This document shows positions 1-64,000 of a stretch of 64,000 bases of DNA, piece after piece. A model generated the notes under the pieces. That model did not search any database, had not been told where the DNA came from, and saw nothing but the letters and a program-made list of their open reading frames with translations. The DNA is from an uncultured Gemmatimonadales bacterium. GTDB lineage: Bacteria > Gemmatimonadota > Gemmatimonadetes > Gemmatimonadales > GWC2-71-9. The stretch is taken from contig CAVSQW010000005.1 in the NCBI GenBank assembly GCA_963730185.1, positions 32,001 through 96,000 of the forward strand, read 5' to 3'. The stretch's first letter is position 1, and each line of letters begins with the position of its first letter. The position numbers and the translations under genes were made by a program.

Positions 1-433
1 GCCGAGGGACGTGGAGCTCGTAGCTCACCGACCACGACTCCCGGCCGCTGGTGCGGGGGCCCTCGGCGGAGACCTCGAGCCCGGAGATCCGGAGCTGGAC
101 CTCCCGGGCCAGATCTTCGGCTCGGCCCTCGGTGCGGGCGTGGGCGCTGATCCGGGCCCGAAGCTCCACCTCGTCCCGATCCCAGCCGATCACGGTCACG
201 CCGCCGTTCGGCGTGGCGTCGACCCGGATCGTCCCTCGACCCGATAGCGTCCGCTCCTCGATCGTGCAGTAGCTCTCGTTCCAGTCGTTGCCGCGGTCAC
301 GGCAGGAGAGACTCCAGTCGTCCCGGTCGCGGTCCCGGTCGCGACGTTGGGCCTGGGCGCCGGTGGCCACGCCGGCGAGAAGAAGGCATCCAGCCAGGGC
401 TCCGACGAGACCGACGATCCGGTTCCTGCGCAT
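1..433 (-). CDS. Exported DUF4097 (putative adhesin, beta-strand repeat) family protein, runs off the window edge
   Basis: Not in the ORF track. Read by hand: ATG at 433 after AAGGAG, MRRNRIVGLVGALAGCLLLAGVATGAQA (signal peptide) ... IRVDATPNGGVTVIGWDRDEVELRARI ... WSVSYELHVPR. Confidence 0.75.
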   Translation of the reverse strand, partial: MRRNRIVGLVGALAGCLLLAGVATGAQAQRRDRDRDRDDWSLSCRDRGNDWNESYCTIEERTLSGRGTIRVDATPNGGVTVIGWDRDEVELRARISAHARTEGRAEDLAREVQLRISGLEVSAEGPRTSGRESWSVSYELHVPR

Positions 434-467
434 GACCAACTCTCCTTGCACTGGGGTACGGACCTTA

Positions 468-494
468 GACAGAGCCGGGCCCCCAACCGTTGCA
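468..494 (-). promoter_or_regulatory. Putative ECF-sigma promoter (TGCAAC-N17-TGTC)
   Basis: AAC-N17-YGTM layout, also found at 2918, 27215 and 56710. Confidence 0.45.
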
Positions 495-502
495 AGGGGC
501 TG

Positions 503-2849
503 CTAGAGCCGGAAGAGGTAGCTGAATTTGGTGAAGAAGCCGTCGACGGAGCGCCGGAGCCCGCTGAACCGAAAAGCTTGGTCCTCGCTCAGGCTGCTGC
601 CGTATCCGAGGAAGAACACGGTGCCCGGCGACGGCTGGTACGAGAAAAGCGCATCGACTCGAAAGGCGTTGGTCCGGGTGGCCAGAGCCGGCTGGTAGAC
701 GCCGCTCGCCGGGTCGCGAATCAGCACCGGGGCGTTGGACCGCCCGTCGTCCCGGAGGTCGCTCCGCCGATCGGCGGTGTACTCCCCGACCAGGCGAATG
801 AAGATGGAACGAGAAAGCTGGTACGCGGTCTTGATCCGGGGGATGTAGGTGTCGCCGGCGATGGTGTTGTCGGTCCGGCGCCGGTAGGACCGGAGCGCGA
901 GGCTCCCGTCCATCCGGAACTTATCGGTCGGCCGGAAGCCCAGCGTGAGATTCCCGTACCAGATGTTGCACGACGCCCATTCGAAGAAGTTGTCGTCCCG
1001 GCCGTAGATGATGAACCCGCTGACCTGAAACCCATGGACCAGCGGGCTGCTGACGTTGAGGGAGTAGTCCAGATTCGAAAGCGACGGCAGGCCGAGGGCG
1101 TTGTAGGGGATGGTATCGACGCCAGTGGCGCTAGGCCGGGCAATGGCATAGTCCGCGTAGAGGCGCGGATCGTAGCTGAACGACTCCACGAGGAGGGAGG
1201 TCCGCACCACCCACCCGCCCCGGAGCGCCCAGGTCAGCCCGAAGTGTCCCTTTCGCTCCAGGGAGCTTCGGCCGGCGAAGAGGTCGTCGTACGCCCAGAG
1301 CCAATCGCCCGTGGCCGTCGCCGTGAAGCGCTGGAGGAAGGCGTCGGGCTTGCCGTACGCCGTGAACGAGGGACTGAGCTGAATCTGGGCGATGTTACCG
1401 CGACTGATGAAGCCGCTCTTCGCCTGGAAACCGGGGTCGAACCCCCGGAAGGTCGTCTGGAGACCGAGATGGCGGCCGGTGCGGGCGAAGGTGAGCGACC
1501 AGGCGGGCGCGGTCACCGAGGTCCCGGCCGTCCGGGTCCGGCTCAGGGCCACGTTGGCGGCCAGATTGTAGATCCCGCCGAACAGGAACCGGGAATCGAT
1601 CTGCCCCACCCGATTGTAGTCGTCGCCCTCGACCCGATCCGTGTACACCAGCCCGATCCGCGACTCGCGACCGAGATCCCGTTGCACCCGAAGGAGGTTG
1701 TAGATCGGGTTATGGTCGCTCGCGGCGTAGGCCTGGTCGTCCACCGCCGAGAGCAAGCCGAAGTTGGTGCCCAGCGAGCGACCCGTCACCTTGACCGCGG
1801 CGATCGGGGCCACGATCCGGCGGGTGTAAATGGTCTGGAGCGGATTGGCAAAATACTCGATCCCGTCGAGAAAGAACGGGCGCTTTTCCTGAAAGAAGAG
1901 CGTCGAGCGCGGATCGGCGTTGATCTGGCTGGCGTCCGACTCCACCTGCGAAAAGTCCGGCTTGACCGTGCCGTTCAGGGTGGCGTCGTTGCTGAGGCCC
2001 CAGCGGACGTTGCCGCCCAGCTCGGGAGAGCCGCCCCGGTAATGCCAGGGTTCACCGACGGCCGGCCGAGCCCCCTCCACGGTGGAGGTCACGACCGGGT
2101 TGAGCTCCAGCACCAACCCCCGGCGGAGATGGGTGAGCCCCACCAGCCGCCCGGCCTGGCCCACGAACGAGGCCGCCGCCCGACGGGCGGGTGCCCAGGT
2201 GTCTTCCCGCCCGCTGGCGGCACTCTTCCGGATGATCTGAAGGGTCCAGGTCTGCGGATCCTGGCGCTGATAGCGGAGAGCCCGAAAAGGAATCCGGATC
2301 TCGATCTCGTAGCCGAAGTCGGTCAGTCGCCCCTTGGAGTCCCAGACGAAGTCTCGGGCTGAGATCGGCCTGCTCCCGGCTGGGGCGTTCGCCGTTGGAC
2401 GCGGTGCCGGCCCCGGTGCCCTCGATCAGCGTGCCGTCGGCCTGGACCCCCAAGGGGTTGGCTCCGAACACGAATACCTGGCGGCCGTCGTTGAAGGTAC
2501 CGAGCTGCAGCTCGATATAGTCATCGGGGATGATGCCCTTGTCCCGGTCGCCCAGGTGGGCCCGCACCGTCCCCGGCTCGGCCCACGCGCGGATCCCGAA
2601 GTAGAGCGCCGTGGGCGAGTACCAGACCAGCACCTCGGTCCGCTGCTGCGCCGGGACGCCGTCGATCGGGCTGAACTGACTGAAGCCGGACAGGCGAGCC
2701 GCCCGGGTCCACGCCGGATCGTCGAGCGCTCCATCGATCCTGGCCTGAGCCTCGAGCCGCGGGAGCCGGACGTCGAGGTGGCCCTGATCGCCTCGGTAGC
2801 CGGTGGTGTCGCCCAGGGCGAGCGCCATGAGTGCGGCGGCGAGAATCAT
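503..2849 (-). CDS. CBM9-like plus DUF5916 outer-membrane beta-barrel protein, split by a 1-nt insertion near 2354
   Basis: N-part MILAAALMALALG...IDGALDDPAW...EQADLSP continues in the other frame as DFVWDSKGRLTDFGYEIEIRIPF and into ORF 503..2164 (PDFSQVESD, EKRPFF, C-terminal KFSYLFRL). Confidence 0.8.
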
Positions 2850-2917
2850 GAATCGGGTCGGCGATGATGGCGAAAACTGGATGGCCACCCCAAGGCGAGG
2901 TGGCCTGGCCGCTCCCT

Positions 2918-2943
2918 TACGGAGTCGTCGTGCGGCAGGTTCC
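2918..2943 (-). promoter_or_regulatory. Putative ECF-sigma promoter (GGAAC-N17-CGTA)
   Basis: Classic ECF -35/-10 elements about 70 nt upstream of the DUF5916 ATG. Confidence 0.55.
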
Positions 2944-2966
2944 ATCCCCAGCCGGCGGGACCGGCC

Positions 2967-3476
2967 TCACTTCCCGGGGCACTTCACCCGCTTCATCCGG
3001 ACCTCGATGCTCGGCTGTCCATCGCCTTCGTTCCGGGGAATGAGGGCGCCGTCCGACGCGAGCCGGTAGATGATCCGCTGGGGGAACGTGCGGCTCAGGT
3101 TCTCGAAGACCACGTACTCGTCCACCAGGGTCTTGAGGGTGTAGACGTCGAACGGCTTGCCCTCGGTGGACGCGGCGAACACCACCGCCGAGTCGGTCGC
3201 CTCGATCTTGCTGAACTCGAAGCTGGTGGCGTGGTTGCCCTTGAGATAGCGGGTCGTCGCCAGCAGCAGGTTGTCGGCCGGTTTGGTCCAGATCTCCTCG
3301 ACCGACGTGTCCTTGTCCAGCCGCCCTTCCCAGCACCCGGCCATGAACTTGAGCTTGCCGAAGTCGGCCTTGGGGTGGTCCTTCTCCTGGTCCTTGTTCT
3401 GGGCCGCGAGCGGGCCCGCCAGGATCAGGGTCGCGAACAGGCCGAAGAGCACTCGGCGGCTGTTGATCGTCCTCAT
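2967..3476 (-). CDS. Exported DUF6265-like protein
   Basis: Signal peptide ending PLAAQ; MAGCWEG, EEIWT and FENLSRTFPQRIIY motifs. Confidence 0.65.
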   Translation of the reverse strand: MRTINSRRVLFGLFATLILAGPLAAQNKDQEKDHPKADFGKLKFMAGCWEGRLDKDTSVEEIWTKPADNLLLATTRYLKGNHATSFEFSKIEATDSAVVFAASTEGKPFDVYTLKTLVDEYVVFENLSRTFPQRIIYRLASDGALIPRNEGDGQPSIEVRMKRVKCPGK

Positions 3477-3584
3477 GTCACCTCTTCCGCGTAGGGTCCG
3501 GGGTCCTGCCCTCGGATTCGAAAGGACACGTGAGCCCCCTCGATCCCCGGACCGAGGAATCAAAGGGCGGTTGGCCCGGCTCGG

Positions 3585-4589
3585 CTAGCCCCAGCCCCGG
3601 AGCGAGCGGACGTAGTCGTGGAGCGCCAGGAATTTCTCGTAGACCACCACACCCTTCCGCTTCTGACCGAACTCGGAGAAGAGCTCGCGGAGCCGGCCCC
3701 GCCGGGTCACGTAGAAACGAAACGTCTCCGCGAAGTCCTCCTGCGGGTGCCGGGCCGCGTAGGAGGTGACGTGGTTGGTGGGCGCAATGGCCACCCGGCG
3801 GCGCTGAAAATACACCCAGGTGTCGTCCATTCCCCGGTAGGCCTTGTTGACCTCGCCGAAGGTCCGGCGGAACCGGTGAGTCCGAGTCCAGGCCCAGTGA
3901 TGGTAGAGAAAGCTGTGCCCGAGCTCATGGGTGATGAGCCCGACCATCATGCTCCAGGGCACCTCGTCGCTTCCCTTCCCGATCACGTAACGCTGCTCGA
4001 TCTCCACGATCTTGGGCCAGCGCGGATCCACGCCGGAGATGCCGGGACGGAGTTGCACCCGGTAGCCCCAGTCCGAGACCCGGCTGGCCACCAGCAGTCG
4101 GCGCACCCGGCGGAGCGCGGGCTGGATCAGGTCGCGCCCGGTGGCGTCATCGCCGCACCAGGGGCACACGTTCATCCAGTCGTCGACGCCGCGGCCACAG
4201 TGAGGGCACTCGCCCTCGAAGCGGTCGTCCTCGTTCCAGCTCTGCTCCCGACTGCACCAGGGACAGTAGGGCATCGGGTATTGCACCCCGCCGCCGCAGC
4301 CCCAGTCACACCGGGCGTCCATCTTGAATCCCTTGGGCGCCTTGAGCGGGGTCTCGCTCGAGTGACCTTCCTCGTAGATGTCGGCCTGACACCAGGGACA
4401 GTAGGAGTAGCTATCCGACACGATCCAGCCGCAGCGGTAGCACTCGGCGCCGGTGATCTGCTGGGTGTCGCCCCAGCGCTGAGCGCGGCCGCAGCTGGGG
4501 CAGTGCTGCCAGTAATGCTCCAGTGGATACCCGCAGACGCAGCGGGTTTCGGGCCGGGGACGGGGCTCGCGCCGCTTACGCGCCGTCAT
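3585..4589 (-). CDS. Putative zinc-binding metallopeptidase (Peptidase_Mx-like) with four N-terminal zinc ribbons
   Basis: HELGH and SYAARHPQEDFAETF motifs; four Cys-pair...CPxC units; start overlaps the stop of the upstream ATP-grasp gene. Confidence 0.8.
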   Translation of the reverse strand: MTARKRREPRPRPETRCVCGYPLEHYWQHCPSCGRAQRWGDTQQITGAECYRCGWIVSDSYSYCPWCQADIYEEGHSSETPLKAPKGFKMDARCDWGCGGGVQYPMPYCPWCSREQSWNEDDRFEGECPHCGRGVDDWMNVCPWCGDDATGRDLIQPALRRVRRLLVASRVSDWGYRVQLRPGISGVDPRWPKIVEIEQRYVIGKGSDEVPWSMMVGLITHELGHSFLYHHWAWTRTHRFRRTFGEVNKAYRGMDDTWVYFQRRRVAIAPTNHVTSYAARHPQEDFAETFRFYVTRRGRLRELFSEFGQKRKGVVVYEKFLALHDYVRSLRGWG

Positions 4590-5607
4590 AACGCGCCCAC
4601 GCCTCCTCGACGATCCGCTCGATGAACTCGGGATAGGACATCCCGGCCTTCCACGCCATGTTCGCCATGTCATGGCCGTCGCTGATGAAGGGATTGGCGT
4701 TGACTTCGATCACCCATACCTCCCCGTCCGGCGTCAGCCGGACGTCGAGCCGGGCGTAGTCGCGGAGCCAGAGCGCCCGATACGCGGTGCGGCAGATCTC
4801 GAGGATCTTGGCCTGCGCCGCCTTGGAGATCCGCCGGGCGAAGACGTTCTGGATTCCCTTCCGCTCTCGATACGGGACGTCCCACTTGGCGGCCGTCGTG
4901 GCGATCCGTTCCTCCGGCTTGGTCCGCCGCTTGTCGAACACCATCTCGGTGAGGGGCAGCACCTGGGGGTCTTCCTCGCCGCCGATCACCCCCGCGTAGA
5001 GCTCCCGGCCAACCACGAACTCCTCGGCGATGGCCGGCTGTTCGAATCGCTGGTGAACGAAGGCCACCCGGTCCACTAAGGCGGCGAGATCCTTCACCAC
5101 CGAGGCCTGCGCGATCCCGCTCGACGCATCGGTCTGGAGGGGCTTCACGATCAGCGGGAAGCGGAGATCCGGGGCCTCCGCCACCTCCTCGTGCGGCCGG
5201 TAGGTCACGAATCCGGGCACCTGGATCCCGTGGTAGGCCAGAATCTTCTTGCTCAGGGCCTTGTTCCGGGTGATGAGGAGCGCCAGGGGCGGCGCGCCGG
5301 TGTAGCGATAGCCTTCGGCCTCAAGCAACGCCGGAATCAGGTAATCGAGCCGATCCTCGCCATGGTACGTCTCGGTACAGTTGAACACCAGATCGGGTGG
5401 CCACGCGGCCAGGTCGGCGAGCATCGCGGGCACGTCGCCATGCACCCCAACGAACCGGACCTCGTGTCCGTTCTGCTCCAGCACGTCCGCGATCTGATAC
5501 TCGATTTCCGGCTCGTCCTCATGCCCGAGCTCGGCCTCACTCTGTCGGACATGGGCGTCGTGGTCCCATCCGGCATACGGCGTGTCGAACGCGACGGCGA
5601 TTCGCAT
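4576..5607 (-). CDS. D-Ala-D-Ala-ligase-like ATP-grasp protein
   Basis: PDLVFN, YTG, NKALSKKIL, FPLIVKP, EEFVVGRE, YARLDVRL and IEVNANP motifs; lacks the LHG..GEDG motif of true Ddl. Confidence 0.85.
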   Translation of the reverse strand: MRIAVAFDTPYAGWDHDAHVRQSEAELGHEDEPEIEYQIADVLEQNGHEVRFVGVHGDVPAMLADLAAWPPDLVFNCTETYHGEDRLDYLIPALLEAEGYRYTGAPPLALLITRNKALSKKILAYHGIQVPGFVTYRPHEEVAEAPDLRFPLIVKPLQTDASSGIAQASVVKDLAALVDRVAFVHQRFEQPAIAEEFVVGRELYAGVIGGEEDPQVLPLTEMVFDKRRTKPEERIATTAAKWDVPYRERKGIQNVFARRISKAAQAKILEICRTAYRALWLRDYARLDVRLTPDGEVWVIEVNANPFISDGHDMANMAWKAGMSYPEFIERIVEEAWARYDGA

Positions 5608-5774
5608 GAATGCTCGAGCGGCAGGGTTCGCGAAGCACGGCCCGGTCGGCCCGGGGGGAACGGGGGCAATCTAGGGTGACCGCACGCCTCCGGCGAGAGA
5701 GCCGGCGACCGGCCTCCCGTCGTCCGCCCCGTCACGGCATTATTGGGCTCCCTCCTACCGAGGAGCTGGACCCC

Positions 5775-7157
5775 ATGACCGAGCTCACCTCGCTCGGCCT
5801 CCGCGAGGCCGCCCGACTCGTCGCTCGGGGACGCGTGTCTCCGGTAGAGCTGGTGGACGCCGTGCTGGCCCGGATCGCGCAGCTCAACCCGGCGCTCAAC
5901 GCCTTCTTGACGGTGACGGCCGACAGCGCGCGCGAGGCGGCCCGCCGGGCCGAGCGGCGGTCGAGCCGGGCCGGAGCGCCGCCGCCCCTCCTCGGCGTGC
6001 CGATCTCGGTGAAGGACCTGATCCTCAGCCGGGAAGCCCCGACCACGGCTGGCTCGCGGCTTTTCGGGAAGGGACTTTCGGCCGGCACCGATGCCCCGGT
6101 CGTGGCCCGGCTCCGCCGGGCGGGCGCCATCCTGGTCGGGAAGACCAATCTCCATGAGGTCGCCTTCGGGGTGACCACGGTCAACGAGCACTTCGGACCG
6201 GCCCGCAATCCCTGGGATCGGTCCCGGGTGGCCGGCGGCTCGAGCGGCGGGTCGGCCGTGGCCGTCGCGACGGGGATGGGCGCCGGATCGGTGGGCACCG
6301 ACACCAGAGGGTCAATCCGGATCCCGGCCGCGTGCTGCGGGATCGTCGGGCTCAAACCCACGTTCGGCCTCTTGCCAACGGACGGCGTGGTACCCCTCGC
6401 TCCCACCCTCGATCACGTCGGACCGATCACCCGCTCCGTCGAGGACGCCGCCCTGATGCTCGGCGCGATGCGGGGCAGCCGAGCCAGGACGGCCGAATAC
6501 CTGGCCGCGGTCGATCGCAAGCCCCGTCGGCTCCGGGTCGGCGTGGACCCCTACTACCTCCGGGGGGCGGACGCCGAAGTCGGCACCGCGGTCGAGGCGG
6601 CTATCAACAGGCTGGCCAAGCTGGGCTGTCCTATCGTCGAAGTGAAGCTACCGGAGCTCGACCAGGCGCTCGAAGCCTCCCGCGTGATCGTTCTGGCCGA
6701 GGCCCTTGCCTTCCACGAGCGGTGGCTCCGGAGCCGGCCCCGGTCGTACGGGCCGCAGGTTCGGTCCCGAATGCTGGGCGGGCGCAAGCTCACAGCGGTG
6801 GACTATGTCCACGCTACGGAGCAGCGGGTCCTGCTCGAGGCCGCGTTCCATAACGCCTTCCGTCACGTTGACGTCCTGGTTGGGGCAGTGCTACCGACGC
6901 TGCCGGTTCGAATCGGGGCGACGTCCACCCGGGTCGGAGGGGTCGAGACGCCATTGTCGGAGGCCTACTGCCGCTACAACGCCCCTCAAAACGTTGTCGG
7001 TATCCCGGCGCTGGCCCTGCCCGTCGCGCGGAGTCGGACCGGTCTCCCAATCGCGGCACAAGTCATTGCAGCGTGGGGAGATGAGGTGTCGCTCCTCAGT
7101 GCGGCCCGAGCGATCGAACGCGCGAACGACGACGCATTCACGGTCACGTTGAATTGA
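5775..7157 (+). CDS. Amidase signature family protein (GatA-like)
   Basis: AGGAG RBS; GVPISVKD, GKTNLHE, GGSSGGS, GTDTRGSIRIPA motifs; no gatB/gatC nearby. Confidence 0.9.
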   Translation: MTELTSLGLREAARLVARGRVSPVELVDAVLARIAQLNPALNAFLTVTADSAREAARRAERRSSRAGAPPPLLGVPISVKDLILSREAPTTAGSRLFGKGLSAGTDAPVVARLRRAGAILVGKTNLHEVAFGVTTVNEHFGPARNPWDRSRVAGGSSGGSAVAVATGMGAGSVGTDTRGSIRIPAACCGIVGLKPTFGLLPTDGVVPLAPTLDHVGPITRSVEDAALMLGAMRGSRARTAEYLAAVDRKPRRLRVGVDPYYLRGADAEVGTAVEAAINRLAKLGCPIVEVKLPELDQALEASRVIVLAEALAFHERWLRSRPRSYGPQVRSRMLGGRKLTAVDYVHATEQRVLLEAAFHNAFRHVDVLVGAVLPTLPVRIGATSTRVGGVETPLSEAYCRYNAPQNVVGIPALALPVARSRTGLPIAAQVIAAWGDEVSLLSAARAIERANDDAFTVTLN

Positions 7158-7166
7158 GGCGAGAAA

Positions 7167-7268
7167 GTGTCCATTGGACACATCTGTGTCAGTTAGACTC
7201 ACAGTCCTCAAACTGGCGGTTTAGCAACGACAACGACTTACGAATACCAGCAGCGGCACGGTTTGTGA
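7167..7268 (+). promoter_or_regulatory. Putative sigma54 promoter 1: tandem palindromic UAS, IHF-like site and -24/-12 element
   Basis: GTGTC-N5-GACAC-N4-GTGTC-N5-GACTC (7167-7200), CAACGACTTA (7231-7240), CGGCACGGTTTGTGA (7254-7268); all three recur upstream of the second susC. Confidence 0.65.
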
Positions 7269-7494
7269 CAGATAGCGTTACGCGCGGCTAGCGTCAGTAG
7301 CCGTCGTACGGGTTTCCGGCGCGGCATGGGGCGCGCCTCCGACCCGAGTGATTCCGAAGCGCCAGCTCAGAATATCGCCCAGGGCCCTTGGCCCGGGCTG
7401 TCTCGTTTCTCGGTCGACCCGACCACGGCATCGGTATGCGTGGCGGGCGACGGATAACGAGACTCATTACCACTCTCACCTCCAAGGAGCTACG

Positions 7495-10400
7495 ATGCGA
7501 GGCAATGGAAGGCGTGTGCTCGGTCTGCTCGGCGGACTGCTGCTCGGGACTGGAGGCCAGGTCGCCCTGGCTCAGACCGGCGCGGTCACCGGGAAGATCA
7601 CGGCGGCCAACTCACCCAACCCGATCGAGGCCGCCCGGGTGCAGATCGTCGGCACCCCTCTCTTGGTGCTGTCGAACCGAGACGGGGTGTATACGCTCCG
7701 GGGGGTGACGCCCGGCCAAGTGTCGGTCCGGGTCACGGCCCTCGGCTTCGCGTCGGTGTCCAAGAGGGTCACCGTGACGGCGGGCGGGTCCGTCACGGCC
7801 GATTTCGAGCTGAGTCAGGCACCCTACACCCTGGACGAGATCACCACGACGGCGACGGGTGATACCCGGAAAGCGGAGCTCGGTAACTCCGTGAACACCA
7901 TCCAGGTTACCCAGCTGGCCGAGGAGGGGCCGGTCCGGACGCTGGCTGACGTGCTCAAGGCGCGGGCCCCCGGCGTTCAGGTCTTCTCCTCGACCGGCAC
8001 GATCGGCGGCGGGCAGCGGATCCGAATCCGCGGCTCCAACTCGGTCTCGCTCTCCAACGAGCCGCTCTACATCGTGGACGGCGTGCGAATCGAGAGTAGC
8101 ACCGGGTCGAACTCGTTCGGCATCGGCGGCCAGAATCCGTCGCGGATCAACGACTTGAACCCCGACGAAATCGCCGACATTCAGATTCTCAAGGGTCCTT
8201 CGGCGGCGGCGATCTACGGCACCCAGGGTTCCAACGGAGTGATCCTGATTACGACCAAGCGGGGCGTCGCGGGCCGGGCGCGCTGGTCGGTCTGGACCGA
8301 GCAGGGCCTCTCGAAGGACAAGAACCCCTACCCCGACAACTATTACGGCGAGACCTCGACCGGGGCGCGGTGCATCCTGGAAGACGTCTCGGCGGGCAAG
8401 TGCACCATCGCGGACGTGCTGAGCTTCAACCCGATGCGCGATCCGGTGGAGTCGCCGCTCAGCAACGGACGGCGGCAGCAGTACGGAGCCAGCGTCTCGG
8501 GCGGGAGCGATCAGGTCCAGTACTTCATCTCGGGCGAGCGCGAGGACGAGCGGGGCGTGTTCTTCATGCCCCAGGCCGAGCAGACCCGGATTCTCCAGGA
8601 GAGCGGCCGGAGCAGCCTCCGCCAGGACGAGCTCAACCCGAACAACATCGACAAGGTGAACCTGCGGTCGAACCTGACGGCGGTGCTCTCGCCGAAGGCC
8701 AACCTGCAGATCAACCTCGGCTACGTCACCTCGAGCCTCCGGCTGCCGCAGAACGACAACAACGTGTTGGGCATCCACTCGAGCGGCCTGAACGGCGACG
8801 GCCGGGGCGGGCAGAACTCCGACCTGGCGTGGGGCTTTTTCCGGCCAGGCGAGACCTTTCAGTTTCTGACCAAGCAGACGGTCCAGCGCTTCACCACCGG
8901 CGCGACGGCGAACTACAGCCCGATCAACTGGCTCACCTCCCGCGCGGTGGTCGGGCTCGATCTGACGAGCCGGATCGACCAGCAGCTCAACCGGTTCGAC
9001 GAAGGACCCGACTTCTCGACTTACCGGCTTGGCACCGCCGGTGAAGGCCGGCGGACCATCGCGGTCTACACCGTCGACGCCAACGCGACGGCCTCGTTCA
9101 ACCTGATGTCGAACCTGACGTCCAAGACGACCGCCGGCGTCAACTACCAGCAGTACAACTTCCGCGGGACCACGGCCACGGGCGATCAGCTGCCCCCCGG
9201 CGCGGTGACGGTCACGGCCGGCGCCATCAAGGACGCGCTCGAGACCAACACCCTCAACAAGACGGCGGGCGGTTTCGTTCAGCAGACCTTCGGCCTGGCC
9301 GACCGGCTCTTCGTGACCGGCGCGGTCCGGGTCGACCGGAACAGCGCCACCGGCGCCTTGGCCAAGACGATCGTCTACCCCAAGGCCTCGGTTTCGTACC
9401 TGATCAGCGAGTCGCCGTTCTTCCCGAAGAGCAATTTCCTCAACTCGCTCAGGTTCCGGTTCTCCTATGGTCATGCCGGCCAGCAGCCGAGCGGCACCCA
9501 AGCGCTGGAATCGTATTCCGCGACGGCGGCCTCGATCGACGGCACGGTGGTGCCCGCAGCCATCATCAACAACCTCGGCGACGCAACGCTCAAGCCGGAG
9601 CGGAGTGTCGAGTACGAGGGCGGCTTCGACGCCAACTTCTTCAACAGCCGGATCGCCCTGGAGCTGACCGCGTTCCACAAGGACACTCGGGACGCGCTCA
9701 TCTTCGTGCCGACGCCGCTCTCTGCCGGCCAGCCCACCGGACAGTTCCGGAACCTGGGCAAGGTCAGCAACGCGGGCATCGAATACCTGATCAACGCCCA
9801 GATCCTGACCCGGCAGAACCTGACCTGGGACCTCACCCTGAGCGGCTCCTTCCTCCGGAACAAGCTGCTCGATCTCGGCGGCCAGCCGCCCATCAACGCC
9901 AACGGGACCACCCAGCAGCACCGTGAGGGCTATCCGCTCGGCGGCTACTGGGGCCGAAACTACACCTACAACGACGCCAACGGCGACGGCATCATCACCG
10001 CCGGCGAGGTCACGCCGGCCGATACGCTGACCTACATCGGCCCTTCGCAGCCCACTCGCGAGGCGGCGATCTCGTCGCAGGTCGGACTCTTCAAAGGCCG
10101 GATCCTGATCTCCACCCAGCTCGACTACCGGGCCGGGGCCTATCTCTACAACCTGACCGAGGACTTCCGGTGCCGCTCCCGGCGGAACTGCGAGGACCTC
10201 TACTTCACCAGCGTCGGGATGGACCGGCTGGCCCGGGTCGTGGCGCTCCGCTCGCTCGGATCGCTCAACACCAACAGCGGGTACATCGAGCCTCAGGACT
10301 ACCTCAAGTGGCGCGAGCTGTCGGTGACCTTCAACGCGCCCAAGCGGTGGGCCCAGGCGTTCGGCGGCGACCGGCTGAGCGTCTCCCTGAGCGGCCGGAA

Positions 10401-10536
10401 CCTGGCCACCTGGACCAAATACACCGGCATCGACCCCGAGGTGAACGGCCAAGGTGAGAACAATTTTGCCCAGCGCGACTTCCTGAGCCTTCCGTCGCTC
10501 CGGTCGTTCAACGTGCGACTCAACCTCGGCTTCTGA
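7495..10536 (+). CDS. susC: SusC/RagA family TonB-linked outer membrane transporter (copy 1)
   Basis: AAGGAG RBS, signal peptide, CarboxypepD_reg-like N-domain, plug motifs IRIRGSNS, EPLYIVDGV and LKGPSAAAIYGTQGSNGVILITTKRG, C-terminal Phe. Confidence 0.93.
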   Translation: MRGNGRRVLGLLGGLLLGTGGQVALAQTGAVTGKITAANSPNPIEAARVQIVGTPLLVLSNRDGVYTLRGVTPGQVSVRVTALGFASVSKRVTVTAGGSVTADFELSQAPYTLDEITTTATGDTRKAELGNSVNTIQVTQLAEEGPVRTLADVLKARAPGVQVFSSTGTIGGGQRIRIRGSNSVSLSNEPLYIVDGVRIESSTGSNSFGIGGQNPSRINDLNPDEIADIQILKGPSAAAIYGTQGSNGVILITTKRGVAGRARWSVWTEQGLSKDKNPYPDNYYGETSTGARCILEDVSAGKCTIADVLSFNPMRDPVESPLSNGRRQQYGASVSGGSDQVQYFISGEREDERGVFFMPQAEQTRILQESGRSSLRQDELNPNNIDKVNLRSNLTAVLSPKANLQINLGYVTSSLRLPQNDNNVLGIHSSGLNGDGRGGQNSDLAWGFFRPGETFQFLTKQTVQRFTTGATANYSPINWLTSRAVVGLDLTSRIDQQLNRFDEGPDFSTYRLGTAGEGRRTIAVYTVDANATASFNLMSNLTSKTTAGVNYQQYNFRGTTATGDQLPPGAVTVTAGAIKDALETNTLNKTAGGFVQQTFGLADRLFVTGAVRVDRNSATGALAKTIVYPKASVSYLISESPFFPKSNFLNSLRFRFSYGHAGQQPSGTQALESYSATAASIDGTVVPAAIINNLGDATLKPERSVEYEGGFDANFFNSRIALELTAFHKDTRDALIFVPTPLSAGQPTGQFRNLGKVSNAGIEYLINAQILTRQNLTWDLTLSGSFLRNKLLDLGGQPPINANGTTQQHREGYPLGGYWGRNYTYNDANGDGIITAGEVTPADTLTYIGPSQPTREAAISSQVGLFKGRILISTQLDYRAGAYLYNLTEDFRCRSRRNCEDLYFTSVGMDRLARVVALRSLGSLNTNSGYIEPQDYLKWRELSVTFNAPKRWAQAFGGDRLSVSLSGRNLATWTKYTGIDPEVNGQGENNFAQRDFLSLPSLRSFNVRLNLGF

Positions 10537-10558
10537 GCCGATCCGCCATCGAGGAGTA

Positions 10559-11941
10559 ATGACCGATATGATCGATCGACACTTCCTGCGTCGAGGGACG
10601 GGAGTTGCCCGTCTGGTGGGCACCGGCCTGGTGCTCATGCTGGGCACCGGCTGCCTCGACCAGCTCACCCAGGCGACCCAGCGGGACGAGATCCCGCCCG
10701 ACGCGCTGACCACCGCGGCCGGCGCCGCGGCACTCTACGCCGGCGCCATCCAGAGCTTCGGCTACGCCATCGACGGCAACTCCGGCGGCACCGAGGGCCA
10801 GACCCTCGTGTCGGGGATGATGGCCGACGAGTGGTTCCACTCCGGCACCTTCACCACCCGCCAGGACTACGACCAGCGGGCCACCTCGCTCGACAATGGC
10901 ACCCTGGCCGGCGTCTTCCGGAACCTCCAGGACGCCCGGCTCTCCGCCAAGCGAGCCATCACCGCCGTCGAAGGCACCTCCGCGAACGCGGCCGGCGACG
11001 AGCGGATCGGCGCCCTCCAGAATCGGATCGGCGCGGTCTACCTGATCGCGGCGCAGAACTACTGCAACGGGGTCCCGTTCAGCGAGGTCGTGGACGGCCA
11101 GGTCGAGTACGGTCAGCCGCTCACCACGGCCGACATGCTCACCGAAGCGATCTCCTGGTTCGACCAGGCGCTCGCCGGACCGGCCGGCGCCGGCAGCGTC
11201 AACCACAACACGGCCCGGCTCCTCAAGGCCCGGGCCCTGACGCTCGAAGGACGCTCGCAGCTGAGCGCCGCCGCCGGGGTGGCGGCCTCGGTCCCGACCG
11301 ACTTCGCGGCCGTGAGCGAGCACTCGTTGGCCAACAGCACCAACGAGAACGGCGTCTACGTGTTCAACCACTTGAGCCAGCGCTGGTCGATGGCGCATCA
11401 CGACGGCGGCAATGGCCTCCCCTTCCGGGGTGCCGGTGACGGGACCGACCCCGCCCAGGCCGATCCGCGGCTCCTGTGGAAGCGGGACGGCATCGGCTTC
11501 GACAACGAGTCCCCGCAGTACGACTGGCTCGGCTCGGGTGACCGGGACGCATCCCAGCCGTTCGCCAAGGGACAGGAAGCCCGGCTGATCGAGGCCGAAG
11601 CCGCGCTCGAAGCCGGCGACGCCCCCGGCTTCATGACCAAACTCAACGACCTTCGGGCCACCGTCAGCGGACTCGCTCCCCTCACGGACCCCGGAACCAC
11701 CGCGGGCCGCGAGGACCTGTTGTTCAGCGAGCGAGCCTTCTGGCTCTTCGGGACCGGCACCCGGCTTTCGGACCTCCGTCGCGAGGTTCGTCAGTACGGG
11801 CGGAACGCCGAGTCGATCTTCCCGACCGGGCCGTACTTCCGCCCCGGCTCGGGTGACTACGGCAACGACGTCAACATCCCGGTGCCCAACAGCGAGGATC
11901 AGAACCCCAACTTCACGGCCTGCATCGATCGCAACGCCTGA
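10559..11941 (+). CDS. susD: SusD/RagB family lipoprotein (copy 1)
   Basis: Lipobox LGTGC, LLKARAL, EARLIEAEA and ERAFWLF...RLSDLRR motifs; directly follows susC. Confidence 0.88.
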   Translation: MTDMIDRHFLRRGTGVARLVGTGLVLMLGTGCLDQLTQATQRDEIPPDALTTAAGAAALYAGAIQSFGYAIDGNSGGTEGQTLVSGMMADEWFHSGTFTTRQDYDQRATSLDNGTLAGVFRNLQDARLSAKRAITAVEGTSANAAGDERIGALQNRIGAVYLIAAQNYCNGVPFSEVVDGQVEYGQPLTTADMLTEAISWFDQALAGPAGAGSVNHNTARLLKARALTLEGRSQLSAAAGVAASVPTDFAAVSEHSLANSTNENGVYVFNHLSQRWSMAHHDGGNGLPFRGAGDGTDPAQADPRLLWKRDGIGFDNESPQYDWLGSGDRDASQPFAKGQEARLIEAEAALEAGDAPGFMTKLNDLRATVSGLAPLTDPGTTAGREDLLFSERAFWLFGTGTRLSDLRREVRQYGRNAESIFPTGPYFRPGSGDYGNDVNIPVPNSEDQNPNFTACIDRNA

Positions 11942-11967
11942 GGCAGGTGGTTCGGAATTCGACCCCG

Positions 11968-11993
11968 AAGCGGGAGGCGAGAGCCTCCCGCTT
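11968..11993 (+). terminator. GNRA-loop hairpin, likely terminator
   Basis: AAGCGGGAGGC-GAGA-GCCTCCCGCTT followed by TCGGCTTT. Confidence 0.7.
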
Positions 11994-12201
11994 TCGGCTT
12001 TCACCCCACCTGGTTCTCACCACCCAGGCGGCCCCCGATCCGGGGCGTGCCCGTCCAATCGAGCGCGGATGAACCGGCCGTGAGTGGCCGTTCACGCGGA
12101 CCCGGTCTGCTTTCACGAACCCGCCGGCCGTCCGGGTTAGCCAGTTTCCCGGGACCGGACAGACCAGTCGACCCGGCGGGTCGACCTGCCGAGGCGGTTT
12201 C

Positions 12202-12316
12202 GCGTCCCTTCGACACGATCGTGTCGGATCGACTCTCAGCGGAAATGCCGTAGAACTACGGAAGCATAGCCTCCCCCAACGACTTGCGCGCTCGGTCGGC
12301 CCGGCACGGAACCTGA
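12202..12316 (+). promoter_or_regulatory. Putative sigma54 promoter 2: tandem palindromic UAS, IHF-like site and -24/-12 element
   Basis: GCGTC-N5-GACAC-N4-GTGTC-N5-GACTC (12202-12235), CAACGACTTG (12277-12286), CGGCACGGAACCTGA (12302-12316). Confidence 0.65.
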
Positions 12317-12499
12317 GCAGGCCGGGTTCGCACGGCGTGACGTCTCACTCGCGAGGAGTCGTCCCGTCGGCGGCCGTCGAGACGTTGGTGAATTTCGTTA
12401 ACGGACCACCACGAAAAAGCCTGGTGTCCCGGAGATCGGAGTCCGCCGCGTCGTCGACCGGCCGAATCAAGGAACATCCACACCGAGGGACGTGAGATA

Positions 12500-15400
12500 A
12501 TGCGACGAACTGGAGGAATCCTCTTCGGTCTGCTCGGGGCTCTGCTGATCGGCGCGACGAGCCAACCGGCTCAAGCCCAGACCGGCACGATCACCGGGAA
12601 GATCACGGCGGCGGACTCACCGACCCCGCTCGAGGCAGCGCGGGTCCAGGTGGTCGGCACCCCGCTGATGGTGCTGTCGAATCGCGACGGCGTCTACAAC
12701 CTTCGCGGGGTCACGCCGGGGCAGGTGAGCGTCCGGGTCACCGCGTTAGGCTACGCCTCGGTCACCAAGCAGGTCACGGTGACGGCGGAGGCATCGGTCA
12801 CGGCGGACTTCACCCTGACCCAGGCGCCGTACACCCTGGACGAGATTACCACGACGGCCACCGGCGATACCCGGAAGGCGGAGCTGGGCAACTCGATCAA
12901 CACCATCCAGGTCACCCAGCTGGCCGAGCAGGCCCCGGTCAAGGACCTGGCCGACGTGCTGAAGGCCCGGGCCCCTGGGGTGCAGGTCTTCTCCTCGACC
13001 GGGACGATCGGCGGGGGGCAGCGGATCCGGATTCGCGGGTCCAACTCGGTGTCGCTCTCCAACGAGCCCCTCTACATCGTGGACGGCGTCCGGATCGACA
13101 ACCGGCAAGGCGCCGGCATTCAGGGCTCGCTCGCCTTCGGCGTGGGCGGCCAGGCACCGTCGCCGATCAACGACATCAACCCCGACGAGATCGCCGATAT
13201 CCAGATTCTCAAGGGACCGTCGGCCTCGGCCATTTACGGAACCCAGGGCGCCAACGGCGTGATCCTGATCACCACCAGGCGCGGCGTCGCCGGCCGGGCG
13301 CGGTGGAGCCTCTGGTCGGAACAGGGCATGAGCCAGGACAAGAACCCGTATCCGGACAACTACTACGCCGCCGACGCCGCGGGCGACCAGTGCACCTTGG
13401 TCGACGTCGCCGCGGGCTCCTGCACCCAGGCGGTGTTGGATCGGTTCAATCCACTCCGGAACCCGGTCACTTCGCCCATCGACAACGGGCGGCGGCAGCA
13501 GTACGGCGCCAGCGTCTCGGGCGGCAGCGACCTGGTGCAGTACTTCTTCTCGGGCGAGCGGGAGGACGAGCGGGGCGTCTACGTCATGCCCGATTCGGAG
13601 CAGACCCGCATCCTGGCCGAGAGCGGCCGAACGTCGTTGCGGCAGGACGAGCTCAATCCGAACAACATCGACAAGGTGAACCTGCGATCCAACGTCTCGG
13701 CGGTGCTCTCGCCCAAGGCGAACGTGCAGGTGAACCTCGGCTACGTGACCTCGAGCCTTCGGCTCCCACAGAACGACAACAACGTGCTGGGCAACGCCTC
13801 GAGCGCGCTCAACGGCGACGGCCGAGGTCTCTCGGCGCCGGGCGGCCCGTGGGGCTTCTTCACGCCGGGTGACAACTTCCAGCTGCTGACCAAGCAGACG
13901 GTGCAGCGGTTCACGACCGGCGCCACCGCCAACTACAGCCCGCTCAACTGGCTGACGTCGCGGGCCGTGGTCGGGATGGACCTGACCAACCGGGTCGACC
14001 AGGCGTTCAACTTCTTCGGCGAAGGCCCCAACTTCGGCAACACCCGGCTGGGTGCCGCCGCCGAAGCGCGGCGGACGATCGCGGTCTACACGATCGACGC
14101 CAACGCGACGGCCAACTTCAACCTGCGGTCGGACCTGACCTCCAAGACGACCGCCGGCATCAACTACGTTCAGAACAACTTCCGGGGCACCAACGCGACC
14201 GGCAGCCAGCTGCCGCCGGGTGCTCAGACGGTTACCGCCGGCGCGATCCAGACCGCCGCGGAGACCAACCAGCTGATCAAAACGGCCGGCGGGTTCGTGC
14301 AGCAGACCTTCGGCTTCAACGATCGGTTGTTCCTCACCGGGGCGGTCCGGGTGGACCGGAACAGCGCCACCGGTACCCTGGCCCAGACGATCGCCTACCC
14401 GAAGGCCTCGCTCTCGTACCTGATCAGCGAGGAGCCCTTCTTCCCCAAGGGGAGCTTCCTCAACTCGCTTCGGATCCGGGCCTCGTACGGCCACGCCGGC
14501 GAGCAGCCGGCCGGCTCCCAGGCGCTGGAGTCCTACGCCGCGACGGCGGGTGCCCTGGCCGGATCGGTCCAGCCGGCGGTGGTGATCAACAACCTCGGCG
14601 ACCCGAACCTGAAGCCGGAGCGGAGCGTCGAGTACGAAGGCGGGTTCGACGCCAACTTCGCCAACAGCCGGGTGGCGCTCGAGCTGACCTACTACCACAA
14701 GCAGACCCGCGACGCCCTCATCTTCGTTCCGACCCCGCCGTCGGCGGGCCTGCCGACCGGTCAGTTCCGGAACCTCGGCAAGGTGCAGAACGAGGGCATC
14801 GAGTACCTCATCAACGGCCAGGTCCTCACCGGTCGCGACCTGACCTGGGACCTGACCCTGAGCGGCTCGTTCACCCGTAACCGGCTCCTCGACCTCGGCG
14901 GCCAGCCGCCGATCAACGCCAACGGCACCGACCAGCAGCACCGCGAGGGCTATCCCCTCGGCGGCTACTGGGGCCGGACCTACACCTACAGCGACGCCAA
15001 CGGCGACGGCCTCATCTCGCCCAGCGAGATCACGCCCGGCGATTCGCTGTCCTACATCGGACCCTCGCAGCCGACCCGAGAGCTGGCGATCAGCTCGCAG
15101 ATCGGGCTCTTCAAGGGGAAAGTCCAGATCGCGACCCAGTTCGACTACCGGGGCGGCGCGTATCTGTACAACCTGACCGAGGCGTTCCGCTGCCAGGCCA
15201 TTGCCAACTGCGCCGGCATCAACGATCCGTCCTCGTCGCTTCAGGACCAGGCGGCGGCCGTGGCCTTCTCCCAGCTGGGCTCCCTGAACACCAACTACGG
15301 CTTCAAGGAGCACTCCGATTACATGAAGTGGCGTGAGCTGTCGGTGACCTACAACGCCCCGAAGAGCTGGGCCAACGCCTTCCGGGCCGACCGGGTCAGC

Positions 15401-15556
15401 CTCACGCTGAGCGGCCGGAACCTGGCGACGTGGACCAAGTACCGCGGGATCGACCCGGAAGTGAACGGGCAGGGCGAGAACAACTTCGCCCAGCGCGACT
15501 TCCTGAGCATCCCGTCGCTCCGGTCGTTCAACGTCCGGCTCAACATCGGCTTCTAG
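12500..15556 (+). CDS. susC: SusC/RagA family TonB-linked outer membrane transporter (copy 2)
   Basis: Same motifs as copy 1, with long identical peptide stretches. Confidence 0.93.
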   Translation: MRRTGGILFGLLGALLIGATSQPAQAQTGTITGKITAADSPTPLEAARVQVVGTPLMVLSNRDGVYNLRGVTPGQVSVRVTALGYASVTKQVTVTAEASVTADFTLTQAPYTLDEITTTATGDTRKAELGNSINTIQVTQLAEQAPVKDLADVLKARAPGVQVFSSTGTIGGGQRIRIRGSNSVSLSNEPLYIVDGVRIDNRQGAGIQGSLAFGVGGQAPSPINDINPDEIADIQILKGPSASAIYGTQGANGVILITTRRGVAGRARWSLWSEQGMSQDKNPYPDNYYAADAAGDQCTLVDVAAGSCTQAVLDRFNPLRNPVTSPIDNGRRQQYGASVSGGSDLVQYFFSGEREDERGVYVMPDSEQTRILAESGRTSLRQDELNPNNIDKVNLRSNVSAVLSPKANVQVNLGYVTSSLRLPQNDNNVLGNASSALNGDGRGLSAPGGPWGFFTPGDNFQLLTKQTVQRFTTGATANYSPLNWLTSRAVVGMDLTNRVDQAFNFFGEGPNFGNTRLGAAAEARRTIAVYTIDANATANFNLRSDLTSKTTAGINYVQNNFRGTNATGSQLPPGAQTVTAGAIQTAAETNQLIKTAGGFVQQTFGFNDRLFLTGAVRVDRNSATGTLAQTIAYPKASLSYLISEEPFFPKGSFLNSLRIRASYGHAGEQPAGSQALESYAATAGALAGSVQPAVVINNLGDPNLKPERSVEYEGGFDANFANSRVALELTYYHKQTRDALIFVPTPPSAGLPTGQFRNLGKVQNEGIEYLINGQVLTGRDLTWDLTLSGSFTRNRLLDLGGQPPINANGTDQQHREGYPLGGYWGRTYTYSDANGDGLISPSEITPGDSLSYIGPSQPTRELAISSQIGLFKGKVQIATQFDYRGGAYLYNLTEAFRCQAIANCAGINDPSSSLQDQAAAVAFSQLGSLNTNYGFKEHSDYMKWRELSVTYNAPKSWANAFRADRVSLTLSGRNLATWTKYRGIDPEVNGQGENNFAQRDFLSIPSLRSFNVRLNIGF

Positions 15557-15566
15557 GGCATCGACC

Positions 15567-16955
15567 ATGATTGGAGTCAGCACAATGACTGAACGACACG
15601 TTCGGCACGCGGTCGCCGGCGCGAGGCTCGCCAGCATGAGCCTGATGGCGATGCTCGCCACCGGCTGCCTGTCCGACATCACCAAGGTGAACGAGCGGGA
15701 CGTGATCCCGCCCGATCAGCTCACCACCTCAGCCGGCGCCCAGGCGCTCTACGTCGGCGCGCTCCGGTCCTTCGGGATCGCGTTCGACGGCAACAACGGC
15801 GGCGCCGAAGGACAGATCCTCATCTCCGGACTGATGTCCGATGAATGGAGTCACTCCGGAACCTTCAACACCCGCCGCGACTACGACCAGCGGGCCACCG
15901 ACCTCAACAACGGGACCCTCTCGGTCTCGTTCCGCAACCTCCAGGACGCTCGGACTTCGGCCGAGCGGGCCATTACCGCGGTCGAGAACACGTCCGACAA
16001 CCCGGCCGCGGACGCCCGTATCGGGGCGCTCCAGAACCGGATCGGGGCGGTCTACCTCGCGGGCGCTCAGAACTACTGCAACGGAGTGCCCTACACCGAG
16101 GTGGTCGGCGGCGATCTCCAGTACGGCGACCCGCTCACGGGCGACCAGGAGATCACCACCGCGATCAGCTGGTTCGACAAGGCCATCGCCGGCCCCGCCG
16201 GCACGGGCAGCGTCAACCTCTATACCGCGCAGCTGCTCAAGGCCCGGGCGCTCATGCTCCAAGGCTCGGCCCAGTACGGCGCCGCCGCCGCTCTCGTGGC
16301 GGGCGTGCCCACCAGCTTCCGGGCCGTAAGTGACCACTCGATCGCCAACGGTGGCAACGAGAACGGGATCTACGTGTTCAACTGGTTGAGCGAACGGTGG
16401 ACCATGTCGCAGAACGAAGGCGGCAACGGCCTGCCGTTCCGCGGGGCCGGCGACGGGACCGATCCGGCGCAGGCCGATCCCCGCTTGCCCTGGCAGTACG
16501 CCTCGGATAGCCTCGGGTTCGACAAGACCACCCCCCAGTTCAACTGGCTGGGCTCGGTCGGCCGCGATCACGCGATGCCGTTCGCCAAGGGTGAGGAGGC
16601 CCGCCTGATCGAGGCCGAAGCCGCCCTGGCCAACAACGACATCACCACCTTCATGAACAAGCTCAACGACCTCCGGACCACCGTCGCGGGCCTGGCGCCG
16701 CTCACCGATCCGGGCACCACTGCCGGACGGGTCGACATGCTCTTCTCCGAGCGCGGCTTCTGGCTCTACTCGACCGGCGTCCGACTGTCCGACATGCGGC
16801 GCTTGATCCGACAGTACGGACGGGGCGCCGAGACCGTGTTCCCCACCGGCGCGTACCACAAGCCCGGGAACTACGGCACCGACGTCAACATCCCGGTGAT
16901 CCTGGACGAGACGCAAAACCCCAACTTCACGGCTTGCCTGGACCGGAATCCCTGA
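15567..16955 (+). CDS. susD: SusD/RagB family lipoprotein (copy 2); start may be the ATG at 15585
   Basis: Lipobox LATGC; clear paralog of 10559..11941. Confidence 0.88.
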   Translation: MIGVSTMTERHVRHAVAGARLASMSLMAMLATGCLSDITKVNERDVIPPDQLTTSAGAQALYVGALRSFGIAFDGNNGGAEGQILISGLMSDEWSHSGTFNTRRDYDQRATDLNNGTLSVSFRNLQDARTSAERAITAVENTSDNPAADARIGALQNRIGAVYLAGAQNYCNGVPYTEVVGGDLQYGDPLTGDQEITTAISWFDKAIAGPAGTGSVNLYTAQLLKARALMLQGSAQYGAAAALVAGVPTSFRAVSDHSIANGGNENGIYVFNWLSERWTMSQNEGGNGLPFRGAGDGTDPAQADPRLPWQYASDSLGFDKTTPQFNWLGSVGRDHAMPFAKGEEARLIEAEAALANNDITTFMNKLNDLRTTVAGLAPLTDPGTTAGRVDMLFSERGFWLYSTGVRLSDMRRLIRQYGRGAETVFPTGAYHKPGNYGTDVNIPVILDETQNPNFTACLDRNP

Positions 16956-16978
16956 ACCAGTCGCAGGACCGGCACGCG

Positions 16979-17006
16979 AACGGGGAGCCCGAAAGGGCTC
17001 CCCGTT
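16979..17006 (+). terminator. GAAA-tetraloop hairpin terminator
   Basis: AACGGGGAGCCC-GAAA-GGGCTCCCCGTT, a perfect 12-bp stem. Confidence 0.75.
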
Positions 17007-17022
17007 TCGCTTGGCCTCCGGC

Positions 17023-17068
17023 TTGACTTTGCCTCGCGCCCGGTCATGATCCATCCGGATCGACGAAT
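17023..17068 (+). promoter_or_regulatory. sigma70-type promoter plus putative SahR operator upstream of sahR
   Basis: TTGACT-N16-CATGAT, then ATCCGGATCGACGAAT (17053-17068). Confidence 0.6.
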
Positions 17069-17072
17069 ACTC

Positions 17073-18011
17073 ATGCCCCCTCCCGCACTCTTCGGCCGCC
17101 TCGCGGCCCTGGCCGACCCCACCCGGGCCCGGCTCCTCCTGGCCGTAGAGCGTCAGGAGTTGGCCGTGAACGAGCTTCGGTCGGCCCTCCAGCTCCCCCA
17201 ATCCACCGTGAGCCGTCACCTCAAGCTCCTGGCCGACGAGGGCTGGGTGACCAGCCGAGCCGACGGCACCACCAAGTGGTACCGGATGACCGGGACCCGA
17301 CTCGACGAACAGGCCCGCCAGCTCTGGCGGGTGGTCCGCGACCAGCTGGCCGAGACCCCGGCCGCGCGACGTGATGCGGAGCGGATTCGGTCGATCGTGG
17401 CCGAACGGGTGAGCCGGAGCCGGGAGTTCTTCGCCACCAGCGCCGGCCAGTGGGATCTCGTGCGGACCGATTTGTTCGGAAGCGGCGTCGACAGCCTGGC
17501 CCTGAGCTGTCTGCTCGAGCCGGAGTGGACCGTCGGAGACCTGGGGACCGGCACCGGCCATTTCGCGGCCGCGATCGCCCCGCTGGTCCAACGGGTCATC
17601 GCCGTCGACGAATCCAAAGCCATGCTCGCCGCAGCTCGGGCCCGGCTCGGCAGCCAGCCCAACGTCGAGCTCCGGCAGGGTGCCATCGAATCCCTGCCCA
17701 TCGACGACGGCTCACTCGACCTGGCAACCATCGTCCTGGTACTTCATCACCTCAACGCGCCCGAACGCGCCGTCGAGGAGGCGGCCCGGGTTCTCCGTCC
17801 GGGAGGGCGCCTGGTGGTGGTAGACATGCTGCCCCACGAACGGGCCGAATACCGCGAGCTGATGGGCCATCAGTGGCTCGGATTCCCGCCCGATGCCGTT
17901 CTCGGCTGGGGGGCCGGCGCCGGCCTGACTGGTGGAAGCGTCCGCCAGCTCCCGCCCGACCCGGCGGCCCGGGGCCCCCTGCTGTTTGGAGCCACGTTCC
18001 GGAAGGGATGA
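17073..18011 (+). CDS. sahR: ArsR-HTH plus SAM-binding methyltransferase-domain regulator (SahR-like)
   Basis: ALADPTRARLL...QSTVSRHLKLL (ArsR) fused to VGDLGTGTG methyltransferase motif I; immediately upstream of ahcY. Confidence 0.8.
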   Translation: MPPPALFGRLAALADPTRARLLLAVERQELAVNELRSALQLPQSTVSRHLKLLADEGWVTSRADGTTKWYRMTGTRLDEQARQLWRVVRDQLAETPAARRDAERIRSIVAERVSRSREFFATSAGQWDLVRTDLFGSGVDSLALSCLLEPEWTVGDLGTGTGHFAAAIAPLVQRVIAVDESKAMLAAARARLGSQPNVELRQGAIESLPIDDGSLDLATIVLVLHHLNAPERAVEEAARVLRPGGRLVVVDMLPHERAEYRELMGHQWLGFPPDAVLGWGAGAGLTGGSVRQLPPDPAARGPLLFGATFRKG

Positions 18012-18091
18012 AATCCAGGTAAGATACTGTCACTCAATGAGTTGACGTGATGGCAACGGAAGCGATCGCCACCCTGGGCCTGATCCGGCTG

Positions 18092-18138
18092 TTGACAGAA
18101 CGACAGCGATCTACAACTATTGATCCGGATTGACGGAT
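18092..18138 (+). promoter_or_regulatory. sigma70-type promoter plus putative SahR operator upstream of ahcY
   Basis: Perfect TTGACA-N17-AACTAT, then palindrome ATCCG-GATTGA-CGGAT (18123-18138). Confidence 0.65.
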
Positions 18139-18242
18139 GTTGATGAGGGCGCCTTCGACCCCGGCGAGCCTGCAGTTCCCAGGCGCCGGACCCTTCGCGC
18201 CGTAACTCCAATGCGGAAACCCAAGCTCGAGGAGAGGTGATC

Positions 18243-19733
18243 GTGGCCACGTCGATGATCGATACCCACCCGTTCCAAGCGGCGCGCGACGCGGGCCGGG
18301 AGCCGTTCAAGGTCAAGGACCTCCACGAGGCCCAGCTGGGCAGGCAGGAGATCCGGTTGGCCGAGCACGAGATGCCGGGGCTGATGGCGCTTCGGGCGGA
18401 GTACGCCGGGAAGAAGCCGCTGGCGGGCGCCCGGATCATGGGCTCGCTCCACATGACCGTGCAGACGGCCGTGCTGATCGAGACCCTGACCGACCTCGGC
18501 GCCGACGTGCGGTGGGTGTCGTGCAACATCTTCTCGACTCAGGACCACGCCGCGGCTGGAGTGGTGGTGGGGAAGAGCGGCACCATCGACGACCCAAAGG
18601 GGGTCCCGGTGTTCGCCTGGAAGGGCGAGACCCTCGAGGAGTACTGGTGGTGCACCGAGCAGGCGCTGATGTGGCCCGACGGCTCGGGCCCGAACCTCCT
18701 GCTCGACGACGGCGGCGACGCGACGCTGCTCATCCACAAGGGTGTGGAGTTCGAGAAGGCCGGCAAGATACCGGAGTTCGATCCCAACGCCGACCCCGAA
18801 GAATGGGGTGTGATCCTGAACGTGCTCCACCGATCCCTGGCCGAGGACAAGAGCCGGTGGACCCGGCTGGCGGTCGACATCCGGGGGGTGTCGGAGGAGA
18901 CCACCACCGGCGTGCACCGGCTCTACGAGATGATGAAGGCCGGGACGCTGCTCTTCCCCGCCATCAACGTCAACGACTCGGTGACCAAGTCGAAGTTCGA
19001 CAATCTGTACGGCTGCCGGCACTCACTCACCGACGGGATTCTTCGGGCCTCGGACGTGATGCTGGCCGGCAAAGTGGCGGTGATCTGCGGGTACGGCGAC
19101 GTTGGAAAGGGCTGCGCTCAGGCACTCAAGGGTCAGGGCGCTCGGGTGGTGGTCACCGAGATCGATCCGATCTGCGCCCTCCAGGCGGCGATGGAGGGCT
19201 ATCAGGTGACGGTGCTGGACGACGTGGTCGAGACGGCCGACATCTTCGTCACCGCCACCGGCAACAAGAACATCATCACTGCGGCGCACATGGTCCGGAT
19301 GAAGGACAAGGCCATCGTCGGAAACATCGGCCACTTCGACAACGAGATCGACATGGCCGGTCTCAAGAAGGTGAAGGGGGTCAAGCGGGTCAACATCAAG
19401 CCGCAGTTCGACGAATGGGTATTCCCGAACGGGAGGAGCGTGCTGATCCTGGCCGAGGGGCGGCTCCTCAACCTGGGATGCGCCACCGGGCATCCGAGCT
19501 TCGTGATGTCGTCGAGCTTCACCAACCAGGTGATGGCCCAGATCGAGCTGCACCAGAAGGCCGCCACCTACGAGAAGAAGGTCTACGTGCTCCCCAAGCA
19601 TCTCGATGAGAAGGTCGCTCGGCTCCATCTCGAGAAGCTGGGGGTCAAGCTCACCCAGCTCTCGAAGGACCAGGCGGACTACATCGGGGTGCCGGTCGGC
19701 GGGCCGTACAAGCCGGAGCACTACCGCTACTAG
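18243..19733 (+). CDS. ahcY: Adenosylhomocysteinase (SAH hydrolase)
   Basis: [56 protein letters not shown] and KPEHYRY motifs; GTG at 18243 follows GGAGAGG. Confidence 0.97.
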
Positions 19734-19846
19734 CCGGAGGATGAGTGGCAGACGGCGGGGCGGGGCCTTGGAGCCGCGGGCGCTGGTGAAACACGGGCAG
19801 CCGACGCGAACGTAAGGGTGGGCCTCCCGCACGCTGGAGAGCGGTC

Positions 19847-20545
19847 GTGCAGAAGCTCCTTCGTTGGCTCTTCGATTGGGCCAAGACGATCACGGTGTCG
19901 CTGATCGTCTGGTTCGTGATGAGCAGTTTGGTGCTCCAGGCCTTCCGGATCACGTCGTCGAGCATGGTGAACACCGTGCTGGTCGGCGACGTGCTCTTCG
20001 TCAACAAGCTCCTCTACGGAGCCGAGGTGCCGCTGATCCACAAGCGGCTGCCGGCCATCCGCTCCCCCCGCCATGGCGACATCGTCACCTTCCGATCGGT
20101 GGAGGAAGCGGACCTCGACGTGGTCAAGCGGCTGATCGGTGAGCCGGGCGACACCCTGGCCATGCGGGAAGGCATGCTCGTTCGGAACGGGCACGTGGTG
20201 GACGAGCCCTGGATCCTGCCCGGGCATCGAATCCAGCCTTCCGACGCCGGCGGCCGTGAGAAGATGCGAGCCTGGCAGGTCCACTACTTGGTTGGTCGTG
20301 ACACGGCCGGGTACGCCCCCGACCCCAACAACTGGGGCCCGATCGTCGTGCCGCCGGACTCGTTCTTCATGATGGGCGACAACCGCGCCGACTCGTGGGA
20401 CAGCCGCTACTGGGGATTCCTGCCGCGGGACCACATGACCGGCAAGGCCGAGGTGGTGTACTACAGCTACGACCCGGACACCTACAAGCCGATGCCGGTG
20501 CTGAGCAACATCCGCTGGCGGCGGATCTTCACGCTGGTGCGGTAA
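19847..20545 (+). CDS. lepB: Signal peptidase I
   Basis: One TM segment, SSSM (catalytic Ser), VVKRLIG (Lys), MGDNRADSWDSRYWG. Confidence 0.92.
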   Translation: MQKLLRWLFDWAKTITVSLIVWFVMSSLVLQAFRITSSSMVNTVLVGDVLFVNKLLYGAEVPLIHKRLPAIRSPRHGDIVTFRSVEEADLDVVKRLIGEPGDTLAMREGMLVRNGHVVDEPWILPGHRIQPSDAGGREKMRAWQVHYLVGRDTAGYAPDPNNWGPIVVPPDSFFMMGDNRADSWDSRYWGFLPRDHMTGKAEVVYYSYDPDTYKPMPVLSNIRWRRIFTLVR

Positions 20546-20548
20546 GGG

Positions 20549-21679
20549 TCAGGGCCGGGCGGCGGCCGCGGCCCGGAGATCGATCGCGCCCCGGGTCACG
20601 AGGTCCCAGTAGGAGACCCCCTCCGGGTTGGCCGTGATCCTGAGGAAGTCCTTGACGTTCTCGGCCAGCTGGACGCTGGCATAGCCCGGCACCGCCTGGG
20701 GGTGCGGCTGCCCCATCACCCCGCCGAAATAGCTCCGGATGACCAGTGCCGGATCGGACCAGGGGAGCGCCCGCATGTTCTCGACGTAGCGGCGGAAGGT
20801 GCCCTGGCGGAAGAGGTAGAACTCGACGTTCGAGGTGTAGAAGAGGCTCACCCCGAGGTGGTGGCCCTGGAGAAAGGCCGCGATGCCTTTGAGCGCCCGG
20901 CGCCCTCCGAAATCTCCCACCAACGGAATGACCCGACCTCGCCGCTCCAGATCGCGGAGGAACTGATAGTCGTCCTCGCGGGCCAGGAAATTGGCCTGCT
21001 TGCCGCTCAGGTCTTTCTCCAGGTAGAGCTGCCGGATCGTGGGGTAGTACGACCGGGGGCCCCGCCCGTAGCTCGTGAACCGGAGATCGAGCCCCGACCG
21101 GGTGAATTCGTCGTGGAAGCGGCTGAGGGTGGCCAGGTCGGCACTGCCCAGCGGGATGCCATAGCCCCGGATTCGTTCCACCAGCAACTTGTGGTCACGC
21201 TGGTGCCGAATCGTGTCGGCCGGAGTGGCATCGATGTAGGCGATCAGGTCGTTGAGCGATCGCGAGTTCCAGGCCTGGGGATTGGCCGGCACGGGCCGGC
21301 CGAACAACAGGCACATGAACTCGAGCCGGTTACGGGACGACTCGAAGACCGACTTGAAAAGGAGATGCAGCAGCTGGTTGTCGCGCCGGAGGTCGAGTAT
21401 GAAGGCGATCTCGGGGCGTGACGCGGTGATGTACGAGAAGTTCTGGTCGGGCCCAACCCCGAGGTAGGCGCCCCCCTTCACGCCGACGGACCGGATGGCC
21501 CCGATGACGTGGAGGTAGGAGGCTTCGTTGCTGATCAGGTTGTCGGTGTCGAAGTAGCCGCCGGACTCGGAGAGCTGCTGGACCAGCCGGGCGAACGGGA
21601 CCGAGTCCCCAAGTTGGGCAGGCGGCGGAGCGACAGGGAGCGGCCCGGCGAGCCGGAGCGCCAGGATCAGCGCGAGCAT
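20549..21679 (-). CDS. Exported hypothetical protein, possibly with a methyltransferase-like fold
   Basis: Signal peptide; YLGVGPDQNF, FILD, LVGDFGG and FYTSNVEFYL motifs; coherent protein-like composition. Confidence 0.65.
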   Translation of the reverse strand: MLALILALRLAGPLPVAPPPAQLGDSVPFARLVQQLSESGGYFDTDNLISNEASYLHVIGAIRSVGVKGGAYLGVGPDQNFSYITASRPEIAFILDLRRDNQLLHLLFKSVFESSRNRLEFMCLLFGRPVPANPQAWNSRSLNDLIAYIDATPADTIRHQRDHKLLVERIRGYGIPLGSADLATLSRFHDEFTRSGLDLRFTSYGRGPRSYYPTIRQLYLEKDLSGKQANFLAREDDYQFLRDLERRGRVIPLVGDFGGRRALKGIAAFLQGHHLGVSLFYTSNVEFYLFRQGTFRRYVENMRALPWSDPALVIRSYFGGVMGQPHPQAVPGYASVQLAENVKDFLRITANPEGVSYWDLVTRGAIDLRAAAAARP

Positions 21680-21720
21680 GTGCTCATGCTAACCCCGGCC
21701 GGACCGCGCCGTCCACTCGG

Positions 21721-22287
21721 TCACTCCTTGGCGCGGTCGAGGTACTCGCCGGTGGACGGGTTGACCCGGACCTTGTCACCGGTCTGGATGAACTCCGGCA
21801 CATTGACGGTGATTCCGTTGTTGAGCGTGGCCGGCTTCGGCGAGGAGGTCTTGGTGGCGGTCTTGAGCGGGGGCGCGGTCTCGGTCACCTCGAGCACCAG
21901 GGCGCTCGGCAGCTGGATCCCGATCGGACGACCCTCGTAGAACTCGGCCATGATCCGCATTCCCTCGGTCATCCACTTCGCGCTGTCGCCGAGATCCTCC
22001 TCGACCACCTCGAGCTGGTCGTAATTCTCGGCATTCATGAAGTGGTAGGTGTCGCCGCCCTTGTAGAGGAAGTCCAGCTCGTGGGTCTCGAGATTGGCGA
22101 TCTCCACCGAGTCGGTAGCCCGGAACCGGTGCTCGAACTGGATCCCGGTGCGGAGCTTCCGAAGCTTGGCCTGAACCAGGGCCCGAAGGTTGCCTGGCGT
22201 GTGGTGGTGGAAGTCCAGCACCCGACAGGGCTCGCCATTCAACATGACGGCCATGCCACGGCGGATATTGCTCGCAACGATGCTCAT
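21721..22287 (-). CDS. efp: Translation elongation factor P (loop PGN instead of PGK)
   Basis: IRRGMAV, HHHTPGNLRALVQAKLR, YHFMNAENYDQ, KPATLNNGITVNVPEFI and YLDR motifs. Confidence 0.95.
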   Translation of the reverse strand: MSIVASNIRRGMAVMLNGEPCRVLDFHHHTPGNLRALVQAKLRKLRTGIQFEHRFRATDSVEIANLETHELDFLYKGGDTYHFMNAENYDQLEVVEEDLGDSAKWMTEGMRIMAEFYEGRPIGIQLPSALVLEVTETAPPLKTATKTSSPKPATLNNGITVNVPEFIQTGDKVRVNPSTGEYLDRAKE

Positions 22288-22528
22288 GCCGACCCGACCC
22301 GTACGAAGAGATGAAGAGAATCCGAGGCCGGGCCCCGTCCATTGGTCCAGCCCCGGCTGCCCCATTCTCAGGCAGCCAGGCAATTTAGCCCTCCGGACCC
22401 GGCTGAGCCACCCGATGCCCGGCAGCCTCCGATGGATGGCCGGGCCGTCCCCGGCGGCGCCAATCCAGGGAACAGCGCCGGGGCCGGGAACGCTTGACCG
22501 GCCGCTCCCGATCCCGGAAACTTGAGGA

Positions 22529-24562
<2,034 letters not shown>

Positions 24563-24583
24563 GAGACGCCGGCGCCGGCCGGC

Positions 24584-25078
24584 CTACCGGTGGTTGGCGG
24601 CCACCACCCGACCCCGAAGCGACGCGTCGATCTCCGCCTGCGTAAACCGGCGAGGCAAAGGGTGTGCCTCACCCGCCTCCCGGGTCGGCACGTCGACGGC
24701 GAGCACCTTGGTGCCGGAGACCTGGACCATGGCCTGGGCCACGTCGTCCTTGCCCTGCGACACCGTCAGGATCAGGCTCCACTCCCCGGTCGTTCCCCAG
24801 AGGTTCTTGAGGGCGTAGACGCCTTCCCGCGAGGTCCGCTCGAACCGGAGCGGTACCGACCGGCGTTGCCCGTCCACGATGCCCTCCGCCGTGCCGCTCA
24901 CTGGGAAGTTGACCGGCGTCCCGTGGTGAAAGGCGTGGACCAGCAGGAAGGCGCCCCGGGTGGAGGCATCCCAGGGATTGACCGGCGTCTCGATCGAAAT
25001 CCAGGGCGGCCCCGCCAGCACGGGCGAGGCGATGGTCAACGCGGCGACGAGCGGAACGAGACTCCTGAGCTGGCGCAT
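24584..25078 (-). CDS. Exported hypothetical protein, last gene of the ECF operon
   Basis: Signal peptide MRQLRSLVPLVAALTIASPVLA; GGAG RBS. Confidence 0.65.
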   Translation of the reverse strand: MRQLRSLVPLVAALTIASPVLAGPPWISIETPVNPWDASTRGAFLLVHAFHHGTPVNFPVSGTAEGIVDGQRRSVPLRFERTSREGVYALKNLWGTTGEWSLILTVSQGKDDVAQAMVQVSGTKVLAVDVPTREAGEAHPLPRRFTQAEIDASLRGRVVAANHR

Positions 25079-25109
25079 GGCGAATCTCCGAGCGTGAGGG
25101 AACACCCGT

Positions 25110-26012
25110 TCAGATGCCGCTCGGCCCCTCCCGGTTGGTATCGATTCGGATGGTTCCCTTGAAGCTCCGCACCGACACCAGGCCGGCCCGACCGGTGCCG
25201 GCGCTGGCCCCGACCGAGAACTGGGCGGCGCCGTCGGGGTAGACCCGATCGGGGCGATCGAAGAGACGGGTTACGATCTTCCCGGCGATCGAGCTCAAGT
25301 CGAACCGGGCGTCCACCGGCGCCGGCAGGGTGACGTGGACGTCGCCGTCGTGGGTCTGGACCTCGAGGCGGCCGCCGCCCGCCACGCTGGTGCGAACGGT
25401 CACCGGCCCCGAGACGGATTCCGCCCGCGCCGACAGAACCTCGGCGCCGGTGATGGTGATCGACCCCTGGACCGTGGTGACCGCCAGGTCGCCCCGGGCG
25501 CCGACGATCTCGGCCTTGCCACCACCGGTCCGGACCCGGACGACCGTAGTCGGCCCCTCGATGCGGACGTCGCCGTCGATGGTCTCGATGGTGGCCACCC
25601 GGGCGGCGCCGACCAGCCGCACCGAGCCCAACACGGTGGTGACCTCGACCTCTCCGGTGAGGCCGCTCAGCTCCACCGGCGCGGTCGAGCTCTTGATCCA
25701 GACCCGGGCCTCACGGGGCACCCGCACGGTGAGCTCGGCGCCGGCCTCGGCGCCGGGATTCTGACCTTCGAGGCCCAGCTTGGCGATCCGCCCCCTGCCG
25801 CCCCCATAGAGCCGACCACCACCCGGGGCGACGGCGGCGAGAACGTCGATGGAATCGCGGGCCCACCCGGACACGGTGATCCGGCCCACCAGATTCTGGA
25901 TTCGGAGGGCCACGTCGGGCGCGACGGGATAGCCCGTGTGCCGGTGTTCCTGCGCGGCGAGCGGCACGGCGGCCGCGGCCGCCAGGCATCCGAGCAGCCC
26001 CAACCATCGCAT
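25110..26012 (-). CDS. DUF4097 family beta-strand repeat protein
   Basis: Signal peptide; repeated T/S-x-x-G-x-V strands; ITVSGWARDSI motif. Confidence 0.8.
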   Translation of the reverse strand: MRWLGLLGCLAAAAAVPLAAQEHRHTGYPVAPDVALRIQNLVGRITVSGWARDSIDVLAAVAPGGGRLYGGGRGRIAKLGLEGQNPGAEAGAELTVRVPREARVWIKSSTAPVELSGLTGEVEVTTVLGSVRLVGAARVATIETIDGDVRIEGPTTVVRVRTGGGKAEIVGARGDLAVTTVQGSITITGAEVLSARAESVSGPVTVRTSVAGGGRLEVQTHDGDVHVTLPAPVDARFDLSSIAGKIVTRLFDRPDRVYPDGAAQFSVGASAGTGRAGLVSVRSFKGTIRIDTNREGPSGI

Positions 26013-26016
26013 CGAG

Positions 26017-26628
26017 TCACCCACCCTGATCGACGGAGGACGCCCGCTGGAGGAAGTCGACCTTCTGCCGGTAGGCCGCCAGGACCACGGCCTCGAGGGC
26101 CGGATTGGCCGGGTCCCGGTCCAAGGCGTCCCGCGCCTCGCCCAGGGCCTTCTCGATCGTGGCGAGGTTGCGCTCCAGGACGGCCCGGGTCTGGGGGCTC
26201 AGCGAGTCGCGTCGGCGAGAGTAGAGCGTCGACAGCTGGACGGCGGCCTGCATGTAGCGCGCTTCGGCGGCCGAGAAGGCATTCGGCGCGGCCTCGGGCG
26301 GCTCGGGCCGGGTCAGGGTCGCCGTGAGCGCGGCACTTCCCCCCACGAGCACCAGGGCGGCGGCGACCAGCGCCCAGACGGGCACCATTACCCGGCGGGC
26401 GCCGCCGAAGCGGCGGAGGCGGGGCGCGATGCCTCGCCAGAGATCGGCCGGGGGCTCGATCCGCCGGGGCAGCGCCGCGAGCGCGGGCCCGAGCCGGGTC
26501 AACGCATCGAGGTCGGCCCGGCAGTCGGGGCATTCCGCCAGATGGCCGGCGACCTGCGCGCGCTCGGCTCGATCGAGCCTGCCCTCGTCGTAGCCCTGAA
26601 GGCGATCGCGGACCTGGTCGCAGGTCAT
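26017..26628 (-). CDS. Anti-sigma factor with zf-HC2 domain and TM helix
   Basis: MTCDQVRDRL...HLAECPDC; ATGA overlap with the sigma stop codon. Confidence 0.88.
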   Translation of the reverse strand: MTCDQVRDRLQGYDEGRLDRAERAQVAGHLAECPDCRADLDALTRLGPALAALPRRIEPPADLWRGIAPRLRRFGGARRVMVPVWALVAAALVLVGGSAALTATLTRPEPPEAAPNAFSAAEARYMQAAVQLSTLYSRRRDSLSPQTRAVLERNLATIEKALGEARDALDRDPANPALEAVVLAAYRQKVDFLQRASSVDQGG

Positions 26629-27173
26629 CGGTCGAGCGCCTCTCGGAGGAGACGTCGGGCACGGAAGAGCTGGGCCTTGCTGGTCCCCACCGCGATGCCG
26701 GTCATCGACGCGATCTCGTCGTGGCCGTATCCCTCGACGTCGAACAGCACAAACACGGTTCGGGCGCCGGGAGGCAGGGTGGCAATGGCCGACTCGAGGT
26801 CGAGCCGCACTCCGGGCGCGGCGGCTCGGGTGGCCGGGGCCAGATCGACCAGGTCTCCATCGGGGCGAACCCGACGGACCCGACGCCAAGTGCTCCGGCG
26901 GTCGGACAGGATGACGTTCACCGCCAGGCGGTAGAGCCAGGTTCCGAAGCTGCTCTCCGCCCGGAACGACCCGAGCCGCTCCCAGGCCCGGACGAAGACG
27001 TCCTGGGTGAGCTCGCCGGCGTGCTCCGGATCGTCCGCCAAGCGGCGGGCGAGCGCAAAGACCCGGCCGACGTGGGCCCGGTAGAGGGACTCGAAGGCGC
27101 GGTCATCGCCGCCCTGCGCAGCCGCGACGAGGGAAGCCTCGGGCGGCGGCGCAGGGTCGTCGACGACGCCCAT
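26625..27173 (-). CDS. ECF RNA polymerase sigma factor
   Basis: GDDRAFESLY, ELTQDVFVRAW, FGTWLYRLAVN and region 4 EIASMTGIAVGTSKAQLFRAR. Confidence 0.93.
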   Translation of the reverse strand: MGVVDDPAPPPEASLVAAAQGGDDRAFESLYRAHVGRVFALARRLADDPEHAGELTQDVFVRAWERLGSFRAESSFGTWLYRLAVNVILSDRRSTWRRVRRVRPDGDLVDLAPATRAAAPGVRLDLESAIATLPPGARTVFVLFDVEGYGHDEIASMTGIAVGTSKAQLFRARRLLREALDR

Positions 27174-27202
27174 CCAGAGGGGGCGAGAAAGGCTCCACGT
27201 GG

Positions 27203-28534
27203 TCACGCCGGTTCGACGTCACCCGGGGTCGGAGGGTTTGAACGGGGACCGGAGGCGGGGGCGGTGACGGGTGCCGGCCGTTCCCGGAAGAAGATCAGGA
27301 ACGCGATCCCGGCCGCGAGGCCGATGTAGGCCACGACCCGCCAGAGCGCCGCGAAATCGAGCCCCCCACCGGGAAGGGCGTACACCTCGGCCAGCCAACC
27401 CGAGAGGATCCCGCCCAGAACCGGGCCCCCACCCAGGATGAGAATGCCGAAAACGGTCTGGACCGAGTGGCGAGCGTCGGGTGGCGCCACCCGGTCGGCG
27501 TAGATGAAGCCGGCCGCGAAGAAGCAGGCGTAGCAGACCCCGTGGAGCGCCTGACTCGCCACCTGAATCTCGACCGGGAGCGTGGGGATCCCCCAAATCA
27601 TGTAGCGAACGAAGTAGGCCAGGGCGCCGACCGCGATCACGATCCGGAATCCGACTTTGGCGAGGAGCAGGCCGAGCCCAGCCATGACCAGGATCTCGCT
27701 GAACTGGCCGATGGTCATGGCCGGGCCGATCTGGCTGTCGAGAAGACCGAGGTGCGAGAGGAAGGGCGGCGTCTGGATGAAGTACACCTGGTGGATCACG
27801 CTGATCGGGAGACTGACGGCGACCAGCACTGCGAACGAGGGCTCGCGGAGGAGCCGGAAGGCCTTCGCGAAGGCCAGCGGCTCCACCCCATCCCGCTTGG
27901 GTGGCGTGTGGGGCAGCAGGAAAAGGCAGTAGGCCGCGTACCCCCACGAGATGATGGCCGCGAAGCGAAGCGAATCGGCCAGCCGGGCCGTGACGTGGGC
28001 CTTCTCGGGACCAACCAGAAAGGGAGGCATCCAAGTGAGGTGCAGGTTGCTCTGGAGGTAGAGCATCGGGAAGACCCAGCTGGCCACGATCCAGCCGATG
28101 GTGCCCCAGACCCGAACCTTCGGGAACTCCCGGTCGCGGTCGGTCAAGTTCGCGAACGCCATCGAGTTCGACAGCGCCAGCGTGGGCATGTAGACCACAC
28201 CGTAGGCGATCGACAGCCAGAGCCAGGCCCCATAGCTGGTTTGGGAGGCGGTGATCCACTTCACGAAGCCACCCACGATCAAGAGGAGTGCGAGGAAGCG
28301 CTCGGTGCTGAAATACCGGTCGGCCAGCTGGCCCGCGATGAAGGGCGAGGCGATGGCACCGATCGAGCCGGCCAGGCCGAGGATCAGGCCGATCTGGCCG
28401 CCGGTGAAGCCCAGACCGCCCTCGGAGGGCTGTGCGGAGAGGTAGCGGGCGGCGAGCGGAAGCCAAGCGCCCCAGACCGCGTACTGCAGAAGCATCATGG
28501 CGGAGAGGCGCGTGGCAGGCGATTTGGTAGTCAT
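27203..28534 (-). CDS. MFS transporter, nucleoside:H+ symporter (NupG/XapB/YegT) family
   Basis: LSAMMLLQYAVWGAW, GQLADRYF, YMPTLALSNS, RVWGTIGW and GQFSEI motifs. Confidence 0.9.
   Translation of the reverse strand: MTTKSPATRLSAMMLLQYAVWGAWLPLAARYLSAQPSEGGLGFTGGQIGLILGLAGSIGAIASPFIAGQLADRYFSTERFLALLLIVGGFVKWITASQTSYGAWLWLSIAYGVVYMPTLALSNSMAFANLTDRDREFPKVRVWGTIGWIVASWVFPMLYLQSNLHLTWMPPFLVGPEKAHVTARLADSLRFAAIISWGYAAYCLFLLPHTPPKRDGVEPLAFAKAFRLLREPSFAVLVAVSLPISVIHQVYFIQTPPFLSHLGLLDSQIGPAMTIGQFSEILVMAGLGLLLAKVGFRIVIAVGALAYFVRYMIWGIPTLPVEIQVASQALHGVCYACFFAAGFIYADRVAPPDARHSVQTVFGILILGGGPVLGGILSGWLAEVYALPGGGLDFAALWRVVAYIGLAAGIAFLIFFRERPAPVTAPASGPRSNPPTPGDVEPA
27215..27240 (-). promoter_or_regulatory. 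Putative autoregulatory ECF promoter (CAAAC-N17-CGTC) inside the MFS 3' end
   Basis: Directly upstream of the ECF sigma gene; ECF sigma factors commonly autoregulate. Confidence 0.55.
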
Positions 28535-28915
28535 AAGTAAAGGAGTAGTTATTTATATACTGTATCTACTTTAGAGACAGACACATAGGATCGCTACTTC
28601 GCGCTCACGATCGCCCGCACCGGCGCCGATTCGCCCGGGTCCCGACTTCAGACGAGCAAGCTGGCAACGGCCGAGCCCAGCGCAGGTCGCGGGAAAGTCA
28701 GTGGCGCCGACCGACGGGAGGGTCGCGGCGCGGGTCGCGTCGTGAAATAATGCTGGCTGAATCGGTCGCAGTGCGTCCACCCTTCTTCGAGGGTCGACCA
28801 GACGAGGCGTCTACAATCCGCCCCGACGGACCCCAGCGCAAGGGCCCCGACCGCTGTCGGCCGGCCCGATGGCTCGGTACAATTATCGATCCCGAAATCC
28901 AAGGACCATTCCTTC

Positions 28916-30237
28916 ATGGCCCCTTTGTCCGACCGGCGGGAGTTCCTGCGCCGGACCGCCGCCTTCACTCTGGCGAGCGGGCTCTTGCCGATCGGCGAGA
29001 CCAACGCCGCCATCGCCGCCCGGCGTCGGGCGCCGCTTCCCGTCGTCGGCGCGGTCAGCCGGCCGTGGGCCGACGAGCCCGTGAACCTCGGCGTGATCGG
29101 CACCGGCGGCATGGGAACGGGCCACGTCGACGCGTTCCTCGCCCTCGCCAAGGATGGCCGAGCCAACGTGCGGGTGGCGGCGCTGGCCGACGTTTGCCGC
29201 CCCCGGCTCGACGCCGCCCAGGCCAAGATTGAGGCGGCGCAGGGCACCGGCACCGTGGCGGTCCACTTCGCCGACTACCCCGGCCTCCTGGCGCGGAAGG
29301 ACATCCACGGCGTGGTGATCGCCGTGCCGGAGCACTGGCACGCGCGAATCGCGGAGGATGCAATCGCCGCGGGTAAGGCCGTGTATCTCGAAAAGCCGAT
29401 GACGCTCCGGTTGGAGGATGCCTTCCGCCTGCTCGAGCTGGTGAAGGCGAATCCCGCCGCGCTGGTGAACGTCGGCACGCAGTTCGTGATGTCGCCGAGC
29501 TACCGAAACGCCAAGGACTTGATCGCCAAGGGGGCGATCGGGAAGCCGGTCTGGAGCCAGACCAGCTACTGCCGGAATTCCCTCGAAGGCGAGTGGCTCT
29601 ACTACGAGATCGACCCGGCCTGGAAGCCGGGCGAAAACCTCGACTGGAAGCAGTGGTGCGGCCCCCTGGGCGACGCCCCCTGGGACCCGGAGGTCTATGC
29701 CCGGTGGCGGCGCTACCGGAAGTACTCGACCGGGATCATCGGCGATCTTCTGGTGCACCGGATGGCGCCCCTGGTGATGGCGCTGGACGTCGGGTGGCCG
29801 GTCCGGGTGGTGGCGTCGGGTGGTCACTACGTCGACCAGAAGATGGAGAACCACGACCAGGTCAACCTCAACGTCGAGTTCGAGGGCGGCCACACCATGG
29901 TCGTGGCCGGCTCGACGGCGAACGAGCTCGGGCTCGAGACCGTGATCCGGGGTCACAAGGCCAACCTGTACGTCAACGGTCGCCAGGCCCTGATCCGACC
30001 CGAGCGCCTCTACGCCGACGAGATCGACGAGCAGCTGATTGACGGTGAGGACCTGGGTGACGAGCAGGACCAGATGCGGATCCATTGGTCGGGGCGATCC
30101 GGAGCAAGGCGCCGGCGGCGAGCGGAGTGGAGCTCGGAGCGAAGGTGATGGTGATCGTGGACCTTGCCACCCGCTCGCTCTGGGAGGGCTCGGCGTTCGG
30201 GTTCGATCCGGCCGCGATGAAGGTCCGGAAGCTCTGA
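28916..30237 (+). CDS. Tat-exported Gfo/Idh/MocA oxidoreductase, with a 1-nt deletion near 30089
   Basis: DRREFL Tat motif, GVIGTGGMG, PEHWH, YLEKPM; a shifted frame gives ...GAIRSK...ELGAKVMVIVDLATRSLWEG...RKL with stop at 30237, 1 nt before apbE. Confidence 0.85.
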
Positions 30238-30238
30238 C

Positions 30239-31075
30239 GTGGCCGCCGGCTCGGCGGGGTCGGAGATTCGCCTGGCGACGGCGGCGATGGGCACCCGCTT
30301 CGAGCTGGTGGCCTTCGGGCCCGACCCGGTGCGGCTCCGGTCGGCCGGGGAGGCGGCGCTCGAGACGATCGAGGAGACCCATCACCGGTTTACCCGGTTC
30401 GAGCCGGGGAGCCTCCTGAGTCACATCCACCGCACTGCCTGGCGGACGGCGGTGACCCTGGACCGCGACGCGTTTCGGCTGTTCGAGGACGCACTCGACG
30501 TCTGGCGGGCATCGGACGGGGCCTTCGACCCAGCCTGGCAGACGCCGGCGCCCGGGTGCAGGGTGATCGAGCTGGACCCGGCGCGATCGACCATTCGACT
30601 CCAGACGCCGGTCCGGCTGGATCTGAGCGCAATCGCGAAGGGCCACGGGCTCGACCTCGCCCGCCGGGTGCTCACGGATCAGGGGATCGACTCGGCGTTC
30701 GTTCACGGCGGGACCAGCAGCGCGATCGCGATCGGCCGGCCCCCCGACGGCGATCGATGGCGGGTGCGGCTCGGTGACGAGCCCGACGCGCCGGTCGTGG
30801 GCCTGGCCGACGAGGGGCTCTCGGTCTCGGCTTCCCGGCGGACGGTGACGGCGGCGACGGATCCGGCACGCCACCTGGTCGATCCGGAGACCGGGCAGGC
30901 GGTCGCCGGCTCGGTGCGGGCAGCGGTCGTCGGGCCGTCGGCGCGGTTGGCGGACGCCTGGTCGACGGCCTTGGTGGTGAAGGGCGATCGGGCACCGGGG
31001 GTGCCCTGGCGGGCGTGGATCCAGACCGCCGGAGGGCCTTGGCAAGACGTCCGGGAAGCGAGAGCGCATGAGTGA
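30239..31075 (+). CDS. apbE: FAD:protein FMN transferase (ApbE-like), no signal peptide
   Basis: AMGTRF, SDGAFDP, LDLSAIAKGHGLD, HLVDPETG and ADAWSTAL motifs. Confidence 0.85.
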   Translation: MAAGSAGSEIRLATAAMGTRFELVAFGPDPVRLRSAGEAALETIEETHHRFTRFEPGSLLSHIHRTAWRTAVTLDRDAFRLFEDALDVWRASDGAFDPAWQTPAPGCRVIELDPARSTIRLQTPVRLDLSAIAKGHGLDLARRVLTDQGIDSAFVHGGTSSAIAIGRPPDGDRWRVRLGDEPDAPVVGLADEGLSVSASRRTVTAATDPARHLVDPETGQAVAGSVRAAVVGPSARLADAWSTALVVKGDRAPGVPWRAWIQTAGGPWQDVREARAHE

Positions 31076-32324
31076 GCTGGACCGCCGGAGCTTCGTCGCC
31101 CGCACGGTAGGCTCGCTGACCGGGCTGGCGCTGATTCCCGAGCTGGAGCGCATGGGACCCCGCCGCCTGCCGGGGGAGCGGCTGGTCGGATTGATCGGGG
31201 TCGGTCGACAGGGCCGGGCGATCATCGCCGAGCTCCAGAAGATCGAGGGCGTGAAGATCGCGGCCCTGGCCGACACCAATCCGGCGCGGCTTCGGATCGG
31301 CCTCGAGCGAGCCCCGGGTGCCGAAGGCTTCGGTGACCACCGCGCCATGCTGGAGAAGCGGCGCGATCTCGAAGCGGTGATCGTGGCTACCCCCACCCAC
31401 CGGCACCGGGCTCCCACGGTGGATGCGCTCGCCGCGGGGAAGCACGTCTTCTGCGAAGCCCCGATGGCGCACACAGTCGAGGACGCCGTGGCCATCGCGG
31501 CCGCCGCCGCGGCCAGGCCCGATCGAAAGTTCGCGGTGGGGTTCCAGGCCCGCTCGAATCCGGTCTACCAGCTGGCCCGGACCTTCTTCAAGACGGCTTC
31601 GTTTCGAGACTTCGTCTCGGGGCGGGCGCAGTACCACCGGAAGACGTCGCTCCGCTATCCGGCCTCGGGGGGCGCTTCGGCCAGGGAGGTCAACTGGCGG
31701 CTCGACCCGGAGGTGTCGTTGGGCCTGGAGGGAGAACTGGGGAGCCACCAGCTCGACGTGTTCCACTGGTTCCGGGGGTCGACGCCCTCCTCCGTGATGG
31801 GGATGGGGTCGATTCAGCTGCATCGCGACGGCCGGGAGCTGCCGGACACGGTACAGACGATCTTCCGGTGGGAGGACGGTACCGTGGTCCAGCACGAGGC
31901 GACCCTCGCGAACAGCTACGGCCGGCAGCAGGAGACGATGCACGGCACCAACGCCGCCTTCAACCTGGCGTGGACTCACGGCTGGATGTTCAAGGAGATC
32001 GACGCGCCGACCCTGGGGTGGGAGGTCTACGCGCTTCGGCAGCAGTTCAATCAGGACGAGGGGATCATCCTGATCGCCGACGCGACCAAGCTGGCGTCGA
32101 TCGGGCAGCTCAAGGCCGGGGTCGGGCTACCCTTCTCGCCGCTGTACTATGCCTTGGCCGATTTTCTCCGCAGCGTGGCCTTCCCGAACGTGCCGGTGAC
32201 CTGCTCGGCCCGGGACGGACTGGAGTCGACGGTGGTGGGCATCATGGCCCATCGGGCAGTGACGACCGGCAGCTCGGTGCCGATCGTCGTTCCGGCGCCG
32301 CCCGGAGCTCCCCCGGGGCGCTAG
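31068..32324 (+). CDS. Tat-exported Gfo/Idh/MocA oxidoreductase
   Basis: DRRSFV, GLIGVGRQG, ATPTHRH, VFCEAPM, NWR...ELGSHQLD motifs. Confidence 0.85.
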   Translation: MSELDRRSFVARTVGSLTGLALIPELERMGPRRLPGERLVGLIGVGRQGRAIIAELQKIEGVKIAALADTNPARLRIGLERAPGAEGFGDHRAMLEKRRDLEAVIVATPTHRHRAPTVDALAAGKHVFCEAPMAHTVEDAVAIAAAAAARPDRKFAVGFQARSNPVYQLARTFFKTASFRDFVSGRAQYHRKTSLRYPASGGASAREVNWRLDPEVSLGLEGELGSHQLDVFHWFRGSTPSSVMGMGSIQLHRDGRELPDTVQTIFRWEDGTVVQHEATLANSYGRQQETMHGTNAAFNLAWTHGWMFKEIDAPTLGWEVYALRQQFNQDEGIILIADATKLASIGQLKAGVGLPFSPLYYALADFLRSVAFPNVPVTCSARDGLESTVVGIMAHRAVTTGSSVPIVVPAPPGAPPGR

Positions 32325-32358
32325 CGCCACCTGGCGCGATCGCCCCGGGTCGAGGTCG

Positions 32359-32856
32359 TCAGGGTTTCCCGAAGAGGATGCCGCCAGCCAGCACGAACTG
32401 CGAGCCGTTCCGTACCTCGAGCCTGGCTTCGACGAACGGGATGGCGGTCGTACCCTTCACGTTGAAGCGGAGGCCGCCGATCAGGTTCAGGCCCAGGTCG
32501 GACGACCCACAGCTGTATCCGCCCGGACAACCATTCACGCTGCTGTGAGAATAGAGCAGCCCCGCCCCCGCGTAAGGCTTGAGGTTCTCGGCCGAGGTGT
32601 CGAACCGATAGATGCCGTTGCCCGAGAGCTCCCAGTAGTCGAAGCCGTTGGGGAAGAAGTAGTCGAAGGTCACCTGGCCTTCGATCGGATTGCGCTTCGA
32701 GAACTCGCCCAGGCCGAAATTGGCCCGGGCGCCGAGGCCGAAGTCGGTATCGGTTCCCCAGCTCACGTTGGCACCGAACCGGAACTGGGCCTGCGCCTGG
32801 GTCGCGCCGAGCGTGACAAACCCCAAGGCCATCAACCCGACCAGCAACTTTCTCAT
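32359..32856 (-). CDS. Small outer-membrane beta-barrel protein
   Basis: Signal peptide AQA, amphipathic strands, PYAGAGL; GGAGG RBS. Confidence 0.8.
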   Translation of the reverse strand: MRKLLVGLMALGFVTLGATQAQAQFRFGANVSWGTDTDFGLGARANFGLGEFSKRNPIEGQVTFDYFFPNGFDYWELSGNGIYRFDTSAENLKPYAGAGLLYSHSSVNGCPGGYSCGSSDLGLNLIGGLRFNVKGTTAIPFVEARLEVRNGSQFVLAGGILFGKP

Positions 32857-32948
32857 GGATCCTCCCTCGAAGTCATCGGGCCCGGGTCGATCGCCAGGGC
32901 ACGAGTGGTCACCGACCGTCGGAATGACGAACGGTGGGTTGCCGGAGC

Positions 32949-33917
32949 TCAGGACGTCCCGTCGTCGCGGGCCGGCGTGAGCAGGATGTTCCGGTAGCGG
33001 ACACCGGTGTGGTCTCCCTGAAGCATAAGGGGGCCGGGGGCGGCTTCGTCGCTATCCAAGGCCCCGCCGGTAATGCCGGGAATCTCTTGACCGTCGATGA
33101 CGGTGACGCCGTTGAGCACCACGGTGACCACCCGTCCGACGAAGGTGATGTCGAAGGTCTGCCATTCGCCGGCGGGCCGGGCCGGCAGCGCGGTCGGGGT
33201 CACCTGTCCGTAGACGCCGCCCATTCGGCGGCTTCCCGGTGGCTGACCGAAGTCGTCCTGCACCTGGACCTCGTGCCGGCCCCGAAGGTAGATGCCGCTG
33301 TTGCCCCCCTTCGGGACGTCGACCTCAATATGAAGCGCGAAGTTGCCGAACCGTTGCAGGGAGACGAGGTCGCTGCTGGGCGTCCGGTTCTCGAGGACAC
33401 CACCCTCGAGCCGCCAGCCATTGGGTGCCCCGGACTCGCGGATTCGCCAGCCGTCGAGGCCGGATGCGAGCAGATCGACGGGCTCGGCCCAATTGACCAG
33501 CGGAGGCACCGCCAGAGCCGGCGCCCGACCACCGACGAGGGTCCACCGGCCCGAGGCACCGGTCATCGTGCCGTGAATCCGGTCACCTGCCCCAAGCCGG
33601 ATCTCGATGCTCGTAGGCTTGATGGATGGATCGCCTTCGTCGGGCCAGAGGAACGAGAAGCCCTCGGGCACCGCGTGAATCGCGGCGATCGGGGTCGCGT
33701 GCCCGAACGCACCCTGGAAGCGGCCGGCCAACGAGTCGCCGCTGGACACCACCTCGAGCCAGGCGGGGTGAGTCCCGTCGGGTCCGGTCAGGGTCAGGTC
33801 CCACCGGCCGAGGGGGGATGGGGATTGGGTCGGCGCGGCGGCGAGGCCGATCGCAACACAGAGCAGAGCGACGATCGTCACGCGCGGGACTCCCACGCCA
33901 GGGTCAGGCCGTCCCAA
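32949..33917 (-). CDS. DUF1080 (3-keto-disaccharide hydrolase-like) exported protein; start uncertain
   Basis: LDGW, GNSGIYLRGRHEVQV, GEWQTFDI, LNG and LQGDHTGVRYRNI motifs. Confidence 0.85.
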   Translation of the reverse strand: MGRPDPGVGVPRVTIVALLCVAIGLAAAPTQSPSPLGRWDLTLTGPDGTHPAWLEVVSSGDSLAGRFQGAFGHATPIAAIHAVPEGFSFLWPDEGDPSIKPTSIEIRLGAGDRIHGTMTGASGRWTLVGGRAPALAVPPLVNWAEPVDLLASGLDGWRIRESGAPNGWRLEGGVLENRTPSSDLVSLQRFGNFALHIEVDVPKGGNSGIYLRGRHEVQVQDDFGQPPGSRRMGGVYGQVTPTALPARPAGEWQTFDITFVGRVVTVVLNGVTVIDGQEIPGITGGALDSDEAAPGPLMLQGDHTGVRYRNILLTPARDDGTS

Positions 33918-34031
33918 CGCGCGAATAGCCGGGCGGCAGCGCCCCGGAGGACCCGGATCCTCTCGGGCCGAGGGCTCCTCAGAATATACGGAAAGGTGCC
34001 CGGCGGGCGGCAGTGGGACGCCGCCCAGCCG

Positions 34032-34817
34032 TCAGTAGGAGATGCTGATCCCCGCGGTGAAGAACCGATCGGTCTTGGCGAACCGCTCGAGGGTGGGATT
34101 CGGGGCGGGCTTCAGGCCGGGCAGGTTGTCGTAGCGGACAACGTAGGCCAGCTTGAGCCCGATCGCCGTGGAGATCGGCGCCACCAGCGACGACTCGGAG
34201 TTGAGCCGCCAATCGGTGGCATCGTCGAAGTTCGGGAGGAAGTCGACCGACTGGCTCGCGAAGGCGGACTTGCTGAAGATGTGCTTATAGCTCGCCCCGA
34301 TCCGGCCGGCCTTGTAGTTGTTGTCGAAGGTACCGGGCGGCTCGGCGACGGTGTTGCGCTGTTGGAAGAGCGAGAGACCGCCTTCGAACTCGAGCTCGTC
34401 CCGAGGTAGCGCCACCGGCTTCCAGCTCAAGCCCACGGTTTCCTCGAACCGCCGAGCGATGCCTGCGAAGACGTTCCGGTCCCATCCGGTGAGCCCGAAG
34501 ACGAAGAGCCCGTCGGTCAGGTGGTGCTCCAGCCGGAGATGGCCTCGGTAGTTCTCGGCACTCTTTTCACCGTCGGTGCGACCATAGACCATCGCGAAGG
34601 TCTGGGTAAACACCAGCCGCTTATCTTGGGTCTGGGCGACGAACTTGTCTCCCACGTTGAACGCGGTGACGCTGCTGTTGCCGGCCGTGTTCACGAACCC
34701 TAGATCGGCCGAGGCGGACGTAGTTTTCACCGGCTGGGCCTGGGCCTGAGCCACGCCGGCGGCGAAGGTCGTCGCGAGGGCGAGTAAGCCGATGGAAGAC
34801 AAGAAGATACGTCGCAT
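34032..34817 (-). CDS. DUF481 (YdiY-like) outer-membrane beta-barrel
   Basis: Signal peptide; LGFVNTAGNS; C-terminal KTDRFFTAGISISY. Confidence 0.8.
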   Translation of the reverse strand: MRRIFLSSIGLLALATTFAAGVAQAQAQPVKTTSASADLGFVNTAGNSSVTAFNVGDKFVAQTQDKRLVFTQTFAMVYGRTDGEKSAENYRGHLRLEHHLTDGLFVFGLTGWDRNVFAGIARRFEETVGLSWKPVALPRDELEFEGGLSLFQQRNTVAEPPGTFDNNYKAGRIGASYKHIFSKSAFASQSVDFLPNFDDATDWRLNSESSLVAPISTAIGLKLAYVVRYDNLPGLKPAPNPTLERFAKTDRFFTAGISISY

Positions 34818-34883
34818 GACCCGTTCGAGCTGAGATTTGGTAAGGGCTACAAGAAAAGCGGGCCGGCCCCAAACCGCAACCGG

Positions 34884-34905
34884 GAATTCGGCGCAAGATC
34901 CGGAT
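34884..34905 (+). promoter_or_regulatory. Putative Ada box
   Basis: GAATTCGGCGCAAGATCCGGAT about 60 nt upstream of ada; GCGCAAGAT resembles the E. coli ada promoter Ada site as recalled. Confidence 0.45.
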
Positions 34906-34961
34906 GGTCCCGTTGGACCGAAACCGCTACGGTGGAGGACCCCGAACCCGCGAAACGCCGA

Positions 34962-36062
34962 ATGACGATGATGACCGCCAAGCCCCTGATCCTGCCCGAC
35001 TCCTGGACGCCTGAACGCGCCTGGCGCGCCGTGACCGGACGTGACGCCTCGGCCCGTGGAGCGTTTGTCTACGCGGTCCGGACCACCGGAATCTACTGCC
35101 GGCCGGGATGCCCCTCCCGCCTGCCCCGGCGTGAGAATGTCCGCTTCTTCGCCCAGGGCGAGGCAGCCAGACTGGCGGGTTACCGGGCCTGTCTCCGGTG
35201 CCGACCCGACGAGACGGTCGACGGGGCCGATTCGCTGGAACGGGCCCGGGCCCTGGTGCTGGAGCGAGACGACCCGGTCACCCTGAGCGAGCTGGGGCAA
35301 GCGGTGGGTCTCAGCCCGGCCCATCTCCAACGCCGGTTCAAGCAGCGATTCGGCGTGTCGCCCCGCGAGCTCTGGAACACCCACCGGGAGGAGCGCTTCC
35401 GATCACTCCTTCGCGAGGACGGGGCCACCGTGACCCGGGCGACCTACGACGCCGGGTTCGGCTCCAGCAGCCGGGTGTACGAGCGGGCGGCGACCACCCT
35501 GGGCATGACGCCGGCCCGGTACGCGCGGGGCGGGCCGGGGCTCGCGATCCGCTACACCGTCGTGGATTCGCCCCTCGGGAGGCTGCTGGTCGCCGTCACC
35601 GACCGCGGGGTCTGCGCGGTATCGCTCGGGACGACGGACGAGGCGCTGGCGTCCGGGCTTCGGAAGGAATTCCCGCGGGCGACGCTGAGCCGGGTGGACG
35701 AGGGCGACGCATGGCTGGCCGCCATGGTGGACCGGGTGGCCCGGGCCGTCTCGATGGAGTCGCCCTACCCCGGCGGCCCGGAGCTGCCGCTCGAGCTGGT
35801 GGGGACGACCTTCCAGCGACGGGTGTGGCGGGCGCTGCTGGAGATCCCGGCGGGCGAGACCCGAAGCTATGGGCAGCTCGCGGATCGGCTCGGCGACCCC
35901 AAGGCGACCCGTGCGGTCGCGCGAGCCTGCGCCTCGAACCGGCTGGCGGTGGTGGTCCCCTGCCACCGGGTGGTGCGAAGCGACGGCTCGCTGGGCGGTT
36001 ATCGCTGGGGCCTTCCGGCCAAGGAGGCCCTGCTGGCCCGGGAGCACGCCGCGGCTGGCTGA
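34962..36062 (+). CDS. ada: Bifunctional Ada regulator / O6-methylguanine-DNA methyltransferase
   Basis: TTGIYCRPGCPSR and ACLRCRP (Zn site), AraC HTH, PCHRV active site. Confidence 0.95.
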   Translation: MTMMTAKPLILPDSWTPERAWRAVTGRDASARGAFVYAVRTTGIYCRPGCPSRLPRRENVRFFAQGEAARLAGYRACLRCRPDETVDGADSLERARALVLERDDPVTLSELGQAVGLSPAHLQRRFKQRFGVSPRELWNTHREERFRSLLREDGATVTRATYDAGFGSSSRVYERAATTLGMTPARYARGGPGLAIRYTVVDSPLGRLLVAVTDRGVCAVSLGTTDEALASGLRKEFPRATLSRVDEGDAWLAAMVDRVARAVSMESPYPGGPELPLELVGTTFQRRVWRALLEIPAGETRSYGQLADRLGDPKATRAVARACASNRLAVVVPCHRVVRSDGSLGGYRWGLPAKEALLAREHAAAG

Positions 36063-36184
36063 TCCGGCCAATCGGGATCGGCCCTGGCTTGCCTTGTCCA
36101 GCCGGGTGGCCCGCGGTATCCTCGCGGTGCCGGCGGCACTTCAGGGGTACCGCCGGCACCGACACTCAGCCCAGGATACCGCGC

Positions 36185-37177
36185 ATGCAATACACCCGGC
36201 TGGGCCGGACCGGCCTCACCGTCTCCCGTATCTGCCTCGGCTGCATGAGCTATGGCGACCCCCAGTGGCGGCCCTGGGTGCTCGACGAGCAGGCGGCCAA
36301 GCCGTTCTTCCGTCGGGCGGTCGAGCTGGGCATCAACTTCTTCGATACCGCCGACATGTACTCACTCGGGGTGAGCGAGGAGGTGACCGGCCGGGCCCTC
36401 CGGGAGTACGCCCGGATGGACGAGGTGGTGCTGGCGACCAAGGTCTTCTTCGGGATGCGGGGCGAGTCGGCCAACATGGGCGGACTTTCCCGGAAGCACA
36501 TCGTCCAGGGCTGCGAGGCGAGTCTCAAGCGGCTGGGCGTGGACACGATCGATCTCTACCAGGTCCACCGGTTCGACCCCGAGACGCCGATCGAGGAGAC
36601 CCTCGAGGCGCTCGACCTGCTGGTCCGCCAGGGTAAGGTGCGCTACCTCGGCGCCAGCTCGACCTACGCCTGGAAGCTGATGAAGGCGCTCTCGATCTCG
36701 GAGCGGCGGGGGCTGGCGCGGTTCGTCTCGATGCAGAACCACTACAACCTCCTCTACCGCGAAGAGGAGCGAGAAATGATGCCGCTCTGCCGGGACGAGG
36801 GGTTGGGTGTCATTCCGTGGTCGCCGCTGGCGCGGGGCGTGCTGGTCCGACCGGTGACCGACCGCACGGCGACGGCCCGAGGCGAGAGCGACAAGCTCAC
36901 CCCTGAGCTCTACGATCACCCGGGCGACACCCAGATCATCGAGGCCAATCTCAAGATCGCGACGGCGCGCGGCGTCTCGCCGGCCGAGACGGCGCTGGCC
37001 TGGTTGCTCTCGCGGCCGGGGGTGACCGCTCCGATCGTCGGGATCACCAAGCTCCCCCAGCTCGACACGGCGGCAAAGGCGGTGGACCTGACGCTCACCG
37101 CCGAGGAGTGCGCCGCGCTGGAGGCGCCTTACACCCCCCGCGGCATCAAAGGCTGGTACGAGGGGCGGCGGATCTAG
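36185..37177 (+). CDS. Aldo/keto reductase (YajO-like)
   Basis: LGCMSYG, FFDTADMYS, LATK, IDLYQVHR and PWSPLARG motifs. Confidence 0.92.
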   Translation: MQYTRLGRTGLTVSRICLGCMSYGDPQWRPWVLDEQAAKPFFRRAVELGINFFDTADMYSLGVSEEVTGRALREYARMDEVVLATKVFFGMRGESANMGGLSRKHIVQGCEASLKRLGVDTIDLYQVHRFDPETPIEETLEALDLLVRQGKVRYLGASSTYAWKLMKALSISERRGLARFVSMQNHYNLLYREEEREMMPLCRDEGLGVIPWSPLARGVLVRPVTDRTATARGESDKLTPELYDHPGDTQIIEANLKIATARGVSPAETALAWLLSRPGVTAPIVGITKLPQLDTAAKAVDLTLTAEECAALEAPYTPRGIKGWYEGRRI

Positions 37178-37674
37178 GAGGCCGACCGGGCGCGGACCTC
37201 CTCCTCGGTGAGGCCGAAGAGCTGGGGGGCCTCGACGCCGAGGAGGCCCAGTTCGAAGTAGATCTGGCCGCGGTGGTGGGCTTCGTGCTCGACCATCGCC
37301 CGGAGCCACTTGGCCGTGGTGATGGAGGTGCCGGCCGGAGTGATGCTCTTGCCGGCGAGCTCGGCCGGCGTGAGGGTTTCGAAGATGGCGCAGGACTCGG
37401 CATGCAGCCGGTCCATCAGGTCACCGACCGCCGACCGGTCGGAGGCCGGCTCCGGCCCGTGACCGGCGTAGCGGCTGGGGCGCCCGGCCACGTTCTCCGC
37501 GTACATCCACCGTTCGATGGCGGCCAGGTGCCGGAACTGGTCGCCCAGGGTCCAGCGGCCCCCACCGGGCGACCATTCCAGCCGATCTTCGGGCACCAGC
37601 GGCAGGAGTCGGCGGGTGCGACGGCGCACTCCACGCCAGTACTCGACGAACGTTGGTCCTGAATCCGGCAGCAT
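37174..37674 (-). CDS. DinB family protein
   Basis: AGGAGG RBS; RHLAAIE and EHEAHHRGQ motifs. Confidence 0.85.
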   Translation of the reverse strand: MLPDSGPTFVEYWRGVRRRTRRLLPLVPEDRLEWSPGGGRWTLGDQFRHLAAIERWMYAENVAGRPSRYAGHGPEPASDRSAVGDLMDRLHAESCAIFETLTPAELAGKSITPAGTSITTAKWLRAMVEHEAHHRGQIYFELGLLGVEAPQLFGLTEEEVRARSAS

Positions 37675-37903
37675 CGTGGCACCTCCTGCATCGGCTGAGA
37701 TCGGCGGGCGCGAAGCCCTCGGACGACGCCGGAATGTTCCACCCGGAGCACCGCGCTCGGCAAGCCGGCGGCCGGGCGACCGGACCGGATCTGTTGACCG
37801 AACGGCCGCTTCTTCCCATTGTATCCGCGGGGCCGAATTCGACCGGCCCGGAGGAACGAATGGAGCGACCCCGCTCTCGCACCCCGAACCAGGGGAGGCG
37901 CCG

Positions 37904-38344
37904 ATGCGCAGCCCGACGGAGGCCCGAGTGACCACGACGCAACCAGACCGCATTCGCCAGTATCTCCGGCGCCGCGGCTGTACACCCAGCATCGTGAAAG
38001 GTGGCCTGGAAGGTCTCGTCTCCCATTGGGACAGCGTGGTCGGCGCCGTCGAGGAGGGCTACGACCTCACCCTGAGCGACTACCGGACCGACATGGAGCT
38101 CCGGGACGTCCTGGCAGGCGCCCTGGACGTCGCGACCACGGACGACCGGGCCCAGGCCGAGACGGAGATCGAGACGCTGGACCGCCGGTTCCGCGAGCTC
38201 ACGGTGGACTGCCCCCCGATCGTGAGCGAGGACGTCATCGAGGAGAACGGGTACGACCCGGCGGAGCAATGGTGGTTCTATCGGCGGCCCACGAGCCCCG
38301 CCCCCGACTTCGAAGAGGAGCTCCGCGAAGCCGACCTTGTCTGA
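37904..38344 (+). CDS. Hypothetical acidic protein
   Basis: GGAGG RBS, GC3-biased codons, overlaps the next gene start; alternative GTG start at 37928. Confidence 0.65.
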   Translation: MRSPTEARVTTTQPDRIRQYLRRRGCTPSIVKGGLEGLVSHWDSVVGAVEEGYDLTLSDYRTDMELRDVLAGALDVATTDDRAQAETEIETLDRRFRELTVDCPPIVSEDVIEENGYDPAEQWWFYRRPTSPAPDFEEELREADLV

Positions 38345-38747
38345 CGCCGGCCCCCCGGCTCAGCTGCTTCTCTACGACGGAGTCTGCGCCCTCTGCAACT
38401 GGGCGGTTCGGCTGGTCCTTCGCTTCGACCGCCGCCGGACCATGGAGTTCGCCCCGCTGGGCGGACCGACGGCCACCCGCGCTCTCGCCTCTCATCCCGA
38501 GCTCGCCTCGGTCGACTCCATCGTCCTGATCGAAGGCGACCAGACCAGCGTTCGCTCGACCGCGGTGCTCCGAGTGGTGCGCTATCTCGGCCGGGCCTGG
38601 AAGATCCTGCTGGTGGGCTACCTGATTCCCCGGGAGATCCGGGACTCGCTCTACGACGTGGTGGCGCACTGGCGGAAGCGGATCTTCGGCCGGTACGACA
38701 CCTGTCCGCTACCTCCCGCTGAGCACCGATCGCGATTTCGGGCCTGA
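38337..38747 (+). CDS. DCC family thiol-disulfide oxidoreductase (DUF393)
   Basis: LLYDGVCALC and RDSLYDVVAHWRKRIFG motifs. Confidence 0.88.
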   Translation: MSDAGPPAQLLLYDGVCALCNWAVRLVLRFDRRRTMEFAPLGGPTATRALASHPELASVDSIVLIEGDQTSVRSTAVLRVVRYLGRAWKILLVGYLIPREIRDSLYDVVAHWRKRIFGRYDTCPLPPAEHRSRFRA

Positions 38748-38815
38748 GGCCGCGGGCATTCACGAAACAGAACGCTCGTTGTATTCTCCTGTTCGCCCTC
38801 AGCGGACCCGTTCCC

Positions 38816-40021
38816 ATGCAAGACGCCTTCATCTTCGACGCCGTGCGGACCCCCCGTGGCCGGGGCAAGCCGGACGGTTCTCTCCACGAGGTCTCGCCGG
38901 TGGAGCTCCTGGCCACGCCGCTCCGGGCGCTGGTGCGCCGGAACGCGCTCGACGCCTCGCTGGTCGAGGATGTCATGGTCGGATGCGTCGACGCCGTCAA
39001 GGACCAGTCGGGGGTCGGCCGGTGGGGGGTGCTCGCGGCCGGGTATCCGGAGCAGGTGCCGGCGACGGTCATCAACCGGTACTGCGGGTCGGGACTCGAG
39101 TCGGTGAACCTGATCGCCGCCAAGGTCATGGCGGGTCAGATCGACCTCGGCGTCGGCGGTGGGGTGGAGCAGATGTCCCGGGTGCCGATGGGGTCGTCGG
39201 GATTCGCGCCCGCCACCGACCCCCTGCTCGCGGCCGCATTCCACTTCGTGCCGCAGGGCGTCTCGGCCGATCTGATCGCGACCCGGAGCGGGTACTCGCG
39301 GGCTCGCCTCGACGGGTTCGCGGTCGAGTCGCAGCAGCGGGCCCGGGCGGCGTGGGAGGGTGGCCACTTCGCCAAGTCGGTGGTGCCGGTGGTCGATCGG
39401 AACGGCCTCACGATCCTGGACCGGGACGAGCATCCCCGCCCCGACACCACGGTGGAGAGCCTGGGCAAGCTGGAACCGTCGTTCGCCAAGGTGGCCAAGC
39501 TGGCCGGGTTCGATCGGGTGGTGCTCCAGCGGTATCCGGAGATCGAGCGGTTGGCCTTCTTTCATCACGCCGGGAACTCGAGCGGCATCGTGGACGGTTC
39601 GGCCGCGGTACTGGTCGGTAACCAGGCGGCCGGGGAACGGATCGGCGCCAAGCCGCGGGCCCGGATCCGGAGCTTCGCGGCGGTGGGGGCTGATCCGCTG
39701 ATCATGCTCACGGCGCCGGCCGATGCCAGCCGGAAGGCGTTGGCGAAGGCGGGGCTGAGCGTGAGCGACGTGGATCTCTGGGAAGTCAACGAGGCGTTCG
39801 CGTCGGTGGTGCTCTACTTCATGGATCAGACGGGCGTGTCGCGGGACACGATCAACGTCAACGGCGGCGCCATCGCGATGGGCCACCCGCTGGGCGCCAC
39901 GGGCGCGATTCTCCTCGGCACCCTGCTCGACGAGCTGGAGCGGCGGGGCAAGCGCATCGGAGTCGCGACCCTCTGCGTCGCCGGCGGCATGGCCGTCGCC
40001 ACCGTCATCGAGCGCGTCTGA
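38816..40021 (+). CDS. fadA: Acetyl-CoA C-acyltransferase (thiolase)
   Basis: [29 protein letters not shown] and LCVAGGM motifs. Confidence 0.93.
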
Positions 40022-40035
40022 CCGGAGCCACGACC

Positions 40036-42165
40036 ATGGGAACACATCTGACCGCCGCGCTCGACGCCGACGGCATCGCCACCCTCACCTGGGCCATGGC
40101 GGGTCGTCAGCCCAACACCTTCAACGAGGCCACGATCGCCGAGTTCGAGGCCGCGATCCACGAGCTCCTGGCCGACGCCAAGGTCAAGGGCATCGTCATC
40201 ACCTCGGCCAAGTCGGACTTCATCGTCGGCGCCGACCTCGGGATGCTCCAGCAGGTCGGGAGCATGTCGCGGGAGGAGTTTTTTCGCCGAGTGCGCCGGA
40301 TGCAGCAGCTCTTCCGCGCCGTGGAGACCGGCGGGAAGCCGGTGGTCGCGGCGCTCAACGGGACCGCGGTGGGTGGCGGGTTCGAGCTGGCGATGGCGTG
40401 TCACGTCAGGGTCGCCGCCGACCACCCGGCCATCCGGGTCGGGCTCCCCGAGGTGCAGCTGGGGTTGCTGCCCGGCGCCGGAGGGACTCAGCGAATGCCG
40501 CGGCTGATCGGCGCCCGGGAGGCACTCGGGCTGATCACCCAGGGCAAGACGATCCCGGTCAAGAAGGCGTTGGAGCTCGGGCTCCTGACCGAGGTGGCGC
40601 CCGCCGACCAGCTCCTTGACCGGGCCAAGCACCACGCCCGGACGGCGGAACCGGTGCAGCCCTGGGACAAGAAGGGGTTTCGAATCCCCGGCGGCGAGGT
40701 CCACTCGGCGGCCGGGTTCGAGACCTTCACCGGTGCCAACGCGATGATCACCAAGGAGACCTGGGGCAATTACCCGGCGCCTCGGCTCGCCGCGTACGCG
40801 ATCTACCACGGCCTCCAGATGCCGATCGACCAGGGTGTGAAGGTCGAGGCGCGAGGCTTCGTGGAGCTGGCGTTCGATCCCAAGACCCAGGCGATGATTC
40901 GCACGCTGTTCTTCAGCATGGGCGACGCGAAGCGGCTCAAGGGCCGCTCGAAGACGGTGCCGGTCAAGGCATACGAAAAGATCGGCGTGCTGGGCGCGGG
41001 GCTCATGGGCCACGGGATCGCGCATGCGGCCGCGACCAACGGGATCGAGGTCGTGCTGCTGGACGTGGACCAGGCGGCGGCCGAACGGGGCAAGGAGCGG
41101 ATCGGCGCGATCCTCCAGGCGGCGGTCGCGAAAGGGCGGTTGAGCGAGGACGCAGCCAAGGCCGCGATGGGCCGGGTTCACCCGACGGCCAGCTTTGACG
41201 ACCTGAAGCCTTGCCAGCTGATCGTCGAGGCCGTGTTCGAGAAGCGGGAGCTCAAGAACGAGGTGGTGAAGAAGGCCGAGGCGGTCATCACACCCGAGAC
41301 GATCTTCGGGAGCAACACGTCGACGCTCCCGATCACCGGGCTCGCGACCGCAAGCAGGCGGCCCGACCAGTTCATCGGGCTCCACTTCTTCTCGCCGGTC
41401 GAGAAGATGCCGCTGGTCGAGGTGATCCTGGGTGAGAAGACCGCCGAGGCCACGCTGGCGCAGGCGCTCGACTTCGTGAAGGCGATCGGCAAGACGCCGA
41501 TCGTGGTCCGGGACGGGCGCGGGTTCTTCACCAGCCGGGTCTTCGGCACCTACCTGGTGGAGGGCGTGGCGATGCTGGCCGAGGGGGTCGAGCCGGCGTT
41601 GATCGACAACGCGGGACGCTTGGCGGGGATGCCGATGGGCCCGCTCACCGTGGCCGACATGGTCAACATCGACCTCTCCTACAAGATCCGAATGCAGGCC
41701 AAGGCCGACCTGGGCGAGAAGTACGTCGCCCACCCGGCCGACGCAGTGGTCGAGCTGATGGTGAAGGAGGGGCGGTACGGCCAGAAGACCAAGGCCGGGT
41801 TCTACGACTACACCGACAGCGGCAAGCAGCTCTGGCCCGGCCTCGCGAAGCACTTTCCGGTGGCGGCCGAGCAGCCGAGCCTCGAGGCGATCACCCGGCG
41901 GCTGCTCCACATCCAGGCGATCGAGACGCTCCGGTGCATGGAGGAGGGGATCGTCCAGCGGCCCGAGGACGCGGACGTAGGATCGATTCTGGGGTGGGGG
42001 TTTTGCCCGTTCGATGGTGGCGTGGCGTCGTACGTGGACCTCGTGGGGACCAAGCGGTTGGCGGCGGAGTGCAACGAGCTGGCGGCAACGTGCGGGGCGC
42101 GGTTTGCGCCCCCTGCGCTGCTCCGCGAGCTCGCGACCGCCGGGACCGGGCTCTACCCCGCTTAG
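40036..42165 (+). CDS. fadB: Enoyl-CoA hydratase / 3-hydroxyacyl-CoA dehydrogenase multifunctional enzyme (FadB/FadJ)
   Basis: GGGFELAMAC, LPEVQLGLLPGAGGTQR, GAGLMG, SNTSTLPI and HFFSPV motifs. Confidence 0.93.
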   Translation: MGTHLTAALDADGIATLTWAMAGRQPNTFNEATIAEFEAAIHELLADAKVKGIVITSAKSDFIVGADLGMLQQVGSMSREEFFRRVRRMQQLFRAVETGGKPVVAALNGTAVGGGFELAMACHVRVAADHPAIRVGLPEVQLGLLPGAGGTQRMPRLIGAREALGLITQGKTIPVKKALELGLLTEVAPADQLLDRAKHHARTAEPVQPWDKKGFRIPGGEVHSAAGFETFTGANAMITKETWGNYPAPRLAAYAIYHGLQMPIDQGVKVEARGFVELAFDPKTQAMIRTLFFSMGDAKRLKGRSKTVPVKAYEKIGVLGAGLMGHGIAHAAATNGIEVVLLDVDQAAAERGKERIGAILQAAVAKGRLSEDAAKAAMGRVHPTASFDDLKPCQLIVEAVFEKRELKNEVVKKAEAVITPETIFGSNTSTLPITGLATASRRPDQFIGLHFFSPVEKMPLVEVILGEKTAEATLAQALDFVKAIGKTPIVVRDGRGFFTSRVFGTYLVEGVAMLAEGVEPALIDNAGRLAGMPMGPLTVADMVNIDLSYKIRMQAKADLGEKYVAHPADAVVELMVKEGRYGQKTKAGFYDYTDSGKQLWPGLAKHFPVAAEQPSLEAITRRLLHIQAIETLRCMEEGIVQRPEDADVGSILGWGFCPFDGGVASYVDLVGTKRLAAECNELAATCGARFAPPALLRELATAGTGLYPA

Positions 42166-42242
42166 AGGACCGAGCGGGCACCGGGCCGCTGCGTGATCCC
42201 TCACGACGGCCGCTGAGCCCGCGCCGACCGGAGGCCCGACCG

Positions 42243-43586
42243 ATGTCAACACCAATCGCCCGATCCTCCCTCACCGCAGCGCTCGTCCTCGCCGGCTGCG
42301 GACCGGCCGAGCCGCCAAGCCCGTCGGTTCGCACCTACACCCTGCCCGCGCCGGAACTCACGGAGCCCGCCTTCGAATCGCACCTGGCCATCGACCCCGA
42401 GCATCCCGACCGGATCGTGGTCGCGGCGCACTACGGGGTCGGCTACAACCGGGGCGGGCGGCGGATCTGGACCTGGCGCACCAGCGACGCCGGGCACACC
42501 TGGATCGGCGCCGATCAGCCGCTGCCGAACGCGAAGGCGGCCCTGGCGGCCGACGCGGTGACGGCGTTCGGGGTCGACGGCACGGCCTACCTCAGCTTTC
42601 TCTCTGCGGACACCACGGGCAAGCGGTTCGATGGCGGTGACGCGTTGGCCACGATGCCGCCCGACGCCCAGGGCTTCGGTCCGGCCCGGCTCGTCGTCGA
42701 GGGCGGACTCACCCTGGCGGGCGCGGCGGTGGACAAGGACTGGCTGGCGGTCGATCGGAGCAGCGCGAGCCCAAACCGGGGCGCCCTCTACCTGAGCTGG
42801 CACCTGAACAAGCCCGACTTCACTCGGGGAACCGTCGCGTCGACCTTCTGGCTGGCGTCGAGCCGGGACGGCGGCCGGAGCTTCGGCGCGCCGGTCCGGG
42901 TGGCCGAGGCATTCTCGGGACAGGTGGCGATCCGGATCGACGGGACGGTCGACGTGATCTATGGGGGCCGCCAGAGTGAAGCGATCCTCCATGCCGCCTC
43001 GACCGACGGAGGTCAGACCTTCGGCACGCCCGACACGGTGGTTTCGCTGGCCGACGGACGGACGTTCGACGTCCCGACCTTGGTAGCCGGCGCCGCCGAC
43101 ACGTTGTTCGTCTGCTGGTCGGAGACCACCGCAGCCGACGGCCTGCGCTACGACATCCGTTGCGCCCGATCTCCGGGCGAACGCCGATGGGACGCGCCGG
43201 TTCCCCTGGTGCCCGGCCTGCCGCCATCGAGCAGCCTGGGGTTTCCCAACGCGGTGGCGACGCCCGAGGGCCTCTGGGTCCTGGCCTACCGGGCCGACGC
43301 CGACACCACCAGGGTGATGCTCTACCGTTCGGCCGACGGGGGCCGGTCGTTCACACCGAGCCATGAGCTGGCGACCCGTCCCTTCGGCGCGGCGGCCTTC
43401 TGCTCCGGCGCCGGGGCACCCTGCCGGAAGGCGGCCGAGGGTCAGTTCTTCTTCGGGGGCGACTACTTCGGGCTGGCGGCGGCGCCGGGGCGGCTCGCCG
43501 CCGCCTACGTGCTGCCTGACGGCGACGCACCCGGCGGACGACCGTCGGTGTACGTCTCGGTGATCGACCTCGGGGCCGATCGTTAG
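42243..43586 (+). CDS. BNR/Asp-box repeat (sialidase-like beta-propeller) lipoprotein
   Basis: Lipobox LAGC; TSDAGHTW, SRDGGRSF, STDGGQTF, SADGGRSF; GDYFGL. Confidence 0.82.
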   Translation: MSTPIARSSLTAALVLAGCGPAEPPSPSVRTYTLPAPELTEPAFESHLAIDPEHPDRIVVAAHYGVGYNRGGRRIWTWRTSDAGHTWIGADQPLPNAKAALAADAVTAFGVDGTAYLSFLSADTTGKRFDGGDALATMPPDAQGFGPARLVVEGGLTLAGAAVDKDWLAVDRSSASPNRGALYLSWHLNKPDFTRGTVASTFWLASSRDGGRSFGAPVRVAEAFSGQVAIRIDGTVDVIYGGRQSEAILHAASTDGGQTFGTPDTVVSLADGRTFDVPTLVAGAADTLFVCWSETTAADGLRYDIRCARSPGERRWDAPVPLVPGLPPSSSLGFPNAVATPEGLWVLAYRADADTTRVMLYRSADGGRSFTPSHELATRPFGAAAFCSGAGAPCRKAAEGQFFFGGDYFGLAAAPGRLAAAYVLPDGDAPGGRPSVYVSVIDLGADR

Positions 43587-44749
43587 GCGGGCGACCCGAC
43601 CGGACCGCTGAGACAGACCACCGGGATCCCGCCGTTTTCGGTCTGAAAGGCCGGGGGCAGGTCGAGCCCGAGCGCCCGCCGATGCTCCGGATGGGCGACC
43701 AGGAGGGTGACCGTCCCGGCCGGCAGCCGCTCCCGCGCCACGGTGCCCAGCCGGGCGTACAGATCGCGGAGTCCGGCCCGGTCGCCGATCCGGTCGCCGT
43801 AGGGCGGATTGGTCACCACCGCCGCGTTCGGCGCGGTCGTGGCCAGGGCCGACACGGAGCGAGTCGCGAAGCGCACGTCGCCCGCCACACCCGCCCGCTG
43901 GGCGTTGGCCTCCGCCGCGGCGATCGCGCCCGCGTCGCGATCGCCGCCCAGAATCGGCGCCCCCACGCTCGAACGAACCCTCGCTCGGGCCTCGTTCCGA
44001 GCCCTCTCCCAGATCCCGGCCGGCATCGACGGCCAGCGCTCCGCCGCGAACCGGCGGGCCACCCCCGGCGCGATCCGTCGGGCCAGCAACGCGGCCTCGA
44101 TCGGGATGGTTCCCGAGCCCGTGAACGGGTCGATCAGGGGCCGGCCACCGTCCCACCCGGACGCCAGCAGCATCGCGGCCCCGATAGTCTCGCGGAGCGG
44201 GGCCTTGGCGGTCTCCTGTCGGTAGCCCCGCCGGTGGAGCCGCGCTCCCGACGCGTCGGCGCTGATCGTGACCCGGTCTCGGAACACTCGTACCACGAAC
44301 CGTTGGGTCGCCGGCAGCGTGGTGACGTCCATCTCGAGGGCATCGAGGTCCGCGGCGGAGCGAAGGGCCGCCACGCCGCTCACCGAACCGGCCACCGCGC
44401 TCTCCAGCCGCTGGGCGATGGCATCCTCGTGGAAGAGCTTGCTCTTCTTCGAGGTGACCCGGAAGTGGACCCGGGTGCGGGGCGCGACGAACCCGTCCCA
44501 CGCCAGCGCGCGAGCCAGCCGTTCGAGGGTGCTGAAGTGACGGGCTTCGAACTGGGAGACCCGGACCAGCACCCGATGGGCCGTCCGGAGGTTCAGGTCG
44601 AGGCGGGCCACGGTCTCGAGCGTGCCGGCGAGGCTCACGCCCCCGGGCTCGGTAGCGGTCGGATTCAGTCCCAGGCCGGCGAGCTCGGCGGCGAGGATGG
44701 TCTCCAGGCCGGGGCTGGTGACGAGATAGAGGTCGAGCATCCCGGGCAT
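43583..44749 (-). CDS. THUMP-domain RNA methyltransferase (RlmL-like)
   Basis: PGLE, LHRRGYR, APLRET, DPFTGSGTIPIEAA and NPPYG motifs. Confidence 0.9.
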   Translation of the reverse strand: MPGMLDLYLVTSPGLETILAAELAGLGLNPTATEPGGVSLAGTLETVARLDLNLRTAHRVLVRVSQFEARHFSTLERLARALAWDGFVAPRTRVHFRVTSKKSKLFHEDAIAQRLESAVAGSVSGVAALRSAADLDALEMDVTTLPATQRFVVRVFRDRVTISADASGARLHRRGYRQETAKAPLRETIGAAMLLASGWDGGRPLIDPFTGSGTIPIEAALLARRIAPGVARRFAAERWPSMPAGIWERARNEARARVRSSVGAPILGGDRDAGAIAAAEANAQRAGVAGDVRFATRSVSALATTAPNAAVVTNPPYGDRIGDRAGLRDLYARLGTVARERLPAGTVTLLVAHPEHRRALGLDLPPAFQTENGGIPVVCLSGPVGSPA

Positions 44750-44754
44750 GATAC

Positions 44755-47318
44755 CTAACGTCTCCGCTTGGCGCCCCGAACCGGGCGAGCGGTGAGGGGA
44801 TCTTCGGGCCACTCGTGCTTGGGATAGCGACCCCGAAGGTCCTTCCGGACGTCGAAGTAGCTGGTTCGCCAGAAGCCGGCCAGATCGCGGGTCACCTGGA
44901 CCGGGCGCATGGCGGGCGAGAGAAGATGGAGGGTGAGCGGCACCCGCCCACCGGCAATGGCCGGGGTCTCCTCCAGTCCGAACACCTCCTGCAGCTTGAC
45001 CGGCAGGACCGGGGCGGCAGGATCGGAATAGTCGATCGCCAGACGGGAGCCGGTCGGCACCTCCCATCGCTCGGGTGCCAGGCGATCGAGGTCCGCGCGC
45101 CGGCGCCACTCGAGCCGGTCGAGAAGGGCGGCACCCAAGTCCACGTCGCCCAGGGCCGCCAGGCTGCGCGCGGTGCCGATCCGGGGCCCGAGCCACCCGT
45201 CCAGCGTGGCGGCGAGCGCACCGTCCGAGACGTCGGGCCAGCCATCGGGGTCGTGCTGGTGCAGGAAGGCCAGGCGTCGGCGCAGATTGGTGGCGGCCGC
45301 GGTCCAGGGTAGTTGGTCCACGCCGCGTGCGACCAGGCCGGCCAGCAGCGTGGCTCGCACCCGGTCCGGGTCGGGCCGGCCGAGCGGCCGCTCCTCGAGC
45401 ACGATGGCGCCGAGGCGGACCTCGAGCGACGCCCGAACGGCGGCCCGCTCGGCGTCCCACTCCAACACCTCCCGCCGCTCGATCGCGTCGGCACATTCGA
45501 CCTCGAGGTCCGCGAGGTCGACCGGGGCGGCGAGATCGATGCGGGCCTCGGCGCCGCGATCGTCCAGCTCGGCTATGACGAGATAGTCGGCCCGGGCCAG
45601 CGCCTGCGAGGGCACCAGCGCGGCGCCCCGCCCGTTCCGGAGGAGAAATCGTCCCGGGGCGCCGGGGCGACGTTGCGCCACCCGGTCGGGAAAGGCGCCG
45701 GCCAGGAGCCGGCCGGTCAGCTCGATGTCGGCCGGGTGAAAGAGGGTCCGATCGTCCCGAGGTGGCGGTTCGGATGGGGCTCCGGATCTGGCCAGTCGTC
45801 GTCGCCACTCCCCGGCCTCTCGACGAGCGCGGGCAAGCCCCCCACGGTCGACCTCGAGGCCATGCACCCCACGCCCGGCCCGCAGGGCTTCGACCCGGAG
45901 CCGGAGGTCCACGTCGGCCGGCTCGGGCCCCCGCCGAGCGATGTCCCGGTCGCTAAGCAGGGACACCAGCTCGGCGCCTAACCCGCTGACGCCGACCGCC
46001 GCGGCGTCGAGCGCGAGACGAGCCAGGCGGGGATGGAGCGCCAGAGGGGCCATGGCACGACCCCGAGCGGTCAGCCGGCCGCCGGGATCCAGGGCGCCGA
46101 GGAGGCCGAGCAGCTCGCGGGCCTGGGCCCAGGCGGAGGCGGGCGGCTGGTCGAGCCAAGCCAGAGCGCCGGGGTCGTCGACCCCGGCCGCGGCCAGGTC
46201 CAGCACCAGCGGGGCCAGGTCGGCGGAGAGGATTTCGGGGAGGTTGTAAGGAACGAGGCCGGCCTCGTCTCCCTCGCTCCAGAGCCGGTAGCAGACGCCC
46301 GGGCCGAGCCGTCCCGCCCGACCGCGCCGCTGGTCGGCCGACGCGCGGGTAACCCGAACGGTCTCCAGCCGGGTCATGCCGGTCCGCGGCGAAAACCGAG
46401 GCACCCGCATCCGACCGCCGTCGACGACAACCGAGACCCCTTCGATGGTGAGACTGGTCTCGGCGATCGAGGTCGAGAGCACCACCCGCCGCTGTCGACC
46501 CGGAGTCAGGGCCAGGTCCTGCGCCTCGGCGGGCATCGAGCCGTGCAGGGGAAGGACCCGGGCCGGGAGCGCCGGCTCCGTCTCCAGCGCCTCGGCCACG
46601 CGGCGAATCTCGCCGGCGCCGGGCAGGAAGACCAGCAGGTCGCCCCGGTCCACCTCCAAGGCCTCGCGCACCACGGCAGCCACGTGGGCCTCGAAGCGAC
46701 GATCGGCCCGTGGCGGCCGGAAGCGGGTCTCGACCGGGAAGGTTCGGCCGGGGCAGTCGACCACCGGCGCCCCGTCCAGGAGCCGCGCCACCGGGGCCGG
46801 ATCGATCGTGGCCGACATCACCAACACCCGGAGATCAGGACGGAGCGCCTGGCGCGACTCCAGCGTCAGGGCCAGTCCGGTGTCCGCCGCGAGGCTCCGC
46901 TCGTGGAATTCGTCGAAGATCACGAGTCCGACCGACTCGAGACTGGGATCGTCGGCCAGCATCCGGGTCAGAACGCCCTCGGTGACCACCTCGAGGCGGG
47001 TGGCGGCCGAGACCCGGGTATCGAACCGGACCCGGTAGCCGACGGTCCGCCCCACCGCCTCACCGAGGGTGTGCGCCATCCGCCGGGCGGCCAGGCGGGC
47101 GGCGACCCGCCGAGGCTCGAGCATCACGATCCGGCGGCCGGCCATCCAGGGCTCGGCAAGGAGCTCCAGCGGCGCCACGGTCGTCTTGCCGGCCCCTGGC
47201 TCGGCCACGACCACGGCGGCCCCCGGGCCCGCCAACGCCGCCCGAATCGCCGGCAACGCCGCGACGATCGGGAGGTCGAGGCTCGCCCGCCCGTCGGTCT
47301 CGAGGTTGTCGCCCGCAT
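44755..47318 (-). CDS. hrpB: ATP-dependent helicase HrpB; 5' end uncertain
   Basis: AEPGAGKTT, EPRRVAAR, DEFHER, MSAT, QRRGRAGR and C-terminal LRGRYPKHEWPEDP. The RBS-preceded ATG at 47318 is out of frame (possible indel); the ORF track starts at GTG 47424. Confidence 0.92.
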
Positions 47319-47495
47319 CGCGCTCCCGCCCGTTCCTGCCGATTGCCGTTTGCCGTCTCCTTCCCTTCGACCCGCCGGGCCACTCGGGGCGGACCCGGCC
47401 GCCGCCCGACACCCCCGGGCACACCCGCTCGTAAGGCCAGCCCTGGCGCTCAGGCGCCGTCGCCTCAAACTTGGTGGACCTTCAACCCCGAATCC

Positions 47496-49145
47496 ATGCT
47501 CAAGCGCTCGATCGGCCTCATCTCCCTGGCCTTGCTCACCGGTGCGGGCCACCTCGCCGCCCAGCGGACCAGCCCCGACATCACCCCCGCCGACCTCCGG
47601 CTCCGGCTCTTCGCCCTGGCCGACGACTCGATGGGCGGACGGGCCACCGGTTCGCTCGGCAACTTCAAGGCGGCCGAGTGGGTGGCGTCGGAGTTCAAGC
47701 GCCTGGGACTCGAACCCGCCGGCGACGACGGCACCTACTTCCAGACCATCCCGTTCTTCCGGCTCAAGCCCGACCCGCGGGTCACCCTGGCGGTGAACGG
47801 CGCACCGCTCGCGCTTGGCGTCGACGTGCTACCGATCATCGCGCCGTCGGCGCCGAGGCCGATGGACGGTGCCCAGGCGATCTACGGCGGGCCGGTGGGC
47901 GACAGCACGAAGTGGATCTCGGCGGCCGAGGCCAAGAGCAAGATCGTGGTCTTCGCGAAGCCGGCGGTCCAGGGTCGCGGCTTCGGCGCGATCCTCGGCC
48001 AGCTCCGGCAGAGCCGGCGGTTCGCCGACGCCGCGCTGATCGCGATCGACGGGCTGGACGAGACGGCGCCCGAGCTCGTGGCGGCGCTGCTGGACGGCCG
48101 GGTGGTGACCGATACGACCCGAACGATGCCGGCGCCGCTCCTGGCCCTGGTCTCCGCCCGCGGCACCGAGTGGCTGATCGGCCGGCCGTTGGCGAGCGCC
48201 ACGCCTGGCACGCTGGGCAAGACGGTCCAGGGCGAAACCCGGCTCGGACTCTTTCCGCTCGACTACCCGGCCCGGAACGTGGTGGCCGTGCGTCGCGGCG
48301 CCGACCCGGCGCTCCGGAACACCTACGTCTCGCTCACCGGTCACAACGATCACGTCGGCTTCGACCACTCGCCGGTGGATCACGATTCACTCCGAGCCTT
48401 CGACCGGGTGATCCGCCCGATGGGCGCCGATTCGCCCAACCGCGAGCCCACGGCCGACGAGTGGAAGGAGGTTCATCGGATCCTCGACAGCCTCCGGGCC
48501 ATTCGGCCGCCGCGGCCCGACTCGATCCGGAACGGAGCCGACGACGACGGCACCGGCACGGTGGCGCTGCTCGAGATCGCCGAGAAGTTCGCGAGCCAGC
48601 CGGCGTTCCGGCGGTCGATTCTGTTCGTCTCCCATACGGCCGAGGAAGAGGGTCTGCTCGGCTCGGCGTGGTTCACCGATCACGCGACGGTGCCGGTGGA
48701 CTCGATCGTGAGCGAGCTGGACATGGACATGATCGGCCGGGGCGACCGGATCGACCTGCCCGAAGGCGGGCCGGGTTATCTGGAGCTGGTCGGCTCCCGG
48801 CGGCTCTCGAACGAGTACGGCGAGATCATCGACCGGGTCAACGCGCGACAGCCCGAGCCGTTCCAGTTCAACCTGACCTACGACGCCCCGGGTCACCCGC
48901 TCCAGTACTACTGTCGAGCCGACCACTACAGCTACGGGCGTTACGGCATTCCGGCGGTCGCTTTCTCACGGGGTGAGCATCTCGACTATCACCAGGTGAC
49001 CGACGAGCCGCAGTACATCGACTACGACGCCCTGTCACGGGTGGCGCACCTGGCCGCGGACGTGGCGGCCGAGGTGGCGAATCTGGACCACCGGCCGAAG
49101 CTGGACCGGCCGAAGGGCGATCCGCATGCCCGTTGCGTTCAATGA
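47496..49145 (+). CDS. Exported M28 family peptidase with PA-like insert
   Basis: Signal peptide; GHNDH, GADDDGTG, AEEEGL, DMIGR and YHQVTD motifs. Confidence 0.9.
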   Translation: MLKRSIGLISLALLTGAGHLAAQRTSPDITPADLRLRLFALADDSMGGRATGSLGNFKAAEWVASEFKRLGLEPAGDDGTYFQTIPFFRLKPDPRVTLAVNGAPLALGVDVLPIIAPSAPRPMDGAQAIYGGPVGDSTKWISAAEAKSKIVVFAKPAVQGRGFGAILGQLRQSRRFADAALIAIDGLDETAPELVAALLDGRVVTDTTRTMPAPLLALVSARGTEWLIGRPLASATPGTLGKTVQGETRLGLFPLDYPARNVVAVRRGADPALRNTYVSLTGHNDHVGFDHSPVDHDSLRAFDRVIRPMGADSPNREPTADEWKEVHRILDSLRAIRPPRPDSIRNGADDDGTGTVALLEIAEKFASQPAFRRSILFVSHTAEEEGLLGSAWFTDHATVPVDSIVSELDMDMIGRGDRIDLPEGGPGYLELVGSRRLSNEYGEIIDRVNARQPEPFQFNLTYDAPGHPLQYYCRADHYSYGRYGIPAVAFSRGEHLDYHQVTDEPQYIDYDALSRVAHLAADVAAEVANLDHRPKLDRPKGDPHARCVQ

Positions 49146-49148
49146 TGG

Positions 49149-49204
49149 TAGGGAGTAGGGAGGGATTGGGGAGTAGGGAGGCAGTCGGGACTAGGGAGTA
49201 GGGG
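49149..49204 (+). repeat. TAGGGAG heptamer repeat / G-quadruplex-forming tract
   Basis: TAGGGAG at 49149, 49156, 49174 and 49192, plus TAGGGG at 49199. Confidence 0.6.
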
Positions 49205-50159
49205 TGGCCGGTTGGAAGACGGCGATGGCGTTCGGGTAGTCCACCGTCACCTTGAAGTAGTGGAGGGCGCTTCCGCCCAGAGCGCCTTCCACTTGCCGGT
49301 CCATGAAGCGGGTCATGAATTGGTGGAAGTTCCGATCCGGCCGGCGAGTGAACCACACCGGGCCGACGGTGGAGCCGGCCACCGTGACCTCGGGTACCTC
49401 GATCAGCGGCTCGCCGGTCCCCTTCTCGCCCTTCTCGACCACTCGCCAATCGGGATGTCGGGAGCGCCACCGCTCGAAGGTCGTCGTGGTGATGAAGCTC
49501 GTGGCGCGGACCGAGTCGGTTGCGCCCATGGTAGCCATGGCATCGGCGGTGAGCGGCGAGGTGGCGCCGGTATCGAGGAGCAGATCCAGGGCCTGGCCGT
49601 CGATGGTGGCCTGAATCCGAGGGAAGTTGAGGGCGCGGCCGCCGGCGCTGTCGGTCTGAAAGCCGAGCGCGACCCGGTGCTCGGGCGCGACTGCGGGAAC
49701 GTCGCCATTCGCCCGGAGCCAGAGCGTCCGCCCGGGGTAGTCGAAGGTCCACGTCCGCCCACCGAACCACTCCTGCCCCAACATCCCGTCGGCCTCGAAC
49801 ATGTCGATCCCGCGACCCGGCGGCGGGGCAAGGACCATCACCTTCCCGCCCCGCGAGGGCGGCAGGGGAATCGAGGCGTCGGCGGCGAACGGCGGAAAGG
49901 TCGCGAGCCTGACGGTGTCGGCCCCCTCCACTTGGGTCGTGACCTCGATCCCCAGTCGAGTCGCCGCGTCCTGCAGCAGAAACAGCCCCCCGCCCGAATC
50001 GGTATAGAGCGTGATCCGCCGACCCGCGGTCGTGACGGGCTCGACCCAGAAACGGTCGCCGTGGTAGCCGGTCGGGAGGGCGAGGGGGTGGCCGGGGGTC
50101 TGGGCGGCGAGCGGTGCCGCGACGGCGAGAAGCGAGACGAGGAACAAGAGGCGGGGCAT
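49191..50159 (-). CDS. Exported retropepsin-like aspartyl protease (two-lobe)
   Basis: Signal peptide; YTDSGGG...DGMLG and LLDTGAT...GALG motif pairs. Confidence 0.75.
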   Translation of the reverse strand: MPRLLFLVSLLAVAAPLAAQTPGHPLALPTGYHGDRFWVEPVTTAGRRITLYTDSGGGLFLLQDAATRLGIEVTTQVEGADTVRLATFPPFAADASIPLPPSRGGKVMVLAPPPGRGIDMFEADGMLGQEWFGGRTWTFDYPGRTLWLRANGDVPAVAPEHRVALGFQTDSAGGRALNFPRIQATIDGQALDLLLDTGATSPLTADAMATMGATDSVRATSFITTTTFERWRSRHPDWRVVEKGEKGTGEPLIEVPEVTVAGSTVGPVWFTRRPDRNFHQFMTRFMDRQVEGALGGSALHYFKVTVDYPNAIAVFQPATPTP

Positions 50160-50269
50160 GCAAGTCGATGGTTGGGGGTCAAAGCAACCAGGTGATCGAG
50201 TGCGCTACGAACGTAGCCGCCCGGCCACCTGGTTACCTAGTCACCTACCACTTCCGCTCCGGCTGCTTC

Positions 50270-52852
<2,583 letters not shown>

Positions 52853-52956
52853 GATAGCGAAACCTCCGAGGTTGTCGCGAAACAAGCAGGAGCGAACCGC
52901 CCGTCGGGCGCTCCGCCGATTGACAAGAAGCTGACGAGGATGTCCAACAGTACCGC

Positions 52957-52978
52957 CCCTTCCCCTCGCCGGGAAGGG
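52957..52978 (-). terminator. Short hairpin after the TonB-receptor-like gene
   Basis: CCCTTCCC-N6-GGGAAGGG, 8 nt past the stop; no strong U-tract. Confidence 0.35.
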
Positions 52979-52985
52979 ACTCGGT

Positions 52986-55900
52986 TCACGGGCGCCGACG
53001 CTGGCCGCGCCCGAACCCCGCGTTCTTGACCCGGTCCGGCACGCCGTTCCACTGCTCCGGCGTGAGCGCCTTCTGACAGGCCGCGAGGGCGTCGCGGTGC
53101 GCGGTTCGGAGCTCCTGGAACACCGGCTGGATCGAGAGCATCAGCCGCTGCGGATCGGGATTCGAGCCGGCCTTCTGGATCTGCGCCTCCGCTTTCTCCC
53201 CCAGGGCCTTGATCTTCGCCGCGAACGAATCCGACACCGCCTGGAGTGCCGTCACCTCAGCGTCGGTCAGGTTGAGGGCGATCCGGATCTTGACGATCTC
53301 CGCCGCGGGATCCGGGAACGCCGTCTCGAGCCGGGTCAGGAAGTCGGCCGGCGTCGCCATCCCCGCGGCCCCGCCCGCGCCACCCCGACCACCGGGACCG
53401 CCAGCTCCGCCGGGCCGCCCACCGAACCCGCCCCCGAAGCCACCCCGGCCGCCACCACGGAGGCCGCGGAGGAAGTCGCGTTGCCGATCCGGGCCGATGG
53501 TGTAGCGGACCTGAATGCCGATTTGAAACGGATTCCGGATGGCGTTCACGCTCGCCACGGTGGCGCCGAAGCGCTCGTTCACGACGTACGTGAACCGTTG
53601 GGTCGTAGGATCGAACCCGTCGACCAGGAGCAGCGTCCCGTCGGGCCGGGACTGCTGTCCCCAGCCCTGGAGATTGCCCGCACCGTGGAAGAGCTCGTCC
53701 AGGCCCGCCAGCAGGTTACTGGTGACGACCGAGATGTTGAGCCGCTGGTTGAGCCCCAGAAAGGTCGGGCGGTAGTTCATCTGGAGATCGAGCGACGGCT
53801 GCCAGGGTCCGACGCAGCTGTTCCGGGCCGCGATCTGGCCGGTCTGTCGCTCGAGGCAGGCCCGCACCCCGGCACCGGTGCCGGCCAGGAGCCGGGCCAT
53901 CCCATCGGCCACCGCGGTGTCGGCGGCGTTCGGGCCGAAGATGAAGGCCCGGTCGTTGCGCGATCCGTCGCCGTTGATGTCGGCGCTCACCACCGGTGTG
54001 TACGGCGCGCCGCTGGTGAGCCGGGCGATGGTGGTGAGCTCGAGATTGTTGGTGACCGGATAGGTCGCCGTGGCAAGGAACGAATGGCGCCGCTCGAAGT
54101 CGCTCCGAGCCCACTCCCGGGCGTTGGGGTCGCCCCCGGTCGTGGCGGAGCTGAAGCCGAGCCCCCCGCCGGCGCCCGCGAACGAGGACTGGTCGCGTGA
54201 GCGGCTCAAGGTGTACGACACGCTGTAGATCAATGCCTTCCGGGTCGTCCCTTGAGCGCTCAGGGTCAGCTGGGTGGACTCGGACTGGAGATCGGAGTCC
54301 ACCCGGAGCACCTGGCCGTACGCCGGGTCGCGCCGCGAAGCGAAGAGGCCCGTCGCGCCGGTGCGAGGGTCGATCGTCGGGGCCGCCGCGTAGACCGGAC
54401 GACCGCCTTCGCTCGTCAGGCTGAACTGCGGGCTGCCGAGGTTGAGGTCGCTGAAGCCGGTCTGGTCCAGGCCGCGGGCGTAGCTCACCTCGAGGCCGAG
54501 GGCGTGGAGACCCATGCGGCGGTTGATCCCAAGGGAGCCCCGCCAGGCCCGGGGCGCGCTGAAGTCCTGGTTGAAGGCGGTGACGTTGGGCTGCCGGGTG
54601 GGAACCGCGCTCAGGGCACCGCCGAGGCACCCGACCGGCACGGACCCGGGATCGGTCCGATATCCCGACCAATCCGGGACCGGCGCGTCGGCGCCGATGC
54701 ACACCAGCTGCGACTCGGTGTTTCCTTGACCAGGCGCCGCGATCGCGGCGCTCACCAGCTGGTTGGGCATCCGGCTCAGGAACTCGCCGATCCCGCCCCG
54801 GAGGTACCACTTGGGCGGCGCCTCCGGGTTGAAGCCCCCGACCACCCAGGTGAACCCGACCCGCGGGCTCAGGTGCAGCTCGCTCGGCAAGCGGTCGGTC
54901 CGGAGGCCGAAGCTGGTGGCCACGTCCTGGTTCAGCGCCGGCGCGCCGCCGAAGCCCAGCGCCTCGCCGCGGAGCCCGAGCGAGAGCTGCACGGCCGAGC
55001 TGACCCGCCACTGGTCGGTCAGGTAGATCGAGGCGTCGTGCGAGGTGCTGCTCCGGACCACCGGTGCCACGGTTCGGGTGAAGCTGGCCGGACGGCCGGA
55101 CTCGAAGTCGGCCAGCGAATTGAAGATGAAGGTCCCGTACCGGTTGCTGGTGCCGTCGCTGGTGGTGCTGCCAACGTTCAGGAAGGTGCCGAGCTTGAAG
55201 CGATGCCCCCCAGATCGGGGGAGCCAGGAAAGCTCGTTGGTGCCCTCGAACGACGTGCTCGAGCCGCTCCGCGGGAGCCCCGGGTTACCGCCGAAGATGA
55301 AGGTGCTCACCCCGGACGAGCCGTCGTCCAGGAGCGACGCGACCTGCACCCGGCCGGCCGGGAAGGCGTCGGTGGCCGACGCCTGGTTGGAGGAGCCGGA
55401 GAGGTAGGCCCGGAACTCGTTGATGACGCTGGTGCCGAATCGCGAGTTCAGGGTCAGCATCCCGCCCCCTCCGCTCGACGACTGGGTCCCACCGGTGCTG
55501 GGCACCGAGAGGGGCGAGATCCGGGTCGGATCCTGCTTGTTGGACCGAACGTCGCCCCGGAAGGTCAGGGTGTGGGCATCCGAGATCGAATAGTCGATCC
55601 GGACGATACCCGACAGCGCCGTGGTCCGGCGGTCGCTCTCGTTGGCCAGATCGACCGGCAGGCCGTCGTTCCCGAGGATCGACAGGAATCGAGCGACTGA
55701 GTCGGGGCTGGCGCCGAGGCGCTCCAGCGACGAAGACGGCGCGTTCAGCAGCGATTGGAGATTGTCACCCCGAAACCGTCCCTGTCCCGATGCGAAGACC
55801 CAGAGCTTGTTCGTGACGATCGGCCCGCCCAGCCCGAACGACAGCTGGTGCTGGGTGAAGCTGTTGTTGAAACTGCCGGACTGGTCGTTCTGGAGCACCA

Positions 55901-56678
55901 GGCTCCGGTCGCGAAGCGAGTAGTTGAGGCTGCCCTGGGTGACGTTGCTACCCGTCCTGGTGGTGGACGACACCAGACCGCCGCTGAACTGGCCCCGCGA
56001 GGCGTCGTAGGTGTTGGTAATGACCCGGGTAACCCGAACCGCGTCCTGCGGGACGGTACCGGCGCCGAAGCTGAGTCCGTCGAGGGTGATGTTGTTGTCG
56101 CCCGGCCGCTGGCCGGCGACGGAAAAGCTGTTGGCGGTGGAATCGGTGCCCGGGATGGCCACCACGCCGGGCGCCAGGGTGGCCAGCAGGGCCAGGTCGC
56201 CGGCGTCGATCGGGAGCCGGGCCAACTGATCGGGCGTCATCGCCTTCTCGGTCGAGCCCGCCGTGGGCGGGTCGAAGCTTCCCGGCGGACCCCGCCGCCC
56301 ACCCCGGACCACGATCTCGTCCAGCTGGGTAGCGCTCCCGCCCGACATCTTGACGTTGAAGACGAGCCGGTCCTCGTCGACCTGACGAGCAATGACCGTT
56401 TGGAGGGGCGCCAGGCCGATCGCCCGGATGGTCATCCGGTACTGGCCGCCGCCGTCGGGGAAGAGAATCGTGTAGCGGCCGCGGGAATCGGTTCGCGCGG
56501 ACCGGACGATCTGGGTCTCCAGCGACATGGCCTCGACCACGGCCTCCGCCACCGGTTGGCCCTGATCGTTGGTGACGACGCCGGTGATGACGTCGGTGGA
56601 TGACACCTGAGCGGTCGCCGAACGCGCCGCGCCGGCCAGCAGGACGCCCACCAGGAGCCCGAACCCCAACCGCGACAC
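52986..56678 (-). CDS. Oar-like TonB-dependent receptor-type beta-barrel with a C-terminal Gly-rich linker and helical LTxxQ domain
   Basis: Signal peptide, CarboxypepD_reg domain, NNITLDG, YDASRGQFSGG, GGPIV and SPRVGF motifs; about 170 extra residues after the last strand. Confidence 0.82.
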   Translation of the reverse strand: MSRLGFGLLVGVLLAGAARSATAQVSSTDVITGVVTNDQGQPVAEAVVEAMSLETQIVRSARTDSRGRYTILFPDGGGQYRMTIRAIGLAPLQTVIARQVDEDRLVFNVKMSGGSATQLDEIVVRGGRRGPPGSFDPPTAGSTEKAMTPDQLARLPIDAGDLALLATLAPGVVAIPGTDSTANSFSVAGQRPGDNNITLDGLSFGAGTVPQDAVRVTRVITNTYDASRGQFSGGLVSSTTRTGSNVTQGSLNYSLRDRSLVLQNDQSGSFNNSFTQHQLSFGLGGPIVTNKLWVFASGQGRFRGDNLQSLLNAPSSSLERLGASPDSVARFLSILGNDGLPVDLANESDRRTTALSGIVRIDYSISDAHTLTFRGDVRSNKQDPTRISPLSVPSTGGTQSSSGGGGMLTLNSRFGTSVINEFRAYLSGSSNQASATDAFPAGRVQVASLLDDGSSGVSTFIFGGNPGLPRSGSSTSFEGTNELSWLPRSGGHRFKLGTFLNVGSTTSDGTSNRYGTFIFNSLADFESGRPASFTRTVAPVVRSSTSHDASIYLTDQWRVSSAVQLSLGLRGEALGFGGAPALNQDVATSFGLRTDRLPSELHLSPRVGFTWVVGGFNPEAPPKWYLRGGIGEFLSRMPNQLVSAAIAAPGQGNTESQLVCIGADAPVPDWSGYRTDPGSVPVGCLGGALSAVPTRQPNVTAFNQDFSAPRAWRGSLGINRRMGLHALGLEVSYARGLDQTGFSDLNLGSPQFSLTSEGGRPVYAAAPTIDPRTGATGLFASRRDPAYGQVLRVDSDLQSESTQLTLSAQGTTRKALIYSVSYTLSRSRDQSSFAGAGGGLGFSSATTGGDPNAREWARSDFERRHSFLATATYPVTNNLELTTIARLTSGAPYTPVVSADINGDGSRNDRAFIFGPNAADTAVADGMARLLAGTGAGVRACLERQTGQIAARNSCVGPWQPSLDLQMNYRPTFLGLNQRLNISVVTSNLLAGLDELFHGAGNLQGWGQQSRPDGTLLLVDGFDPTTQRFTYVVNERFGATVASVNAIRNPFQIGIQVRYTIGPDRQRDFLRGLRGGGRGGFGGGFGGRPGGAGGPGGRGGAGGAAGMATPADFLTRLETAFPDPAAEIVKIRIALNLTDAEVTALQAVSDSFAAKIKALGEKAEAQIQKAGSNPDPQRLMLSIQPVFQELRTAHRDALAACQKALTPEQWNGVPDRVKNAGFGRGQRRRP

Positions 56679-56709
56679 AGCGCCCGCCTCGTGTGGTTAC
56701 GAGGTGGAA

Positions 56710-56735
56710 TACGCAGAGGTCCGGAGAAACGTTAA
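56710..56735 (-). promoter_or_regulatory. Putative ECF-sigma promoter (TTAAC-N17-CGTA)
   Basis: About 30 nt upstream of the receptor GTG start. Confidence 0.5.
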
Positions 56736-56750
56736 GGTATCGGTGACGAG

Positions 56751-57377
56751 CTAGGGCCGGCGGAACCGGCGCCGTGCGGTTTCCGCATCCTTCCACACCA
56801 CGCAGCCCTCGAGGTGGTCGTTGACCAGACCCATCGCCTGCATGAAGGCGTAGACGGTCGTCGGCCCGACGAAGGTCCAGCCCCGCCGCTTCAGGTCCTT
56901 GGACAGGGCCACGCTGACCGGGGTGGTGGCCATCTTCGTCAGCGCGGCGTGGGTCAGCTTGCGGGGTCGGTCGGCCGGGGCCGGCTCGAACTGCCAGAAG
57001 TAGCGAGCCAGGGAGTCGAACTCGTCCCGGAGCGTCAGAGCCCGGCGGGCGTTGTTGATGGTCGACTCGATCTTGCCACGGTGCCGCACGATCCCGGCGT
57101 CCCGAAGAAGCCGGGTCACGTCGCGGCTCCCGAACCGAGCGACCTTCTCGAAGTCGAAGGCGCGGAACGCCCGCCGGAAGTTCTCCCGCTTCCGGAGAAT
57201 GGTGAGCCAGCTCAGCCCCGCCTGAAAGCCTTCGAGACAGATCTTCTCGAACAGACGGTGATCGTCGGCCACCGGCCGACCCCACTCGGTGTCGTGGTAG
57301 TGGGCGTAGTCCGGCGTGCTGGCGCCCCACCAGCAGCGGGCGCGGCCGTCCTCGCCGACCGCGAGACCCTTGGCCAC
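56751..57377 (-). CDS. tag: DNA-3-methyladenine glycosylase I
   Basis: RCWW, YHDTEWG, LEGFQAGLSW and FVGPTTVYAFMQAMGLVNDHLEGC motifs. Confidence 0.95.
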   Translation of the reverse strand: MAKGLAVGEDGRARCWWGASTPDYAHYHDTEWGRPVADDHRLFEKICLEGFQAGLSWLTILRKRENFRRAFRAFDFEKVARFGSRDVTRLLRDAGIVRHRGKIESTINNARRALTLRDEFDSLARYFWQFEPAPADRPRKLTHAALTKMATTPVSVALSKDLKRRGWTFVGPTTVYAFMQAMGLVNDHLEGCVVWKDAETARRRFRRP

Positions 57378-57380
57378 GGC

Positions 57381-57623
57381 CTACTCCTTCTTCTTGAGCC
57401 GGTCCTTATTGGCGGCGATGAAGTCGCGGATCTCGTCGGCCATCTCCAGAAGCTTGGTCCACTGCTCCTGATAGAGGGTGATCGGAAAGCGGCCCAGGCC
57501 GTAGACCGAGACGCCGCCCTTCTCGCTCACCTTGAGCGAGGCGCCCTTGGAGGCGGTCTTCTTGAGCGCGGCGTTCTCCTGCCGCAGTCGGTCCAGCTCG
57601 GCCTTCAGATCTTCATCGGACAT
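57381..57623 (-). CDS. 80-aa hypothetical protein, possibly PC4-like ssDNA-binding fold
   Basis: GGAG RBS; MSDEDLKAELDRLRQEN coiled coil, then KVSEKGGVSVYGLGRFPITLYQEQWTKLL; ends 3 nt before tag. Confidence 0.75.
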   Translation of the reverse strand: MSDEDLKAELDRLRQENAALKKTASKGASLKVSEKGGVSVYGLGRFPITLYQEQWTKLLEMADEIRDFIAANKDRLKKKE

Positions 57624-57737
57624 CGGAGGCTCCCGTTTCGCTTCTCGAGGGACCGCAAGATAGCGGGTTCCCGGGGTGTCGGGGCTCAACCCGGGGTGAT
57701 ACCTTGCCGACGACCTTGCCAACCCAGAGACCACGCC

Positions 57738-58526
57738 ATGCGTCGTCCCATGTTCGGGGCTGCCGCGCTGCTCCTCGCTCTCGTGAGCCAAGCTCGGGCC
57801 CAGCGACTCGACACCGGGTTTCTCGACCGGACGGTGACCGCCGGCGGTCAGACCTTTCGATACCAGATCTACGTTCCGTCGAACTACCGCGCTGAGGTGG
57901 CCTGGCCGGTCATCCTCTTCCTGCACGGTGCCGGCGAGCGCGGCGCTCACGGCCTGCTCCAGACCACCGTCGGTCTCGGCAACGCGATCCGGCGGGACCC
58001 GACCCGCTATCCGGCGCTGGTGGTCTTTCCTCAGGTTCCCGAGGACTCGCAATGGCCGGGGCCGGCCGCCGACGCCGCGTTCGCCGCGTTGCAGGAAACG
58101 ATGGCCACCTACCACACCGACCCCGATCGAGTCTACCTGACCGGCCTCTCGTTGGGCGGGCACGGGACCTGGTACCTGGCCTACCGCCATCCCGCCGTCT
58201 TCGCCGCGGTAGCACCGATCTGCGGCTGGGTCGGCGAGCACCCCATGTTCACCGGGTCGGTGCCGGTCGTCCCGCCCGACAGCGGGCCGGCGCTCCCCGC
58301 GCTGGCCCGTCAGCTCGCTCGGGTACCGATCTGGGTCTTTCACGGTGAGATGGACCCGCTGGTCCCAGTGAGCGGCGCCCGCGATCCGGTCGAGGCGCTG
58401 AAAGCCATCCACGCCGACGTGCGCTATACCGAGTACCTGGGAATGGGGCACAACGTCTGGGACGCGACCTACGCCTCCGACGAGTTCGCCCACTGGCTGT
58501 TCGCCCAGCGGCGACGCCACCGCTGA
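57738..58526 (+). CDS. Exported alpha/beta hydrolase (predicted esterase/peptidase)
   Basis: Signal peptide; FLHGAGE, TGLSLGG, FHGEMD and GHNVW motifs. Confidence 0.88.
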   Translation: MRRPMFGAAALLLALVSQARAQRLDTGFLDRTVTAGGQTFRYQIYVPSNYRAEVAWPVILFLHGAGERGAHGLLQTTVGLGNAIRRDPTRYPALVVFPQVPEDSQWPGPAADAAFAALQETMATYHTDPDRVYLTGLSLGGHGTWYLAYRHPAVFAAVAPICGWVGEHPMFTGSVPVVPPDSGPALPALARQLARVPIWVFHGEMDPLVPVSGARDPVEALKAIHADVRYTEYLGMGHNVWDATYASDEFAHWLFAQRRRHR

Positions 58527-58538
58527 CCGGCGAGCGCC

Positions 58539-60518
58539 TCAGGGCACCCGTTCGAGCACCACCCGGATGAGGTCCAGCGCGGCCCGGCGGGTGCCGGTCC
58601 GCGCGGGCGAGATCTGGAAGTGGACCACCTGACTGCCGGCGTCGAGATCGAGCTCCCCTAACGGGGTAAGCGCTCCCGCGCGGTGAGTCGGCGCCGACGT
58701 GTCGAACGGCGTTCCGTAGGGCTGGTCGTCGACCAGAAGCTGCACCACTCCTTGGTCCGGGCCCACCACCGGCAGGATCGACACCCGATACCGCCCCGCC
58801 AACGGCACCGGCACCGCCAGGCTCAAGACGTGGCGCCCGAAGTCCGGCGTGCTGTCGCCCACGAAGGAGAGGTAGCGCCCGATCCCGGGCTCCGGCCGCT
58901 TCGTCAGGGTGGCGTACCGGGTAGAGAAAAACGTCACCGGCGACGACCAACCCGGGTTCAGGGTGATCCGTGACGGAACGCTAGCCCGGCGGGTGCGCTC
59001 GGTGTATTCGGTCGAATGCCACTCGGGCGGCGCCGCGGAATAGAAGTAGGTCACCGCCGCGTAGTCGGCCGAGACCGCGTTGGTGACGTCCTCGCCGTGC
59101 TCGATGGTGAAGTCGATCGTTCCGTCGTAGGCATAGGCGTCGCCCAGGAAGAAGCGATACCCGCCGGTCCGGGCCAGCGGGTTGGAGTAGCCGAGCGAGC
59201 CCGACATGGGAAACGAACGGCGCGCGTCCCAGCGGCCGGGAACGTCGTACCAGCCGCCGTTGAACGAGTCCTCTGAGCCGGTGCCGGCAACCACCGTGTC
59301 GCCGTCGATCACCACCCGGTCGTCGCCCTCGAAGAACGGGGTGCCGTCGGTGGCCAGCCCCTGCGCCTGCAGCACCACCCCGACGACGTGGCCGCGCCCA
59401 CCGGTCCGGAGAAAGGTGAACGGCTGCCCGGGCGTGGTCGGGTTCTCGCGGCGCCAGACTGCGTAGAACCGGCCCTCGTCCGGCCGGCGGGCCTCGGGAC
59501 TCAGGAAGATCTCGGCGTGGATGGCGCGTGGCGCAGTGCCCGGCGCCTGCTCCATCTCGATCCGGGCGGAGCGATCGAAGGGCATCGGGAACCAGAGGTA
59601 GGCCGTGTCACGGGTGGCCCCGGCAAGAAGACCCGCCATGGCCGGCCCGCCCCACGCACCCCCGAAGAGGTCGGACACGGGCACCTCCACGGCCGGGTCG
59701 GTCGCCCCATCCCAGTAGATCCGGAGTAGCGCGGCGCGGCCTTCGGCCAACAGCTCACCCGCCGGCGCAAGACGAAGCCCGACCAGCCGGCCGCCGACCC
59801 TGGTCTCGAACACCGTGGTGGGGGCACCCGGCTGGAGGGTCCGGTCGACCGCCCGCCGATCGATCGGCGCACCGGGAGGCGAGCCGAACCGAGCCAGATC
59901 ACCGCCCGACGCGCGGAGCACCGCCTCGGCGCCTTCCCGCCACGGTGACGGGCGACTCGGATCGAACGTCGCGATCCCGGCATCGGCACCGTAGCGGGCG
60001 TAGTTGATCTGGTAGAACTGCACCTTCGGTCCGCGGACGATCACCCGGAGCGACCGGGCGTAGGGAAGCGTGACGTAGCTGTAGTACCCGCCCGCCCCGA
60101 ACCCCACCAGCGGCCGATCGAAGGGATCGTGGCCACCGAGAAAGAGCGCCCGCATCGGGAGCCGGAGCCGGGGCGTCGTCTCGCCGTCGAAGTAGAACTC
60201 GACCGGATCGCCGGTCGGTGTGGGCGTCCAGATCCGGTAGACCACGCCCGGTCCCTTCAGGTCGGCGATGACCAGTCCATCGCCTTCCTTCCGGAGGAAG
60301 GAATGGGCCCCGCTGAAGCCGTCGTCGTTCTTGCCCGAGGGGTCGGCGCTCGTGACCGCCCCGAGCGCGATCGAGTGACGGAGGCGGGGCAGCTCGTCGA
60401 GCCGCGCCAGGGCGCGGAGGCCGACCCCGGGCAGGCCGTCCGCGGGCGGGCGCTGGGCGGGCGCGACCGTCGCGGTGAGGGCGACGGCCAGCGGTCCGAG
60501 AAACGGTCGGAGGTTCAC
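58539..60518 (-). CDS. Exported GH172 / DUF2961 glycoside hydrolase with C-terminal extension
   Basis: GPGVVYRIW, IYWDG, PMPF, FFEGDD, GTGSEDSFNGGWY and IEHG motifs. Confidence 0.85.
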   Translation of the reverse strand: MNLRPFLGPLAVALTATVAPAQRPPADGLPGVGLRALARLDELPRLRHSIALGAVTSADPSGKNDDGFSGAHSFLRKEGDGLVIADLKGPGVVYRIWTPTPTGDPVEFYFDGETTPRLRLPMRALFLGGHDPFDRPLVGFGAGGYYSYVTLPYARSLRVIVRGPKVQFYQINYARYGADAGIATFDPSRPSPWREGAEAVLRASGGDLARFGSPPGAPIDRRAVDRTLQPGAPTTVFETRVGGRLVGLRLAPAGELLAEGRAALLRIYWDGATDPAVEVPVSDLFGGAWGGPAMAGLLAGATRDTAYLWFPMPFDRSARIEMEQAPGTAPRAIHAEIFLSPEARRPDEGRFYAVWRRENPTTPGQPFTFLRTGGRGHVVGVVLQAQGLATDGTPFFEGDDRVVIDGDTVVAGTGSEDSFNGGWYDVPGRWDARRSFPMSGSLGYSNPLARTGGYRFFLGDAYAYDGTIDFTIEHGEDVTNAVSADYAAVTYFYSAAPPEWHSTEYTERTRRASVPSRITLNPGWSSPVTFFSTRYATLTKRPEPGIGRYLSFVGDSTPDFGRHVLSLAVPVPLAGRYRVSILPVVGPDQGVVQLLVDDQPYGTPFDTSAPTHRAGALTPLGELDLDAGSQVVHFQISPARTGTRRAALDLIRVVLERVP

Positions 60519-60678
60519 GGCACCATCGGGGCTCGGGTCGGGCTCAAGTTACTCTCGGTCCGGATCGTCTCAAGACCCGGGCGGCGCTGGCTTTACACTG
60601 TTCAACCCGGACGATAGCTTCGCTCCGGCCTCGTGATACCGCGGTCATCGTCCCATCTTCGGCCCTACAGGATCGCCC

Positions 60679-61848
60679 ATGCATCGCCTCGCTCGGCCAC
60701 TCCTGGTCGCTCTCGCGGGCTGCGCGCTGGCCGCGCCGGCCGGCGCCCAGTCGCCTCGCCATGAGCTCGACAACCTGCCTTTCCTGCGCAGCTACGTCTC
60801 CGCCCGGGTGTCGAGCGCCGACCCGACCGGCGGCAACGACGACGGCAACGGCCGACACCCCATCGAGCCCGGCGAGACCCGGACCCTCGCCGCGCTCGAT
60901 GGCCCTGGGATCATCACCCACATGTGGTTCACGATCGCCACCCGCGACCGGTGGCATCTCAAGAACCTGGTGCTTCGGATCTACTGGGACGCTGAAACCA
61001 CCCCCAGTGTGGAGACCCCAATCGGCGACTTCTTCGGCCTCGGCCTCGGCAAGTACTTCCTCTACGAATCCGGTCCCTTGTCGGTCGGGTCGCAAAAGGC
61101 GCTGAACAGCTACTTCCCGATGCCCTTCCGGCGGTCGGCCCGGATCACGGTCACCAACGACGGCGACCTCGCCACCTCGTCTTTCTACTACAACATCGAC
61201 TACGAGAAGCACCAGTCGCTGCCCGACGACATGGGCTACTTCCACGCCCAGTACCGCCAGGCCGCGCCGTTCCATGGGTGGACCGACGATTGGACCCGGA
61301 ACGGCGACACGCTGGTGGACCGGCGACCCAATCGCACCGGCGAAGGCAACTATCTGATCCTCGAGGCGCGGGGCCACGGTCATTTCGTGGGGGTGACGGA
61401 AAGCATCCTCCAGAATCAGGGCGACTGGTGGGGTGAGGGCGACGACATGTTCGTGATCGACGGTGCCCCGCTCCCCCAGATCAACGGTACCGGCAGCGAG
61501 GACTACTACCTGGGCGCCTGGTGCTACGGGGGGTGCGGGATCGACCCGTTCGGTAGCAAGCGGCCCACCTTCGCCTACCAGCGCTACGGCAATCCGATGA
61601 ACGGCGGCGACGATCGCGGGGCCGGCTGGATGGTGTATCGCTTCCACACCGACTCGCCGGTCGTGTTTCAGAAGTCGCTCCGGTTCTCGATCGAGGCCGG
61701 GCACGCCAACCATCGCTCCGACAACTACTACACCGTGGCGTACTGGTACCAGGACGAGCCGCACCTGGCGTTTCCGACCCTGCCCCCGGCCGCCGATCGG
61801 ATCCCGCGGGTCATGAACACCGGCGGACCCACGATGGGAAGGCCCTGA
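60679..61848 (+). CDS. Exported GH172 / DUF2961 glycoside hydrolase
   Basis: GPGIITHMW, PIGDFFG, NSYFPMPF, WWGEGDD, GTGSEDYY, YRFH and VAYWYQ motifs. Confidence 0.9.
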   Translation: MHRLARPLLVALAGCALAAPAGAQSPRHELDNLPFLRSYVSARVSSADPTGGNDDGNGRHPIEPGETRTLAALDGPGIITHMWFTIATRDRWHLKNLVLRIYWDAETTPSVETPIGDFFGLGLGKYFLYESGPLSVGSQKALNSYFPMPFRRSARITVTNDGDLATSSFYYNIDYEKHQSLPDDMGYFHAQYRQAAPFHGWTDDWTRNGDTLVDRRPNRTGEGNYLILEARGHGHFVGVTESILQNQGDWWGEGDDMFVIDGAPLPQINGTGSEDYYLGAWCYGGCGIDPFGSKRPTFAYQRYGNPMNGGDDRGAGWMVYRFHTDSPVVFQKSLRFSIEAGHANHRSDNYYTVAYWYQDEPHLAFPTLPPAADRIPRVMNTGGPTMGRP

Positions 61849-61849
61849 C

Positions 61850-63525
61850 ATGGCGGACGTGACCCGCGACCTCATCCTCGTCGCGAGCGGCGACTCGCGA
61901 CTCTCCGCCAACCAGCGTCTGCTGGCCGGCTCAGGCCGGGCTCGAGGCGACGATCGGGCGGACGTTCGAGGCGCTGGGCCGGCGGGTGGTGCGAGGTCAT
62001 CCGGTCGACCCGACGCTCGGCCACGGCTTCATCGACGGTCAGGCCCGAGGGCATCGAGGTGTTCCGGAGGATCGACCCCGACGCGCCGCTGATCGTCGCC
62101 GAGGCCGTCTGGCAGTACACCAGCCACGTGCTGGCTGGCCTGACCCGGCACCGGGGGCCGATCCTGACGCTCGCCAACTGGAGCGGGCAGTGGCCCGGGC
62201 TGGTCGGGCTCCTCAATCTGAACGGGTCGCTCACCAAGGCCGGCGTTCCGTACAGCACCATCTGGAGCGAGGACTTCACCGACGACTTCGCCCGCGAAGT
62301 CCATCGCCGAGTGGCTGGCGACCGGCGCGATCGAGCACGACCTTCCCACGCCCGCCCGCTCGAGGACGACGAGCTTCGGCGGCGAGTTCGCCGCCGACGC
62401 CGGGCCGGCGACGCGCTCGGACGCGAGCTCGCAAGCGCGAGCAGGCCCTCCTCGGCGTGTTCGATGAGGGGTGCATGGGGATGTTCAACGCGATCATCCC
62501 CGATCACCTGCTGCACCCGCTCGGGCTGTTCAAGGAGCGGCTGAGCCAGAGCGCGCTCTACGCCGCGATGCTGGCGGTCCCGGACGCGACCGCGCGGCGC
62601 CCACTACGACTGGCTGCGCGCGCGGGGGATGCGTTTCGCGCTGGGCGCGGACGAGGCCACCGAACTGACCGAGGCGCAGGTGCTCGAAGGGCTCCGGATG
62701 TACGACGCGGCCGTCGCGGCTGGCGCACCAGCTTCGGGTGTGCGGCCATCGGGATCCAGTATCAGCAGGGGCTCAAGGACACCTGCGTCGCGTCCGACCT
62801 GGCCGAGGGGCTGCTCAACAACCCCGACCGGCCGCCGGTGCTCGGTGCCGACGACGGCGCCGGCTCTTCGACGGACGGGCGGTGCCGCACTTCAATGAGG
62901 TGGACGAGTGCGCCGGCGTCGACGCGCTCGATGACCAACCGGGTCTGGATCGCGACTCGGCATCGATCCGTCGACCACGCTGCACGACGTGCGGTGGGGC
63001 GCGCCGGTGGCGGAGCGAGGCGTGGACGAGTTCGTCTGGGTGTTCGAGATCTCCGGCGCCGCGCCGGCCTCGCACTTCATCGGCGGCTACGCCGGCGCCA
63101 CGGGTGAACGCCAGCCGCCGATGTACTTCCCGCGCGGCGGCTCGACCCTCAAGGGCGTGAGCCGTCCGGGCGAGATCGTCTGGAGCCGGATCTACGTGCC
63201 GGACGATGCGCTGCACATGGACATCGGGCGCGGGCGGCGTGGTCCGGCTCTCCGACGAGGAGACCGAGCGCCGCTGGCAGGCGACGACGCCGCAGTGGCC
63301 GATCATGCACGCCGTCCTCTACGGGGTGAGTCGCGACCAGTTGATGGCGGCCCACCAGGCCAACCACATCCAGGTCGCGTACGCGCCTGACGCCGCCGAG
63401 CGGCCCGCCGGGCGCTGGCGCGGAAGGCGGCCATGGCGCAGCGCGCTGCGGCCTCGAGGTGCGGCTCGCCGGCGACCTCGACGACACGCTGGACTCCCAC
63501 CAGACCGGCGCCGCTCCGTCAGTGA
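61850..63525 (+). CDS. L-fucose/D-arabinose isomerase-like protein, multiple frameshifts (probably sequence errors); end approximate
   Basis: Fragments across frames: [83 protein letters not shown]. Confidence 0.7.
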
Positions 63526-64000
63526 GCGGTCCCGAGCCGCTCGTCACGCGCGCAGGGCCTCGGGATGTCGTTTCCCGGGGTCCGCGCGCTGGCAGCCGTC
63601 GACTTCGACGTCCGGCCCGGTGAAGTGCACGCCCTGGTCGGGCGAGAACGGCGCCGGCAAGTCCACGCTCGGCCGGATGCTGGGCGGCGAGATGGTACCG
63701 GACGAGGGTCGCCTCATCATCGCCGGCACGCCCGCGCTCGCTCCGCTCGCCCCGCGAGGGCCTGGCCGCCGGCGTGGCGATGATCCCGCAGGAGTTCCAG
63801 CTGGTCGTCACCCTTTCGGTGGCCGAGAACATCATGCTCGGCCGCGAGCCCCGGCTCGGCTCCGGGCTGGTGAACCGAATGGCGTTGCGCAAGGCGGCCC
63901 GCGATGCCCTCGATGCGGTCGGGGCCGGCCACGTCTCGCCGACCGCGCTCGTCGACGAGCTCACCCCCGGCGACCGGCAGCTGGTGGCGATCGCCCGGGC
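63522..64000 (+). CDS. Sugar ABC transporter ATP-binding protein (RbsA/MglA-like), partial and frameshifted
   Basis: SFPGVRAL...GEVHALVG(E)NGAGKSTL Walker A after removing one [17 protein letters not shown]. Confidence 0.85.

Follow-up and report, generated by a model that had tools for sequence, protein, structure and literature searches.

Two described systems come closest to the locus reported here, and both act on D-arabinan. In Dysgonomonas gadei, PUL42 encodes GH183 endo-arabinanases, Dg79-type, Dg71-type and third GH172 enzymes, a putative GH116, a canonical 591-aa FucI and a ribulokinase (Al-Jourani 2023, PMC10115798; Ross 2026, 10.64898/2026.08.13.744632). By locus number, the ribulokinase (HMPREF9455_02482) lies beside the GH172 genes, and the supplement rows for growth on D-arabinan give 54 FucI and 29 ribulokinase peptides, with none in the control. 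In Microbacterium arabinogalactanolyticum, secreted GH183s attack the polymer, oligomers enter through an SBP_bac_8 ABC transporter, the GH172 and GH116 enzymes are cytoplasmic, and a route from D-arabinose to D-ribulose-5-phosphate has been drawn (Shimokawa 2023, Fig. 9b, PMC10509167). The characterised alpha-D-arabinofuranosidases of GH172 in the papers on D-arabinan act on arabinogalactan (AG) or LAM. The same family includes alphaFFase1 of Bifidobacterium dentium, a difructose dianhydride I (DFA I) synthase/hydrolase (PMC8605356), in which Gly299 admits fructose, while Asn253 of ExoMA1 blocks it (PMC10509167). The +1 residues E85 and K147 of alphaFFase1 are required for DFA, and the three GH172 enzymes of D. 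gadei have no activity on DFA I.

The Gemmatimonadota locus begins near the end of the window, the whole 64,000-nucleotide stretch that was analysed, and 4.6 kb of it lies past the window end on contig C5 of the same genome (G000, 82% complete). The cluster consists of six genes, listed here with the region between the divergent pair:

58539-60518, minus strand: GH172 of the Dg71 (DgGH172b) type, 659 aa, assigned by PF11175, PDB matches, residues and an AF2 model
60519-60678: divergent intergenic region of 160 nt, the presumed home of both promoters
60679-61848, plus strand: GH172 with a single DUF2961, Dg79/BACUNI_00161-like, 389 aa, assigned by PF11175 and PDB matches
61850-63525, plus strand: divergent FucI-fold aldose-ketose isomerase, ~549 aa in congeners, with 14 frameshifts in the assembly
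63522-64000, plus strand: 5' part of a fused monosaccharide ABC ATPase and permease, with 8 frameshifts; the gene runs on past the window to G000:C5:98097
G000:C5 ~98093-98982, plus strand, outside the window: sugar-binding protein, a probable lipoprotein, with 2 frameshifts (PF13407 on the G005 orthologue)
G000:C5:98992-100584, plus strand, outside the window: predicted AraB-type ribulokinase, intact, 530 aa (NF003154)

Together, these genes probably release D-arabinose from alpha-D-arabinofuranosides, import it and convert it via D-ribulose to D-ribulose-5-phosphate. The gene layout given in an earlier sequence-only reading was borne out: the two GH172 genes form a real divergent pair, the TGA of the short one (61846-61848) is separated by 1 nt from the ATG of the isomerase (61850), and the isomerase stop and the ABC start overlap in a shared GTGA (63522-63525). 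All six genes keep their order in congeners G005 and G016, as do those of G010 and G017 as far as the contig end; the cluster is nevertheless patchy, 4 of 21 congeners having the divergent pair. The divergent intergenic region measures 116-140 nt in three congeners and aligns with weak conservation only and no clear operator, and a promoter and terminator scan gave no sigma-70 match and nothing above shuffles. A flanking esterase (57738-58526), a methyladenine glycosylase and an outer-membrane barrel gene were rejected as parts of the cluster, none being conserved beside it in congeners.

Both GH172 proteins match PF11175/DUF2961 (659-aa enzyme, E 1e-54, 185.8 bits; 389-aa enzyme, E 1e-76, 257.8 bits; cut-off 27), and their PDB matches are the four solved GH172 sequences, found for the 389-aa enzyme as 4KQ7 (E 9e-74), 8AH3 (E 2e-64), 7V1V (E 2e-63) and 8IC8 (E 3e-35). 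The catalytic glutamates of the EGDD and GTGSED motifs, already noted as retained, are E397/E416 in the longer and E253/E274 in the shorter protein, 19-21 residues apart and aligned with E270/E291 of alphaFFase1. In the 659-aa enzyme, the acid/base E397 and the nucleophile E416, together with T390 and Y424, equal T380/E387/E406/Y414 of Dg71 (as given in the published text) shifted by exactly 10, and E397, E416 and Y424 are invariant among 111 homologues. Its AF2 model (pLDDT 92.9) has strand blocks at ~51-175, 220-494 and 517-657, with an extra jelly-roll, the DUF2961 double jelly-roll and, at the C-terminus, a beta-sheet domain, and the top seven Foldseek matches are all GH172 chains. This is the architecture of Dg71, which is known from the paper text, no Dg71 chain being among the PDB matches.

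The 389-aa enzyme carries W250 and C282 besides its two glutamates, and equivalents of alphaFFase1 W267/W298 are present. The position of alphaFFase1 Gly299 is held by Cys282 in this enzyme, with Cys also in Dg79/BACUNI, and by Tyr424 in the 659-aa enzyme, as by Tyr414 in Dg71; the stretches around E85 and K147 are unaligned or gapped in the 389-aa enzyme. With a residue larger than Gly and no DFA +1 residues, a sequence proxy for specificity, both enzymes are predicted to be alpha-D-arabinofuranosidases, and their active-site residues argue against fructosides. Each also has a putative signal peptide, judged by eye from a positive N-region, a hydrophobic core and a small-residue site before Gln, in keeping with the earlier description of the pair as secreted.

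In the proposed pathway, as the signal peptides and active-site residues suggest, a trimeric Dg79-type and a single-chain Dg71-type enzyme with different linkage preferences would clip terminal alpha-D-Araf from small glycosides or oligomers in the periplasm. Free D-arabinose would then enter through the importer made up of binding protein and fused ATPase-permease, the divergent isomerase would convert it to D-ribulose by the metal/ene-diol mechanism of FucI, and the kinase, placed by its family, would yield D-ribulose-5-phosphate, which would enter the pentose-phosphate pathway with no 4-epimerase needed. The genes rpe, rpiB and tkt are present, and neither araA nor araD scored over its cut-off in any of five genomes. 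Use of D-arabinofuranosides, as first suggested from the sequence, is thus supported by the downstream ribulokinase, the GH172 active-site residues and the absence of GH32 from the five genomes. Across 401 genomes of the phylum, GH172 occurs in 22 of the 23 with the isomerase versus 21 of the 378 without, kin among them not being independent.

Because no GH183 endo-arabinanase was found in G000, G005, G009 or G016, the organism would scavenge D-Araf from any microbial glycan by exo-action only. The sequence-only reading had it feeding on actinobacterial cell-wall arabinan, and a primary consumer of mycobacterial or corynebacterial arabinogalactan/LAM would overlap with this model, the differences being where the D-Araf comes from and whether polymer is attacked. 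Such a consumer would fit the substrates of the GH172 alpha-D-arabinofuranosidases tested so far, the pairing of Dg71 and Dg79 types, which mirrors PUL42, and the GH116 genes of relatives (7 of 98 related loci), the one tested (L034) lying nearest to ExoMA2, an exo-beta-D-arabinofuranosidase (E 4.5e-109 versus 1e-7 for a beta-glucosidase). We nonetheless consider it unlikely: the GH183 model, which does match 19 of the 401 genomes, found nothing in the four named above, a weak partial DUF4185 match occurs in only 7 of the 23 isomerase-positive ones, GH116 was not found in G000 (control 3/14), and no TonB-dependent or oligosaccharide importer is found in the congeneric loci. Moreover, D-Araf also decorates Pseudomonas pili and Stenotrophomonas O-antigen. 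The claim of feeding on arabinan is therefore not upheld, and trimming or scavenging is the most that these gene contents would allow.

The isomerase is intact in three congeners, and the window copy, read across its breaks in a frameshift-aware alignment, shares 82% identity with the intact G016 protein. Foldseek with the AF2 model of the G005 orthologue (pLDDT 95.8) ranks FucI 1-8 (E 5e-23), followed by AraA (E 7e-18), and an ESM Atlas search returned only 'fucose isomerase' clusters. Equivalents of FucI E337/D361/H528 lie at 62897, 62986 and 63365 of the window; of 57 aligned rows, 49, 49 and 47, respectively, have the metal ligands E345/D374/H500. An HMM alignment to 3A9R gives the His/Asn, Gln, Tyr and Met equivalences, and those of Glu, Asp, Arg and the N-terminal Trp were made by motif, not superposition. 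Near ~63290 the window reads PQWPIMH, and the FucI Trp496 equivalent was excluded from the active-site count. Fold and Glu/Asp(Glu)/His ligands place the modelled protein in the FucI/AraA superfamily. It is, however, a distant uncharacterised family and not canonical FucI. Identity to FucI is about 15-16%, the G005 protein falls below the Pfam cut-offs (PF02952, 26.9 versus 29.3; PF07881, 25.9 versus 28, one window fragment just reaching 28.1 bits), it matches no NCBIfam family and, by phmmer, nothing in the PDB, no family member having been solved, it is shorter than the ~590 aa of FucI, and the canonical N2 domain (PF07882) occurs in none of the 401 genomes. Of the earlier assignment as a fucose/D-arabinose isomerase, the FucI fold and metal ligands stand, whereas an ordinary L-fucose isomerase is not supported.

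Downstream, the kinase scores 492.7 bits against NF003154 (cut-off 428), below TIGR01234 (307 versus 583) and far below the fuculokinase model (43 versus 470.9), which by sequence identifies it as an AraB-type ribulokinase and answers the suggestion to look for a ribulokinase or fuculokinase here. The ABC orthologue of G005 (857 aa, two PF00005 and PF02653) is XylG/AraG/RbsA-like yet below all cut-offs, and the ATPase-permease fusion recurs in 14 ORFs of loci from this clade. For the binding protein, the best PDB match is 2X7X (E 3e-71), which we take to be the fructose sensor BT1754. Since Fruf and D-Araf have a common ring stereochemistry, this match fits both fructose and D-Araf. BT1754 binds monomeric fructose and has the fold of the binding protein, as described in a paper that gives no PDB code (PMC3243724).

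FucI-fold enzymes also take L-fucose, D-altrose and L-galactose, which, with the ~15% identity to FucI, speaks against the D-arabinose pathway. So do the surroundings of the isomerase in its 80 best GTDB loci, 42 of them full-length, where GH172 or GH116 is found in only 10, a kinase match in 13 and GH95 in 6, and so do the 2X7X match and some close Acidobacteriota loci, which have GH127, a beta-L-arabinofuranosidase family, plus a GH172 with the fructose-permissive Gly (L048-L050). In one alternative, isomerase and kinase serve L-arabinose, L-fucose, L-galactose or D-altrose and the GH172s are passengers or act on another furanoside; the AraB-type kinase, the AraA fold match in second place, GH127 next to the isomerase of L047, L049 and L070 and the GH95 neighbours would all suit it. 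We regard this as quite unlikely: L-ribulose-5-phosphate needs AraD, which the five genomes lack above cut-off, fucose needs a fuculokinase and an aldolase, no class II aldolase is in the locus (genome matches lie on C7 and C1), and the R/W/Q/Y/N equivalents of the FucI sugar contacts are kept.

A DHDPS-family gene neighbours the isomerase in 15 of the 80 loci, never in the same ones as GH172 or GH116. Two such neighbours reached the cut-off of no named NCBIfam family, and the closest structure, 4XKY, is labelled DHDPS. The family is large (no fewer than 599 GTDB stretches; 8000 of 8000 scored proteins), and we tentatively raise the idea, on which we lean to the doubtful side, that these 530-560-aa proteins form a third, unrecognised FucI/AraA branch, a dedicated D-arabinose isomerase across many environmental phyla that would be the common entry from two sorts of bacterial remains, D-Araf glycans and Kdo split by a DHDPS-family aldolase. 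On that view, the exo-only Gemmatimonadota loci would also hint that Dg71-type GH172 has a natural substrate of non-mycobacterial origin.

The 24 frameshifts of the isomerase, ABC and binding-protein genes, counted over ~4.6 kb by frameshift-aware alignment in place of a blastn indel count that is noisy at 75-77% identity, could mean that the operon is truly decaying in this strain, leaving three accessory pseudogenes whatever the substrate, and the patchiness of the cluster would agree. That is very unlikely, and the breaks are most likely long-read assembly errors, because insertions make up 22 of the 24 events, stop substitutions are absent, dN/dS is 0.13 in the isomerase (0.13/0.21/0.15 in the broken genes versus 0.20/0.23 in intact neighbours), and comparable patches break gltX, citrate synthase, transketolase and ptsI into different frames. 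At least five frame switches, mostly insertions, occur in 23 of 1046 5-kb windows, and all nine mapped active-site equivalents of the isomerase are unchanged. Read contigs from two runs (0.07 of words, mostly <95% alike) do not represent this strain; a few of them omit single letters near 62600, 62857, 63232 and 63399, insertion sites in the frameshift-aware alignment. True pseudogenisation of the isomerase, which the sequence-only reading had named as fatal to its proposal, is thus probably not the case.

That the cluster handles fructose and alpha-D-fructofuranosides such as DFA I, difructose dianhydrides having been the second option offered earlier, is scarcely credible: alphaFFase1 scores level with Dg79 on the short enzyme (218 versus 222 bits) and the binding protein is nearest a presumed fructose sensor, but Cys or Tyr replaces Gly299, the regions of E85 and K147 are lacking, alphaFFase1 works with GH32 whereas none was found in the five genomes, and an aldose isomerase and a ribulokinase make no sense for fructose.

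D-arabinose scavenging, if correct, would give a minority of Gemmatimonadota (isomerase in 23 of 401 sampled genomes) a concrete candidate carbon source in a sugar that is produced chiefly by other bacteria. It also nominates a very large, structurally unsolved isomerase family as D-arabinose isomerase, and the intact congener proteins are directly expressible. A Dg79/Dg71 pair without an endo-arabinanase is a useful probe of what Dg71-type GH172s cleave in nature. Our literature search, with most subscription journals outside its coverage, turned up nothing published on this isomerase family or on GH172 in Gemmatimonadota.

Compared with alphaFFase1, the enzymes share the GH172 fold and catalytic pair, and the short one the W267/W298 equivalents, but differ at Gly299, in the E85/K147 regions and in having no GH32 partner. 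The isomerase resembles FucI (1FUI, 3A9R, 4C20, 6K1F) and AraA in fold, E337/D361/H528 equivalents and sugar contacts; unlike FucI it has no N2-domain match and is partnered by a ribulokinase, not by a fuculokinase and an aldolase. With the Microbacterium D-arabinan PUL the locus has in common GH172, an ABC transporter, a putative isomerase and a kinase, whereas its GH172s carry putative signal peptides and its importer is of the monosaccharide type. With PUL42 it shares GH172 enzymes of the Dg79 and Dg71 types together with an aldose isomerase and a ribulokinase, whereas GH183 and GH116 are lacking, a monosaccharide ABC importer is present and the 549-aa isomerase is ~15% identical to FucI. 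A proposal of this route already exists for Microbacterium, and the same set of enzymes is found in D. gadei; the Gemmatimonadota locus is a variant of these systems rather than a new one.

The cluster under study begins in the window (C5:32001-96000) with a divergent pair of GH172 genes and continues beyond it on contig C5. The sequence-only reading had described both GH172 enzymes as retaining their glutamates and the second as lying 1 nt from an isomerase gene that abuts the ABC gene, and it had suggested looking for a kinase further downstream; our annotation bore out the description and located the kinase.

Genes of the cluster (window positions, unless C5 is named)
58539-60518, minus strand: long GH172, 659 aa, PF11175 match, matches four solved GH172 sequences; catalytic E397/E416
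60679-61848, plus strand: short GH172, 389 aa, PF11175 match, matches four solved GH172 sequences; catalytic E253/E274
61850-63525: isomerase gene, ATG 1 nt past the short-GH172 stop, own stop overlapping the ABC start (GTGA, 63522-63525)
63522 to C5:98097, running out of the window: fused ABC ATPase-permease gene
C5 about 98093-98982, outside the window: sugar-binding protein gene
C5:98992-100584, outside the window: ribulokinase gene (NF003154, 492.7 bits vs 428)

The signal peptides of the GH172s are putative, assigned by eye, and the nearest homologues carry Gemmatimonadales or Gemmatimonadota names. The divergent pair is present in 4 of the 21 congeners searched: G005 and G016 have all six genes complete, unbroken and in identical order, while the G010 and G017 contigs stop inside the cluster, whose limits were set by flanking genes that vary from genome to genome. 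At 47343-58526 lie ordinary, unlinked genes for an M28 peptidase, an aspartyl-protease-like protein, a Met-zincin (DUF4953/5117), a 1230-aa outer-membrane barrel protein, a methyladenine glycosylase and a secreted-looking esterase. The ABC ATPase and permease form a single ORF in 14 loci of a Gemmatimonadota/Acidobacteriota clade (here from 63522; L020:7204-9774) and separate genes in the more distant loci L028, L039 and L043.

Frameshift-aware alignment to G016 placed 14 frameshifts in the isomerase, 8 in the ABC gene and 2 in the binding protein, with none in the short GH172 or the kinase. Insertions made up 22 of these 24 scored events (three +2 events being equally readable as -1), no stop substitution was among them, dN/dS was 0.13, 0.21 and 0.15, respectively, vs 0.20 and 0.23 in intact genes, and nine active-site equivalents of the isomerase are unchanged despite the breaks. 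A coding-frame scan of the whole genome found at least five frame switches, mostly insertions, in 23 of 1046 5-kb windows; scanning 70 of the 94 candidate ORFs in 15 such patches showed gltX, citrate synthase, transketolase and ptsI to be divided between frames. Because of the insertion bias, the lack of stop substitutions, the low dN/dS, the unchanged active site and the split housekeeping genes, assembly error is the likely cause of the frameshifts, rather than the true pseudogenisation that had been named as fatal to the arabinan reading. A search for sequencing reads of this strain found none. Apparent pseudogenes in this assembly (5.27 Mb, 17 contigs, 81.8% complete) deserve distrust, since insertion-type patches hit housekeeping genes. 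Examples of insertion-rich patches are C8:575-585 kb, C12:95-100 kb, C8:420-425 kb and C2:155-160 kb.

Judged by its sequence, the isomerase, first described as a fucose/D-arabinose isomerase, is not a canonical FucI. The intact G005 orthologue scores under both Pfam FucI cut-offs, with no NCBIfam match and no PDB match by phmmer, and a 57-sequence family profile reaches only 3A9R, a D-arabinose isomerase (E 3e-4). Its predicted model (pLDDT 95.8) best matches FucI (E 5e-23, 15-16% identity), followed by AraA. Equivalents of the FucI metal ligands E337/D361/H528 and sugar contacts, as listed in the available portion of PMC6894278, are kept in 45-49 of 57 rows, a mapping that in part relies on motifs. 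This is a large family: all 8000 of 8000 candidate proteins scored, and members lie on at least 599 GTDB stretches. Among 401 genomes of the phylum, 23 have the isomerase and 43 GH172, 22 of the 23 having both and 14 having GH172 within about 10 kb of the isomerase; canonical FucI was found in none. A literature search found no published work on this isomerase family or on this lineage.

The alternative of difructose dianhydrides as substrate is poorly compatible with the GH172 active sites. In the consulted text of Shimokawa 2023 (PMC10509167), Gly299 of the fructose-cleaving alphaFFase1 admits fructose and Asn253 of the Microbacterium enzyme ExoMA1 blocks it; the Gly299 position is Cys in the short enzyme, a single-domain form with W250 and C282, and Tyr in the long one, which has T390/E397/E416/Y424 and, in its predicted model, the domain layout of Dysgonomonas gadei Dg71. 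As far as Kashima 2021 (PMC8605356) was available, the Cys of BACUNI_00161 clashes with Fruf, and inulobiose requires alphaFFase1 E85/K147, regions that are unaligned or gapped in the short GH172. GH32, the partner of alphaFFase1 according to excerpts of PMC10941961, was found in none of five genomes searched, and the D. gadei GH172 enzymes are inactive on DFA I. A third GH172 in the genome carries C-terminally fused HEAT repeats (C6:391012-393084; L029:8012-10084, minus strand; 5' end apparently frameshifted); this form also occurs inside the G327 isomerase locus (L033), and the G135 locus (L032) encodes a protein whose active-site motif is similar.

From gene content and order, families, catalytic residues and fold, which were established directly, we infer a D-arabinose pathway in which periplasmic GH172s would remove alpha-D-Araf by exo-hydrolysis, the free monosaccharide would then be imported, and isomerase and kinase would convert it to D-ribulose and D-ribulose-5-phosphate, with no epimerase needed. 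AraB kinases accept D-ribulose; araA and araD over cut-off were not found in five genomes; rpe and rpiB are present, as is tkt, split across frames. Counting against D-arabinose, the nearest solved structure to the binding protein is 2X7X, which we take to be the fructose sensor BT1754. That sensor binds fructose (PMC3243724, in the part available).

Also against it, the majority of isomerase loci have no informative neighbour, and some close loci have GH127 and Gly-type GH172s. In Acidobacteriota, the GH172s of L048-L050 have the Gly that permits fructose, and L047 and L049 carry GH127, adjoining the same isomerase-kinase-ABC set; these four loci may use different substrates. Of the 80 best GTDB isomerase loci, 42 of them full-length, 10 carry GH172 or GH116 and 15 a DHDPS-family protein, with zero overlap, and a kinase match occurs in 13. 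The one GH116 tested resembles ExoMA2. In a quick, midpoint-rooted tree of 94 isomerases (L001, L024, L032 and L037 omitted as broken or partial), the congener sequences group in a clade (SH-aLRT 100) of 14 rows, 11 of which carry GH172 or GH116; this label requires at least three changes over starred branches.

In Pedobacter, Hymenobacter and kin (L057, L058, L063, L077, L078, L092, L095), the isomerase has an SSF symporter and an aldolase of the DHDPS family as neighbours, the majority also having an AraC regulator, GH95, GH2-malectin, DUF3826 and SusC/D. Kdo aldolases yield D-arabinose and pyruvate, and these loci resemble a rhamnogalacturonan-II locus, where Kdo cleavage would yield D-arabinose. 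The two DHDPS-family neighbours tested, however named, matched no NCBIfam family above cut-off, and a Kdo-aldolase role for them is a candidate reading. FG-GAP and BNR_2 (sialidase-like) proteins, candidate Kdo hydrolases, adjoin the isomerase in 14 of the 80 loci, in Verrucomicrobiota, Planctomycetota and Bacteroidota (L076, L086, L090, L093, L096, L099, L102, L110, L115, L119, L121).

GH183, which the sequence-only reading had suggested seeking, was not found in this genome (81.8% complete), G005, G009 or G016, and GH116 was not found in this genome; on this gene content the organism would be a scavenger, not a depolymeriser. The D-Araf may derive from actinobacterial walls, as the sequence-only reading proposed, or from other microbial glycans; breakdown of the polymer is not supported. 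True arabinan degraders are better sought in family f10 of the phylum sample (G042-G069), with GH172 in 13 of 13 genomes (2-5 matches each), a 45%-identity isomerase in 11 and a DUF4185-like match in 7.

Without GH183 or GH116, the cluster falls outside polymer-degrading PULs of the D. gadei and Microbacterium kind. On arabinan, D. gadei uses a canonical 591-aa FucI with a ribulokinase, according to the accessible text of PMC10115798, whereas the isomerase here is divergent; in function the cluster would correspond to the downstream part of the arabinan loci in D. gadei and Microbacterium.
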